DNA of 64,000 nucleotides from Heterodontus francisci (GCF_036365525.1 NC_090417.1:14881748-14945747); one strand, 5' to 3'. Positions 1 through 64,000 are shown, counted from the stretch's first letter. Notes: generated from the sequence alone by a model not told the origin. Made by a program: numbers and translations.

Positions 1-3000
1 AAAGCCGAGGATACTACATGCTTTATTAACTGCACTCTCAAACTCTCCTGCCACCTTCAATAATTTATGCACATTTACACCCAAGTCCCTCTGCTCCTGC
101 ACCCCCTTTAGAATTGTACCCTTTATTTTATATTGTCTCTGTGTTCTTCCTACCAAAATGAATGACTTCACATTTCTCTGCATTAAATTTCATCTACCTC
201 CTGTCTGCCCATTCCACCAACTTGTCTATGTCCTTTTGAATTTTTGCTCAATCCTCCTCACATTACACAATGTTTCCAAGCTGCGTATCATCTGCAAATT
301 TTGACATTGTGCCCCGTATACCAGGGTCTAGGTAATTAATATATGTCGGGAAGAACAAGGGTCCGAGCACCGATCCTTGGGGAATGCCACTCCACACCTT
401 CCTCCAGTCCGAAAATCATCCATTAACCATGGCTCTGTTTCCTGTAACTCAGCCAATTTTGTAACCAAGTTGCTCCCTTCCCTTTTATTCCTTGAGAGAG
501 AACTTTGCTCACAAGTCTGTTGTGTGGCACTTTATCAAACGCTTTTTGGAAGTCCGCGTACATCACAACAACAGCATTACCCTGATCAGCTTTCGCTGTT
601 CTCATCGGAAGACAGGAACACAGGAACAGGAGTAGGCCATTCAGCCCATTGAGCCTGCTCTGCCATTCAATATGAACAATGCCTTTTTCCCACACTATCC
701 CCATATCCCATTATTTCATTGGTATTTAGAAATCTGTCAATCTCTGCTTTAAACATATCGGAATATTATTGTATCAACAATCTCTGGCAAGTTAGCTAAA
801 CAAGACTTGCCTTTCACAAATCTGTGCTGGCTTTCCCTAATTAACCCGCAGATGCCCAAGTGAGTAGTAATTTTGTCACAATTTATCTGGAGGTTTTCGG
901 AAGCTTCTCCATCGCTGAGGTTAAACTCACTGGTCTGTAGTTACTGGGCTTATCTTTACACACTTACTTGAACAAGAGTGTAACATTTGCAATTCTTCAG
1001 TCCTCTGGCACCACCCCCAATTCGAAAGAAGACTGAAAAATTATGGCTCGTGTCTCTATTTCCACTCTCACTTCCCTCAGTATCCTTGGATGCATTGCAT
1101 CCTATCCTGGAGCCTCATCAACTTGTAAGTACAGCTCGCCTATCCAATACCTCCTCCTTCTCAATTTGAAACACTTCAGGTGTCTGAATTACCTCCTCTT
1201 TCACCAGGGCCTGCACAGCATCTTCTTCCTTAGTAAAGACAGATGCAAAGTATTCATTTAATACTTCAACCTTTCACCCTGCCTCCATGCATAAATCCCC
1301 TTTTAGGTCCCTAATCGGCCCCACTACTCCTTTTACTTTTAATATGCCGATTAAAGACTTGTGGATTCCCCTTTATACCAGATTCCAGTCTGTTTTCATA
1401 TTCTCTTTGCTTCTCTTATTTACCTTTTCACTTCTCCTCTAAACCTTCTATATTCCACCTGGTTGTTGGTTCCATCTTCTATGTGACATCTGTCATAAGC
1501 ACACTTTTTCTTAATCTCTGTCTCTTTCGGCATCCAGGGAGCTCTGCGTTTGTTTACCCAACCTTTCCCCTTTGCAGAAATATACCTTGGATGTGCCCGA
1601 ACTATCTTTTCTTTAAAGGCAGCCCATTGTTCAGTTCCCATTTTGCCTGCCAACCTTTGATTCCAATTTATTTGGATCAGATCCATTCTTAACCCATTGA
1701 AGTTGGCTTTCCCCCAGTTCATTATTCTTACTCTGGTTTGTTCTTTTGTCCTTATCCACAGCCAATCTAAACCTTATGATACAATGATTACTGTCGCCTA
1801 AATGTTCTCCGACACTTGATCCACTAGGCGCACCTCATCCCCACGAACTAGTGCCACTTTTTTGAGTAGACGAGAAACATACTGTAGAACATTCTGCTGA
1901 AAACACTCTCAGAACTCTTGCCCCTCTCTGCCCTTTATGCTATTACTATCCCAGACTATATTTGGAGAATTAAAGCCCCTCATTATAACCACTCTGTAAT
2001 TCTTGCTCCTCTCTGTAATTCCCTTGAAAATTTGTTCCTCTAAATCTTTCCCTCCAGTTGAAGGTCTATTGAAAACATCCAGCAATATAATTGCACCGTT
2101 TTTTGTTCCTCAGCTGTCGCCAAATAGGTTTTGTTCTTGACCCCTCAGAGATATCCTCTCCCTCCAGTACTGTAATGTTCTCCTTCAGCAAAACCGCCAC
2201 CCCTCCCTCTCTCCTTCATTTCCCATCTTTCCTGAACACCTTGTATCCAGGAATATTTAGTGCACAGTCCTGCCCTTCTTAGAGCCAGGTCTCCGTTATC
2301 GCCACAACATCATACTTCCATGTGGCTCTCTGTGTCTCCGCTCACCAACCTTATTTACCACATTCCATTCATTCACATACTTGCACAGTAAACCTAAATT
2401 AGACTTTATTACTTGTTCTCTTACTCTGCCCCCCAATACTTTACTATTTCCTACTCTAGTACAATCTGTCTGTCCCAATTCTTTGTGTTCCTCTCTTGTA
2501 CTATCTCCTGGTTCCTATGCCATTGCCAAGTTAGTTTCAAACCTCCCCAATAGCACGAGCAAATTGCCCTGCAAGGAAATTTGTCCCAGCTCTGTTCAGG
2601 TGCAACCTGTCCGACCTGTATGGGTCCCATGTCCTCCAGGAATGGTCACAATTTGGCAGGAATCTAAAGCCCTCTCTCCTGTACCACCTTTTCAGCCACG
2701 CATTCATCTGCTCGATCCTCCTATTTCTATACTCATTTGTACATGGTATGGGGAGTCATCTGGAGATTACTACTTTTGAGGTCCTGTTTGCTAATTTCTT
2801 GCCTAGCTCCCTAAATTTTGACTGCAGGACCATATCCCTCTTCCTTTGCAAGTGGCAGCTACCAATGTGGTCCACAACCACTATTCATCCTCCCCCCTCA
2901 GGGTGCTCTGCAGCTGTTCAGTGACATCCTTGACCCTGGCACCAGGGAGGCAACACACCATCCTGGACTCACATTTGAGGCTGCAGAAACACCTATTTCG

Positions 3001-3030
3001 CAAACTTTCGAATCACCTCTCACTCTGTGG
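1..3030 (-). mobile_element. Decayed CR1-clade LINE with ORF1 esterase and ORF2 (EN/RT) remnants
   Basis: Minus-strand RT motifs ([16 protein letters not shown]) and linker (NWGKANF). The ORF1 SGNH-esterase-like peptide ESRMVCCLPGARVKDVTEQLQ is at about 2900-2970. Many frameshifts and deletions. Confidence 0.85.
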
Positions 3031-3552
3031 CTAGCAACATGACCAGCATAGACAAATGAAATATCTTTCAACTTTTCACTACTCTATTAATAGAGTAGAT
3101 ATTAATTCTATTGTTCTTGCCTTTTCCTCCGAACCTAAGACTGTATGTCATGTTACAAACAGAATTTTGAGATTCTCACTTCCCTGTCAGTATAACTAGC
3201 TTTCCTTTTAAATATTAGCTCCTTTTTTTTTTGAGGATATCAGTCCATGGCTTGCACACTTGCTTTAGGATTTATGTTTTTTAAGCACATCTGTTCAAAA
3301 TTTGTACTTGGTGTCTTTGGGCATCAGAAATTGGCACACGTGTTTTGGGCCTTGGAAGTAAGGTCACCTGCACACTTTCAGAAAACTTATTTGTCATTTA
3401 CTCAGCTAACACGTAAATGAGGGAGTAAAAGGCCAAACTTGCTGACACACACACAGCATTTAAAACTAGGTTCCCAGCAACACACACATATCTCAAGCTG
3501 ATGCTAACAAATCTGTGTATTCCAATTCAATGAGAATTGGAACTAGACAATC

Positions 3553-3792
3553 CTGCAGCCTTCCACTTCCTCATCCAAGTCATTTATAAAAATCACAAAG
3601 AGCAGAGGTCCCAGAACAGATCCTTGTGGAACACCACTGGTCACCGAGCTCCATGCTGAATACTTTCCATCTACTACCACCCTCTGACTTCTATGGGCCA
3701 GCCAATTTTCTATCCAGACAGCCAACTTTCCCTGAATCCCACGCGTCCTTACTTTCTGAATGAGCCTACCATGGGGAACCTTATCAAACGCC
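3553..3792 (-). mobile_element. Internal RT fragment of a young CR1 family
   Basis: [14 protein letters not shown]...[26 protein letters not shown]; nearly identical to 18126-18362. Confidence 0.9.
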
Positions 3793-5722
3793 ATTCAGTG
3801 AGACCTTTGATTAACAGGAATCCATGATTGATGTTTGCGGAGGAGCGTTCCAAACTTCTACCACGCAGTGGGTGTTGAAATGTTTCCGACTTTCACTCCT
3901 GAAAGGCCTGCTTTTTCATCAGATCATGCCCCCAAGTCGTAGACTCCGCAACCAGTGGGAATAATTTTATGTCTACCCTATTTGTTCCCCTTACTATCTT
4001 AAAAATTTCAATCCAAATCACCTTCTAAATTGACAGAATACACCCGTCAATCTCTTCTCGTAATTTAATCAACGGAATCCAGATGCAGCTGTTCGGCAGG
4101 TGGGTGTCATTGGCCCTGGGAGAATTATCCCTCAGATTTACCTCTCCCTCCAAGTCAATGTCTCACTTTCAATTGAAACCTTTCTAAGACAGCTGGGCAG
4201 AGATCTGGAACACAGGAAATGAGAGGATCCAGTGCTGCACCATTCACAGCACTTCCAGTCAGTAGCTACCTCCAGACAGACAGATTTCCGGCACACGACA
4301 GTGAATTTATGGAACACTGTTTCAGCTAAACGCAGCACCTCATTGTGGTCATACTATTGACTGCCAAATGCAGTGGCAGCAACAGTAATCTGCTGTGCTT
4401 CAGGAAGGCGGCTATCTGCTTTGCCCTTGTGCAGAAAGGATAAAGGACAATGGGAAAGACCTTCTATGAGTCCAGTCACTTTCATCATATACATGGTATA
4501 CTGACATGATTTAGTACTGCACCAACAGTGACAGGGAAATCACTGTTACTTCGCACTTCAGTGTCAAGCACACAAACATTGTTGTAAGAAAGTAATACTT
4601 TTATCTCAGAGCCCACAGACACAAGTCACCCATCTCTTTCTGAAAATTGAACACAAGAAAACATCCTGCTCAGGTTTGGAAGTGGAGGTGTGCGTATTCG
4701 CGTATCCTTCTTTACGTACAGTGTGGCCAACTTTTAACGTGTCACTGGCATCATGGTTGAGTTCTGTCCAATTCAACAAAGCAGGGAGTGAACCAGCGCG
4801 CTCTGCATTCAGCTTCTGAACTGTGAAGGGAGTGTTTATTTTGCAGCAGCACTATGTACATTTGGACTCTAATCATGAAGATATCAACCTGCTGAAAGTT
4901 TCATATTTCTCTCCAACTCATATCGATTTAGTACAGGAAGCAGAACTGCAACAAATATTACTGGAGGAATTTTGATCTGATAAAAGTACATGGAACACTT
5001 GCAGAATGGAGCTCAGGAGAGATATCTCAAGTAGTTCATGTAATGAATCATTTTGAATTATTTGGTTAACACAATTATTTTTGGTTTTGTGGCAGCATTC
5101 CCAATTGAGTCAGAAGGTACCGAAGTCGAAACCCATTCCAGACGGTCCCAGCGACCAAAGACTGGCTCTAAATTCTGGGATGATGTTCAATGAAATGCTG
5201 AAGTCCGGTGGGTTTGTGTGGCCCAATCTCATCCGTAAAACCCTCCCACCATTACAGGACTAGCCATCCTATTGGCTGGACTAAAGACGGCTCTGAAAGA
5301 AGCATTGACATCACTCAGACTGTGGATCCTTCCACTACTTCACACTATTCTCTCCTAGGAAAGGATATGATTATACAGAAAACAAACATAAACCCTGGCA
5401 TGACTTTGAAAATGGACCAGATTTGGTCAGATCACTCCCACACTTCAAAGCTCATCTCAGAGACATCAACAAAGGTCAGGAAGAGACATTCACTGGACAG
5501 CAAAGTGTTTGTCAGCTCATTATGTCAAGGAAGAAAGCCAGTTTTACCTCCAATCCACACCCGATTTGGCCAAATTAGTGTGTTGCTTTCTTCATGTGTA
5601 CAATGGGTTGGAGTTTTACACTAGAAATGCACTTGACTGGCAAACTGTGATGTGAGAGACATATTGGGAAAGTTGTGAATAGTTTGAGGCAAGACAAGAA
5701 CTTCAGATGACTTTAATTTCAC

Positions 5723-5728
5723 TTTATT
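5723..5728 (-). promoter_or_regulatory. Candidate polyadenylation signal (AATAAA) of the 4E-BP gene
   Basis: TTTATT on the plus strand about 420 nt past the stop codon. An alternative lies at 4835-4840. Confidence 0.4.
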
Positions 5729-6150
5729 TTGTTGGTTTTATCTCTCTCTCTCTTTCTCTCCCTTCCCTTCCACCAAGAATTACATCTCCAAAAGGTTAAC
5801 CTTTCGGCTTGATTACCAAAGGCTTACAAATTTGAAACCAGATTAAACAGATCAAGAACCCGAGAGATGCCCCCTCTTTACAATGCCCATCACCGACTTG
5901 AACAGTAGATGCTCTACCACGCACAACACGTGGCACTTACACTTTTCACAGCATTTGCAGAACGTGTCATTGTCTGTAGCAGGAGAGAAGTGGATGGATT
6001 CCGTCAATGGCAGGAAATGTTTGCATATTTATTATGTTTTTTTAAGCAGAGCTGGTGGCTTGGAGAAGACACATGGGCTTAACGATAAGCCCAGCTGGCG
6101 AGGTCCCAGAGCCAAAGTTCCTCACTCTGGAGGAAATCAGGTGGTGTGCC

Positions 6151-6182
6151 TTAAATGTCCATCTCAAATTGGGCATCATCTC
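6151..6182 (-). CDS. EIF4EBP1: 4E-BP1-like, coding exon 3 (TOS motif)
   Basis: Acceptor TTAACAG|GA; encodes (G)DDAQFEMDI-TAA. The phase matches exon 2. Total CDS is 133+174+32 = 339 nt = 112 aa plus stop. Confidence 0.93.
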
Positions 6183-7116
6183 CTGTTAAGGCAAAACAAA
6201 AAGGTCTTCAGTGACGTTCAAGCAACCAACAGATGATGGTGGTTTCCCTGGCCCCCCACTCCCTCCATTCCCACACCTCCCCCACATCATCTATTCAGGA
6301 GAGGCTCACTTATGCCAGGGTAATACTTCCACAAGCTTCCAACACTTTTACAATTTTGTGTTCTTCACATGTTAGCCGCAAGGATAAATCTGGCAGCCCA
6401 TTCGACTGGGAATAAGGCTCAACAAGCAGTCAGATCCTGCATGCACACACTTTAGTGCACGATAATGATGATTGTGAGCCTCAATGATTATCCACCACCC
6501 AGCCCCACCAAAGCCACCCCTCATTAACCCAGCAACAATGAAGCGAAATGTGGTGTCCCAATGGTTTCTTGGATAGGATCAGCCCATTCAGCACAAGCAG
6601 AGAATCCAGCCTGGGACCTATTAGCTCATTTGGCTCTGTATTACACTGGCTGGTCCCAAGACTCACTCAGCCAGTGGATGAGTTTGAGTGAGAGCTTCAA
6701 AATACAGAGTACATTTTCAACGGCAGGCAATTTTTTCAATATATTCTGTCCATATAAGTGTACAGGATTAATTCCAAACTGTGATAAAATCTTGTGTTAG
6801 GACATACCAATTAATGCCCTGGGTCTAAAAACAGAGTACAAAACAGATTTCTATCCAGGATCTTTGTCCCACCCCCTACAAATACACACAATTCCCAACC
6901 TCAGTCATGCTGAAGGTGTTGGGAGGCAGCTGCTTCCATCCAAGGTCTTCGAGACTGAATCATCCATTGATGACGAACATGCATCTCTCAGCAGTCCGTT
7001 TCACATCAGCACAGGCAGTGATTTAGAGGCAACACAGCTGACAACCATCTTGATTGTAAACAGATTGAGAATAGGTACGCAATGAGCTTGAACAAGTTCA
7101 AACTGCTCATATAATC

Positions 7117-7347
7117 AAAGCAAAATACTGCGGATGCTGGAAATATGAAATAAAAACAAGAAATGCTGGAAATACTCAGCGGGTCTGGCAGCATCTGTGG
7201 AGAGAGAAGCAGAGTTAATGTTTCAGGTCAGGTCAGGTCAGTTCTGAAGAAGTGTCACTGACCTGAAACGTTAACTCTGCTTCTCTCTCCACAGATGCTG
7301 CCAGACCCACTGAGTATTTCCAGCATTTCTTGTTTTTATTTCAGATT
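7117..7347. mobile_element. Hairpin (inverted-repeat) element, probably Penelope-like-derived, with a hammerhead motif
   Basis: About 90-bp inverted arms (about 7142-7231 and 7258-7347). The CTGAAGA...GAAACGTT core is at 7244-7272. Related single arms lie at about 10487-10615 and 37757-37830. Confidence 0.7.
7240..7276 (+). ncRNA. Minimal type-I hammerhead ribozyme-like motif
   Basis: AGTT-CTGAAGA-[AGtGTC act GACCT]-GAAA-CG-T-T-AACT, giving stem I AGTT/AACT, a CUGANGA and GAAA core, palindromic ACGT as stem III, and a GUU cleavage triplet. Confidence 0.55.
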
Positions 7348-7536
7348 GCTTATGCCAACAGCGATAGAGCTGATGACACCAGCCGTTCACCCTTGTGTTA
7401 CACAACTCAAAGTGGTGTATTGCTTCTCAATCTACAACGGTAGTGCTGAGTTAAGTGGATAACACAAACTATCCCCTTTACACCCGAGTGTGCCCGTCCC
7501 TTAAAACCTTCCGACACTCTGGCTCCCTTTACTTAC

Positions 7537-7710
7537 CACCAGCTGCCTTCTCATTATGGCTATTCACATGGTTCGCTGCCGGCTTCACCTTCTCTGTTGT
7601 ATTTGGACTTGTGACACCCGGAATGTTTGGAAGGTCACGCGGAGGAGTCCTGGCAACAGGGGAATTGCGGCATTCCATGAGGAATTTGCGGTCATAAATA
7701 ATGCGGGTGC
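7537..7710 (-). CDS. EIF4EBP1: 4E-BP1-like, coding exon 2
   Basis: Acceptor TTGCAG|GC and donor G|GTAAGT. Encodes (G)[35 protein letters not shown]..., with the YxxxxLphi eIF4E-binding motif and [21 protein letters not shown] is 4E-BP1-like. Confidence 0.95.
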
Positions 7711-8289
7711 CTGCAACAACGAAACAATGCACTAGTCAGGTCAACAGGGAGAGAGTGTTGTTCTTTACACCTGTGCAAGTGTTACAGACTTTGGTCATGT
7801 TTGGCCAGGCTGTGTTGGGAAGACAGTGGCTGTTTTAATTCTTTTCTGTCCACTGGAAACCGGAGTGCTGCAGGCTGGATCCCTGGCCTGTGCTGTCATC
7901 ACTGGGAAGGCAGTGGCTGAATTCCCTGTCGACACTGCCTTAGTTAATTTGCTGCTTTCTTTCTGGCTTCCACTGCCAAGCCTTTCAATTTTGGCTAACA
8001 TCTTGGTTCAACAAGCAACTGTCATGGGAACCTTATCCTAGATTACCCGACCATTTTTAGCAAAACAACACACAAAGGAGAACCAAGAGCACGTCAGCTA
8101 TCTGAAAGACAAGCCTGGTCAATTCAGCCCTTCCAACTGACTTTGGTATCCTGTTTCCAACCAAGTCACAGGAATTGAGCTGGTAGTTTCGTTTTGCAGC
8201 TTTTCACAAAGACGGACATGCTTTGTCTCACACACATCTGCTTCCTTTCCCAGCCTTAATCAGTGTTGCTAGCTGCAGACAAAGAGCCT

Positions 8290-8995
8290 TTTAAAAAAAT
8301 TTATTCAGGAGAGGTGGGCGTCACTGGCAAGGCCAGCATTTATTCCGTTCCAGGATTTTGGCGCAGCAATGAAGGAATGGTGATATAGTTCCAAGTCAGG
8401 ATGGTGTGCGGCTTGGAGGGGAACTTGCAGGTGGCAGTGTTCCCATGTACCTGATACCCTTGTCCTTTTAGGTGGTGCAGGTCACAGGTTTGGAAGGTGT
8501 TGTTGAAGGAGCCTTGCCGGGTTGCTGCAGTGCATCTTATGGATGGTACACACTGCAGTCCGGTGCACTCGTGATGGAGGGAGTCAAGGTTTAAGGGCTG
8601 GGGTGCCAATCAACAGGCTGCTTTGCCCTGGAGTTTCCAGAATGTTGTTGGAGCTGCACTCATCCAGTTAAGTGGAGAGTACTCCGTCACACTCCTGACT
8701 TGTGCCTTGTAGATGGTGGACACGCATTGGGGAGTCAGGAGGTGAGTTACTCACTGCAGAACTCCCAGCCTCAATCTGCTCTTGCAGGCACAATATTTAA
8801 TGTGGCAATCCTGTTAATTTTCTGGTCAATGGTGGCCACCAGCATGTTGCTGATGGGGGATTAGACAACAGTAAAGGAGGTGGTTAGACTCTCCCGTTAG
8901 ATGGTCATTGCTTGGCACCTGTGTGGCACCAATGATACTTGCCATTTCGTAGCCCGAGCCTCAATGTTGTCCAGGTCTGAATGCATGTAGGCACT
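8290..8995 (-). mobile_element. 3' fragment of the LINE family seen at 20173-23778 (older copy)
   Basis: The reverse complement matches 22600-23780, including the ATGCTGGCCTTGCCAGTGACGCCCAC tail. Confidence 0.85.
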
Positions 8996-11900
8996 TTCGT
9001 CCTCAAGTTTTTTTACCAACATGTGCATGACCTCTCTCTCTCTCACACAACCCATCTGCTTCCTTCCAAGCCTTAATCTATGTTACCAGCTGCAGACACA
9101 AACTGTATTAGCTCCTGGCTATACTCTCAGTAAAATGTGAAAAGTAATATTCTGCCTATGGTAATGTTACATGATCAAGTCTTTTTTGCAGCATCACAAT
9201 TTCTATGGTCTGACCTTATGGAGCCCACTTGTGGATACTGAAAACTGGAAGTGAACTCAAGTATGAGTTTAAATTTAGACTTCGACGCAAGATTCAGAAA
9301 TACTTTCAGCTGCAGGACCGAAGAGAACTCTGATGCTCAACAAATGTTCAGTGAAGTGTGCATGGAGGTGACTGCACACGATACATTTTTCTGTGAAAAT
9401 TATAGCAGAGGATCAGGAAGCGGGACAGTGAGTATCTGTTCACTGCAGGCCTCAATACTGTCCCGAAGTTGGCTTTGCCAGATTTCTCCCATCTCCTGCA
9501 TGCAGCAACTTATGCTGGGGTACGGTTCCTGTGTTTTACATGGGGGCCGATAGCGCGCAGAATGGGAGGGGGCAGGGATGCAAAATGGAACATCTCAACC
9601 AATCCAATCATCGGAACGTTTTTGGAGCATCAGTTAGGATGCAGACCATTGACTGACTGTCAACACGGAAGACAGGGAACTTCAATGCCAGGGAGTGAAG
9701 TGGGATCAGACAACCCACTTGCAGCGCCTTTGTCCACAGTCCCTGATGAGGTATGTTTTCCCGACAATAATGCAGTGAGCCAAGAGCTACTGGAAAACTG
9801 GGCACCCATTCAAGCCCCTGTTGAACCAACAAACATGAACTCAAGGTTACCAGAAACATTATCCACTTACAGATAATATACAAAGACATAACGTGACCAC
9901 ATCTGGCCATGCAGAAATATTCCTCCCAACAAGGAGACTGACATCCTAAATGAAGTACACAGATTCCAAAAGGCTTCACGGTGAATTTAGCAGAGATTCA
10001 CCATTTTTCATGTTGTCAGTGCTGCATAACTGGAGCTCCTGATCATATTTATCCCACAAAGAAGTCAGAAAGGGAAGGTTTATTGTGTGACTATCAGCAT
10101 TTGGAAGATAATGACCTTGACTATGAGCACAAGACAAAACTAACTGGACCCTGGACAAAAAGAGCACAAAATATGAGAAAATGTCAAGGATGAATCACAA
10201 GCCAACAATTGATGAAAGATCCCATCTTTAACATGATTAACATTGTACGTTTCACATTCTGTCTGTGGAGAAAGACCTCGCATATACTCTAATATACAGT
10301 GCTCCCTGTAATGTGCAATAAAATATATTGTTTTTAATTAGTGGTAATCTCAACAAGATACACCCTACAGATCGGACAGAACCAGGGATGATTAAGGTCA
10401 AGATATCGGTGTCCCGCCAATCACTGGTGCAATGCCCTTGCTATATCATCACATGAAATAAGGGGTGAGATAAACAGTTCCTTGAAAAAGCAAAATACTG
10501 CAGATGCTAGAATTTTGAAATAAAAACATGATACTGGAAATACTTTCAGGTCAGGCAGCCATCTGTGGAGAGAGTGACAAAGTTAACAGTTCAGGTCAAT
10601 GACCTTTTACCAGTTGCTAAGTTGTTCTTGTCTCCACTCAAGATTATCCCTGGAAGGCCTCCAGCATGCAGCTGCCCCTGAAGGTGTACAGGAAGAAAAG
10701 TTTGAGAATAGGTCTTCACAATGATGCTGGGTACAGTGGGAAACAAAGAGGTGAAGGATAATAATGAAAATTACACTCGTCTGAATGAAAATTAACACTT
10801 ACTCAAGTATATGTGGGCAATGAGGGAGGCAAGGGAACAAAAAGTTTACCAACAGACCGATTTACCAAAACATCTTAACGTTTTTCTTCACTGGTAATCA
10901 GTTATAAAGCATTTCCAAACTTGTAAATCCATCTTGGTGAACAACTAACTGACGATCTGCTTTTACTTTTAAAACACACTTTGAGATGTGGTTTTATTGG
11001 TTTGGTGGACACCAAAATTCACATGATAACATGTCGAGAGCCAAACTAGAATAGCTCCAACTGCAGTTAAATCGTTCATCTACTCTGCAGTTTGAATGCC
11101 ATGATACCAAGAATTTTTACAAGTGCAGGATGCAAAAGTTGTCCTCGAATTTGGATTTTATTGTTGCTGGCACGAATGCAGAAACTCTCATTACTCTTAG
11201 CACCATAACTTCTTTATTCAACAGGTCGGCTCCGTAATCTGTAGCTCAGCAATGAGTGTCAAATGATGAACTGCTGTTAACTGGAACAGGAGGCACATTT
11301 GGATTTCCCCATCTGTAGCAAGATACAGGGGTCACTCGAAGCCTGTTTTTTCAACACACCTGTTCACAAGCAACCTCTTGTGCTGGGGTCCCAATAGCTC
11401 AAATAGTTAGATGCAGCCATTCTGCGTTCGGTCTGTTAACAACACCAACGTGGAATTTAAGCTGATAGGCTGTTTCCTAATTCTCAAACACCATTCTGCT
11501 CCAAATGGAAACAAGATGCAGGCATGCTGACAGAAACGCTGAACTAATCAACGCTTTTGGACTTGTGGGAGCATGTGAACTTGGTGTGAATTGTGCCAAA
11601 TGATTACATTTTGAAGGGATGAAGTAAATCTTGATATTAAATCATGCTTTTAAGTACCTTGAACTGTGTCTTCTTGTTCTAGCGGGTGATGCGATGACTC
11701 AGCTACACTGCTGAGACCAATTATCCTGCTGCACAATGGTATAATTTCTGATGACATTATATTTGTCATAACAAGTTCAGGACACAAGTCCATTACCTCA
11801 ATTAATCCTCAGCTTATACCAATTGCTGCCATGTTTTGAGGAGAGACTCTTAACAAAGTGAATATTCTGAACTATGTGTCTTCACGAATACACCTTCAAG

Positions 11901-12657
11901 AGTGCCACTGGCAGGAACCGGGTACAGATCAGACCATGTGTTCAAGGAAGATGACATCCAAGGGAAGACGAGCAAGAAAAATACACGTTTGCTTCTGCTG
12001 AATTTCTCTTCAGCCACTCTTTAAGGAATTAACAGGGGCTACAGTCCAATTGTTCAAACGAGGCAGTAACTAAGAATTGCACAAGATTCTGTCAATTGAG
12101 GTGTATTGAAGGATGAATTCTAACCGATCTGAAAGGTAAATCAACAAGTAACTGTACTAACTGCCCAGCCCCAGAAATGTTTCATAGTTTCACCACAGTT
12201 GACAACCAACTGTATTGAGGTCAGATCTGTTGCTGCTGGGCCAAGTGATGTGAACAGCTGTTTGCAAACACATCATTCAGCACCTCACTGAAAGTCAAGT
12301 GGTTGTACAGTCTGAATCTGACCACTTTTCAGCTTCAGTTCACACACGTAAATCTGCAGCACCAGTTGCTGTGTTGCGAACATGAGAGGAAACTCTGACC
12401 CATCTTTAACCCACTCCTCAACCTAGCACATGGGGGCCAACTTAAGCCTTGCAGCCTTTCCAGTCTGTATGGTACAGCTCCTCACTGAACGAAGGGAGGA
12501 GTACCCCTCGACAATGCCCCAAAATAAATTAAGATACAGGACAATAAATGTTCACTGTTTTGTTTTTGCTTAATGTAGAATGGAATCCAAAGTAAAAGTT
12601 GTTCCACAAGATACGTTCTCGTCCCAATGTTCAGATTTCAAAATGCACTTCAACAAC

Positions 12658-13208
12658 TGTGGGAACAGAATCTTCGAGAACAGAATAATATGGGGACATT
12701 TAAGGTGAAGTAATTAATCAATCATGTACTACGAACAAACTAACCTCAGAGCTGCAGAGACAGCTTATCAGAATTGACTTCATAGCTTCAGGGCTGCACA
12801 GACAGCTTATCAGTAGAAGTAGACGAACAAGCAAAAACTAACAGGACAGCTGCAAGCTGCTTCATAGTCGCCTATTGTATAGCAATCAGCCTAACAGTCC
12901 AAGGAGATAGGGGGATGAGAAACTGCTGGAGGGGAAGGTGACAAGGCAGTACCCCAATCAGACCATGACACCAAGAAACTGCAGAGTTTGTAAACCAATT
13001 GGGAAGATAAAGGGGGTGTCACTGATTTGTATGAAGAACTATAAGAAAGGCTTAATTTCCCTGCTCAGGGAGGAGAGGAGAGGAGAGAAGAGCCCAGGTG
13101 TTGTTGTTGTTTGCTTTGCTGATGATGTAACCAAGAAGTACTGCAATAAAGTTTCTTAAAGCTACAGTCGGACTTCGTCTCTCTTTGTGTAACTAATGGG
13201 ATCCAACA
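12658..13208 (+). mobile_element. Solo LTR, 551 bp, with 5-bp TSD ACAAC
   Basis: Begins TGTGGGA and ends TCCAACA. Flanked by ACAAC at 12653-12657 and 13209-13213. Internal CCAAT boxes, TATAAGAA (about 13040) and AATAAA (13145) are in U3-R-U5 order. Confidence 0.8.
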
Positions 13209-13479
13209 ACAACTTTCTTTTAAACTTCAACTACGACTAAGAACTAACCCACAGGCATCAAGCTCTGCACAGGATCTCAGTACACGAACCATCTGACTCC
13301 TGGCATTCATCATTACTGTGACAACATGGAAACATTTTCATCAACTGCTCTTTAGGTCTTAATAATATGGTGATGGCGGAGGAAGGAAAAGAGCGAGACA
13401 TAATTCACAAAGCAATCATGGGTAACCGTAGCTTGAAATGGCTGCACTCAAGATACAATTCCCCACATCATCAGTTATT

Positions 13480-14175
13480 AACACTATGGGTTGCTAAAAC
13501 ACACGAGGAACAATGATGGAACCTTGGTTAGGCCACACTTGTGCACAGTTCTGGTTTTTACCAGAAGGATCCAGCGCACTGGACAAGGTGCACCAAAGAT
13601 TGTTAAGAATGATAGCAGAACCAAGAAGTGATGACACTCTACAAAGACTGAACAGGCTGGGACAACAAGACTCACAGGTCATAGAGTCATTTATGGTACA
13701 CAAAGTAACCAGGCCTGCAAGTTTATTTCCTTCAAGTGCCCATCACATTTCCTTTGAAAGCCATTGATTGTCTCCGCTTCCACCACCCTCGTGGATAGCG
13801 AGTTCCAGATTATTACCACTCACTGCATAAAAAAGTTCCTCCTCACATTCCCCCTGCATCTCTCTTGCCCAAAACCTTCAATGTGTGCCCCCGAGACCGT
13901 GTACAGTTAAAGGGAACAGTTTTTCCTTGTCTAACTTATCGAAGCCTGTCGTAATCTTCTACACCTCTATTAAATCTCCCCTCAATCTCCTTTGCTCCAA
14001 GGAGAACACCGGCTTTCCCAACCTAACCTCGTCACTAAATTCCCCATCCCTGAAACCACTCTGGTAAATCTCCTCTGCACCCTCTCAGGGACCCTCACAT
14101 CCTTCCTGAAGTGTGATGACCAGAACTAGGTGCAATACTCCAGTTGGGGCTAACTCGTGCTTTATAAAGGTCGAG
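13480..14175. mobile_element. Old CR1 fragments (plus about 13480-13680; minus about 13700-14175)
   Basis: Degenerate CR1 ORF2 C-terminal and 3' UTR sequence. Confidence 0.65.
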
Positions 14176-14496
14176 TGATAAAGTGAAATGGTTGGATTTA
14201 TCTGAACAGGGAACAAATAGCAATAAGGACAAACTAAGATTCCACTTGACCAAGAGGCTCAACATGGCTGATCATCTTGCAGTCTCTCGCACTTGGGACA
14301 GAAAAGCAGACGATGCAATTTACCTCAGGTCTGTACTCAATAGACACAACACTAAATTAGCCATGATGCCTCTTGGTCATTTCTGCCCAACAACTCCTGT
14401 AACTAAGTGCAACGAATGCGCTCAATATCAGGCTCAGTGAGATGCCTCCAGCATCAAATAGCCTGCCAACACTGTTAGATGGCAACAGAAGTGTAA

Positions 14497-14912
14497 TCTG
14501 TGACACAGTTGGCAGCATCCTCGCTTCTGACTCAGAAGGTTATGGGCTCGTGTCCCACCCCAGAGACTTGCGCACAAAATCAAGGTTGACACTCGTATGC
14601 TGCACTACCTCTTTCAGATGAGATGCTTGCCTGAAGGCCAGCCTGCCCTTTCAGGTGGATGTAAAAGATCTCACGACATTATTTCAAAAGAAGGGCAGGG
14701 TTTTCTCCCAATACTTATCACTCAACCAACATTACCAACAAAGATAATCTGGTCATTCACATCGCTGTTTGTTGTCAGCTTGCTGTGTGCAAATTTGCTG
14801 TCACATTTCCAACATTACAACAGTCGGCACACTTCAAAATAGCTTCATTGGCTTTGGCGTGCTTTGGGACAATTCGAGGTCGAGAAAGGAGATATATAAA
14901 TCCAAGTCTTTT
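14497..14912 (+). mobile_element. Deu-type (SacSINE1/AmnSINE-like) SINE
   Basis: Central TTTCAGATGAG...GGTGGATGTAAAAGATC motif and GAAAGG..TATATAAATCCAAGT tail, shared with copies at 24370, 49440 and 58470. The family name is recalled, not searched. Confidence 0.7.
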
Positions 14913-15659
14913 GGACTCCCATTTGAAGAAAACCCATGTCGTTAACATACTGGATGCCAAGCATGAAGCAGTATCTTCAGGCCCCGAAATTCAAAAAATG
15001 CACTGCAAATAAAGATCAGATAACATGACCAGTGACACCTGCAGTCAGCAAGGTGTTGCAGGATACTACACATGTTCTCCTGTATGTACTAGCTGAATTC
15101 CTGGACTGCCTGGAAGGCAGATTCACAATCTGTGGTTGAATATTAACAGCAGCCAATACCAGGAAGCAATCTGAAATCATAGTTCTGACTCAGAGGAAAG
15201 GCGGGAGGGGGACAGGTGTTCATTGAAATATTGGCTGACCACTTGTCTAAGTTTCAATCCAAGTTTCTCTGTATCATCCAATATCTTTATTCACTGTTTT
15301 TGGCAAGCTGGACCATTTCTCAACAAGTCAATAACTTATGGTCAAGGGCTGCATAGTCAAGCAATACCTTGATCAAAGGCTCACTCAAAGGCTCATCATA
15401 ATTGCCAGGGAGTGTGATGGGACTCAGATCTGTGCTCGGAATCACGGTGAACTGTAAATTTTAATCATGTCACTGCATATTTCTGTCTAGTGGAGACAGT
15501 GTACTGCTCCACAGGAAGAAAAACAGAACTATTGACTCAAAAACTATTTAGATTACTTCTGATTTAATAATGCCCTTCGTGCACTTTTTTTTGTTCAAGT
15601 ATTTGTTCCCAAGATGTGAAGACAGCACATGTAGCTCCCTTTCCTTGTTACCTTGACAA

Positions 15660-15838
15660 TAACTGCTGGGTCAAAATGCTGGAACTCCCTTCCGAACAGC
15701 ACTGTGGGTCTACCTACCTCACATGGACTGCAGCAGTTCAAGAAGGCAGCTCATCACCACCTTCTCAATGACAATTAGGGATGGGCAATAAATGCTGGCC
15801 TAGCCAGCGACACCCACAGCCCACAAAGAACAAAAAAA
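15660..15838 (+). mobile_element. 3' tail fragment of the 20173-23778 LINE family
   Basis: Matches 23600-23778 (GGGCAATAAATGCTGGCCTAGCCAGCGAC...). Confidence 0.85.
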
Positions 15839-16143
15839 CTCAGCAGATGCCATGAGCAATCAAGCACACTATGAGATTACAATCACATGCAGACCAGAGA
15901 GGGCTGGGTGGTGCTGTCCTTCCCTCCCCTTAAGGGCAGCATTCAAACTGCTGAGTTATTTTCAAAAACTGGCAGCTTTCACACTCATTTTTTCGAATTG
16001 TGCTCACAAACTGCTGTATTTCTTCAGTTCAATTTCACAATTTGCCATAGTGGGACTCAGACTCAAACACTGCTAGGTTTCTGGTCAAATGCCAGAGCCA
16101 CGACACGAACATATGTAGACTGAGCGAGACAAATCTCCCAACG

Positions 16144-16460
16144 GGGTGGCATAGTGGCGCAGTGGTTAGCACCGCAGCCGGAGTTTGCAAGTTCTCCCTG
16201 TGTCTGCGTGGGTTTCCTCCGGGTGCTCAGGTTTCCTCCCACATGCCAAAGACTTGCTGGTTGATAGGTTAATTGGCCATTATAAATTGCCCCTAGTATA
16301 GGTAGGTGGTAGGGAAATATAGGGACAAGTGGGGATGTGGTAGGGATATGGGATTAGTGTCAGATTAGTATGAATGGGTGGTTGATGGTCGGCACAGACT
16401 TGGTGGACCGAAGGGCCTGTTTCAGTGCTGTATCTCTAAACTAAACTAAAAAACTAAAAG
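16144..16460 (+). mobile_element. HE1/V-type tRNA-derived SINE (B-box region deleted)
   Basis: GGCATAGTGGCGCAGTGGTTAGCACCGCAGCC head, V-domain-like GGGTTTCCTCCGGGTGCTC, CR1-like tail and (CTAAA)n end. Confidence 0.85.
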
Positions 16461-18017
16461 TACTGCTTCATTCTAATTTACTGGGAAGCTGCAGTTTGCT
16501 CCAGCTAGGTCACAATCCCACCGTCAGTCAGGGATAGCCAAGCACACATGGAGCAACAAGTCTGCAGGAAGGAAACCTATAAAGAAACTGCAACCTGCAT
16601 TATCAATTCCATTGGATAAAACCCTCTCAACCAGTGAATTAGATTACTGCCTTAAAAGCAATTGCAGAAAAATGGACATTCAGATAGACTCATACAACAC
16701 AAAAGCTGCTATCTGGAACTTGATGCTTTGGATAGCTCTTTCAGAGAGCCAGCACATCAGTGCCACTCACCTCCTCTTTCCCCGTAGCCCTGGAAATTTT
16801 TTCTTCAAAGTATTTACCCAATTACCTTTTCAAGTTACTACTGAAACAGATTCCACCACATCTACATACATTCTAGATCATAACAACTCACTGTGTAAAA
16901 TAATGTCTCCACATCTCACCAACCGCTCCCCCCCCCCCCCGGAACTACCAATGCAAGTCAAATCTTGATCAGTCGTCTTCTCAAAACATGCTCCTCGTCA
17001 CAGGTTGTGGCACAATACACTTCACTGTGGTGCAACAACTTTCAGGTTATTGTGAAATTGTCTGGAAGAAGGGCTGTGGCAACTTGTCTTCCCTCCATGA
17101 CGAGAACTGCCTCGCCTCAAACAGTCTTGCAACACACTTTGCCCAAGCTCCCTTCTAACTCATGCACACACTGCTCTCTCACATGCACACACTGGCATTT
17201 TGGCAGAAGACAAAGGCACTTTATAATCTGGGAGCCCTTCACTCAGTGCTCGGAGCTGTGGATAAGAGTTACTGAGGAGGGTATGAAAGCTTCCTGTACA
17301 CACTTCCAGTGCTCAGCGGGAGCTTTCTCCTTACCTACAGAATCACTTCAGCCACTCTTACAGTGTAGACATGAGCCACCAGATCCTCAACCTCAACATA
17401 AACCTCATGCTGGTAAGGACAAGACTCAAGATGAGGTTCAAAGTTTTGCAAATTGGCATTCTGCCACCTCCCCGTTGCTGAACTGGCAATACAACGTGTA
17501 TCTGAGCCATGGAGTCCAGATTTTGGAGGTTTGTTTCCTCGTCTGTTTTGTGTTAGCTCATCTTAGTTGGCCCCTGTTAGGGAGATGAAAGCTACACAGA
17601 TTTCCCGACCCCGATTGCTATTCTTTATTGGAAAGTGTGTGGCCATCATGAGAGGGCAGAAGTTGTTTTATTTGTGATCCCTGTTGCAGAAAACCTGCTG
17701 AATCTTGCTGCTTGTACTGATGTATAAGGAATGGCTGTTTGGGAGAGGAGTCAGAGGACAACTGGTGCACTTGAATGGGTCATCTTTTGAGAGAAAGGAT
17801 GAAAATTGAATGGCCATTAAAAAGTAAATCTTTTGGTGACTTTGTGTCACACTATTGTGATGTGTGAACACATTTTGTCTCCTACAATACTGTGATAGAA
17901 TGAATATAGGATCTGAAATAATTATGCATTTTTCAGCCGGTGCTGTTATATTTTGTCTCCCAATGGTCCTGTAGAGCAGAGGAGCAGAGATTTTTGGACA
18001 GGAGAAGATGTGTTGAT

Positions 18018-19274
18018 GGAAAGGGGCAGGTCATGCCTCACAAGCCTTATTGAATTCTTTGAAGATGTGACAAAACACATTGATGAAGGAAGAGCAGTGG
18101 ATGTGGTATATATGGATTTTAGCAAGGCGTTTGATAAGGTTCCCCATGGTAGGCTCATTCAGAAAGTAAGGAGGCATGGGATTCAGGGAAAGTTGGCTGT
18201 CTGGATACAGAATTGGCTGGCCCATAGAAGTCAGAGGGTGGTAGTAGATGGAAAGTATTCAGCATGGAGCTCGGTGACCAGTGGTGTTCCACAAGGATCT
18301 GTTCTGGGACCTCTGCTCTTTGTAATTTTTATAAATGACTTGGATGAGGAAGTGGAAGGCTGGGTTAGCAAGTTTGACGATGACACGAAGGTTGCTGGAG
18401 TTGTGGATAGTGTGGAAGGCTGTTGTAGGTTGCAACGGGATACTGACAGGATGCAGAGCTGGGCTGAGAAGTGACAGATGGAGTTCAACCTGGAAAAGTG
18501 TGAAGTGACTCATTTTGGAAGGTCGAATTTGAATGCAGAATACAGGCTTAAAGACAGGATTCTTGGTAGTGTGGAGGAACAGAGGGATCTTGGGGTCCAT
18601 GTCCATAGATCCCTCAAAGTTGCCACCCAAGTTGATAGGGTTGTTAAGAAGACGTATGGTGTGTTGGCTTTCATTAACAGGGGGATTGAGTTTAAGAGCC
18701 GCGAGGTTATGCTGCAGCTCTATAAGGCCCTGGTTCGACCACACTTGGAATATTGTGTTCAGTTCTGGTCGCCTCATTATAGGAAGGATGTGGAAGCTTT
18801 AGAGAGGATGCAGAGGAAATTTACCAGGATGCTGCCTGGACTGGAGGGCATGTCTTATGAAGAAAGGTTGAGGGAGATAGGGCTTTTCTCATTGGAGCGA
18901 AGAAGGATGAGAGGTGACTTGATAGAGGGGTACAAGATGATGAGAGGCATAGATAGAGTGGATAGTCAGAGACTTTTTCCCAGGGTGGAAAGGGCTATCA
19001 CCAGGGGGCATAATTTTAAGGTGATTGGAGGAAGGTTTCGGGGAGATGTCAGAGGTAGGTTCTTTACACAGAGAGTGGTGGGTGCGTGGAATGCGCTGCC
19101 AGTGGTGGTAGTAGAAGCAGATACATTAGGGACATTTAAGCGACTCTTGGATAGGTACATGGATGATAGTAGAATGAAGGGTAGGTAGTTAGTTTGATCT
19201 TAGAGTAGGTTAAAGGTTCGGCACAACATCGTGGGCTGAAGGGCCTGTACTGTGCTGTACTGTTCTATGTTCTA
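18018..19274 (+). mobile_element. Young 5'-truncated CR1 LINE (RT to 3' end)
   Basis: Near-intact ORF2 with a single in-frame TGA at 18472-18474 and FDDD at the catalytic motif. The tail ends TGTTCTATGTTCTA. Confidence 0.95.
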
Positions 19275-19890
19275 ATACATACTTAATGACACGGTTCTGA
19301 AGAGTGCAGGAACAGAGGGACCTGGGGGTGCAGTTGCATAGATGTTTGAAGGTGGCAGCACATCGTCAGAGAGTTATTATTAATGCATGTGGGGTCATGG
19401 GCTTCATAAATAGAGGCACGGAGAACAAAAGCAGCGAAGCTATGCTGTACTTTTACAAAGCTCTGTTTTGGTCTGTATCCATTGGAGTTTAAAAGAATGA
19501 GGGGTGATCTTATTGAAAGATAGAAGATCCTGAGGGGACTTGATAGGGTGGATGTTCAAAGGACGTTCGTTTGCCCTTGTGAGAAAGACAAGAACGAGGG
19601 GCCAAAGTTTAAAATAAGGGGTCGCCCATTTGAGACGGAGATGAGGAAAAGATTTTCTCTCAGAAAGTTGAGAGTTTTTGGAACTCTCTTCCCAGAGAAT
19701 GGTGGCAGCTGTGTCAGTGAATATTTTTAATGCAGAGGTAGAGAGATTCTTGACTAACAAGGGGGTCAAAGGGTATCGTGAGTAGGCGGGAAAGTGGAGT
19801 TCACGCCACAATCAGATCAACCATGATTTTATTCCATGGCAGAGCAGGCCAGAAGGTCTACTCCGGCTCCTAATTCGTTTCTTCATGTGT
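19275..19890 (+). mobile_element. Older CR1 3' fragment
   Basis: QEQRDLGV...GFINRG and a CR1 3' UTR. Confidence 0.8.
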
Positions 19891-20172
19891 CCCACACTTT
19901 ACAAAGGATGTGAGGGTCCTTTACCAGAACGGTTCCAGAGATGGGGGATTTTCGTTACAAGGTTGGGTTGGAAGACTTGGGGTTATTCTCCTTGGAGCAA
20001 AGGAGATTGAGGAGAGATTTCATAGAGGTATACAAGATTGTGATATGTTTCGATTAGTTAGACAAGGAAAAACTGTTCCCATTAACAAATGGTACAAGGA
20101 CTAGGGGACAGTGATTGAAAGATTTGGGCAAAGGATGCAGGAGGAATATGAGAAAGAACTTTTTTTACGCAG

Positions 20173-23100
20173 GAGTAGGGTAGGCGGTGGCATAGTGGTA
20201 TTATCACCAGTAACTCAGAGACCGAGGGTATTGCTCTGGGGACATGGGTTCGAATCCCACCACAGCAGAAGGTGGAATTTGAATTTAATTAATAAATCTG
20301 GATTTAAAAGCTAGTCTAATGATGGCCATGAAACCACTGTCGATTGTTGTAAAAAACCATCACTAACGTCCTTCAGGGAAAGAAATCTGCTGGCCTTCAT
20401 GTGACTCCAGACCCACAGCAATGTGACTGACTCTTACATGCCCTCTGAAATGGCCTAGCAAGCCACTCAGTTGTATCTAACCGCTACGAAGTCAATAAAA
20501 ATGAATGAAACTGGACGGACCACCTGCATCGACCGAGGCACCGGAAACGACAATGGCAAACCCAGCCCCGTCGACCCTACAAAGTCCTCCTTACTAACAT
20601 CTGGGGGCTTGTGCCAAAGTTGGGAGAGCTGTCCCACAGACTAGTCAAGCAACAGCCTGATATAGTCATACTCACGGAATCAACCTTACAGACGATGTCC
20701 CAGACACTGCAATCACTATCCTTGGGTATGTCCTGTCCCACCGGCAGGACACACCCAGCAGAGGTGGCGGGACAGCGGTCTACAGTAGGGAGGGAGTTGC
20801 CTTGGGAGTCCTCAACATCGACTCCGGACCCCATGAAGTCTCATGGCATCAGGTCAAACATGGGCAAGGTAACCTCCTACTGATTACCACCTACCGACCT
20901 CCCTCAGCTGATGACTCAATACCCCTCCATGTTGAGCACAACTTGGAGGAAGCACTGAGGGTGGCGAGGGCACAAAATGTACTCTGGGTGGGGGACTTCA
21001 ATGTCCATCACCAAGAGTGGCTCGGTAGCACCACTACTGACTGAGCTGGCCGAGTCCGAAAGGACATAGCTGCTAGACTGGGTCTGCAGCAGGTGGTGGG
21101 GGAACCAATACAAGGGAAAAACATATTTGACCTTGTCCTCACCAAACTGCCTGCCACACATGCTTCTGTCGATGACTGTATTGGTAAGAGTGACCACCAC
21201 ACAGTCTTTGTGGAGACGAAGTCCCACCTTCACATTGAGGATACCCTCCATCGTGTTGTGTGGCACGATCACTGTGCTAAATGGGATAGATTTCGAACAG
21301 ATCTAGCAATGCAAAACTGGGCATCCATGAGGCGCTGTGGGCCATCAGCAGCAGCAGAATTGTACTCAACCACAATCTGTAACCTCATGGCCCGGCATGT
21401 CCCCCACTCTACCATTACCATCAAACCAGGAGACTAACCCTGGTTCAATGAAGAGTGCAGGAGGGCATGCCAGGAGCAGCACCAGGCATACCTCAAAATG
21501 AGGTGTCAACCTGGTGAAGCGACAACCCAGGACTACTTGCATGCCAAACTGCATAAGCAGCATGCAATAGACAGAGCTAAGCGATCCCATAACCAACGGA
21601 TCAGATCTAAGCTCTGCAGTCCTGCCACATCCAGTCGTGAATGGCGGTGGACAATTAAACAACTAACTGGTGGAGGTGGCTCCACAAATATCCCCATCCT
21701 CAATGATGGGGGAGCCCAGCACGTCAGTGCAAAAGATAAGGCAGAATCTTCAGCCAGAAGTGCCGATTTGATGATCCATCTCAGCCCCCTCCTGAAGTCC
21801 CCAGCATTACAGATGCCAGACTTCAGCCAATTCGATTCACTCCACATGAAATCAATAAACGACTGAAGGCACTGAATACTGCAAAGGCTATGGGCCCTGA
21901 CAATATTCAGGCAATAGTACTGAAGAGCTGTACTCCAGAACCTGCCGCAACCCTAGCCAAGCTGTTCCAGTATAGCACAACACTGGCACCTTCCCAGCAA
22001 TGTGGAAAATGGCCCAGGTATGTCCTGTACACAAAAAGCAGGACAAGTCCAACCCGGCCAATTACCGCCCCATCAGTCTACTCTCAATCATCAGTAAATT
22101 GATGGAAGGTGTCATCAACAGTGCCATCAAGCAGCACTTTCTTCGCAATAACCTGCTCAGTGATGCTCAGTTTGGGTTCCACCAGGGCCACTCAGCTCCT
22201 GACCTCATTACAGCCTTGGTTCAAACATGGACAGAAGAGCTGAATTCAAGAGGTGAGGTGAGAGTGACTGCCCTTGACATCAAGGCAGCATTTGACTGAT
22301 TATGTCATCAAGGAGCCTGAGCAAAACTGGACTCAATGGGAATCAGGGGGAAAACACTCTGCTGGTTGGAGTCATACCTAGCGCAAAGGAAGATGGCTGT
22401 GGTTGTTGGCTCCAGGACATCACTGCAGGAGTTCCTCAGGGTAGTGTCCCAGGCCAAACATCTTCAGCTGCTTCATCAATGACCTTCCTTCAATCATAAG
22501 GTCAGAAGTGGGGATGTTCACTGATGATTGCACAATGTTCAGCACCATTCGCAACTCCTCAAATACTGAAACAGTCCGTGTAGAAATGCAGCAAGACCTG
22601 GACAATATCCAGGCTTGGACTGAAAAGTGGCAAGTAACATTTGCGCCACACAAGTGCCAGGCAATGACCATCTCCAACAAGAGAGAATCAAACCATCTCC
22701 CCTTGACATTCAACAGCATTACCATCGCTGAATCCCCCACTATCAACATCCTAGGGGCTACTATTGACCAGAAACTGAACTGGAGTAGCCATATAAATAC
22801 CGTGGCTACAAGAGCAGGTCAGAGGCTAGGAATCCTGCGGCGAGTAACTCACCTCCTGACTCCCCAAAGCCTGTCCACCATCTACAAGGCACAAGTCAGG
22901 AGTGTGATGGGATACTCTCCACTTGCCTGGATGGGTGCAGCTCCAACAATACTCAAGAAGCTCGACACCATCCAGGACAAAGCAGCCCACTTGATTGGCA
23001 CCCCATCTACAAATATTCACTCCCTCCACCACCGACGCACAGTGGCAGCAGTGTGTACCATCTACAAGATGCACTGCAGCAACGCACCAAGGCTCCTTTG

Positions 23101-23778
23101 ACAGCACCTTCCAAACCTGCGACCTCTAGCACCTCGAAGGACAAGGGCAGCAGATGCGTGGGATCACCTCCTGTCCAAGTCACACACCATCCTGACTTAT
23201 TTATTTATTTCGAGATACAGCACTGAAACAGGACCTTCGGCCCACCGAGTCTGTGCCGACCAACAACCACCCATTTATACTAACTCTACAGTAATCCCAC
23301 ATTCCTTACTACCTACCTACACTAGGGGCAATTTACAATGGACAATTTGCCTATCACCTGCAGTCTTTGGAGCACCTGGCGAAAACCCACACGGTCACAG
23401 GGAGAACTTGCAAACTCCACACAGGCAGTACCCAGAATTGAACCCGGGTCCCTGGAGCTGTGAGGCTGCGGTGCTAACCACTGCACCACTGTGCCGCCCT
23501 TCATTGCAGAGAATTCACTTGGATGTTTCCTCTCCACAGTGAAAAGTCTGGTCATGCAGCCTGGGAAAGGACATAGGAACTGTATCATCGTTCCTTCACT
23601 GTCACTGGGTCAAAATACTGGAACTGGCTTCCTAACAGCACTGTGGGTGTACCTACCCCAAATGGACTGCAGCGGTTCAAGAAGGCAGCTCACCACCAGC
23701 TTCTCAAGGGCAATTAGAGATGGGCAATAAATGCTGGCATAGCCAGTGATGCCCACATCCCACGAATGAATAAAAAAA
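20173..23778 (+). mobile_element. Full-length single-ORF LINE (APE endonuclease + RT) with a tRNA-derived 5' head
   Basis: A box TGGCATAGTGG at 20188-20198 and B box GGTTCGAATCC at 20247-20257. EN starts at about 20581 (LLTNIWGLVPKLGEL..DIVILTES, VGDFNVHH, SDH). RT motifs: NYRPISLL, ALDIKAAFD, GVPQGS, MFTDD. Ends GAATGAATAAAAAAA. Several frameshifts and stops. Confidence 0.9.
23199..23500 (-). mobile_element. HE1/V-type SINE nested in the LINE
   Basis: Reverse complement of the 53281 SINE with an (AAAT)n tail. Confidence 0.9.
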
Positions 23779-24369
23779 AGCAAGTGGTAATGACCTGGAA
23801 CTCGCTGCCCACAAGGGTGGTGGAAGCGGAAACGATCAATGACTTCAAAAGGAAGTTGGCTGGCCACCTGAGAGAAGTAGACTTGCAGGGCCACGGGGAT
23901 CGAGCTTGGAAGTGGGCCTGCCTGCATAGCTCCGTAGAGAGCAGGCATGGTCTCAATGGGGCAAATGGCTTCCTTCTGTGACATAAATGACTTTCTCTCT
24001 CTTTCCAGGACTCCTAAAATTTGCCCATCCTCTCTGCAGATAGCAGGCCAGAGCACTAACTGAAAAGGGACAGGGGAAACTAAAGATGGGAGTATCAAAA
24101 GTAGAACAGAGAGGAAAAAATAAACCACGTTGCTGCACACTGGGATTCCAACACACTACAGTGACTAGTAGCACAGCACCTTCTAACTTGTAAGCTGTAC
24201 CTCATCTTATTCAGGCTGCCAAAGGTATTTGACTCATATTTGAATGTTTCATGTTCCGAGGAAGGGAACAAACTGAATGCAAAGATATCTTCGAGCAAGA
24301 CTGGCCTGCACTGTTGTCACCTGTTTCAAATGTGCAGTCTCCAGATTAGCAGACTTTGAAATGTTCAGA

Positions 24370-24800
24370 ACACAGCAATTACTCCTCAGGAAGGTGCCTG
24401 CTATGACTCGAGCAAAACATCCAGGCCAACACTGCAGTGCCAATCGGAAGGCAGTGCTGCACTGTCAGAGGTGCTGCCTTTCGGATGAAATGTTAAACTG
24501 GGGCCTATCTGTGCTTTCAGTTGGACAAAATAGCTCCCACGACCATGATTTTGAATAAGAGCATGGGCAATTCTCCTCAGGGTCTTAGTCAATATTTATC
24601 CCTCAACCAACATTACCATAATAGGCTGTCAAGTTACTATCACATTGCTGTTTGTGGGAGTTTACTGTGCACAAATCTGCTGCTGTGTTTCCTACATTAC
24701 AACAGTGACTACACTTCAAAAAGCACTTTATTGGCTATCAAGTGTTTGGAACATCCTGAGCTACTGAAAGGTACGAGATAAAAACAAGTATTTCTTTCTT
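24370..24800 (+). mobile_element. Deu-type SINE
   Basis: TTTCGGATGAAATGTTAAAC core and shared tail. Confidence 0.7.
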
Positions 24801-26289
24801 TCACAAAAGCAACTGCAATATCTTTGCGTAACCATGCTGCAATGAAGCCAAGTTACGTTCTCATGCCCCTGCAGACTGATGCACCACTGTTCCTCAAACA
24901 CCAACAAGCACTGCAAGGAGAGGCTGAAAAACCCTAAAGTGAGGATTTTTGAAATAAATTTCAAATTGTTTGGCTCAGCAAAGATCTGGTGGGTACTCGT
25001 AGGAACAATATGTTCCAGATTAGATTCTTCGTTTATGCCGAGTTAGCCAAAACATAGTTGGGCAGAGACAACTGGCACGGGCTCCTCGGACTTGAAGAGG
25101 GATAGTTTAATAAGTGCGCCAGAATTTCCATATCTGACCTCTTGTGCTGAAAAGCACGTGAATGGAATTTTTCAGGTGAGCTCAGGCTCGGCTGACTGAT
25201 TTGTACAAAAACATCAGCTTGCACAGGGAGCAGCACCCATTTCTTTCAGGCAGAGAATTGAAAATAAACATGTTATCGTGAAAAAGAGCAACACAATTAC
25301 AATTACAAAGGTACAATGGCCAATATTGCAAGCAACTGGACCCAGATGATTAAAAAGTTGATCAGAGGCTCCTGAATGACCATTTTTGATGAGTGCAGTG
25401 AATGAAGTGAGACTAAAACCTCCCCACTTACATAATGACAGGATGCAAAACCATTCAGCAAGCTTGGCGGGGTTCAAATACCAGTTATTACAACAACCAA
25501 AGCCACAGACTGAATGAAGCTGTACTTCACAGAAGTAGACATTGGTCTGGCAGCAGCTGTGAAAGGACATGGCTAAAATGACAGCATTTATCACCGCTGC
25601 TTCACATCAGGTCAGTTTTCAGCATTGGCCTCAACGCTCTGCTTCCCTATGCTCGATCCCAATCAGAACCATTGGAACAGAAGTGAAAGCAATAATTTCA
25701 ATCTGCAGTGAGTGAAAACAACCGGATGTGGAATTCAAATGGCACTCATATCTGCCTTCATCGTTCGAAACGCCGAAACAGTTTGAATAAAATTGATAAA
25801 ATATGTCAGACAACTGAGAAGGAGGAAGAAAATTTCATAATAGTGGATCTCTATTCTGCTGCAGAGACGTGCAGACGTGAGAGCTCATCATCTCATGTCA
25901 TGTCGAAGGGACAAAGAACCTATCCTTCACAAAGTGACAAGAAAATCTAAACCTTTCTGCAAATATGCAGAAAAATAAGTTACTTTGAGGTTATAATCCA
26001 AGCTCAGGCTTCAGGTTATTACAAAGTTGATCTTGTGTCTTGTGATCAATACCACTTGGCTGGTGGGTTGCATTTTTAAAATTACGTCATCAAAAGTTGT
26101 TATTCTCCCAAATGTCACACGATTTTTGACATGGCTTGAAAAATAAGATTAATTTTGTGCGCTTCGTGCTTTGAAAAGCAAATTTTTTTTTTTTTGCAAT
26201 ATCAAACCACTGTTCTAACTTCATGCACCACATTGCTTGTGGGATTCTCCACCCTGACACCATTCACAACTGCACCAATAATAAACTGG

Positions 26290-26298
26290 ATTGCATCA
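26290..26298 (-). promoter_or_regulatory. C/EBP-ATF response element (CARE), TGATGCAAT, in intron 1
   Basis: ATTGCATCA on the plus strand is a consensus ATF4/CEBP composite site, about 210 nt inside intron 1. Confidence 0.55.
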
Positions 26299-26379
26299 TG
26301 TCGCTCCAGACCAGCACAGCAGCGACACAGGGGTCCATGCAACTGACACCCTGCCTGCAATGGGGAAGGAGAGGATGCA

Positions 26380-26476
26380 GAGAGGGGAGGGGGATCAGTG
26401 GGGGGAGGGGAGGGGGATCAGAGGGGAGGGGGATCAGTGGGGGAGGGGAGGGGGATCAGTGGGGGAAATGGGGAGG
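26380..26476 (+). repeat. G-rich degenerate tandem repeat (gagggggatcagtgggg-like), G-quadruplex-prone
   Basis: Four GGGGGATCAG motifs separated by G-runs, immediately inside intron 1. Confidence 0.75.
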
Positions 26477-26508
26477 TGTGCAGCGCCTATGTTCCGCCAT
26501 GGCCTTAC

Positions 26509-26641
26509 CTCCTGGAGTGGTGCTGAACAGGGTGCCCCCGGGGGTGGTGCTGTAGTCGTGCGGCAGCTGGCCCGAGTCGCTGACGATCACCCTGCGGGTG
26601 GGAATGGTGCGGCTCTCGGTTTTGTGAGCTGGGACGGACAT
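26509..26641 (-). CDS. EIF4EBP1: eIF4E-binding protein (4E-BP1-like), coding exon 1
   Basis: ATG at 26641; translates [44 protein letters not shown], which includes the 4[17 protein letters not shown] hallmark. Ends G|GTAAGG (phase-1 donor). Lies in a CpG-rich region. Confidence 0.93.
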
Positions 26642-26687
26642 CCTGTCAGTGCCTCAGCCGCTCAGCCAGCAGGAAAGCCGGGCCCAG

Positions 26688-26797
26688 ATCTCTCTCTCTC
26701 TCTCTCTCTCTCCTTCCCTTCCCTCACTCACTCACTCTCCCCGGCCCAGCCTGACCTCACTCAGCCCGCAGGCCCGCGCACACACACACACACACAC
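26688..26797. repeat. (CT)n and (CA)n microsatellites in the 5' region of the 4E-BP gene
   Basis: tctctctc run at about 26688-26712 and cacaca run at about 26779-26797. Confidence 0.85.
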
Positions 26798-26850
26798 AGC
26801 CAGGCCCCAGCCACCGGCCACCAACAACATCCGCTCACCGGCCTCCCCAC

Positions 26851-27135
26851 ACGCGTCATCTTCGGAGACCCGCCGGAAACAGCCGAGCGGCTTCGGGGAG
26901 ACCGCTCGCCACCCGACCAATCACCGAGTCGCGCGTCATCTTCGGAGATCCGCCGGAAACAGCCGAACGGCTTCGGGGAGACCGCTCGCCACCCGACCAA
27001 TCACCGAGTCGCGCGACATCCTCGGAGCTCCGCCGGAAACAGCCGAGCGGCTTCGGGGAGACCGCTCGCCACCCGACCAATCACCGAGTCGCGCGTCATC
27101 TTCGGAGATCTGCCGGAAACAGCCGAGCGGCTTCG
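26851..27135. repeat. 80-bp tandem repeat, about 3.5 copies, upstream of exon 1
   Basis: Units start at 26851, 26931, 27011 and 27091 (partial). Near-identical unit: (g)cgcgtcatcttcggagatccgccggaaacagccgagcggcttcggggagaccgctcgccacccgaccaatcaccgagtc. Confidence 0.95.
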
Positions 27136-27723
27136 TCTTTCGTCTCGTGTCGGCCCTGCGGCTGCGCAGTCTCTGCTCCCCTTGCCTCTGCTGCTGTTCT
27201 GACAGACACAGATTGAATCCAAATCCAATCTCTCTCCATCAACTGTATCTTCATCAGTTTTATTATTTAGTCAGTTTTCCCTTTCATGTTCAATGGACTC
27301 TAACTGTTGGGGGATGAATTGCTTTAACAGCTAACTATTGAAGAATCTGATAAAATGCCACACAACAAAGTCTGGAATAAAAGGGACGAAAGCAACATGG
27401 ATACGAAAGTGGCTGAGTGATAGGAAACAAAGAGTAGTGGTTAATGGATGCTTTTTGGGCTGGAGGAAGGTTTGTAGTGGAGTTCCCCAGGGATCTGTGC
27501 TGGGACCCTCGCTTTTCCTGATATATATTAATGATCTGGACCTTGGTGCACAGGGCACAATTTCAAAGTTTGCAGATGATGGGAAACTTGTAAGCATTGT
27601 GAACTGTGAGGATAGTGTAGAACTTCAAAAGGACATCGACAAGTTGGTGGAATGGGCAGACAGGTGGCAGATGAAGTTCAATGCAGAAAAATGTAAGGTG
27701 ATTCACTTTGATAGGAAGAACTT

Positions 27724-28070
27724 TTAGTTTAGAGATACAGCACTGAAACAGGCCCTTCGGCCCACCGAGTCTGTGCCGACCATCAACCACCCATTTATAC
27801 TAATCCTGCATTAATCCCATATTCCTACCACATCCCCACCTGTCCCTATATTTCCCTACCGCCTACCTACACTAGGGGCAATTTATAAGGGCCAATTTAC
27901 CTATCAACCTGCAAGTCTTTGGCATGTGGGAGGAAACCAGAGCACCCAGAGGAAACCCACGCAGACACAGGGAGAACTTGCAAACTCCACACAGGCAGCA
28001 CCCAGAATTGATCCCGGGTCGCTGGAGCTGTGAGGCTGCGGTGCTAACCACTACGCCACTGTGCCGCCCT
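27724..28070 (-). mobile_element. HE1/V-type SINE with TSD AACTT
   Basis: Full head and tail; AACTT at 27719-27723 and 28071-28075. Confidence 0.92.
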
Positions 28071-28169
28071 AACTTGGAGAGACAATATAGAATAAAGGAT
28101 ACAATTCTGAAGGAGGTGCAGGAGCAGAGGGACCTGGGTGTGTATGTGCAAAAATGATTGAAGGTGGCA

Positions 28170-30519
28170 CAATCACAAAGAATCACACAATCACAAGAGT
28201 TGTTACAAGAGCATGCAGCTTATCGTGTTCACACCGGCTCTCCGGAAGAGCAATTCACCTTGTCTCATTCCCGCCGACTTCTCCCCATAACCTTGCACAT
28301 TCGTCCTTTTCATATAACTGTCTGATTCCCTTTTGAATGCTTCAATTGAACCTGCCTCCACCACACTCTCAGGCAGCGCATTCCAGACCTTAACCACTCG
28401 CTGCGTGAAAAAGTTTTTCCTCATGGCGCTTTTGCTTCTCTTAGCAAATACTTAAAATCTGTGCCCTCTCGTTCTGAATCCTGTCCCGAGTGTGAACAGT
28501 TTCTCCCTGTCCACTCTGTCCAGACCACTCATGATTTTAAATACCTCGATCAAATCTCCTCAGCCTTCTCTTCTCTGAGGAAAACAGTCCTAACTTCTCC
28601 AATCTATCTTCCGAACTGAAATTCCTCATCCCTGGAACCATTCTCGCGAATCTTTTCTGTACTCTCTCCAATGCCCTCAAGCCTCCCCCAAGTGCAGTGC
28701 CCAGAATTGGACACAATACTCCAGCTGAGGCCCAAGTAGTGTCTTGTACAAGTTCAACATAATTTCTTTGCTCTTGTACTCGATGCCCCAATTAATAAAG
28801 CCCAGGATACTGTCTGCTTTATTAACTGTGCTCTCAATCGGTCCTGCCACCTTCAATGACTTATGCACATATACACCATGCCCTCTGCTTTACACCCACT
28901 TTAGAATTGTATCCTTTATTCTATATTGTCTCTCCAGGTTCTTCCGACCAATATGAATCACTTCACATTTCTCCACACTGAACGTCAACCACTACCTACA
29001 GCGCTGGAGAAAAAGGATGTCCCAGAGGGGTCGAGGACAGGATCAATTTGGCTCAAGCTCAGGAACAAAAAAGGTGCAGTTACATTGCTCAGTGTTGTCT
29101 ACAGGCTCGCAACTAGTGGGAAGGACATGGGGAACAAATTTGCAAGGAAATTATAGAGAGATGCAAAAATTTTAGGGTACTTATAATAGGGTCCTTTCAT
29201 TATCCAAACATTGATAGTAGTGGTGTAAAGGGCAGTGAGAGGCAAGAATTCCTACAGAGTGTTCAGAAATATTCTCTACAGCAGTATGTTGTGACAGAAA
29301 GGTGACACTGCTCGACCTTGTTCTTGGCAATGAGGTGGGCCAAGTGGATCATGTGTCAGTCGGAGAACATTTAGGGGACAGTGATCATTGTATCATAGGG
29401 TTGAGGATGACTATGGAAAAGGACAAAGAACAATCCAGAGTAAGAATATGTAACTGGGGGAAAGCCAACTTCAATAGGGTAAGAATGGAGCTGGGGTGAA
29501 TAAATTGGAGTCAATAAATTGGCAGGAAAAACGGGAGCTGAACAATGGGCTACCTTCAAAGAAGAGATAGTTCAGGCACAGTCAAGGTGTGTTCCTTCGA
29601 AGGGGAAAGGTGGGGCAAACAAATCCAAAGCTCCTTGGATGATAAAAGAGGTAGAGATGAAGATAAAGAAGAAAAGGTGTGCTTATGACAGATGCCAGGT
29701 AGAAAATGTTATTGAGAACCAGGCTGAATATAGAGGGTCCAATGGGGAAGTGAAAAAGCAAATAAGAGAAACAAAGAGAGAGCATGAAAAGAGACTGGCA
29801 GCTAACATTAAAGGGAATCCCAAAGTTTCTATAAACATATAAATAATAACAGGCTGTTAAAAGGAGTGGGGCCAATTAGGGATATAAAGGAGATTTATGT
29901 GTGGAGGCAGAGGGCAAAGCTGAGCTATTAAATGAACATTAAATGAGTTGTATGTCTTTTACAAGCAAGAAGATGCAACCCAGGCAATGGTGAAAAAGGA
30001 CGTAATTGAGACATGAGAAGGGTTTAAAATTGATAAGGAGGACATATTCGATAGGCTGTCTGTACTTAAAAGTGGATAAAACACCAGGGTCGGATGAGAT
30101 GCATCCAAGGATACTGAGGGAAGTGAGGGTGGAAATCGCAGAGGCACTGGCCATAATTTTTCAGTCTTCCTTAGACTCAGGGATGGTGCCAGAGGACTGG
30201 AGAATTGCAAACGTTGCACCCTTCAAAAAAGGGTGTAAAGATAAGCCCAGCAACTACAGGCCAGTCAGTTTAACTGCGGTGGTGGGGAAACTTCCAGAAA
30301 GAATAATTCAGGACATAATTACGAGTCACATGGACAAATGCGGGTCAAAGAAAGACAGCATGCATGGATTTCCTGTGGGAAAATCATGTTTAACTAACTT
30401 GCTGGAGTTTTTTGAGGAGTGAACAGAGAGGGTTGATGAAGGCAATGCAGTTGATGTGTTGCACATAGACTTTCAAAAGGTGTTTGCTGCAATACCGCAC
30501 GACAGACTTGTGAGCAAAT
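28170..30519 (-). mobile_element. 5'-inverted CR1 insertion (3' part minus 28170-28982; inverted EN-RT part plus about 28990-30519), TSD TGGCA
   Basis: The tail repeat abuts TGGCA at 28165-28169; the second TGGCA is at 30520-30524. Confidence 0.8.
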
Positions 30520-31614
30520 TGGCAGGACAGGTTGAGAGAGAGGTTACTATAGCAAACAGCATCCTCGGCTTCATTAATAGGGGCATAGAGTACAAAAGCA
30601 AAGAAGTAATGTTAAAATATCTAGAACACTGGTTTGGCCTCGATTGGAGTACTGTGTCCAGTTCTGGGCACCACACTTTAGGAAAGTTGTGAAGGCATTA
30701 GAGAGAGTGTGGAAAAGATTCACGAGAATGGTTCCAGGGATGAGGAACTTCAGTTACATGGATAGACTGGAGAAGTTGGGACTGTTTTCCTTGGAGAAGA
30801 GAAGGCTGAGAGGAGATTTGATCGAGGTGTTCAAAATCACGAGGAGGTCTGGACATAGTAGATGGGGAGAAACTGTTCCCATTGGTGGAGGGATAGAGAA
30901 CGAGATGGCACTGAATTAAGGTAATTAGCAAAAGAAGCCAAAGTGACATGAGGAAAAACCTTTTCATGTAGCGAGTGGTTCGGATCTGGAATGTACTGCC
31001 TGAGAGTGAAGTGGAGGCAGGTTCAATCGAGGCTTTCAAGCGGGACATGGATTGTTATCTGAAAAGGAAGAATGTGCAGGGTTACGGGGAGAAGGAGGGG
31101 GAGTGGCACTCGCTGAATTGATCCTTCCGAGAGCCGGCGCAGGCACGATGGGCCGAATGGCCTCCTTCTCTACTGCAACAATTCTGCGATTATTGGTGAT
31201 AAATTGCATTAATGGCTAATTACTGGGTATAAACTGTGTTAACCACGACTTGTGGTAAATTGCTTCAACTATTAACTACTGGAAGATTTAGATTGCACTG
31301 TCTGGTTGGGGGGTAGCTGCAGAGCCAGTCGTCACCTTCAAAAGGGAATTGGAGAAAAACTTGAAGGAGGAAGAAATATAGGCATGTGGAAAACAGTTGG
31401 GAGTGGGACTAACAGGTTGGCTCTTTGAAAGAACCAACACAGACTTGATGGGCTGAAAGGCCTCCTACTGTGCTGTCCTGTTCCATGAACCACATGGTTT
31501 GATGTGGTACAGATCCAGACAGATGTTCAAGGACTAGGATAGATTCTGCTTCCTGTTGAGTTTGCTGATCACAGCTTGTAGCTTTGTTCCCGAAATGCTC
31601 CCCGACTGAAACTT

Positions 31615-33645
31615 AGACCACCTGGTCGGACTCATTCCCCAATACCAGGTCCAGGACGGCCCCATCCCTAGTTGGACTATCTGCATATTGTATCAAGAAG
31701 CCCTCCTGGATGCTCCTCACAAATTCTGCCCCATCCAAGCCTCGAGCACTAAGTGAATCCCAGTCAATATAGGGGAAGTTAAAATCACCCACCACGACAA
31801 CCCTGTTAACTTTACATCTTTCCAAAATCTGTCTACATATCTGCTCCTCTACCTCCCGCTTGCTGTTGGGAAAGGGTTGGCCCACTCAAGGACAGAGGAG
31901 GGAATCTATGTGTGGAGACAGAGGAAATGGGCGAGGTACTAAATGAGTACTTTGCAACAGTATTCACCAAAGAGAAGGACTTGGTGGATGATGAGTCTCG
32001 GGAAGGGAGTGTAGATAGTCTCAGTCATCTCATTATCAAAAAGGAGGAGGTGTTGGGTGTCTTGCAAAGCATTAAGGTAGATAAGTCCCCAGGGTCTGAT
32101 GGGATCTACCCCAGAATACTGAGGGAGGCAAGGGAAGAAATTGCTGGGGCCTTGACAGAAATCTTTGTATCCTCATTGGCGACAGGTGAGATCCCAGAGG
32201 ACTGGAGAATAGCCAATGTTGTTCCTTTGTTTAAGAAAGGTGGTAAGGATAATCCAGGAAATTATAGGCCGGTGAGCTTTACGTCAGTGGTAGGGAAATT
32301 ATTAGACAGGATTCTTCGGGACAGGATTTACTCCCATTTGGAAACAAATGGACTTATTAGCGAGAGGCAGCATGGTTTTGTGAAGGGGAGGTCGTGTCTC
32401 ACTAATTTGATTGAGTTTTTGGAGGAAGTGACGAAGATGATGAAGGAAGGGCAGTGGATGTTGTCTATATGGACTTCAGTAAAGCCTTTGACAAGGTCCC
32501 GCATGGCAGACTGGTGCAAAAAGTGAAGTCACACGGGATCAGAGGTGAGCTGGCAAGATGGATACAGAACTGGCTCGGTCATAGAAGACAGAGGGTAGCA
32601 GTGGAAGGGTGCTTTTCTGAATGGAGGGCTGTGACTAGTGGTGTTCCGCAGGGATCAGTGCTGGGACCTTTGCTGTTTGTAGTATATATAAACGATTTGG
32701 AGGAAAATGTAGCTGGTCTGATTAGTAAGTTTGCGGACGACACAAAGGTTGGTGGAGTTGCGGATAGTGATGAGGATTGTCAGAGAATACAGCAGGATAT
32801 AGATCGGTTGGAGACTTGGGCGGAGAAATGGCAGATGGAGTTTAATCCGGACAAATGTGAGGTAATGCATTTTGGAAGATCTAATACAGGTGGGAAGTAT
32901 ACAGTAAATGGCAGAACCCTTAGAAGTATTGACAGGCAGAGAGATCTGGGCGTACAGGTCCACAGTTCACTGAAAGTGGCAACGCAGGTGGATAAGGTAG
33001 TCAAGAAGGCATACGGCATGCTTGCCTTCATCGGTCGGGGCATAGAGTATAAAAATTGGCAAGTCATGTTGCAGCTGTACAGAACTTTAGTTAGGCCACA
33101 CTTAGAATATTGCGTGCAATTCTGGTCGCCACACTACCAGAAGGACGTGGAGTCTCTGGAGAGGGTACAGAAGAGGTTTACCAGGATGTTGCCTGGTCTG
33201 GAGTGCATTAGCTATGAGGAGAGGTTGGAAAAACTCGGATTGTTTTCACTGGAACGACGGAGGTGGAGGGGCGACATGATAGAGGTTTAAAAGTTATGAG
33301 AGGCATGGACAGAGTGGAGAGTTAGAAGTTTTTTCCCAGGGTGGAAGAGTCAGTTACTGGGGGACATCGGTTTAAGGTGTGAGGGGCAAAGTTTAGAGGG
33401 GATGTGCGAGGCAAGTTTTTTACACAGAGGGTGGTGAGTGCCTGGAACTTGCTGCCGGGGGAGGTGGTGGAAGCAGGTACGATAGCGACGTTTAAGAGGC
33501 ATCTTGACAAATACATGAATAGGAAGGGAATAGAGAGATATGGGCCCCGGAAGTGCAGAAGGTGTTAGTTTAGGCAGGCATCAAGATCGGCGCAGGCTTG
33601 GAGGGCCGAATGGCCTGTTCCTGTGCTGTACTGTTCTTTGTTCTT
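31615..33645 (+). mobile_element. Young CR1 LINE with an inverted 5' endonuclease segment (minus 31615-31870; plus 31872-33645)
   Basis: Minus EN motif VVVVGDFNFP; plus-strand long ORFs with [19 protein letters not shown] and FADD; tail TGTTCTTTGTTCTT. Confidence 0.9.
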
Positions 33646-35012
33646 CATCAGTGGTAAGGAAACTGCTGGAAAAAATTCTGGATGACAGGATTAATCTCCA
33701 CTTGGAGAGGCAGGGATTAATCAGGGATAGTCAGCATGGCTTTGTCAGGGGAGATCATGCCGAACAATCGTGATTGAATTTTTCGAGGAGGTGACTAGGT
33801 GTGCAGATGAGGGTAAAGCAGTTGATGTAGTCTACATGGACTTCAGTAAGGCTTTTGATAAGGTCCCGCATGGGAGATTGGTTCAGAAGGTAAGAGCCCA
33901 AGGGATCCAGGGTAATTTTGCAAATTGGATCCATAATTAACTTAGTGGCAGGAGGCAGAGGGTGATGGTCGAGGGCTGTTTTTGCGAGTGGAAGCCTGTT
34001 ACCAGTGGTGTATCATAGGGATCGGTGCTGGGACCCTTGCTGTTTGTAGTGTACATTCATGATTTAGACGTGAATATAGGAGGTATGATCAGTAAGTTCG
34101 CAGATGATTTGAAAATTGGTGGTGTCGTAAATAGTGAGGAGGAAAGCCTTAGATTACAGGACAATATAGGTGGGCTGGTAAGATGGGCGGAGCTGTGGCA
34201 AATGGAATTTAATCCTGAGAAGTGTGAGGGGATGCATTTCGGGAGGACTAACAAGGCAAGGGAATGTACAATGGATGTTAGGACACTAGGAAGTACAGAG
34301 AGTCAGCGGGACCTTGGTGTACTTGTCCATAGATCACTGAAGGCAGCAGCACAGGTAGATAAGGTGGTTCGGAAGGCATATGGGATACTTGCCTTTATTA
34401 GCCGAGGCATAGAATATAAGAGCAGGGATGGAGCTGTAGAAAACGCTAGTTAGGCCACAGCTGGAGTACTGTGTACAGTTCTGGGCACCACACTATACGA
34501 AGGATGTGATTACACTGGAGAGGGTGCAGAGGAGATTCACCAGGATGTTGTCTGGGCTGGAGCATTTCAGCTATGAAGAGAGACTGAATAGGTGAGGGTT
34601 GTTTTCCTTAGTGCAGAGAACGCTGAGGGGAGACCTGATTGAGGTATACAAAATTATGAGGGACATTGATAGGTTAGATGGGAAGAAACTTTTTCCCTTA
34701 GCGGAGGGATCAATAACCAGGGGGCATAGATTTAAGGTAAGGGGCAGGAGGTTTAGAGGGGATTTGAGGAAAGTTTTTTTCACCCAGAGGGTGGTTGGAA
34801 TCTGGAACACACTGCCTGAAGGCTTGGTAGAGGCAGGAACCCTCACAACATTTAAGAAGTATTTGGATGAGCACTTGAAACGCCATAGCATACAAGGCTG
34901 CGGGCCAAGTGCTGGAAAATGGGATTAGAATAGATAGGTGCTTGATGGCCGGTGCAGACACAATGGGCTGAAGGGCCTGTTTCTGTGCTGTATAACTCTA
35001 TGACTCTGACTC
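33646..35012 (+). mobile_element. 5'-truncated CR1 LINE
   Basis: SVVRKLLEKIL... through FADD and the 3' UTR, ending CTCTATGACTCTGACTCT. Confidence 0.92.
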
Positions 35013-35014
35013 TA

Positions 35015-36548
35015 AGCCAAGTGGCTGCAGGTGATGCTGCAGGATCCTACAAATTTCTGCGATCATTTCACATGACATCCTTTGGAGCCTCTGACATTGC
35101 CTCTGACATCTGAAGGTAATTTGTCCTTATCCTGAGGATACGATGACGTGCCAATGCCCGTTTTCGATAAGGCCTTTCCTCAATGTTATCATTCAGATCA
35201 TCCTCACCTTCCTGCTCTGACTGTTGCTGGCATTCAGACATCGTGAGTTGAGGGAAAAATAACCCTCCTTAGTCTCTCTCTTTGTTCTTGTTCCCGTGGT
35301 ATGAGACAAATTGGATGTACAAGAACCCACATTGTGATGAGTGTGGCGATTCAGCCCTCTGTTGACACTGAGCTGAAACATTGAGGCAAAGAACAGCTCC
35401 CTTATATCTGCCTTCAAATTGCCGCCAGGTAGAAGACACACCCACTGTTGTTTGCCTCCTCCCACTCTCCTTGCGTGTCCACATGGTTTCCATTATCGTT
35501 GGAGAAAATGGTGCGCGTGGAATTCAGGGCAAATCGCCCCACCTTCCAACCTCCTCCTGCAACCTTCCAGCTTGAACCCATCAACCTTGACCTACCCAAT
35601 GTTACCGTTACCCTTCTCTCCGTTACCATTGAGCCTGCCCCCACTACCGTGCACAATGTAATCATCAATGCATTCATGCCATCCCTCCCCGTTACCAATC
35701 CCATTACTATCGCCATGCCGATTCTTAACCTTGAAAATCCTCACATCAAACTGACAATTGTTGCCGAGTCCCGTTCCCCTCTGTGTGAAACTATCGAAAC
35801 CCACCCATTAGTCTTGACCTTCTCCACTACAGAATCCATTTGCCTCCACTGACTGTGACCATTCTCTCTGCCAGCCTGTACCCTCAATTTGCCTCACAGC
35901 TGCCCGATGTCAACAGCACTCATCCCTCCCTTTAGGCCCTTGCCAAATATCTTCACACAGTACTGATCTCATCTACCTACCATCACCACAGCCCACAAAA
36001 TGCAGCTTCACCCTTCACATCAACCATTCAAAAACTTGGGCACGACACTTCACGCTCCCCTGCTCCTCGCTGCACCCGATCAACCTTCCCTTCCCTCCCT
36101 GACTACCCTCCCCTGTTCCTCCACGTAGCCCCCACCCATGACATCGCTGCCATCCCCTGAGATGAATCACTCTGGTTGGTGCCGAGCCTGGAGGCAAACA
36201 TCCATTCCAAAGCTGGCATTAGTTCAGCGGCTGAGTTAAAGAGAAAACAGCACAGTCCTGAGATTCAACTGCACAAATCCGAGTGTTGCGTGCCACGTTG
36301 AAACATTCGTCAACGGGGTGACACGGGAATATTACTCACCATTCACTTCATCTGGCAGGTAGGACGAAATCGTAACTATGCTTAGGGTAATGAGTATTCA
36401 TGTTATTTAAATGAATGTAAATCTGTAATACGCCACCACGCTGGGGGATCCCCGAAATGCCACAAACCCGCTGCTGACTTAATTCCTCTACAATATCCCG
36501 CCGTCAGGAATCCAAAACAACACTCCCGCATAAATATATCATCCAGCA
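35015..36548 (-). mobile_element. PIF/Harbinger DNA transposon remnant (transposase N-terminus at 35241-35015)
   Basis: Minus strand MSECQQQSEQEGEDDLNDNIEERPYRKRALARHRILRIRTNYLQMSEA /frameshift/ ...MSCEMIAEICRILQHHLQP resembles the HARBI1-like transposase N-terminus. A TATA-like ATATAAG is at about 35407. The right boundary is uncertain. Confidence 0.55.
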
Positions 36549-37349
36549 CGCCATCTAATATGGTGCAGCGGACTGCATAAAGCTCCCCCCATTCTGTTCA
36601 AACTTGGTGCAAAACATCTTCAACTCAATTGATTCTTCTGCTCAAATCCAAGATATCTTCAACTGGCAAGTCCATTCCGATGAGCTCACAAAAGGTGTGC
36701 TGCTACAAAGTCATATCTGAACAGCTTTTGAAACAGAACATTTGCACGCCAATAGATGATGTACTGTGCAGTAAATGAAACATCTTGACTTCAGCAAAAA
36801 TCCCAATTTACAATGATGGTGCAAGTGTTTGGAATGCCATGTAAAACTCAATCGAAAAAAGAAAAATCATGAACAAACAATAACGTTTAAGTCACACTGC
36901 CTTACTGGCAGAAGAATGGTACAGTTTTCAAGACTACTAATGACAGAAAACATCTTGCAGATTTCAAGTGGATTTTAAAAAATAGATTCTTGTTCTATAC
37001 GAGCTGATCTCCCACAGCATTTCTCATGATTGGAGCATGAACCATTTAATGTGCAGTGTATTATTTTGCACTGAGTTGAATCTGTGCCCCTGGAGGCCAA
37101 AAGATCTAATTTCTGCAAGCCGGAATGACTTCAAGTCCTCTCGAGGGTGAATGATCCATTGCGGACCAGCAAGTACTTGTAAAAACTTGGAAATGATTGG
37201 CTTTCATTTTTTTGAAGATTGTTTTGTGTCTGGAATAAAATGGGACATCTTAAGTTTTTCAAAGTGAAAACATTTCTCTGTCCGATTGGACCTGTCAGGT
37301 GGTAATTTGGTGGGTCGAGGGTTTGTGGTGTGTATCGCTGAAGTCTCCT

Positions 37350-37650
37350 CCAGCCCTACTTTCCTCCAAGACCTCCAATTTTGGTGTATTGAGCAACCAG
37401 CATTTTCATCGCTGCTCCATTCGTGCCCCTGCCTTCAGCTGCTTTGGCCCTCAGCTCTGGAATTCCCTCCCGAAAGCTCTCTGCCTCTTTCCGCCATTCA
37501 GATTTTCCTTCAAACCTACCTGTTTGACCAAGGTTTTCATCACCTGTCCTGTTCTCTTTACATGGCTCAACGTCAGATTTTGTCTGGCAACAATCCTCTG
37601 AAGTGCTTTTGTGATGTTTTCCGATGTTAAAAATGTTATGTAACCTTAAA
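37350..37650 (+). mobile_element. L2-like LINE 3' end
   Basis: CCTTCAGCTGC..GGCCCT..GCTCTGGAATTCCCTCCC...AAACCTACCT.TTTGACCAAG; same family at about 40010-40290 and 46880-47560. Confidence 0.6.
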
Positions 37651-37997
37651 TCAAGTCGGGAGGTCACATTATCAAGGACTGAAAATCCTGTTGCAGAGAA
37701 GAGCAGAACAACTTGAAGGTGTACATTCCTGGAAGAGAAGTGAATTCAACAATGAAATAAAACCAAAATATGGCAGATGCTAAAAATCTAAAATTTAAAC
37801 AGAGAAAGCTCGAAATACTCCGCAGGTCAATAGATTGATTCGAACACACGAAGATCTCAAGCCTGTGTGAAAGGCTTTCCGTGCGAGAACTTGAAGCACA
37901 AAAGCTAAAATTGTCAGAAGCTGCAACAAAAAATATCCGGGTGCCATAAATGAAGCATTAGTATCTTGAAATTACTGTTTGCAATATTTAAACTAAA

Positions 37998-38690
37998 CTG
38001 CAGTGGTTTTGTTATTGGACTTGTAATCCAGAGACCTGTACTAATGCTTCGGAAACATGAGTTCAAATCCCACAACGGCAGCTTGTGGAATTTAAATTCA
38101 ATTAATTAATAAATGTGGGAAAAAAATGCCAATCTCAGTAATGGTGATAATGAGACTACCGTTATATACCGATCTGTTTCACCAACGACATTCAGGGAAG
38201 GAAATCTGCCATGCTTACCCGGTCTAGCTTACGTGACTCCAGATCCACGCAATGGGTTTGATGCTTAACTGCCCTCGGAGATGGCCTGGCAAGCCACTCA
38301 TTTGTATTCAACTGCTACAGAAGTCAAATAAGAATAAAACCAGATAGACCACCGGCATCAGCCTACGCACTAGAAATAACCAAGTCACATCCTGCCCAGT
38401 TAGCCCTCACAAACATCTGGGGGCTTGTGCTAAAATTGGGAGAGCTGTCTCTCATATTAATCGAGCAACAGCCTGACATAGTCAGACTCATGCAATCATA
38501 CCTTCCAGCCAATATCCCAGTCCCCTCCATCACTATCCCTGTCCTGTGTCACCGGAGGTGGCGGCACAGTGGTATGTAGTCAGGAGGGAGTGGTCCTGGG
38601 AGTCCTCAACATTGACTCCGGACCTCATGAAGTCTCATGGTGTCAGGTCAAACATGGGCAAGGAAACCTTCTGCTGATTACCACCTACCA
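37998..38690 (+). mobile_element. Older 5' portion of the tRNA-headed LINE family
   Basis: Degenerate head (GAGTTCAAATCCC B box), the same body as 20280-20480, then EN start AACATCTGGGGGCTTGTG through CTGATTACCACCTACC. Confidence 0.85.
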
Positions 38691-39040
38691 TTACAGAGAC
38701 TAAGCTTCCATTCCCTTGCGTTTAGAAGGTTGAGGGATGATCTAATCAAGGTGTTTAAAATGATAATAGGATTTGATACGGTTGATACAGAATAATTAGT
38801 TGGGGAATCTAGAACAAAAGATCATCTTGAGTTTCGAGCTGGGACATTTTGGAGTGAAATGAGGAAGCATGTTTTCACACATAGGGTAACGATCAACTGG
38901 AAATTTCTGAGATTGAGATTGATTGATTGATTTTAGTTAGGTAGGTGCATCAAGGAATGTGGAACAAAGTTGGGTAAATGGAGTTGAGGTGTAGATGAAC
39001 CGATTCGAGGGTCTCAATGGCTTCCTCCTATTCCTGTGAC
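38690..39040 (+). mobile_element. Old CR1 3' fragment
   Basis: GATGATCTAATCAAGGTGTTTAAAATG and a CR1 3' UTR. Confidence 0.65.
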
Positions 39041-40009
39041 TGGATGGTCCAGTGGGTTAGACATCAACCTTTCATCACTGGAATGGGTGCCCAAACCCAG
39101 CCCTGACGGAACGGCTCCTTTGCCTGTCGGCCCCAAGGGTTGTGTGTGAAATGATATCGGACAGTCTCAATCCGAGTTGGCACGTGCACAAATTTGGCAA
39201 TCTAAATCAGATAGGCATGCAGGGTTAGGAAGTGGAACAATTTAAATTTTACAGCGTGATTGTGCTTCTGAGGCACATTGTGAAGATTCCACTGCATGCT
39301 TTGTGTAACAAACTCGTAAAGCTGTTGATAAAGAACATGAGGATTCTGGTTGTTTTTATCTCATGACTGTTGGCTATTGCGTTGCAACAGTGGCTGTGCT
39401 TCAAAAGTACCTCATTGACTGTGAAGGGCTTTGAGTTGGCTTGAGGTCTTCAAAGGGACTATATTCTTAAGACAAAATGGAGAGACTTGTCCACCACAGC
39501 TGACAGCAGCATTCGGTGACAATTTTCAGCGAAGATTGTGCTCCAGAACTGATACCTTAATGAGTCCGCAGTGCACGCCAATAAAAATTAAACATTGTTT
39601 ATTTGGTTTAAAAATGATTAACAAGAAGCACTGGACTAATTTTAATTCCTTTTTTAATACATGACCATTGCACGTGCCACATACTCCACTTCCTGTTTCT
39701 CTCATCAGCAACACCAACAAACGGGTACAAAAATATTTTCTTCGCATTGAAAATATCTAACAGCAATTGTCAATTCAAGATAAGAAAGGACAATACACGA
39801 ATTCATATCATTACTCCATCTAGCACTTATTAACATGAAAATATGTAAGGTATAAATTGATGTATTGCACAGCTGGAGCTGAGCAGCACTCGTGGAATCC
39901 GAGTAACCAGCAATTCAGAATTCTTCAAAGATCTGAAGGTGGACTAAGAATCAACAAATATAAGGGAGCACTTTCAATGTAACCCGTCCGACAGGAAATG
40001 AACGTGCGT

Positions 40010-40292
40010 TTTTCTTTTACACCCTGTCTGCACTCCTCCAATTCTGGACTCTTGCTCAACCCCCAATCTCCAGCACTTCATCATTGGCCGCCATGCTTCA
40101 GCTGCCTGGACCCGAAGCTCTGTAATTCCCACCTGAAACCTCTCCACCCCTCTTTCCTCCTTGAATCCATTTCTTAAAACCTACCTCATTGACCAATCTT
40201 TTGGTCACCTGTCTGAACATCTCAAGTGGTTCAATTTTCTTTGACAGGCACCTTTTCTAGTTGCAGGCACTATATAAATGCAAATTGTTGTT
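40010..40292 (+). mobile_element. L2-like LINE 3' end
   Basis: Same family as 37350; ends CTATATAAATGCAAATTGTTGTT. Confidence 0.6.
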
Positions 40293-43200
40293 ATTTCCCA
40301 TTGAAGTCAATGGAGAGCAATGTTGAACAGAATGTAAATCCAGCAATCCACATGATCCTGGGGTTTTCTCACACCAAGAGTTTGGTTAAAATTACGCCTC
40401 AAAGACTTTTCGCTTCAGAATTTTCATACTCACAAATAAGGGTTTTGCGCCTGTGAAGTCTCTCATCTCTCAACTAAAAGTATATACAGAAGCCCTTGCC
40501 TAGTTTTTGGGCCTCCAATTGGAAGGTACTAATGATATTCTGTCCCCAGGGTTGGGGAGGCAGGTTCTAAGAATATATATTGTTACATTTTCTCCCCTGA
40601 AGGCACTTGCTGTCGCTGAGGTTACAGCTCAACAGCCCCACGTTTGAGGGACTTCTCTGCCGTTGTCAACATTGACTGTGAGTGCGGACTATTTGACTGT
40701 GGAGGCCATCATTGCTGTACACAGGTCTGTCCTCATCAGATGACCTACTGCACATAATACATACACTTTGCTTTCGGACCACACCCAGGCAGTAACATAA
40801 CCCGCGGGGACCAGGTAGAGTTTTGATGTTGTGGAAACACATATTGCTTTCGTTTCTCCTTTTTTTTAAAAAAACACGGACAGATTTTTGAACTCTAGGA
40901 AGTCAAGGGCTTTGGGGAACAGGCAGGAAAGTGGAGTTGAGGCCGAGATCAGATCATCCATGATCGTATTGAATGGGGCAGCAGGAGCGAGGGGCTGTAA
41001 GTCCGACTCCAGCTCCCAGTTCTTACGTCTTATCATTTTTTGCAGAGCTGCGAGGGGAGAAATGTCTTCACCCAGCAGATGAAGATAGGGAGAAACAGTT
41101 CTGCACTCAGCTCGAGTCACGCAGTCTAATCACTGAAAAATATCAAGGTCTTGTCAAAAGCTGGCACATCTTTTTATCAGGACACTACAATTAGATGCTC
41201 AGAAGCAAACGGGGTTGTGAGGGCACAGTTTTTGAGTCGGAACGGTCAGCGACAAGCAAATGTATTTTTTCCCCCCAGGACAATGTCAGCAAATGTTAGC
41301 TCACAGCAGTTGCTGACACCCAGTGGAGGAACATCATTCCAACAGGGCAGATTACCTTTTAAAACACCCGGCCAAAATCTCCCCTCAGCCCAGAGCAAGA
41401 GGTTTGGCAAGAAGGTGTTCAGACTTGCAATTGCACCGCGCCAAAGGAGGCCATTCCACCCATCATGCCTGTGCTGGCCCGTCGTCCCGCAAATGTTACC
41501 TTCTCCAGTTTCTATCCAATTCCCTTTGGAAAGGTCCGATTAAAATCTGCTTCCACTCGCCCTTCAGGCGGCGGATTCCAGATCACAACAACTCGCTTTG
41601 TTTGATCATCTGCTTCTTCCTTCTGCTGATGGACTGTTCAATCCCAACAGTATGAACTATTTGGGAGGAATGGCCTGTTTCTGCACTGCATATCCTCTGT
41701 AATTCCCATTGGTAATTCCCCAGTTGGAATTCCGCCCATCACCAGACTGCTCACAACCTGACCGAACCTTTCCAAAGCGTGCACTTAGTGTTGAGGTGTT
41801 TCTGTTGCTTGTTTAGTCCACCTTAACTGTTGCAGCATTCTGCTACCAAACAGGGGAGCACTGCAAACAAATAAATAAAAACAATATTTTGTGGTTCCCT
41901 TTTCACTTTCACTCTCCGAAAAGTCAGAAAGCAATTCTTCACACAAACGGCAGGAGAAATTTGGAACTCCCTCCCCTTCAAAGCTGTTGAGGCTGATGGT
42001 CAATTGAAAGTGTCAAAACTGAGATGGATGGGTTTTTGTGAAGCAAAGATGTAAAGGCTTATGGAAGCAAGGTGGACAGCTCGAGTTAAGATCCAGTTCG
42101 GCCATCATCTAATTGAATGGTGGAACAGTCATTGAGGGGCTGAATGGCCCACTCCTGTTCTGTTCCCAATGTGTCTGTTATATCATAATGCACAGTTTTG
42201 TGGTGACAAATGCAAGAACAATTCAAGATGGATTGTTATTTGAGTGCTCAGCATAAACAGCAGGGAAAGTAACTGCTCCAGTCGTTTTGTGTGACCAAAA
42301 TTATAAAAAGCTTTTGGAGGTTATTTTAACCTAACCCGCCAGGCAGAAACCTTCAGGATTGGATAAATCACCGAGTATCACTTTCTGCTGATTTCAAAGG
42401 ACAGTGAAATCGGGTGTGGTGTAAAACCAGCGTTGCAGCCGAGCCTGTCAGTTTTAGATGGGTGGGTTAATTTAATATTGCACCCATTTCAAATGCACTT
42501 ACAATGCCAGCAAATATAGCAAGCCAAGCTCCGATCTCTATATTTGCTCTTGTGTGTTGCGTTGGAAGCTGTGGCATGTACTGCATGTTTTGATATCTGT
42601 TAGAGTGAGAAATGTCATCCTGTCTGTGTTTTTGCACCTTGCATTTTCCAAAGAAGGTTGCAAGTCCAGAATTATGCATTAAAGGGTTAAGCTGGAAGTT
42701 CAAAGGATCAGACAGGGCCCTGACAAGTTGCTAAAAGCAAACCATTCTCCAGAAAACACAGATAATGTGAATGTATTGCAGCCGAACAATCTTGGACGAC
42801 TTACAATACTGATCTCTGGATCAGAAAGACTTGTTAGAGATGGCCCACGCTGACAAATCCTGGGTAGCTGCAAACAGCACTTCTGCACCTCAAGTCCCAC
42901 TTCCTGATTCCTTTGACATTCTGTCCAAAGTCATAATTTTACCTTGTCCACCATAATCACCTTTTAGACCTTTTCAGTCTCCTCTCTTTGTCCTGTTCAC
43001 ATTCCATTTCGGAGCTGTCCTTTCTTGTCTTTTGTCTTTCTAATGCCTTTTTCTTTGTAGCCTGATCTTTACAAGTCTTCCAACAGTTTCTTCTTCAAAT
43101 GTGTTGCAGGCTCTTAATGCCATTAGCTGCCTCATTCCAAGAGTAGTTAGTACCTTTTTCCTTTGTACCCTACCTTCCCTTTCAGTTCACTCAACCCTAG

Positions 43201-43737
43201 AAATGGGCTGTCCTGCATGATAAAATCTTACAGAATAGAAAAAGGCCATTCAAACCATCATGAAACAGCTGTCCTATTCAACCCAAATCCCCTGCTGTTC
43301 CCCCATCGCCCTGCAAATTTTTCCTTTTCAAATTATTTAACCAATTCCCATATGAAAGTCACCATTGAACCTGCTTCCACCACCCTTTCAGGCAGTGCTT
43401 TCCAGATCATAACTCACTGCATAAGAAAATTCTCCGAATTTCCCCTCTTGTTCTTGTGCCATCAGTCAGTGTCCTCTGGTTACCAATCCATTACTATTTT
43501 GATGAAAGGGTCTACATGCAAACCTGAAGCCAGGCGGCTATTCGTTCAAAATACTCCTCGTTTCCAGAATTTTCTGTTCCTTGATTGTTTCACTGACTGT
43601 TCCCAGGCCCAAATACACTCCGCCCAAAGAGGAAAGAACAGCAGTGGACAGGAGAGCTGTCAATAAGGCAAACAATTTGACCAGTAATCCACCTCCATCA
43701 CATAACTGCAGGATTTTAGTTTGCAACTCAGTGATCA

Positions 43738-43740
43738 GCG

Positions 43741-43782
<42 letters not shown>
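43738..43782. repeat. (CA)n microsatellite
   Basis: Perfect CA run preceded by GCGCACG. Confidence 0.95.
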
Positions 43783-43783
<1 letters not shown>

Positions 43784-45701
43784 TGCACTGAACACAATAA
43801 TAAATCAGATGCGTATCCTGCACAGTAATCTTATTACAACACTTCCCATTGAATTTCCACAGTTCCTGTGGAGTTCCCAATTCAATCACAGTTCTGATCA
43901 AGGCATAGGCTTTTATTTTCAGCAAACCAGTTTTCAAGATGTACTTTGACTTGCCACGACACACAACAAATGCTCCACTACTCAAACAGCACAGGCCCTG
44001 GCAACTTGTAAACCACAAATTGACACATTCCACAACACATTTTACAAGCTTCTATCTCTTTAAGGTAGAGAGTAGTTTTAAACAACGTTTACACAAGAAT
44101 TCCAATGTATTTACACAAGGAGCTCTACAGTCAAGAGAGAAAACTTATGAAATGACAACACTTAAAAAATACTTTCACATTCATTTTACCCTTCAACTCA
44201 ACCACTTTCCATCAAGACCTTCCTATTTCCTTAAAAAAATGTTAAATTCACAACAGGCAACAAACAAATTAAAATATTTGATTCCCCTTCAAAAGACTGC
44301 ACAACTTCAGATTTCTACAATGAATAAAAAGTTGAATGGACTGAGCATTCCATCTGAAGGCTTCATAATGCAGAAACTCTGCAGCAGCCATTTGGTGCTT
44401 TCCTAAATCCCAAAGCTCAGATGGGAAAATTACAGTATAGTCACCACCGAGGTTTGTTGGACTTCTGGTCTTGCACCACTATTTCACGAGATACCAGAGG
44501 CACTTTAACTTGCAGCTGATTGTCGCCACATCCAAGTGACACCTAACTGTGCCTGGTTGTGAAGCAACTGCCCCTAAAGAGGTGCTTCACTGTGTGACTC
44601 AAACTGTGCTTCTTTAAACTTGCCTTGTTTTGGATCAATCCATTAAAAAGACCCACATTGTTGCATTCGAACTTTAGGGAGAGTCTAAGTACTTCCCAGA
44701 AGCTCCTAGCACCAATGCATCACCCACAGTGCAACCACATGGTCCCTGGGCATGCACAGGGGACAATCAAATAGCTCATGGGCGCATCATGCTGGGCTAA
44801 GGCCAACTGTTCCTTTGTTTGCAAGCTCGTGTATATGCTGACCGAAGCTTCAAGTTTAAAACTCTCCAGCCCTCTAAACTACGGTTTCATGATTTTTCCC
44901 ATCACATGCTGGAGGAATTGAAGATGGGAAAAAGAAAATCAACTTCTCCCAGATTCTTTTCCGATTCCCAATTGACCTTACCTGCAGAATATCCGTAATA
45001 CAGGAGCAAAATTTAAATGCGTGCGACTGCATAATAGTTACATGAAAAATATCTGCGGGTGCCTTTTGTGTCGTGGATATGACCCTGGATTCAGTCTCCT
45101 CCAGGGTTGTTCTGTTCTGTGATTTTAGTGCAGTTTTCAGTCAAAACACAGCTATAGGAAAACTGCAATTTGTTCATTTTAGTCAAATATCACAATTTGA
45201 AAAAGCACCTGCAAAAACGTTGCATGTGCTAACATTGAAAATCTCCTCAGTGCTAAGTCAACTAATCAAACTCACATAACATACTGACATTTGGGCAAAA
45301 AAAGTATTTTGTTTTGAAATTTCCATTAAATGAAACCCTGATTTATTTATTTTTTAACAATAGGGATTAACTGTAGGTATGAACAATATGGACCATGTGA
45401 TCTGTGCCTAAATATGGATCCGACAATATACCAGTTTTTAGTAGACCTGGCTCAGCCGTAACAGGATCCATGCAAGGAGCATCATGCTTTCCAGAACTGA
45501 CCCACTTTACAAGACAACCCCATCAGCAAGGAGGTTTAAAGAAAGTCACTAGTTAATGCTTCACGGCCTAACATCTCCCACCTGTTTGCCACAGATCTAA
45601 TCGGATCAATATGACAGAGGGTTCAGTGTTGCCAAACTTGCCCAAGTCTGCCCAGCCAATAGTCTCAGGGGTATGTCAGAAACTCGGGTTTAGTAATGCC
45701 T

Positions 45702-45704
<3 letters not shown>

Positions 45705-45766
<62 letters not shown>
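45705..45766. repeat. (GT)n microsatellite with GCGCGC tail in the RHOBTB2 3' UTR
   Basis: Perfect GT run about 200 nt after the stop codon. Confidence 0.95.
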
Positions 45767-45770
<4 letters not shown>

Positions 45771-45958
45771 CAGAGACAGAAGTTGGCACTGATCATCATG
45801 GGCATTGCCATGATTTAGCCACTCCGCATTGCTCTGGCTCACTCGTTGTTAAAACCTGGTAAGGGTTTGGCCGATTGGGACAAACGCCTTCAAATTGTTG
45901 TGCGCTGGATTTTAACGGTTAGTTTACAAAAAAAGGTCCTTCGATCCAAGCCACGTTT

Positions 45959-46152
45959 TCAAACTACAGTGGAGGAGGACGAGGCTGCAGACGGCGAGCT
46001 TGAATTCCAGAAAAACCACTTGCGCTTCAGCTGGCGTTTCTGGCACAAGTAATCCTCTTTATCACGTTCCTTCCTGGCTCGCTGGTAATGATCATCTTCT
46101 TTCAGGAACCAGACTGGAGGCCAGCGGTGCTTTTCAAAATAGTCCTGGTTTT
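45959..46152 (-). CDS. RHOBTB2: RHOBTB2 last coding exon
   Basis: TTTCAG|AA acceptor; (E)[66 protein letters not shown]. The Ser-rich tail ending in VV is RHOBTB2-like rather than RHOBTB1-like. Confidence 0.92.
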
Positions 46153-46294
46153 CTGAAAGGACATGGTAACAAAAGCATGAATGAAATGTTGGGCTCTTAC
46201 TCATTTCACATTGCATTAAAATGTCTTTCACAATGAGTAGATCCAGCGTGTCTGTATTGGCCAATGTAGCCTTTAACAGCCCCCTCCAGTTTAA

Positions 46295-46520
46295 GAAAGA
46301 ACTTTGATTTTTATGCTGTCTTTCATGACCTCAGGATGTCACAACCGATAAATACTTTTGAAGGGTAGTATCTCTTGTTGGAATCGTGACGGCCAATTAG
46401 CGCACAGCAAGATCCCACAAACAGAAGCATGACAATGACAATCTGTTTTAATGATGTTGATTGAGGGATAAATATTGGCCAGGATCCAGGGTGGGATTTG
46501 AACCCACAATTTTATGTCTC
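46295..46520 (-). mobile_element. Deu-type SINE 3' part
   Basis: Reverse complement of the shared tail (CAGCAAGATCCCACAAACAG, TTGAGGGATAAATATTGGCC). Confidence 0.65.
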
Positions 46521-46879
46521 AGAAGCAAGAGTTCTTTCTTACGAAGTGATATAATAGTCAGTGGGGGTGTGTCTGCTGGTGGCAATTCTCCTCTACAACT
46601 TGCCCAATAGAAAAATGGCAACCCTGGTGGGGAAGTCGGAGCTTCTCTTAATTCATTCAAAATGAAAACATACCTGATGGTGGCAATGCACCCTCTCTTT
46701 TTTTTTTTGCACTGCTTGAGTACAAAGACCAAAAGAAATGTGGAAACGATTATGCTGTTTGGGCACCAAAACCATTCTGCAAAGACTAAATATTATCTAT
46801 ATTTTCTTTTTTGATGCCATTCTCTCTGCTGCCTTCCATTCTTCGTCTTGCCTTCCACACATTCTTCCTAAACTTGTTT

Positions 46880-47560
46880 TTATTCCTGCCTCCAATATTG
46901 CTTTCTATGAAATCTCTGTGTTCCTCCTAGTCTGATCTCTTGTGCATCCTCGACTTTCATTGTTCCACCATTGGAGTCCACGCCTTCAAATGGCTGTGCC
47001 CTAAGTTCTGGAATTCACTCCATAAACCTCTCCAACTCTCCAGCTCTCTTCCACTTTAAGACACCCCCTAAATCTACCTCTTTGGCCAAGCTTTTGGTCA
47101 CCTGTTCCAATATCTCCTTACATGGCTCAGTGCCAATTTTGTTTGATAACGCTCCTGTGAAATGCTTTGGGATATTTTTTTATTTTTTATTTAGAGATAC
47201 AGCACTGAAACAGGCCCTTCAGCCCACCGACTCTGTGCTGACCATCAACCACCCATTTATACTTATCCTACCTTCATCCCATATTCCCTACCACATCCCC
47301 ACAATTCTCCTACCACCTGCCGACAATAGGGTCAATTTACAATGGCCAATTTACCTATCAACCTGCAAGTCTTTGGCTGTGGGAGGAAACTGGAGCACCC
47401 GGAGAAAACCCACGCGGTCACAGGGAGAACTTGCAAACTCCGCACAGGCAGTACCCAGAATCAAACCTGGGTCGCTGGAGCAGTGAGGCTGCGGTCCTAG
47501 CCACTGTGCCGCACGCTATCTTTACTATGTTACAGCTGCTATATAAATTGAGTTATTGTT
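46880..47560 (+). mobile_element. L2-like 3' end interrupted by an HE1/V-type SINE (minus, about 47173-47512)
   Basis: The L2-like tail breaks at GCTTTGGGATATTT and resumes TTTACTATGTTACAGCTGCTATATAAAT after the SINE. Confidence 0.75.
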
Positions 47561-47849
47561 GTAGCCTGCTTTTTATATTTCTCTTTCTCACGCATCTTGT
47601 GTCTTTCCCTCTTCTTGTGTGTCTCTCCTCCCTCTGCTGACCCTTCGACTGCATTCCAGCCAGAGATGAACAGCGAACACTGTATCATGATGGTCTCCTA
47701 CATAATATCTGCACCAGGGAACTCATGATTCTGCTTACTGGCTGCAAGCAATTTATCACTTCAGTTGCAATTTCAAAATTAATAATGAACCAAACTGCAA
47801 TTCCTTGACATTCACTGCCATATTCACTTTCAGTGAATTCGGGCCTTAG

Positions 47850-48885
47850 AAAGTTTAATTTTGAAGACAGGTTGTATAGACTATCCGTTCATTCCCTTGA
47901 GCACAGAAGATTGAAGGATGATCTAATCAAGGTGTTTGAAATTTAAAAAGGATTCTATAGATAGATGCAGAGAAACTGGTTTCTCTGTTGCTGGGGGAAT
48001 CAAGAAGGGGACAGAACATTAAAATTACAGCTCGGCTATTTAGGAGGGAAATCAGGATGCACTTTCTCATGCGTAAGTTAGGAGAAATCTGGAAATCTCC
48101 ACCCCCTTCATGCCCCACTTCCCGCCCCGAGAAAAGCTGTGGATGCTGGAGGACTACTGGAGCTTTCAAATCTGACATCGGTTTTCTTTTGTCAGGTGAG
48201 GGTATCAAGAGAAATGGAGTGAAAATGAAGTTGAGGTACAGATCAGTCATGATGGAATAGTGGAGCAGGCTGAATGCCTTAATACAGTTCCCATGTTCCA
48301 TTGGAAATCTCCTCTGGACAAGCGTGCTGTTATCATCAACAATACCAAACAATAGCAGAAGGCCACACTATGCCTTTAAAGTTACAGAGCACCTGTTATT
48401 ACTGTTGGATCCCAAATGCTCTTCCCGAATGTTGTGTTAGTGCCTTCCAGCAGCAGGGTGGAGGAGTTTGAAAGGAAGCTTCCTACACCCATTAACAATA
48501 TTGTCCGACGACAGACTGACATCCCATGTATGTATGGGTGATATTCTGAATAAGGTATATGTCGAGAAGATGTTTCCAGCTGTGGGGAAATCCAAAACTC
48601 GGGACCATAAATATAAGATCTAATCAGGAATTCAGGAAAAATGTCTTTACCCAGAGAGTGGTTCGAAGTGGAACTTGCTACCATACAGCATGGTTGAGGT
48701 GAAGAGCATAGGTGCATTTAAAGGGATGCTAGATCAATAGATGAAGGAAGAAAAGGAATAGGATATGTTGCTAGTGTGAGATGAATAAGGTGGGAGGAGG
48801 AGAGTGTGGAACATTAACACTGGCATGTAGTTGTTGGTCTTAATAGCTGGTTTCTGTGCTGGGAAGTTTGTTGTAATTCTCTGTA
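47850..48885 (+). mobile_element. Two old CR1 3' fragments (about 47850-48300 and 48530-48885)
   Basis: Degenerate CR1 ORF2 end and 3' UTR. Confidence 0.6.
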
Positions 48886-49439
48886 TTGGTGGAAAGACAC
48901 CACTCTTGCTCACTGCCCTCATTCTCAACATCAAACTCTCCAACACCTCCAAAGTTTGCATCTGACAACTGGATGATAGCCAACAGAACTCATGTCTGCA
49001 AAGAAACATCGCTCCAATAAGGGCCTTCAAAGTGGGCGAAGCTCCCATATCCAAGTCACCATTGCCAACCTGAGGTTATCTTTCAGGTCTGAAATATGGA
49101 AATAATTCTGAACCGAATGCCTTGGAATCTTCTCCACCAATCAGTCCAAATTCCAAGACAATGACATTTCCTGGGAGTTAAATAGGGAAACATTCTCAGC
49201 CATTTTATCATGAACATCATTATTTCTGTCTGAATAACACTTGCTGGAAATCAACACTTTACATGATGTATATTCTTGAGCTCCAAGAATCAAGAAGCCT
49301 GTACTGCCTGGCAGCAATACAGTAGGTTTACAAAATGTGAGTGGAAGAATAAGTGGCAGGATTGATTTCTTTCAAAGATCATCTAATATTAGTCAAATGG
49401 TGCAAACTCGAACCTCAAACAGTTTATCTGCACGGTGTT

Positions 49440-49835
49440 GACTGTGGCTCAGGGGGTTCAAGACCCAGCACAGAGTTTTGAGCATGAAACCTAGGTTGAT
49501 ATTCCAGTGCAGTACTGAGCGGGTGCTGCACATTCTTTCGGATGAGGCGTTAAACCAAAGCCTTCTCAGGTGGATGTTAAAGATCCCATTCTCTATTTTG
49601 AAGAAGAGCAGGGTAGTTCTCCCTGGTGTCCTGGTCAATATTTATCCCTCAATCAAGATCATTGAAAACAGATCATCTGCTCATTATCACATTGTTGTTT
49701 GTGGGGCCTTATCTTTTGATGTGCGCAAATTAGCTGCTGTGTTTCCTTCATTAAAACAGTGACTATTGGCTGTGAAGTGCTTTGGGATATTCTGAGGTTG
49801 TGAAAGGTGCTGCAAAAATGCAAATCTTTCTTCTT
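49440..49835 (+). mobile_element. Deu-type SINE
   Basis: TTTCGGATGAGGCGTTAAACC...GGTGGATGTTAAAGATCCC core. Confidence 0.75.
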
Positions 49836-50827
49836 GCCCATCAATTTTCAGAATCCCACGGTAACTATTTATAAAGATGGACAAGAAGAGTCTCAGTGAA
49901 TCATTGAAATCAGCTTCTCTCCTAGTTTAATGTCAAAGGACCAATGTGGCTCAGCTCCAAAGTTTGTGCAGTGCCAAAGGAGGACTGGAATCAAACAGCT
50001 GCACCACAGCCAGATGCAAACAACTGCTACTTTCCCCTCTCCAACAATGAACAGTCAACAATTTACGTTCAAATCATTTAGTAACGTTAGATGTCGGGCC
50101 AAGAACCAGACATCAGGCAACCTTCACCATGAAAGAAAAAGTCGACATTGCTCCACAAGTGGAAAATAAACACCAGTTAGAAAATCATCGACTCATTCGG
50201 CACAGGAGGCTGCCATTTGGCCCATCGTACCCCTGCCAGCTCTCAGAATGAGCTCCAGTTAGTGCCACTTCCCTGCTCTTGCCCCATAGCCCTGCAAAAG
50301 TTTCACTTTGAAATAGAGATCCAATTCATTTTTGAAAGTTACTGTCGAATCCGCTTCCAACAACCTTTCAGATCACAACAACTCGCTGCAGAAAGAAAAT
50401 TCTCATTTCCTCCTGCTCAGTCGTTTTTGGCTGATTATTTCCAATCTGGTTACTGAACCTGCTGTCAATGAAAGTTCTGTTTTGAATGAAGTTTATGGAG
50501 AGTGTGACATGCAGGATTGTTGGAAATTGTCTTCCTCCTGTTTAATCCTCCCAATAACCCGAGCTGACACCATACTGTACCCCTGTCCCTTACGCTTATC
50601 GGAAACCACACAATGTGATGTCTGTAACTGCCTGAGAGTCTAAGGATGAATAAAATAAAAGCAGTCAATTGACAACCTGACTTGCATGTGAAGTATCAAG
50701 GAATACTAACAAAGTAAGGTGTTAAGTGAACCCTGTTGCATCTGTTGGCTATTATAATGATTAAGAATGGAATTGTAAGGCAGACCACATGGGTGTTGCT
50801 GAATGAGAAGGGGTATCGGAATCCTAC

Positions 50828-50933
50828 CAGGAGACTTTGCCTTCATTTCCCTGGGAAACTTGCGACATACGTTGTTGTAGTTTGTACAGATGTGATGCAG
50901 GCACCATTCAGACAGTTGATGGGCACAGTGGAA
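50828..50933 (-). CDS. RHOBTB2: RHOBTB2 penultimate coding exon
   Basis: GCAG|TTC acceptor and G|GTAGGA donor; [35 protein letters not shown]. Confidence 0.92.
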
Positions 50934-52561
50934 CTGCTCAGAAAGCAAGAGAAAGATACAAGTAAACGTATTGTTGCTCTTCATCAAATCGACTGCTCAA
51001 TGAACTTTTTTGTCAATCACAGGGCATCATTTGAATAGGATTTCCCAGGGTCCCACCTGAGATATGACCACATACACGCACCAGTCACTGTGTGGCAGTG
51101 GGAATTTGGGGGCAGGAAGCTGTCGGCAGGAACTCGAGGCCAGTCAGCTCTGGAGGTCTTTGGGAGGGGTTCTAGCGTCATTGGAAAGATTTAGGGGCTA
51201 GTGAGGCTCAAGGACTCCTCAAGTCCTGGGTAGGGTAGGTGAGGGGAGGGGGAAGGGTCAGGGTTTGGAAGGAAAGCACTCCTACTCCTCGTGCCAACAA
51301 GGAGTTTGACCAGAAGCAAATGTCTGAAAGTTACCAAGGCCTCCTGCAGCCAGTCAGCTCCTTCTGCCGTGGTTTGGCCGTTGGGGCTATGGACAGTGCA
51401 GGAAACCTCCCACGCCCCCCCCAGCGTGAGGTCAATATTACATCATGGTCATCATCTGTGGCCTTTGCATGTTAACTTGGCCCCTGCCTGGTTGGAGGGA
51501 AATCGCCATTTTCAAAGTTTTAACCTCGAACCTGACCCTTTCCTGCCTGTTGTCAACAGTGGGTGGCAGGTTATAATTGAGGGCACTGTGTCAGACTATT
51601 GTCTGTTTTGAGTATAACAGTGAAGTGTTGCTCTGAGTTAAAATAATTGCACCTTAATTTTCTTAACAAGTTACCCATGCAATACTTGTGGCCAGGAGAG
51701 AAGAGCACAATTTTGTAATTCACCACTTTTCATGGAAACTGCATTAGGCGATATATCTATCCTAAAGTCGGCATTTCTATCTTTTTGATAAAAGTGGTTC
51801 CTAATCCCTTGTTTTAATCATGAGACCTTCAATCAGGTCAAAATCTCTGCAGCTTCATAAAGAAGTAACCTTCCTTTTGACGGAACCTAATTATAGAGTT
51901 GAAAACAAAATATTCCCCAGGCCCTAATGTTCACCTTGTGAATGAGAATAAATTCGATCATGTTTAATACAGAGCTTCCATTGAAAGTTTACTCATTGAG
52001 GGATTGAGGTAATGGATCAGTTTAATCCTCATGCTCCATCAGTTCTCCAACTGAGCTCCATGTGACACATTCACAATGAAAGGCATTCATTGTAAGGTGG
52101 TTATAGCGAATATCTGATGTGGCTCTCAGTCAGGAAAATCTCTGGTTAATCCCCAAGGTATCTGACCTCAGCTGCAGTATCAGAATTGGCTACAGAACTG
52201 AGCTAGGGAGGGGCAGGGGGAAGAGAACTTCGCTAGGATTCCTGCTCTATCCAGCAACGCTTGCTGCAAAGAACTTGTGGATGTTTGGGGACACCACTGT
52301 CACTGTCTGGGATGTCCCCACATTTAACTATCCAAATGACTTCCCCTTTTGAGGCTGAAATGAATCTGGCTTGCTGGAGAGCTACAGGTACTTGTGAACC
52401 GATGCCCTAGAATGTGCCTTTCATGGGGAACATCTTTTTCCAGCAGTCGAACACAACATTGATCATTGCTCCCTTCATTAACAACTTCCACATTCAGAAG
52501 TGATCCAAATCCTCATCACTTCGATTTCATTCAGAATTTATGTTCCATCTTCTGAATGATA

Positions 52562-53715
52562 CTGGGCTGAATTTTACTGGCCCCTCAAGTCACGGTGTTG
52601 GGGGCCAGTAAAATTCTGCGGGGAGAGGCCCGCCTCGACCCGCCACGTCGAGAAGGTCCTGCTGCATATTACTGGCAGGGGGTGGGGGGGGGGGGGGAGC
52701 CTTGGTGCAGCCCCCCACGCCCCCCGCCACCTCGTGACGGGCCCTTCATCTCCGTATGAAAATTATCCAGAAGATGGCCTGCAGGTGGCGGCCGTCCTGT
52801 GCCAATTTTATGGCTGCCATTTGTGCTCCGCGCGCCTTCGGAATTCCGTAAGGAGTTCTGAGGAGAGAATCTGGTGGCGGGGGGGGGGGGGAGGGGGAGG
52901 AGTAAAATTTTCAGGGCGTGAAGGAGGGAGGAGGAGGAGCAGGGAAAACAATTTTGATTGGCTGTGGGAAGGGGTTGAAGGGCAAAAGATTGAAAGTTGG
53001 TGGGGAAAGTTAGGGTATTTGAAAAAGCCAATTGTTGGTCATTTTGGACAGTGAAATAACCATTGTGGAGGGTTGGGGTAGGGCCGCCACATCTTTATTA
53101 CTTCTGAATAAAAAAATGCACTTAGTTACCTTTAAATATTGAAATTAATTGTAAGGGTTTAAAGCCCTTTAAAAATGGCTCCGGAGCCTGCACAGTGGCA
53201 CCAGACGCCATTGCCAGGGACACGGCAGCCACCCCCTCTATGTCATCAGGGGCGGCTGCTCCACACCCTCCATTAAAATGGACGGCACAGTGGCGCAGTG
53301 GTTAGCACCGCAGCCTCACAGCTCCAGCGATCCGGGTTCAATTCCGGGTACTGCCTGTGTGGAGTTTGCAAGTTCTCCCTGTGGCTGCGTGGGTTTCCTC
53401 CGGGTGCTCCGGTTTCCTCCCACATGCCAAAGACTTGCAGGTTGATAGGTAAATTGGCCATTAGAAATTGCCCCTAGTACAGGTAGGTGGTAGGGAAAAT
53501 ATAGGGACAGGTGGGGATGTGGTAGCAATATGGGATTAGTGTAGGATTAGTATAAGTGGGTGGTTGATGGTCGGCACAGACTCGGTGGGCCGAAGGGCCT
53601 GTTTCAGTGCTGTATCTCTAAAAAAAAAAAAAAAAAAAAAAAATGAGCCCCTGCACATAATATCACGGGGGCGCCTCGGCTGCACTTCCCAAGTTGAGAT
53701 TAAAATTCAGGCCAG
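52562..53715. mobile_element. Non-autonomous DNA transposon (Harbinger-like MITE) with 15-bp TIRs
   Basis: CTGGGCTGAATTTTA at 52562 versus TAAAATTCAGGCCAG at 53701 (14/15 inverted match). GC-rich interior with no transposase. Confidence 0.7.
53281..53640 (+). mobile_element. Young HE1/V-type SINE with a poly(A) tail, nested in the MITE
   Basis: Intact A box and GGTTCAATTCC B box; AAAATG on both sides is a probable TSD. Confidence 0.92.
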
Positions 53716-54109
53716 CAAATGTAAACAGAGGTTCTGTTGGAGATGATACATGCTAAAGCCACTTGGATGTTGATAATGTTCCATAAACAACCTGGGTGAC
53801 TTTCCCAGTTTGAACTCTGCTACATGCCTTTCAGTCTTTGGTTCGGTGTTGAATGCCATGGGATTCTGATGTCCGGCAAGGTGAGTTCCTCAAAGCTTTC
53901 TTTCACTGTTGATGTAGATTGGAAGTTAAGAAGGTTGAATTATATGGTCCTCCCTTGAGTGAAGGGGCTTCCATATTGTATCTGTCTATTGGCTAAACAT
54001 GATTGAACATGTAATGATACACCATTTAGACTGCAGATCTATACAAAGTGTTGTGAGCATTGTGTGTAAAAGCACTAGTCAGAAGTAGTAGGGAGAAGGC
54101 TGCATAGGT

Positions 54110-54650
54110 GGAAGATATTCTGCGGCATGTAACTCACTTCCTGACTCTCCCAAGTCCCTCCACCATCTACAAGGCACAAGTCAGGAGTGTGATGGAATAC
54201 TCTCCATTTGCCTGGATGAGTGCAGCTCCAACAACATTCAAGAAGCTCGACACCATCCAGGACACATCTGTCTGCTTGACTGAAAGGCCAACCACTAGCT
54301 GAAACTTCCATCACCGGCACACCATGGCAGCAGTGTGTACTACCGACAGGACGCACTGCAGCAACTTACCAAGCCTTCTTTGACAGCACCTCCCAAATCT
54401 GTGACCTCCACCACTTCGAAGGGCAAGGCAGCAGGTGCATGGGAACACCACCATCTCCAAGTCACAGCATCCTAACCTGCACATAAAGGACTGCTACTTC
54501 TTGGGGGCTGGGACAAATCCTGGAACTCTCTACCTAACAGCATTGTGGGAGCACTTTTACCATGTGCATTGCAGCGATTCAAGAAGCTGCACCAGCACCT
54601 TCTCAAGAGCAACAAGGGATGGGCGAGGCCCACATCCTGAGAATAAATTC
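54110..54650 (+). mobile_element. Old 3' fragment of the 20173-23778 LINE family
   Basis: STIYKAQVRSVMEYSP..WMSAAPTTFKKLDTIQD matches 22870-22980. Confidence 0.85.
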
Positions 54651-54950
54651 AAGATCGAAACTTTTGAAATGGAATTTCTCAATTTTGGTTGTCATTACAC
54701 TTCTCTGCGCAATCTCTTCATTTACTGCACAAATGCAGAAAGTTCCACATCCAAGGATGAGAGTTCAGAATACACCTATGGATGACCGTAGAATATATCT
54801 GTATCTCTATGTTTGTGCCCAACTTGCAAAATCTGGATTAGGGAATTAAAGCTCAATTTTTGGACTAGTTTTGAGCAGCCAAAGGATTTAACAAATTAAT
54901 TTCATTGAGATCACCAACAGCAAGCATCATCCTTCAAATCTGTCTCTTAC

Positions 54951-55039
54951 CTGAGCAATTTCCAGAAACAGTAAGACATCTCCGTCTATGTCCACACCGA
55001 GCTGTGTTGCTTCAATTAGCCCCATTACTGTGTACTGCT
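54951..55039 (-). CDS. RHOBTB2: RHOBTB2 internal exon
   Basis: TTGCAG|AG acceptor and CAG|GTAAGA donor; (E)[29 protein letters not shown]. Phases are consistent with the neighbouring exons. Confidence 0.9.
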
Positions 55040-55699
55040 CTGCAATAAATAGAATAATTGAATTATTCACAGAGAGTTAACAATTTCCACAGGCTTACGA
55101 CAAAACTAGGATTTATACATTGCCTTTAACATGGAGGAAAACCAAAAGGAGTTCACACGTGTGAGGAAAAAAAATGTGCTGATACAAAGAAGTGGAGATT
55201 AGGAGGATTAAGCAGAAATTTCGTTGAAAGGAAGGCCTGAAAGTGGAAGAGGGAGGAAATTCCAGAGAAAGGGATTACCTATGATCCAGTAATCTATTCA
55301 CAGTTCTCAAAACAGAATTATTGTTTTGCTAACAGCACTTCCAGAATTGCTGTCTCTAACTTTCAACGGACACTGTTTCCAACTGGAATATAAACAACAA
55401 ACCAGGAAAGGGCTGAGAGGGGAGCCTGAGGCCCCTTCCTCACCTGGTCGTAACATTTGTGAAAATTACTTTCCACCGCCACTTTTTTGTGAGTAACTGA
55501 AATTTCTATTCCCTAGAAAAAGCATTAAAACTAAATTAAAAATGAAAAAAACATATTTGGCAATAGCATTATATTTATTCAGTGTATTGAATTTTAGGCA
55601 TCTTATTGCCTCTATTAACGTTTTTACTTTATAGCCTCTCCTGGGGCTTGAAAGATCGCATCTCCAACAATGGATCACTTGTTTAACACCGAAGTGCAT

Positions 55700-57925
55700 T
55701 GAGGCAGTGTTAATTAGTAATCTCATCATGAAAGATTTGTTGGGAAATAGTGATCACAATACAATTGAATTGCATATTAAGTTTGAAAGTGACAAGCTCC
55801 AGTCCCAACCAAGAATCTCAAACTTAAACAAAGCCAATTGCACAGGTATGAGGGGAGAGCTAGCTAAGGTTGATTTAGTAAATAGCCTAAAGTCTTTGGC
55901 GATAAATAAACAGTGGGAAACATTTAAACAAACAATTCAAAATGTTCAACAAAAATACATTCCATTAAAAAGCAAAAACCTAACAAGAAGGATCCATCCG
56001 TGGCTTAAGGATGGTATCAGATTAAAAGAAGAGGCTTAGAATGTTGCAAAGGATAAGCAGTAAGTCTGAGGATTGCGGGTGTTTTAGAAACCAGCATAGG
56101 GCCACCAAAAAGTTGCTAAAAATTGGAAAAATATAGAATATGAGAGTAAACTAGCCAGGAAGATAAAAAAACAAATTGTAAGAGCTTTCGGAGAGCAGTT
56201 AAAATAAATGTTGGAGACGGGAGAAATTTTCATGGGAAATGAGGAAATGGGAGAGACAATGAACAAACATTCACAGTGGAAGATACAAACGACATACCAG
56301 AAAGAGAGGATAACCAAGGGGCTAATAAGAGTGAGGAGCTTAAGGTAATTAATATTGTCAGAGAAAAAGTTTTGGAGAAATTGAAGTGACTTAAATCTGA
56401 CAAATCCCCAGGACCTGATGGCCTGCATCATCGGGTTCAAAAAGAAACAGCTGCAGAGATAGTAGGTGTGCCGATTATGATTTTACAAAATTTCCTCGAT
56501 TCTAGAATTGTCCCAGCGGATTAGAAGTTAGCAAATGTAATACCACCATTCAGGAAAGGAGGGAGAAGGAAAAGAGGGAACTGCAGGCCAGTTAGCCTGA
56601 CATCAGTCTTTGGGAAAATACTGGAATCTAATGTTAAGGAAGTCTTAACAATGCACTTAGAAATCATACCATGATTAGACAACGTCAACATTGTTTTGCG
56701 AAACAGAAATCGTGTTTGACAAATTTATTAGGGTTTTTTGAGGATATAACTAGTAAGGTAGGTCAAGGGGAATCAGCAGATGGAGTATACTTGGATTTCC
56801 AAAAGGCATTCGATAAGCTGCCACACAAAAGGTTAATTGGCAAGATAATGGCTCATGGAGTTGGGGGTATATATTAGTCGGAGGACTGGTTAACAGATAG
56901 GTAACAGAGAGTAGGGATAAATGGGACATTTTCAAGCTGGCAGGCTGTGACTAGTGGAGTGCGACAAGGATCAATGCTGGGGCCTCAGCTATTTACAATC
57001 TAAATTCATGACTTAGACGAAGAGACTGAGAATAACATATCTACGTTTGCTGACCATGCAAAGCCAGGTGAGGAGGGCACAGAGAGGCTGCAAAGAGATA
57101 TAGACAGGCTAAGTGAGTGGGCAACAAGATGGTAGATGGAGTATAATGTATGGAAGGATGAGTTTATTTACTTTGGTAGTAAGATAAGATTTTTTAAAAG
57201 GTGTGAAACTTGTAAATCTTGATGCCAAGAGGGCCTTGGGTTACTTGTAAAAGGAATACAGAAAGTTTGCTTGCAAGTACAGCAAGCAATTCCTTAGACA
57301 AATGGCATGTTTGCCTTTATTGCAAGGGGATTGGAGGACAAGAATAAGGAAGTCTTGTGACAGTTCTACAGGGCTTTGGTGAGACCACACCTGAAATACT
57401 GTGCGCAGTTTTGGTCTCCATATTTTAGGGAAGGATATGCTCGGGTTGGATGTGGTACAGCGAAGGTTCAGTAGATTAGTTCCTGGGCTGAGCATGTTGT
57501 CCTATGATGAAAGATGAAGTAAATTGGGTCTATACTCTCTTGAGTTAAGAAGAATGAGAGGTGCTTGAAACATAGAAGATTCTGAAGAGGCTTGATGGAG
57601 TAGACACTGAGAGGTTCTTTTCTCTGGCTGATGAATCTAGAACATGGGGACACAGTTTCAGGCTAAGGGGATGATCATTTAGGACTGAGATGAGGAAAAA
57701 TTTCTTCATTCAAAGGGTTGTGAATCTTTGGAATTCTCTACCCCAGAGGGTTGTGGATGCTCCATCATTGGGTATATTTAAGGCTGAGATAGACAGATTT
57801 TTGGTCTCTCAGGAAATCAAGGGATATGGGGAGCAGGCGGGAAAGTGGAGTTGATCCCAAGGATCAGCCATGATTTTAATGAATGGTGGGACAGGCTTGA
57901 GAGGCTCCTATTTTAAGAGGCTCTT
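55700..57925 (+). mobile_element. Decayed CR1 LINE (EN end through 3' UTR) in a RHOBTB2 intron
   Basis: [20 protein letters not shown] and a CR1 3' UTR; many stops. Confidence 0.9.
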
Positions 57926-58186
57926 ATGAAACGTCAGTCAAGAGTACATGATCAAGTTCTGCACTGTAGCTTCAACTTCGGACTTCCTGACTCAGAGGAG
58001 AACGTGGGACTGCTGAGTTAAGGCTCGGAAGAATGAAAGTGAGAGTAATTTTTAAAAATGACATTTAAAAGTTTTTTAAAAAACTTAACTCATAATTTTT
58101 CCCCAAATATTCAGTCTCTTCGTACCATGAACCTTGAATGAACTGTTCTCACACAAAGTGAAAAGTGCTGAGATCACAATTCTTAC

Positions 58187-58337
58187 CTGTTAATGCCACC
58201 AGGTGGGGAAGACAAAGACGGTTTGCCAGCACTATCAGTTCCATTGAGTCCAGATCTGGGCGAGAACAGAACTGACCTGTGTACAGGTATTCCAGCACGG
58301 CTTGCATACAGCTCTTGCTAGTGTTTGGGAAGTACAC
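58187..58337 (-). CDS. RHOBTB2: Rho-related BTB domain protein 2, internal exon (second BTB domain)
   Basis: CAG|GTG acceptor and G|GTAAGA donor; [51 protein letters not shown] found no upstream exons in the window. Confidence 0.9.
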
Positions 58338-58469
58338 CTGTTCGAAATGGAGAGATGCATTAGTGACATGTCTGTGTACTGCAGCTACAATGAGGGTAAC
58401 ACCAATACCTCAGAGTGAGCTGGTGATGAAGATTACCTCAATTCTATGTCACATTCAGATTGAGAAATC

Positions 58470-58912
58470 TTTATTGTACTGTGCCCGAGTCAGAAGGTTA
58501 TGCATTTAAGTTCCACACCACACACTTGAGTACATAATACAGGCTGACACTCCAACATAGTATTAAGGCAGCACTGAACCGTCGGAGGTGCTGCCTTACA
58601 AATGTGATGTTAAATTGAGGCCTTGTCTGCACTCTCAGGTGGATGTAAAAGATCCCATGGTGTCATTTTGTCGAAGAGCAGGGGAATTCTTCCCAGTGTC
58701 CGAGCCAATATTTATCCTTCGATCAACATTATGTAAACAGATTATCTGGCCATTATCGCATTACTGTTCGTGGGAGTTTGCTGCATGCAAATGAGCTGCA
58801 TTTTCTGCATTACAACAGTGACTACACTTTCAAAGTGCTTCATTCACTGTGAAGCGCTTTAGGATTTCCTCGGGTTGTGAAAGATGCAATAGAAATGCAA
58901 GTTGTTTCTTTC
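58470..58912 (+). mobile_element. Deu-type SINE
   Basis: GGTGGATGTAAAAGATCCCATGG core and GTGAAGCGCTTT...ATAGAAATGCAAGT tail. Confidence 0.75.
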
Positions 58913-59280
58913 GACAAGTCACAGGACCATGAATAAAATAGCTGTGAGGGCTTAATGCTGTTGGATATATCAGTGTAGTGTAGAAACTGATGTGGGAACA
59001 GACACAACAAATGTACCTGAAATGCATTTTGTAAAAGGGAGTTTCTTACTTGTGTATCCTGCACACACACAATCATTTCTTCCATGCAACAGGTGCCAAC
59101 AGAGGTTATCAATTCCACAATGATTGTGTGAGGACCAAACCAACCCCCACAGCTGCAGGTACAATACTAACCACTGCAGTTACTGGTTTTCCGTGTTGGA
59201 ATCATCATGTTACAGCCAGGTGGGTGATGGCGTGGTTTGTTCCCACTATTCACTTCCCAACTGGCCACATGAAGTGTTTT

Positions 59281-60300
59281 TGTTACTCGGGTTTTGACAA
59301 CTTGCGTTTTATTTGTCAAATAAACAGACGGTGACAGGTATTCTTGAAGGTTTAAAGCAGGAGATTAACTATTTATTGAACAATATTAATTCCCGAAATG
59401 GTCACAACCGCACCCGCGCACGCATTCACTCACACACACACACATAAGAATAGATAGATAGAGCGGAAAAGGTTAAGTGGTTTGAGATGAGGTATGTTCG
59501 GGGTTCACAGCAAACCTGTGAAATCTTCCCGGAGGACAATTTCTTTTTCAGGTTGCAGGCCTGGGTGTTTTCTGACAATTAAGACTTCAGACAGGATACA
59601 GTGGTCACTTTCAGTTCTCTACTGCACCAAGTTGAAGTGGAGAATTTGCAGAAGGGCTCCTTTTTTGGTTTTTGCTGGGCTACTTTTCACAGTCCTTGGC
59701 TGGACTCTCTTTCTGTGATCTCTACCTCTCTCTCATCCGAGAGCTAGCTTTTAAAAGATAAAAATCTCTTACATTTGCCTCCGTTGGGAGACACATGACC
59801 TCCCCCTCTCCCTGTGGTGACCACATAATGGCCCAGGATGTGGCTACTTCACACCTTCTTTGTTTCAGAAGAACTCATTCAATTCAGGAATGTCTCTTGA
59901 TGGTTTCAGGATGGGTGTAATTGATACCCCTGAGCTTGGAATATATCCTTTTATCCTTAACAGACAGTGAGACAGTTTGACTATGCAGGGCAAGACAGGC
60001 TGACCTTCGGTGGTAATTGTGGAGAACATTGTCCACTTTTTCAAGGAAAAGTCACTTTTTCTTTTATAACTGTTCAGTTTGGTTCTGTATTTTCATCACT
60101 GCACTCCTCCTGAGCATGAGAATACAATGATACAGCACAGAAGGAGGCAATTTAACCCATTGTGTCTGTGCCAGCTCTCTGGTAGATCTCCCAAGTTAAC
60201 TCTACTCCCCTGCTCTCCCCCATGAACACGTGTTGCAGGTTCACATGTCCTGGGACTATGCCCTGACTGCTGTTCCTTTGCAATTAGTTACACAACAGGT
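59281..60300 (-). mobile_element. Possible LTR-like element
   Basis: Starts TGTTAC, with minus-strand AATAAA (about 59373) and a TATA-like TTTTAAAA (about 59750). I found no right terminus or TSD. Confidence 0.3.
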
Positions 60301-61984
60301 AGGAAATGTGACTGAACACGTTTGAAAGACTAAGTTTGGGCCAGATTCCGCCACCTTCAAATTCAGACTTAAGATGTATTGGGCGCTTTTCGGCATTACT
60401 GCGAGCTAAAAATTACTTCCTGCTGAGTATTTGCTGCCTTTGTTGCACAGTAGTTCAATGCCTCTGTACTTCGCCCTCACGCTGTGTTATGCAATCTAAC
60501 ACATGGTGAAAATGTGAACATAAATCTTGTTTTGCTTTATTAATCAGACAGGAGGCTGTTAAATCATCAAGGGCTTAATGTACAGGTGATGTCAGAACTG
60601 ATGCTGCCTGAAAGATGTGGAGTGCTTTCCGTCATCTCTCAGCAGTAATTAAGAGCGATGTCAGGAGATGGAGCTCACAGAGTTTGACCTTCCTTATTTT
60701 ATGAAGTGCTGCATTGGCTGTCTGAAGGTTATACTGCTATTTATAGAACTGACGATGAAGCAACATGATTCCCTTTTATTACAATTTGAATACAAAAGAT
60801 GATCTTGTGAGTGATACAAATCAACCTAACCATCTGAGAATCAGAACATTAAACAAGTCCCTCAGAGATGAAAGGGAGTTTGTGTTTTTCAAAATTGCAG
60901 GTTGTTTTGAATGCTTATTTTAGAGTTTTGGCTTTATCACACATGTCGAGGGTAGATTCTGACTTTGTGCAACTCTGTGCAATGAGCTCATGGCTGATTT
61001 TAGTTGCTCTTCGTTGCACCTTTCCCAGCTCTGCTGGATCCTTCCGATGGGAAATGTTCTCGCACTTTCAACTTATTATCCTTCCTTTGCGATTTACCAG
61101 TTGCTGTTTGTCTGATGTTAAGTGCGCTCGTGTCAACCCCTAGGCAGCGCAAAACACATCTTCTATACGGTTGGTTGTGATGTGCATCACAAAAGGAAAG
61201 GAACTGGTATTATAAAGTGGGAAAGGTGCTTTCAGTATTGCAACAGATGTATTTGTGAATGTGTTTTATTCATGTGACGGTAGCTAACCCCTGTGTAAAC
61301 ACATGTTGATAGTGTACACAATTAAAAGATGTAGCATGTATACATAGTATGTTTGGTATATGCATGCTGTGCTCTGTGTCTTGATGGACATACTTATACC
61401 AGTGTTGGTATTGTGCTCGATATAAATAAGAGTGTTGGGCCTAAGATTGGATAATACTGCAATCCAACTGCAGTACTAAATATTGCAATGTATAATTCAG
61501 CAACTGTGAGATGCATTCCGGCTTTTCCCAAATTCGCTCAGTTTACATAAATGTTGATGTCATATTCTAACATTGCCCATTCCTGCTCAATGCGAGATGG
61601 AATCATTCATCAAAATACCCGAAAAATGCACAGGTGGTGGTGAGTTCAGAGTCAGGTTGCCAACTCTGCTTGTACATATTCCTGGAGATTTTATCACATG
61701 ACCTCCTGTGTCCAAATGCTCCCCCTCCCCCCACTCCCCATGTTCCCGCCATTGGCCACCCAGCATGCCCGTCCTCAAAGCCTTCCCCCACCAATTGGAA
61801 AGATTCAAACAGATTTTCTGTCACCTCCAGCAACTGATGGAACAAAAATGTTCAAAGATCATGCCCCTATCATTTTTCTCTCAAAGTTGCTGGTAGCAGT
61901 GTCCTAGGGATTAATTGTTAATTCCTGGAGATTCCAGGGCAATCCTGGAGTTAAGCACTCTGTTTGTGACAGCTATGAGTTCCT

Positions 61985-62195
61985 AAACCATGATTTATCC
62001 CTCAACCAATATGACAAAAAACGATTATCTGATCATTTGTCTCATTGTTGTTTGTGGGATTTAACTATGTGCAAATTGGTTGCCATATTTCTGATATTAC
62101 AACAGTGACATGACACTTCAAAAGTGCTTCTTCAGCTAGAAAGCACTGTAGACTGTCATGTGTTTGGGAAACACACTATAGAAATGCAAGACTTT
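61985..62195 (+). mobile_element. Deu-type SINE 3' part
   Basis: TTTATCCCTCAACCAA...TTACAACAGTGAC...CTATAGAAATGCAAG. Confidence 0.7.
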
Positions 62196-62247
62196 ATTTG
62201 TAAATTTTGACATTCTTTATGGTGATAAATAGTGCTATTCTATGACA

Positions 62248-62540
62248 GTCGCACAGTGGTAATGACACTGGACTAGTAATCAGAGGCTCAAGCTAATGCC
62301 CTGGGGTCATGGATTCAAATTCTACCATGGCAGCAGCTGGTGGAATTTAAATTTAATTAGTAAATAAAAATTCAATTTATTAATTAAAAATCTGGAATTG
62401 AAAGCTCCTCTCCGTACCAGTGCCATGAAACTCACTGATGGCCGTAAAAATGCACCTGGTTCACTCATGGCCTTTCGAGAAGGTAATCTGCCATCCTTAC
62501 TTGGTCTGGCCTACATGTGACTCCAGAACCACAGCCATCT
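62248..62540 (+). mobile_element. tRNA-derived head and body homologous to the 5' end of the 20173 LINE
   Basis: GCACAGTGGTAATGACACTGGACTAGTAATCAGAG...GGATTCAAATTC...GTGACTCCAGAACCACAGC; stops before the endonuclease. Confidence 0.8.
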
Positions 62541-62749
62541 TGTTTGATAAGTCTTGAGACATTTTACTCTGTTAAAAGCGCAATATAAAAGCAAATTATT
62601 GTACTCTACAGTTTCGGCCATGTGGTTCAACATCCGACTGGCTCTGTTGATCGCTCTCTGCGTTGGTGGGACAGATTTAGTGTCAAGTTTACTTGGACTG
62701 CTAGGTTTTTATTTAAACTGCATCTGTTCTTTCCTTCAAAATGTTGCAT

Positions 62750-64000
62750 CTTAAATTTGTCTGCGTCAAAACGCATGTTTTTATGAAGGATAATTCGTGT
62801 TTGACTAACTTGCTCGAGTTCTTCGAAGATGTAAGAAGCAAACTGGATAATGGGAATCCTGTAGATGTAGGAAATCTGGACTTCCAGAAGGCATTTGATA
62901 AGGTGCCACACAAAAGGTTAATACACAAGGTAAGATCACATGGGGTTAGGGGCAATTTATTAGCTTGGATAGAGGATTGGCTAACGAACAGAAAACAGAA
63001 CGTCAGGAGAAATGGGTCCTTTTCTGGTTGGCAGGATGTAACTAGTGGGGTGCCACAGGGTTCGGTCCTCAGGCCCCAACTATTTACAATCTATATAAAT
63101 GACTTGGATGCAGGGATAGAAGGTACTATAAATTTGCAGATGATACTAAAATAGGTGGGATAGGAAGTTGCAACAATGAAATAAGAAATTTACAAATGGA
63201 TATGGATAGGTTAGGTGAATGGGCCAAAATTTGGCAGATGGAGTTTAACATGGATAAGTGTGAGGTTATCCATTTTGTTCGGAAGAATAGAAAGGCAGAT
63301 GATCAACTAAACGGAGAGAAACTTCAAAGTGCTTCGGTGCAGAGGGATCTGGGTGTCCTCGTGCATGAATCGCAGAAAATCAGTATGCAGGTGCAGCAGG
63401 TAATAAGGAAGGCAAATGGAATTTTGGCAATTATTGCTAAAGGAATAGAGTATAAAGGTAGGGAAGTGTGGCTGCAGTTGCGGAGTGGTTAGCACCGCAG
63501 CCTCACAACTCGAATGACCTGGGTTCAGTTCTGGGTACTGCCTGTGTGAAGTTTGAAAGTTCTCCCTGTGACTGTGTGGGTTTCCTCCAGATGCTCTGGT
63601 TTCCTGCCACATACCAAAAACTTGTGGGTTGATAGGTAAATTGAACATTGTAAAATATTGCCCTGAGTGTAGGCAGGTGGTAGGACAATTGTGGGGATGT
63701 GAGGGAAAAATGGGATTAATATAGGATTAGTATAAATGGGTGGTTGATGGTCAGCATGGACTCAGTGGGTTGAAGGGCCTGTTTCAGTGCTGTTTCTCTG
63801 TAAGACTATGATAACTGTACAAGGCATTGGTGAGACTGCACCTGGAGTATTGTGTACAGTTTTGGTCCCCTTACTTGAAGAGGGATGTATGTAGTTGCAT
63901 TGGAGGCAGTTCAGAGGAGGTTCACTGGATTGATTCCAGAGATGAGGGGTTTGTCTTATGAAGAGAGATTGAGCAGTTTAGGCCTTTACTCATGAGAGTT
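62750..64000 (+). mobile_element. CR1 LINE RT region with a nested HE1/V-type SINE (about 63470-63802)
   Basis: [23 protein letters not shown] and DLGVLVHES; runs off the window end. Confidence 0.9.

Follow-up and report, generated by a model that had tools for sequence, protein, structure and literature searches.

A tRNA-headed Zenon-type LINE of sharks and rays, depleted of terminator-like T runs, as a candidate for transcription by RNA polymerase III

The window, a 64,000-nt stretch of Heterodontus francisci DNA (NC_090417.1:14881748-14945747), contains a LINE copy that is preceded by a tRNA-like head and has inserted into an older CR1 element. The following features were assigned, with positions counted from the first nucleotide of the window.

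19920..20176, plus strand: 5′ part of the host CR1, which joins the right flank directly in four uninterrupted CR1 copies; the final ~5 nt are a probable target-site duplication.
20177/20178..23779, plus strand: whole element, a full-length but dead copy of a head-bearing Zenon-type LINE (~3.3 kb), delimited by alignment with family copies.
20178..20275, plus strand: tRNA-like head, with the A box beginning 10-11 nt after the 5′ end (sharp boundary across heads; Rfam tRNA-clan matches sub-threshold).
20188..20198, plus strand: polymerase III (Pol III) type-2 A box, assigned by sequence and identical in the LINE and SINE column majorities.
20247..20257, plus strand: Pol III type-2 B box, assigned by sequence and identical in the LINE and SINE column majorities.
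20319..20472, plus strand: conserved body common to the LINE and a SINE form, at the end of which SINE homology stops (3 LINE/SINE differences in a total of ~165 columns).
20456..20458, plus strand: TAG preceding the main frame, which is then open for ~975 codons in the family (bounded by majority-stop columns 305 and 3233).
20505..20644, plus strand: 46-codon short ORF with an out-of-frame AUG after an A-rich stretch, overlapping the main ORF at its start; shifted in the window copy.
20584..21250 (end approximate), plus strand: APE-type endonuclease region, broken in the window copy (Pfam PF03372, E 1.6e-6; PF14529 on 20661-21041).
22033..22765, plus strand: reverse transcriptase domain, broken in the window copy (Pfam PF00078, E 1.7e-11 and 7.2e-8).
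23199..23501, minus strand: a different tRNA-headed SINE, a later antisense insertion that is foreign to the LINE family and missing from other copies (Rfam tRNA at 23423-23495, minus strand, 23.2 bits, below the gathering score).
23502..23575, no strand assigned: 74-nt stretch inserted with or beside the antisense SINE, missing from other copies and matching nothing among the fetched loci.
23705..23779, plus strand: 3′ tail common to the SINE form, with the ORF stop (23715-23717), AATAAA (23726-23731), a stem-loop (predicted fold only) and an A8 tail.
23780..23992, plus strand: 3′ part of the host CR1, assigned by comparison with fetched loci.

The first-pass annotation had proposed that the element splits the CR1, and this was borne out: the flanks were contiguous in four uninterrupted CR1 copies among the fetched loci, where they overlapped by at most ~7 nt, which fits a short target-site duplication. 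The comparison moved the start from 20173 to 20177/20178 and set the end at 23779, and both promoter boxes were found exactly where they had been placed. The window copy is dead, since its ORF is broken and a later insertion of 377 nt (23199-23575) interrupts it; Pfam Exo_endo_phos and RVT_1 matches pass their cut-offs, and the endonuclease core begins ~405 nt into the element. ARAGORN detected no tRNA in the window, and Rfam matched the head of the window copy only with the tmRNA model (E 0.01) and that of a younger copy with the tRNA-Sec model (19.7 bits), both sub-threshold.

The family is abundant in the 6.0-Gb genome, where the endonuclease query returned 5,353 first-look candidates, a figure that is not a copy number. 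When loci were fetched with the head as seed, 36 of 39 copies extended from head to tail with ~90% alignment to the window copy, an outcome biased by the seed. Seeding with the endonuclease yielded 29 copies, of which 14 reached the start of the head, 3 ended within the tRNA part and 12 were truncated further in. The corresponding numbers for 30 loci fetched with a distant protein were 19, 2 and 9; this search scored 47 matches, 5 of which were free of internal stops. No alternative upstream sequence was common in register to the 12 truncated copies, and an alternative 5′ end or an ORF1-bearing form was not seen among them (one pair shared 250 nt out of register, probably a host repeat). Copies that reach the 5′ end carry the head. 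Seeding with diverged copies gave mostly the same family again, so we discarded the idea of a separate older family, and the chance adjacency of a SINE beside a LINE was ruled out by the copy structure and by published consensuses. Because the two head-blind seeds reached the head start in 14/29 and 19/30 copies, the 5′ boundary matches that of a SINE (see below) and five published consensuses begin with the head, the head belongs to the transposing unit. The copy structure establishes that head, endonuclease-reverse transcriptase ORF and tail move as one unit of 3.3 kb, in agreement with the earlier proposal that head and ORF had arrived together.

Target-site duplications are short and were found automatically in 4 of 16 full-length copies, and poly-A tails are present at the 3′ ends of the family. 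Sequencing runs from five organisms contained at least 0.55 of the sampled words; contigs from four runs covered all 30 bins and included the SINE-type joint in 4/4, and two contigs among those listed bridged the end of the head-body segment and the endonuclease. A scan of viral contigs gave no match to the element.

The family alignment has 3297 core columns. Among 26 uninterrupted copies (two of them sharing flanks), one frame was free of majority stops, spanning columns 308-3232, and 55 copies gave the same result. With CpG sites excluded, variants common to at least 8 copies were distributed as 26 synonymous to 16 non-synonymous, compared to 444:1144 for singletons (P 7e-6). Because of this difference, source elements must have needed their own protein. 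The variant comparison demonstrates purifying selection on the ORF of ~975 codons in source elements and supports an autonomous family; with such an ORF under purifying selection, the LINE lies outside the definition of a SINE, which has no coding capacity.

By sequence, the family is almost certainly the elasmobranch Zenon-1 of the CR1 group reported by Stuart et al. 2026 (PMC13343379). The five elasmobranch Zenon-1 consensuses of that paper (CarCar, RhiTyp, ScyCan, SquAca and HypSab; 3244-3314 nt) were found by eye to have the same head and the same ORF start in their first 400 nt. They share with the window family this near-identical segment, an agreeing total length, a single APE-RT ORF, the lack of ORF1 and a poly-A tail, and published elasmobranch Zenon consensuses are >84% identical (PMC13343379). 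With a consensus in the 2026 supplement, the family is already catalogued. The head is unremarked in the text searched: the main text of PMC13343379 and its preprint contain no match for tRNA or polymerase III, nor does a whale shark preprint, and head, promoter and T-run loss are not remarked upon in that main text. In a tree containing no named Zenon references, the reverse transcriptase of the family grouped at a support of 0.93 with relatives P0001 to P0003 and L137, and the host CR1 and L2-like proteins fell elsewhere. Zenon elements of elasmobranchs, coelacanth and hagfish are all reported to lack ORF1 and to carry poly-A tails, and those of Lepidoptera resemble the window family in the same two respects (PMC13343379). 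Hagfish Zenon-1, however, begins without a head and contains many runs of at least four Ts (T4+) in the supplement of that paper, the published 5′ end of the coelacanth Zenon is of low confidence, and a lepidopteran Zenon-derived SIDE retains the Zenon 5′ end but without tRNA homology or a Pol III promoter (PMC6740152). The missing ORF1 carries no evidential weight because it is general to Zenon (PMC13343379). Therefore, while the earlier placement of the endonuclease about 400 nt into the element was correct, the use of ORF1 absence as proof of Pol III transcription had to be given up.

The head is shared with a partner SINE in the same genome, in which the first ~320 nt and the last ~75 nt of the LINE are fused, at 79-85% identity per copy. 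The build of this SINE fits the description of SacSINE1, which we take it to be, and we presume its conserved body to be the Deu-like domain. A and B boxes lie near the 5′ end at type-2 spacing. The 5′ boundary is sharp: in 93 distinct LINE heads it lies 10-11 nt ahead of the A box and in 21 SINE heads 10 nt ahead, with conservation falling to background at -11/-12 (LINE) and -11 (SINE) relative to the A box. Because these boundaries coincide, full-length LINE RNA would have begun where the SINE RNA begins, and it is Pol III that initiates the RNA of SINEs with such heads. Between LINE and SINE heads, 13 of the first 100 columns differed, but none of the 22 box positions did (P=0.03). In the youngest copies, both boxes match the consensus. 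In the published elasmobranch consensuses, the A box was kept in 5/5 species and the B box in 4/5 when inspected by eye, the B box of the ray being degenerate (PMC13343379). As to the origin of the arrangement, two orders of events were considered: the LINE may have captured a SINE head, or the SINE may be a deletion product of the LINE. We favor capture in an elasmobranch ancestor because Zenons elsewhere are head-less and Deu-type SINEs have the wider range.

The sense strand of the window copy (20173-23778) contains no T4+ runs, compared to 17 A4+, 13 C4+ and 9 G4+ runs, and neighboring CR1 stretches have 5, 6 and 2 T4+ runs. Vertebrate Pol III terminates at runs of four or more Ts. The first-pass annotation had noted both the absence of T4 and the frequent A4+ runs; these counts are correct, but the zero in the window copy alone is within chance because the P value, 0.006 with base shuffles, was 0.11 with dinucleotide shuffles. 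Majority columns of 26 copies contained 8 TTT and no T4, compared to 15 A4+, 13 C4+ and 8 G4+ runs; internal T4 in single copies were scattered, and 25 of 30 near-intact copies had none. Expectations for the ORFs were taken from synonymous-codon shuffles, which keep amino acids and codon usage fixed. Five stop-free ORFs had 0-1 T4 each versus 1.9-2.7 expected (P 0.07-0.25), a difference that is not significant, and the absence of TTTT was thus rejected as proof of Pol III use in its own right. Runs of at least three Ts, a statistic chosen after the T4 test had proved non-significant, numbered 4-6 in the same ORFs versus 12-14 expected (P<=0.001). For the terminator set TTTT plus TVTTT, as defined in PMC8466645, three ORFs had 0 matches versus 3.9-4.4 expected (P 0.003-0.01). 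TTT crossing codon borders was found at 0/10.3, 1/9.9 and 1/10.5 observed/expected (P 6e-4 allowing for TpG excess), A3, C3 and G3 runs were not depleted, and Phe makes up 1.9% of the residues compared to 3.2-4.3% in six controls. The proposed comparison of the family consensus with codon-shuffled controls has thus come out in favor of depletion for TTT and for TTTT/TVTTT, though not for T4 taken alone. Because all focal copies belong to one lineage, the depletion counts as one evolutionary observation.

Some counts qualify this pattern. About half of the heads have a TATTT between their two boxes, with 24 head TVTTT matches in 47 copies, and this TATTT arose in the head of one subfamily; in assays of B2 SINEs, TATTT acts as a moderate terminator (PMC8466645). 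The signature could be a relic, in that an ancestor was read by Pol III while recent sources are not and merely inherited a low T-run content. The slow evolution of the family (elasmobranch consensuses >84% identical, PMC13343379) fits such a relic, as do the subfamily TATTT and the degenerate B box of the ray. However, the boxes of the youngest copies match the consensus and, in a test of low power, 0 of 42 listed lineage variants create a TTT codon; we regard a relic as very improbable.

Control LINEs did not share the depletion. CR1 elements of the same genome (8 copies, one family) had T3 at expectation and 9-12 T4 per ORF, and L2 elements of the same genome (15 decayed copies) had cross-codon TTT at 80/87. 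Forty head-less metagenome relatives, those of 80 with ORFs of at least 850 aa, gave T3 at 2130/2130 observed/expected, 4-43 T4 each and cross-codon ratios of 0.60-1.58. Relatives without T4 also exist below the 850-aa limit (L147, L151 and L200), and L151, a partial sequence of 660 aa with no visible head, had cross-codon TTT at 7/19.7. A strict B-box pattern was present upstream in 1 of the 80 metagenome relative loci, many contigs of which may lack the 5′ end.

At the 3′ end, AATAAA sits 40 nt ahead of the end of the element. T4+ runs preceded the A tail in 13 of 98 3′ ends, with terminal T runs of 0 to 10 and long T runs accompanying short tails. T runs lengthen after insertion (PMC8466645), a process that the pairing of long runs with short tails fits, and such T(n)A(n) ends need not mark where Pol III stopped.

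These data bear on whether the family could instead be transcribed by Pol II, from a promoter in the captured head or by using the Pol III promoter itself, with T runs avoided for another cause (U-tract-binding proteins, RNA sensors and small-RNA targeting are examples, as is biased copying by the reverse transcriptase). LINEs are established users of Pol II, the 3′ end has AATAAA and an A tail, L151 is partly depleted without a visible head, and the title of a reference cited in PMC8223928 reports that Pol II can work from Pol III promoters. Moreover, isolated TT at codon borders (VT before and TV after the border) is also low at 7/16, beyond what terminator avoidance needs. Against Pol II stand the coincidence of the LINE start with the SINE start, the conserved boxes, the undepleted Pol II LINEs of the same genome and the fact that TTT (0-0.1 of expectation) is reduced far more than isolated TT (0.4-0.6). 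Taken together, Pol II transcription appears unlikely. The copy alignments and codon shuffles establish that sense-strand TTT, TTTT and TVTTT are depleted and that LINE and partner SINE share the position of their 5′ end. The earlier claim that the family was selected for Pol III read-through is upheld as far as terminator-like T runs are depleted beyond codon shuffles, unlike in control LINEs; its arguments from TTTT alone and from ORF1 absence are not.

The explanation that we consider reasonably probable, drawn from sequence comparison, is that the family, which sharks and rays carry, is an autonomous Zenon-type LINE with one ORF and the tRNA-type head of a SINE, transcribed whole by Pol III from the A and B boxes of the head, and that the same RNA serves as message and template. 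TFIIIC would bind the boxes, and Pol III would start 10-11 nt upstream of the A box and transcribe the entire element, stopping at a T run located at the 3′ end or past it. A source element acquiring a terminator would yield truncated RNA without the 3′ recognition tail and would leave no copies. The uncapped RNA would be translated either by initiation at a non-AUG codon or by a change of frame out of the upstream ORF of 46 codons, and the protein would insert its own RNA and the SINE RNA by target-primed reverse transcription. Counting against a transcript of 3.3 kb, Pol III processivity is said to limit such elements to about 1.3 kb (Kojima 2024).

Translation is the more demanding part of this scheme. 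Codon 285, past the endonuclease, is the earliest in-frame AUG retained in most copies, and ~10 AUGs lie upstream; the close relatives P0001 and L137 carry a Met shortly ahead of the endonuclease. Because no in-frame AUG precedes the endonuclease, the protein must arise through non-AUG initiation or frameshifting. The ATG of the 46-codon short ORF, which lies in another frame after the A-rich stretch, was present in all 28 copies in which the site was found (30 examined) and, by eye, in the five published consensuses (PMC13343379). Read-through of the TAG was rejected as a start: by eye, two published consensuses have spacers after the TAG that deviate by 1 and 4 nt, so that the frame across the TAG is lost. 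We likewise dismissed a TATA-like word ahead of the short ORF, which was found in only about half of the copies and in 0/5 published consensuses. Engineered Pol III RNAs can be translated (PMC8223928). Whether a 3.3-kb Pol III RNA is translated uncapped and without an in-frame AUG into an endonuclease-reverse transcriptase of ~970 residues, in a system kept since before the shark/ray split and with a partner SINE made of its own head and tail joined, we judge from the sequence evidence to be about evenly balanced.

The labor might also be divided, with Pol III making the full-length template RNA and the protein coming from another RNA, e.g., a capped Pol II transcript reading through the same locus or a different one. 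Such a split life cycle explains all of the sequence signatures without translation of uncapped RNA, and Alu and other Pol III transcripts can dispense with ORF1, transposing by means of ORF2 provided in trans (PMC2666806). However, purifying selection on the ORF requires a link between the protein of a locus and the copying of that same locus, and a read-through mRNA would still face ~10 upstream AUGs and no in-frame AUG. We consider a split life cycle quite unlikely and retain the reading in which one Pol III RNA would be both message and template.

The RNAs made by Pol III are normally all short and non-coding. If this reading is correct, a natural coding Pol III transcript of 3.3 kb would break the rule, stated in general form by Kojima 2018 (PMC5786205) and 2024, that Pol II makes LINE messages whereas SINEs are short, non-coding Pol III RNAs, and it would need an undescribed route of translation initiation. 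With the element, one could directly test how processive Pol III is and whether the need for ORF1 depends on the polymerase (PMC2666806). The origin of conserved SINE bodies is a further question that it touches, the partner SINE being the two ends of the LINE joined. In the openly accessible papers searched (including PMC11481361), there was no report of a Pol III-driven autonomous LINE, and Pol III elements are treated as short and non-autonomous by Kojima 2018 (PMC5786205), 2020 and 2024.

Several known systems share parts of this arrangement. Cassandra, Helenus and Ajax (TRIMp3; PMC10886601) and T+ SINEs (PMC8466645) combine an internal Pol III promoter from a small RNA with AATAAA and an A tail, as found here, but they are non-autonomous, at most about 1.3 kb long and never protein-coding. 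In the tRNA/LINE-1 chimeras (PMC13174262), a tRNA is likewise fused 5′ of a LINE; these, however, are 21 single loci, mostly with antisense tRNA halves, and form no self-propagating family. The tRNA-Deu SINEs SacSINE1 and LmeSINE1 of sharks, skate, chimaera and coelacanth have a tRNA head, a conserved body and a LINE tail (PMC5499810); they are non-coding, and only their tail is tied to a LINE (L2-2_CM) in that report. The closest precedent for the partner SINE is the bipartite non-autonomous LINEs/SIDEs of Kojima 2018 (PMC5786205), short elements in which the two ends of a LINE are combined. That model assumes Pol II transcription of the LINE and addition of a tRNA head after the deletion, whereas here the coding LINE itself bears the head.

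The window holds further members of the family to which the focal element belongs, a dead copy of a Zenon-type LINE with a tRNA-like head.

Other family copies in the window (the four fragments span 67-89% identity)
38002-38688, + strand: older copy, head plus endonuclease, 71% to the reference copy
62255-62503, + strand: fragment of the LINE family or its SINE
54129-54624, + strand: fragment of the LINE family or its SINE
15666-15838, + strand: fragment of the LINE family or its SINE
8299-8986, - strand: fragment of the LINE family or its SINE

Because the older copy carries both head and endonuclease, and its head by eye resembles the published Squalus-type consensus (PMC13343379), the head-LINE fusion is of long standing in the Heterodontus francisci genome. 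Within the focal element, the stretch 23199-23575 comprises a SINE that has a tRNA head, lies antisense and belongs to a second family, together with 74 further bases; this SINE has also inserted into several other LINE copies (L041, L042, L058 and L066). Six NCBI/UniRef gene models from sharks and rays (P0005, P0013, P0015, P0022, P0023 and P0028) contain pieces of the shark element at 63-86% identity, reflecting either mis-annotation or exonisation.

One CR1 in the window is a young 3′ fragment.

18475-19280: young CR1, 3′ fragment

More than 150 matches belong to its family, with protein identities of 96-97%; ORF2 frames of 960-980 codons are present in some of them.

The 3′ ends of five copies (L261, L264, L267, L268 and L269) show T-runs of 4-10 immediately 5′ of the A tail; these were not derived from the target site and would supply the copies with their own Pol III terminator.

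Among head-less metagenome relatives, the distant LINE fragment L151:703-2682 contained no run of four Ts (T4) in its 660 codons, whereas its base composition, with 26% T, would predict 6.4; it is either an outlier by chance or another instance of the same kind. L137 (region L137:480-760), the closest relative with DNA, is without a tRNA head and has seven T4 runs. It is the only metagenome relative of the tree set to carry the word GGACGG, which lies 73 nt 5′ of the endonuclease motif in L137 and 84 nt 5′ of it in the shark element.
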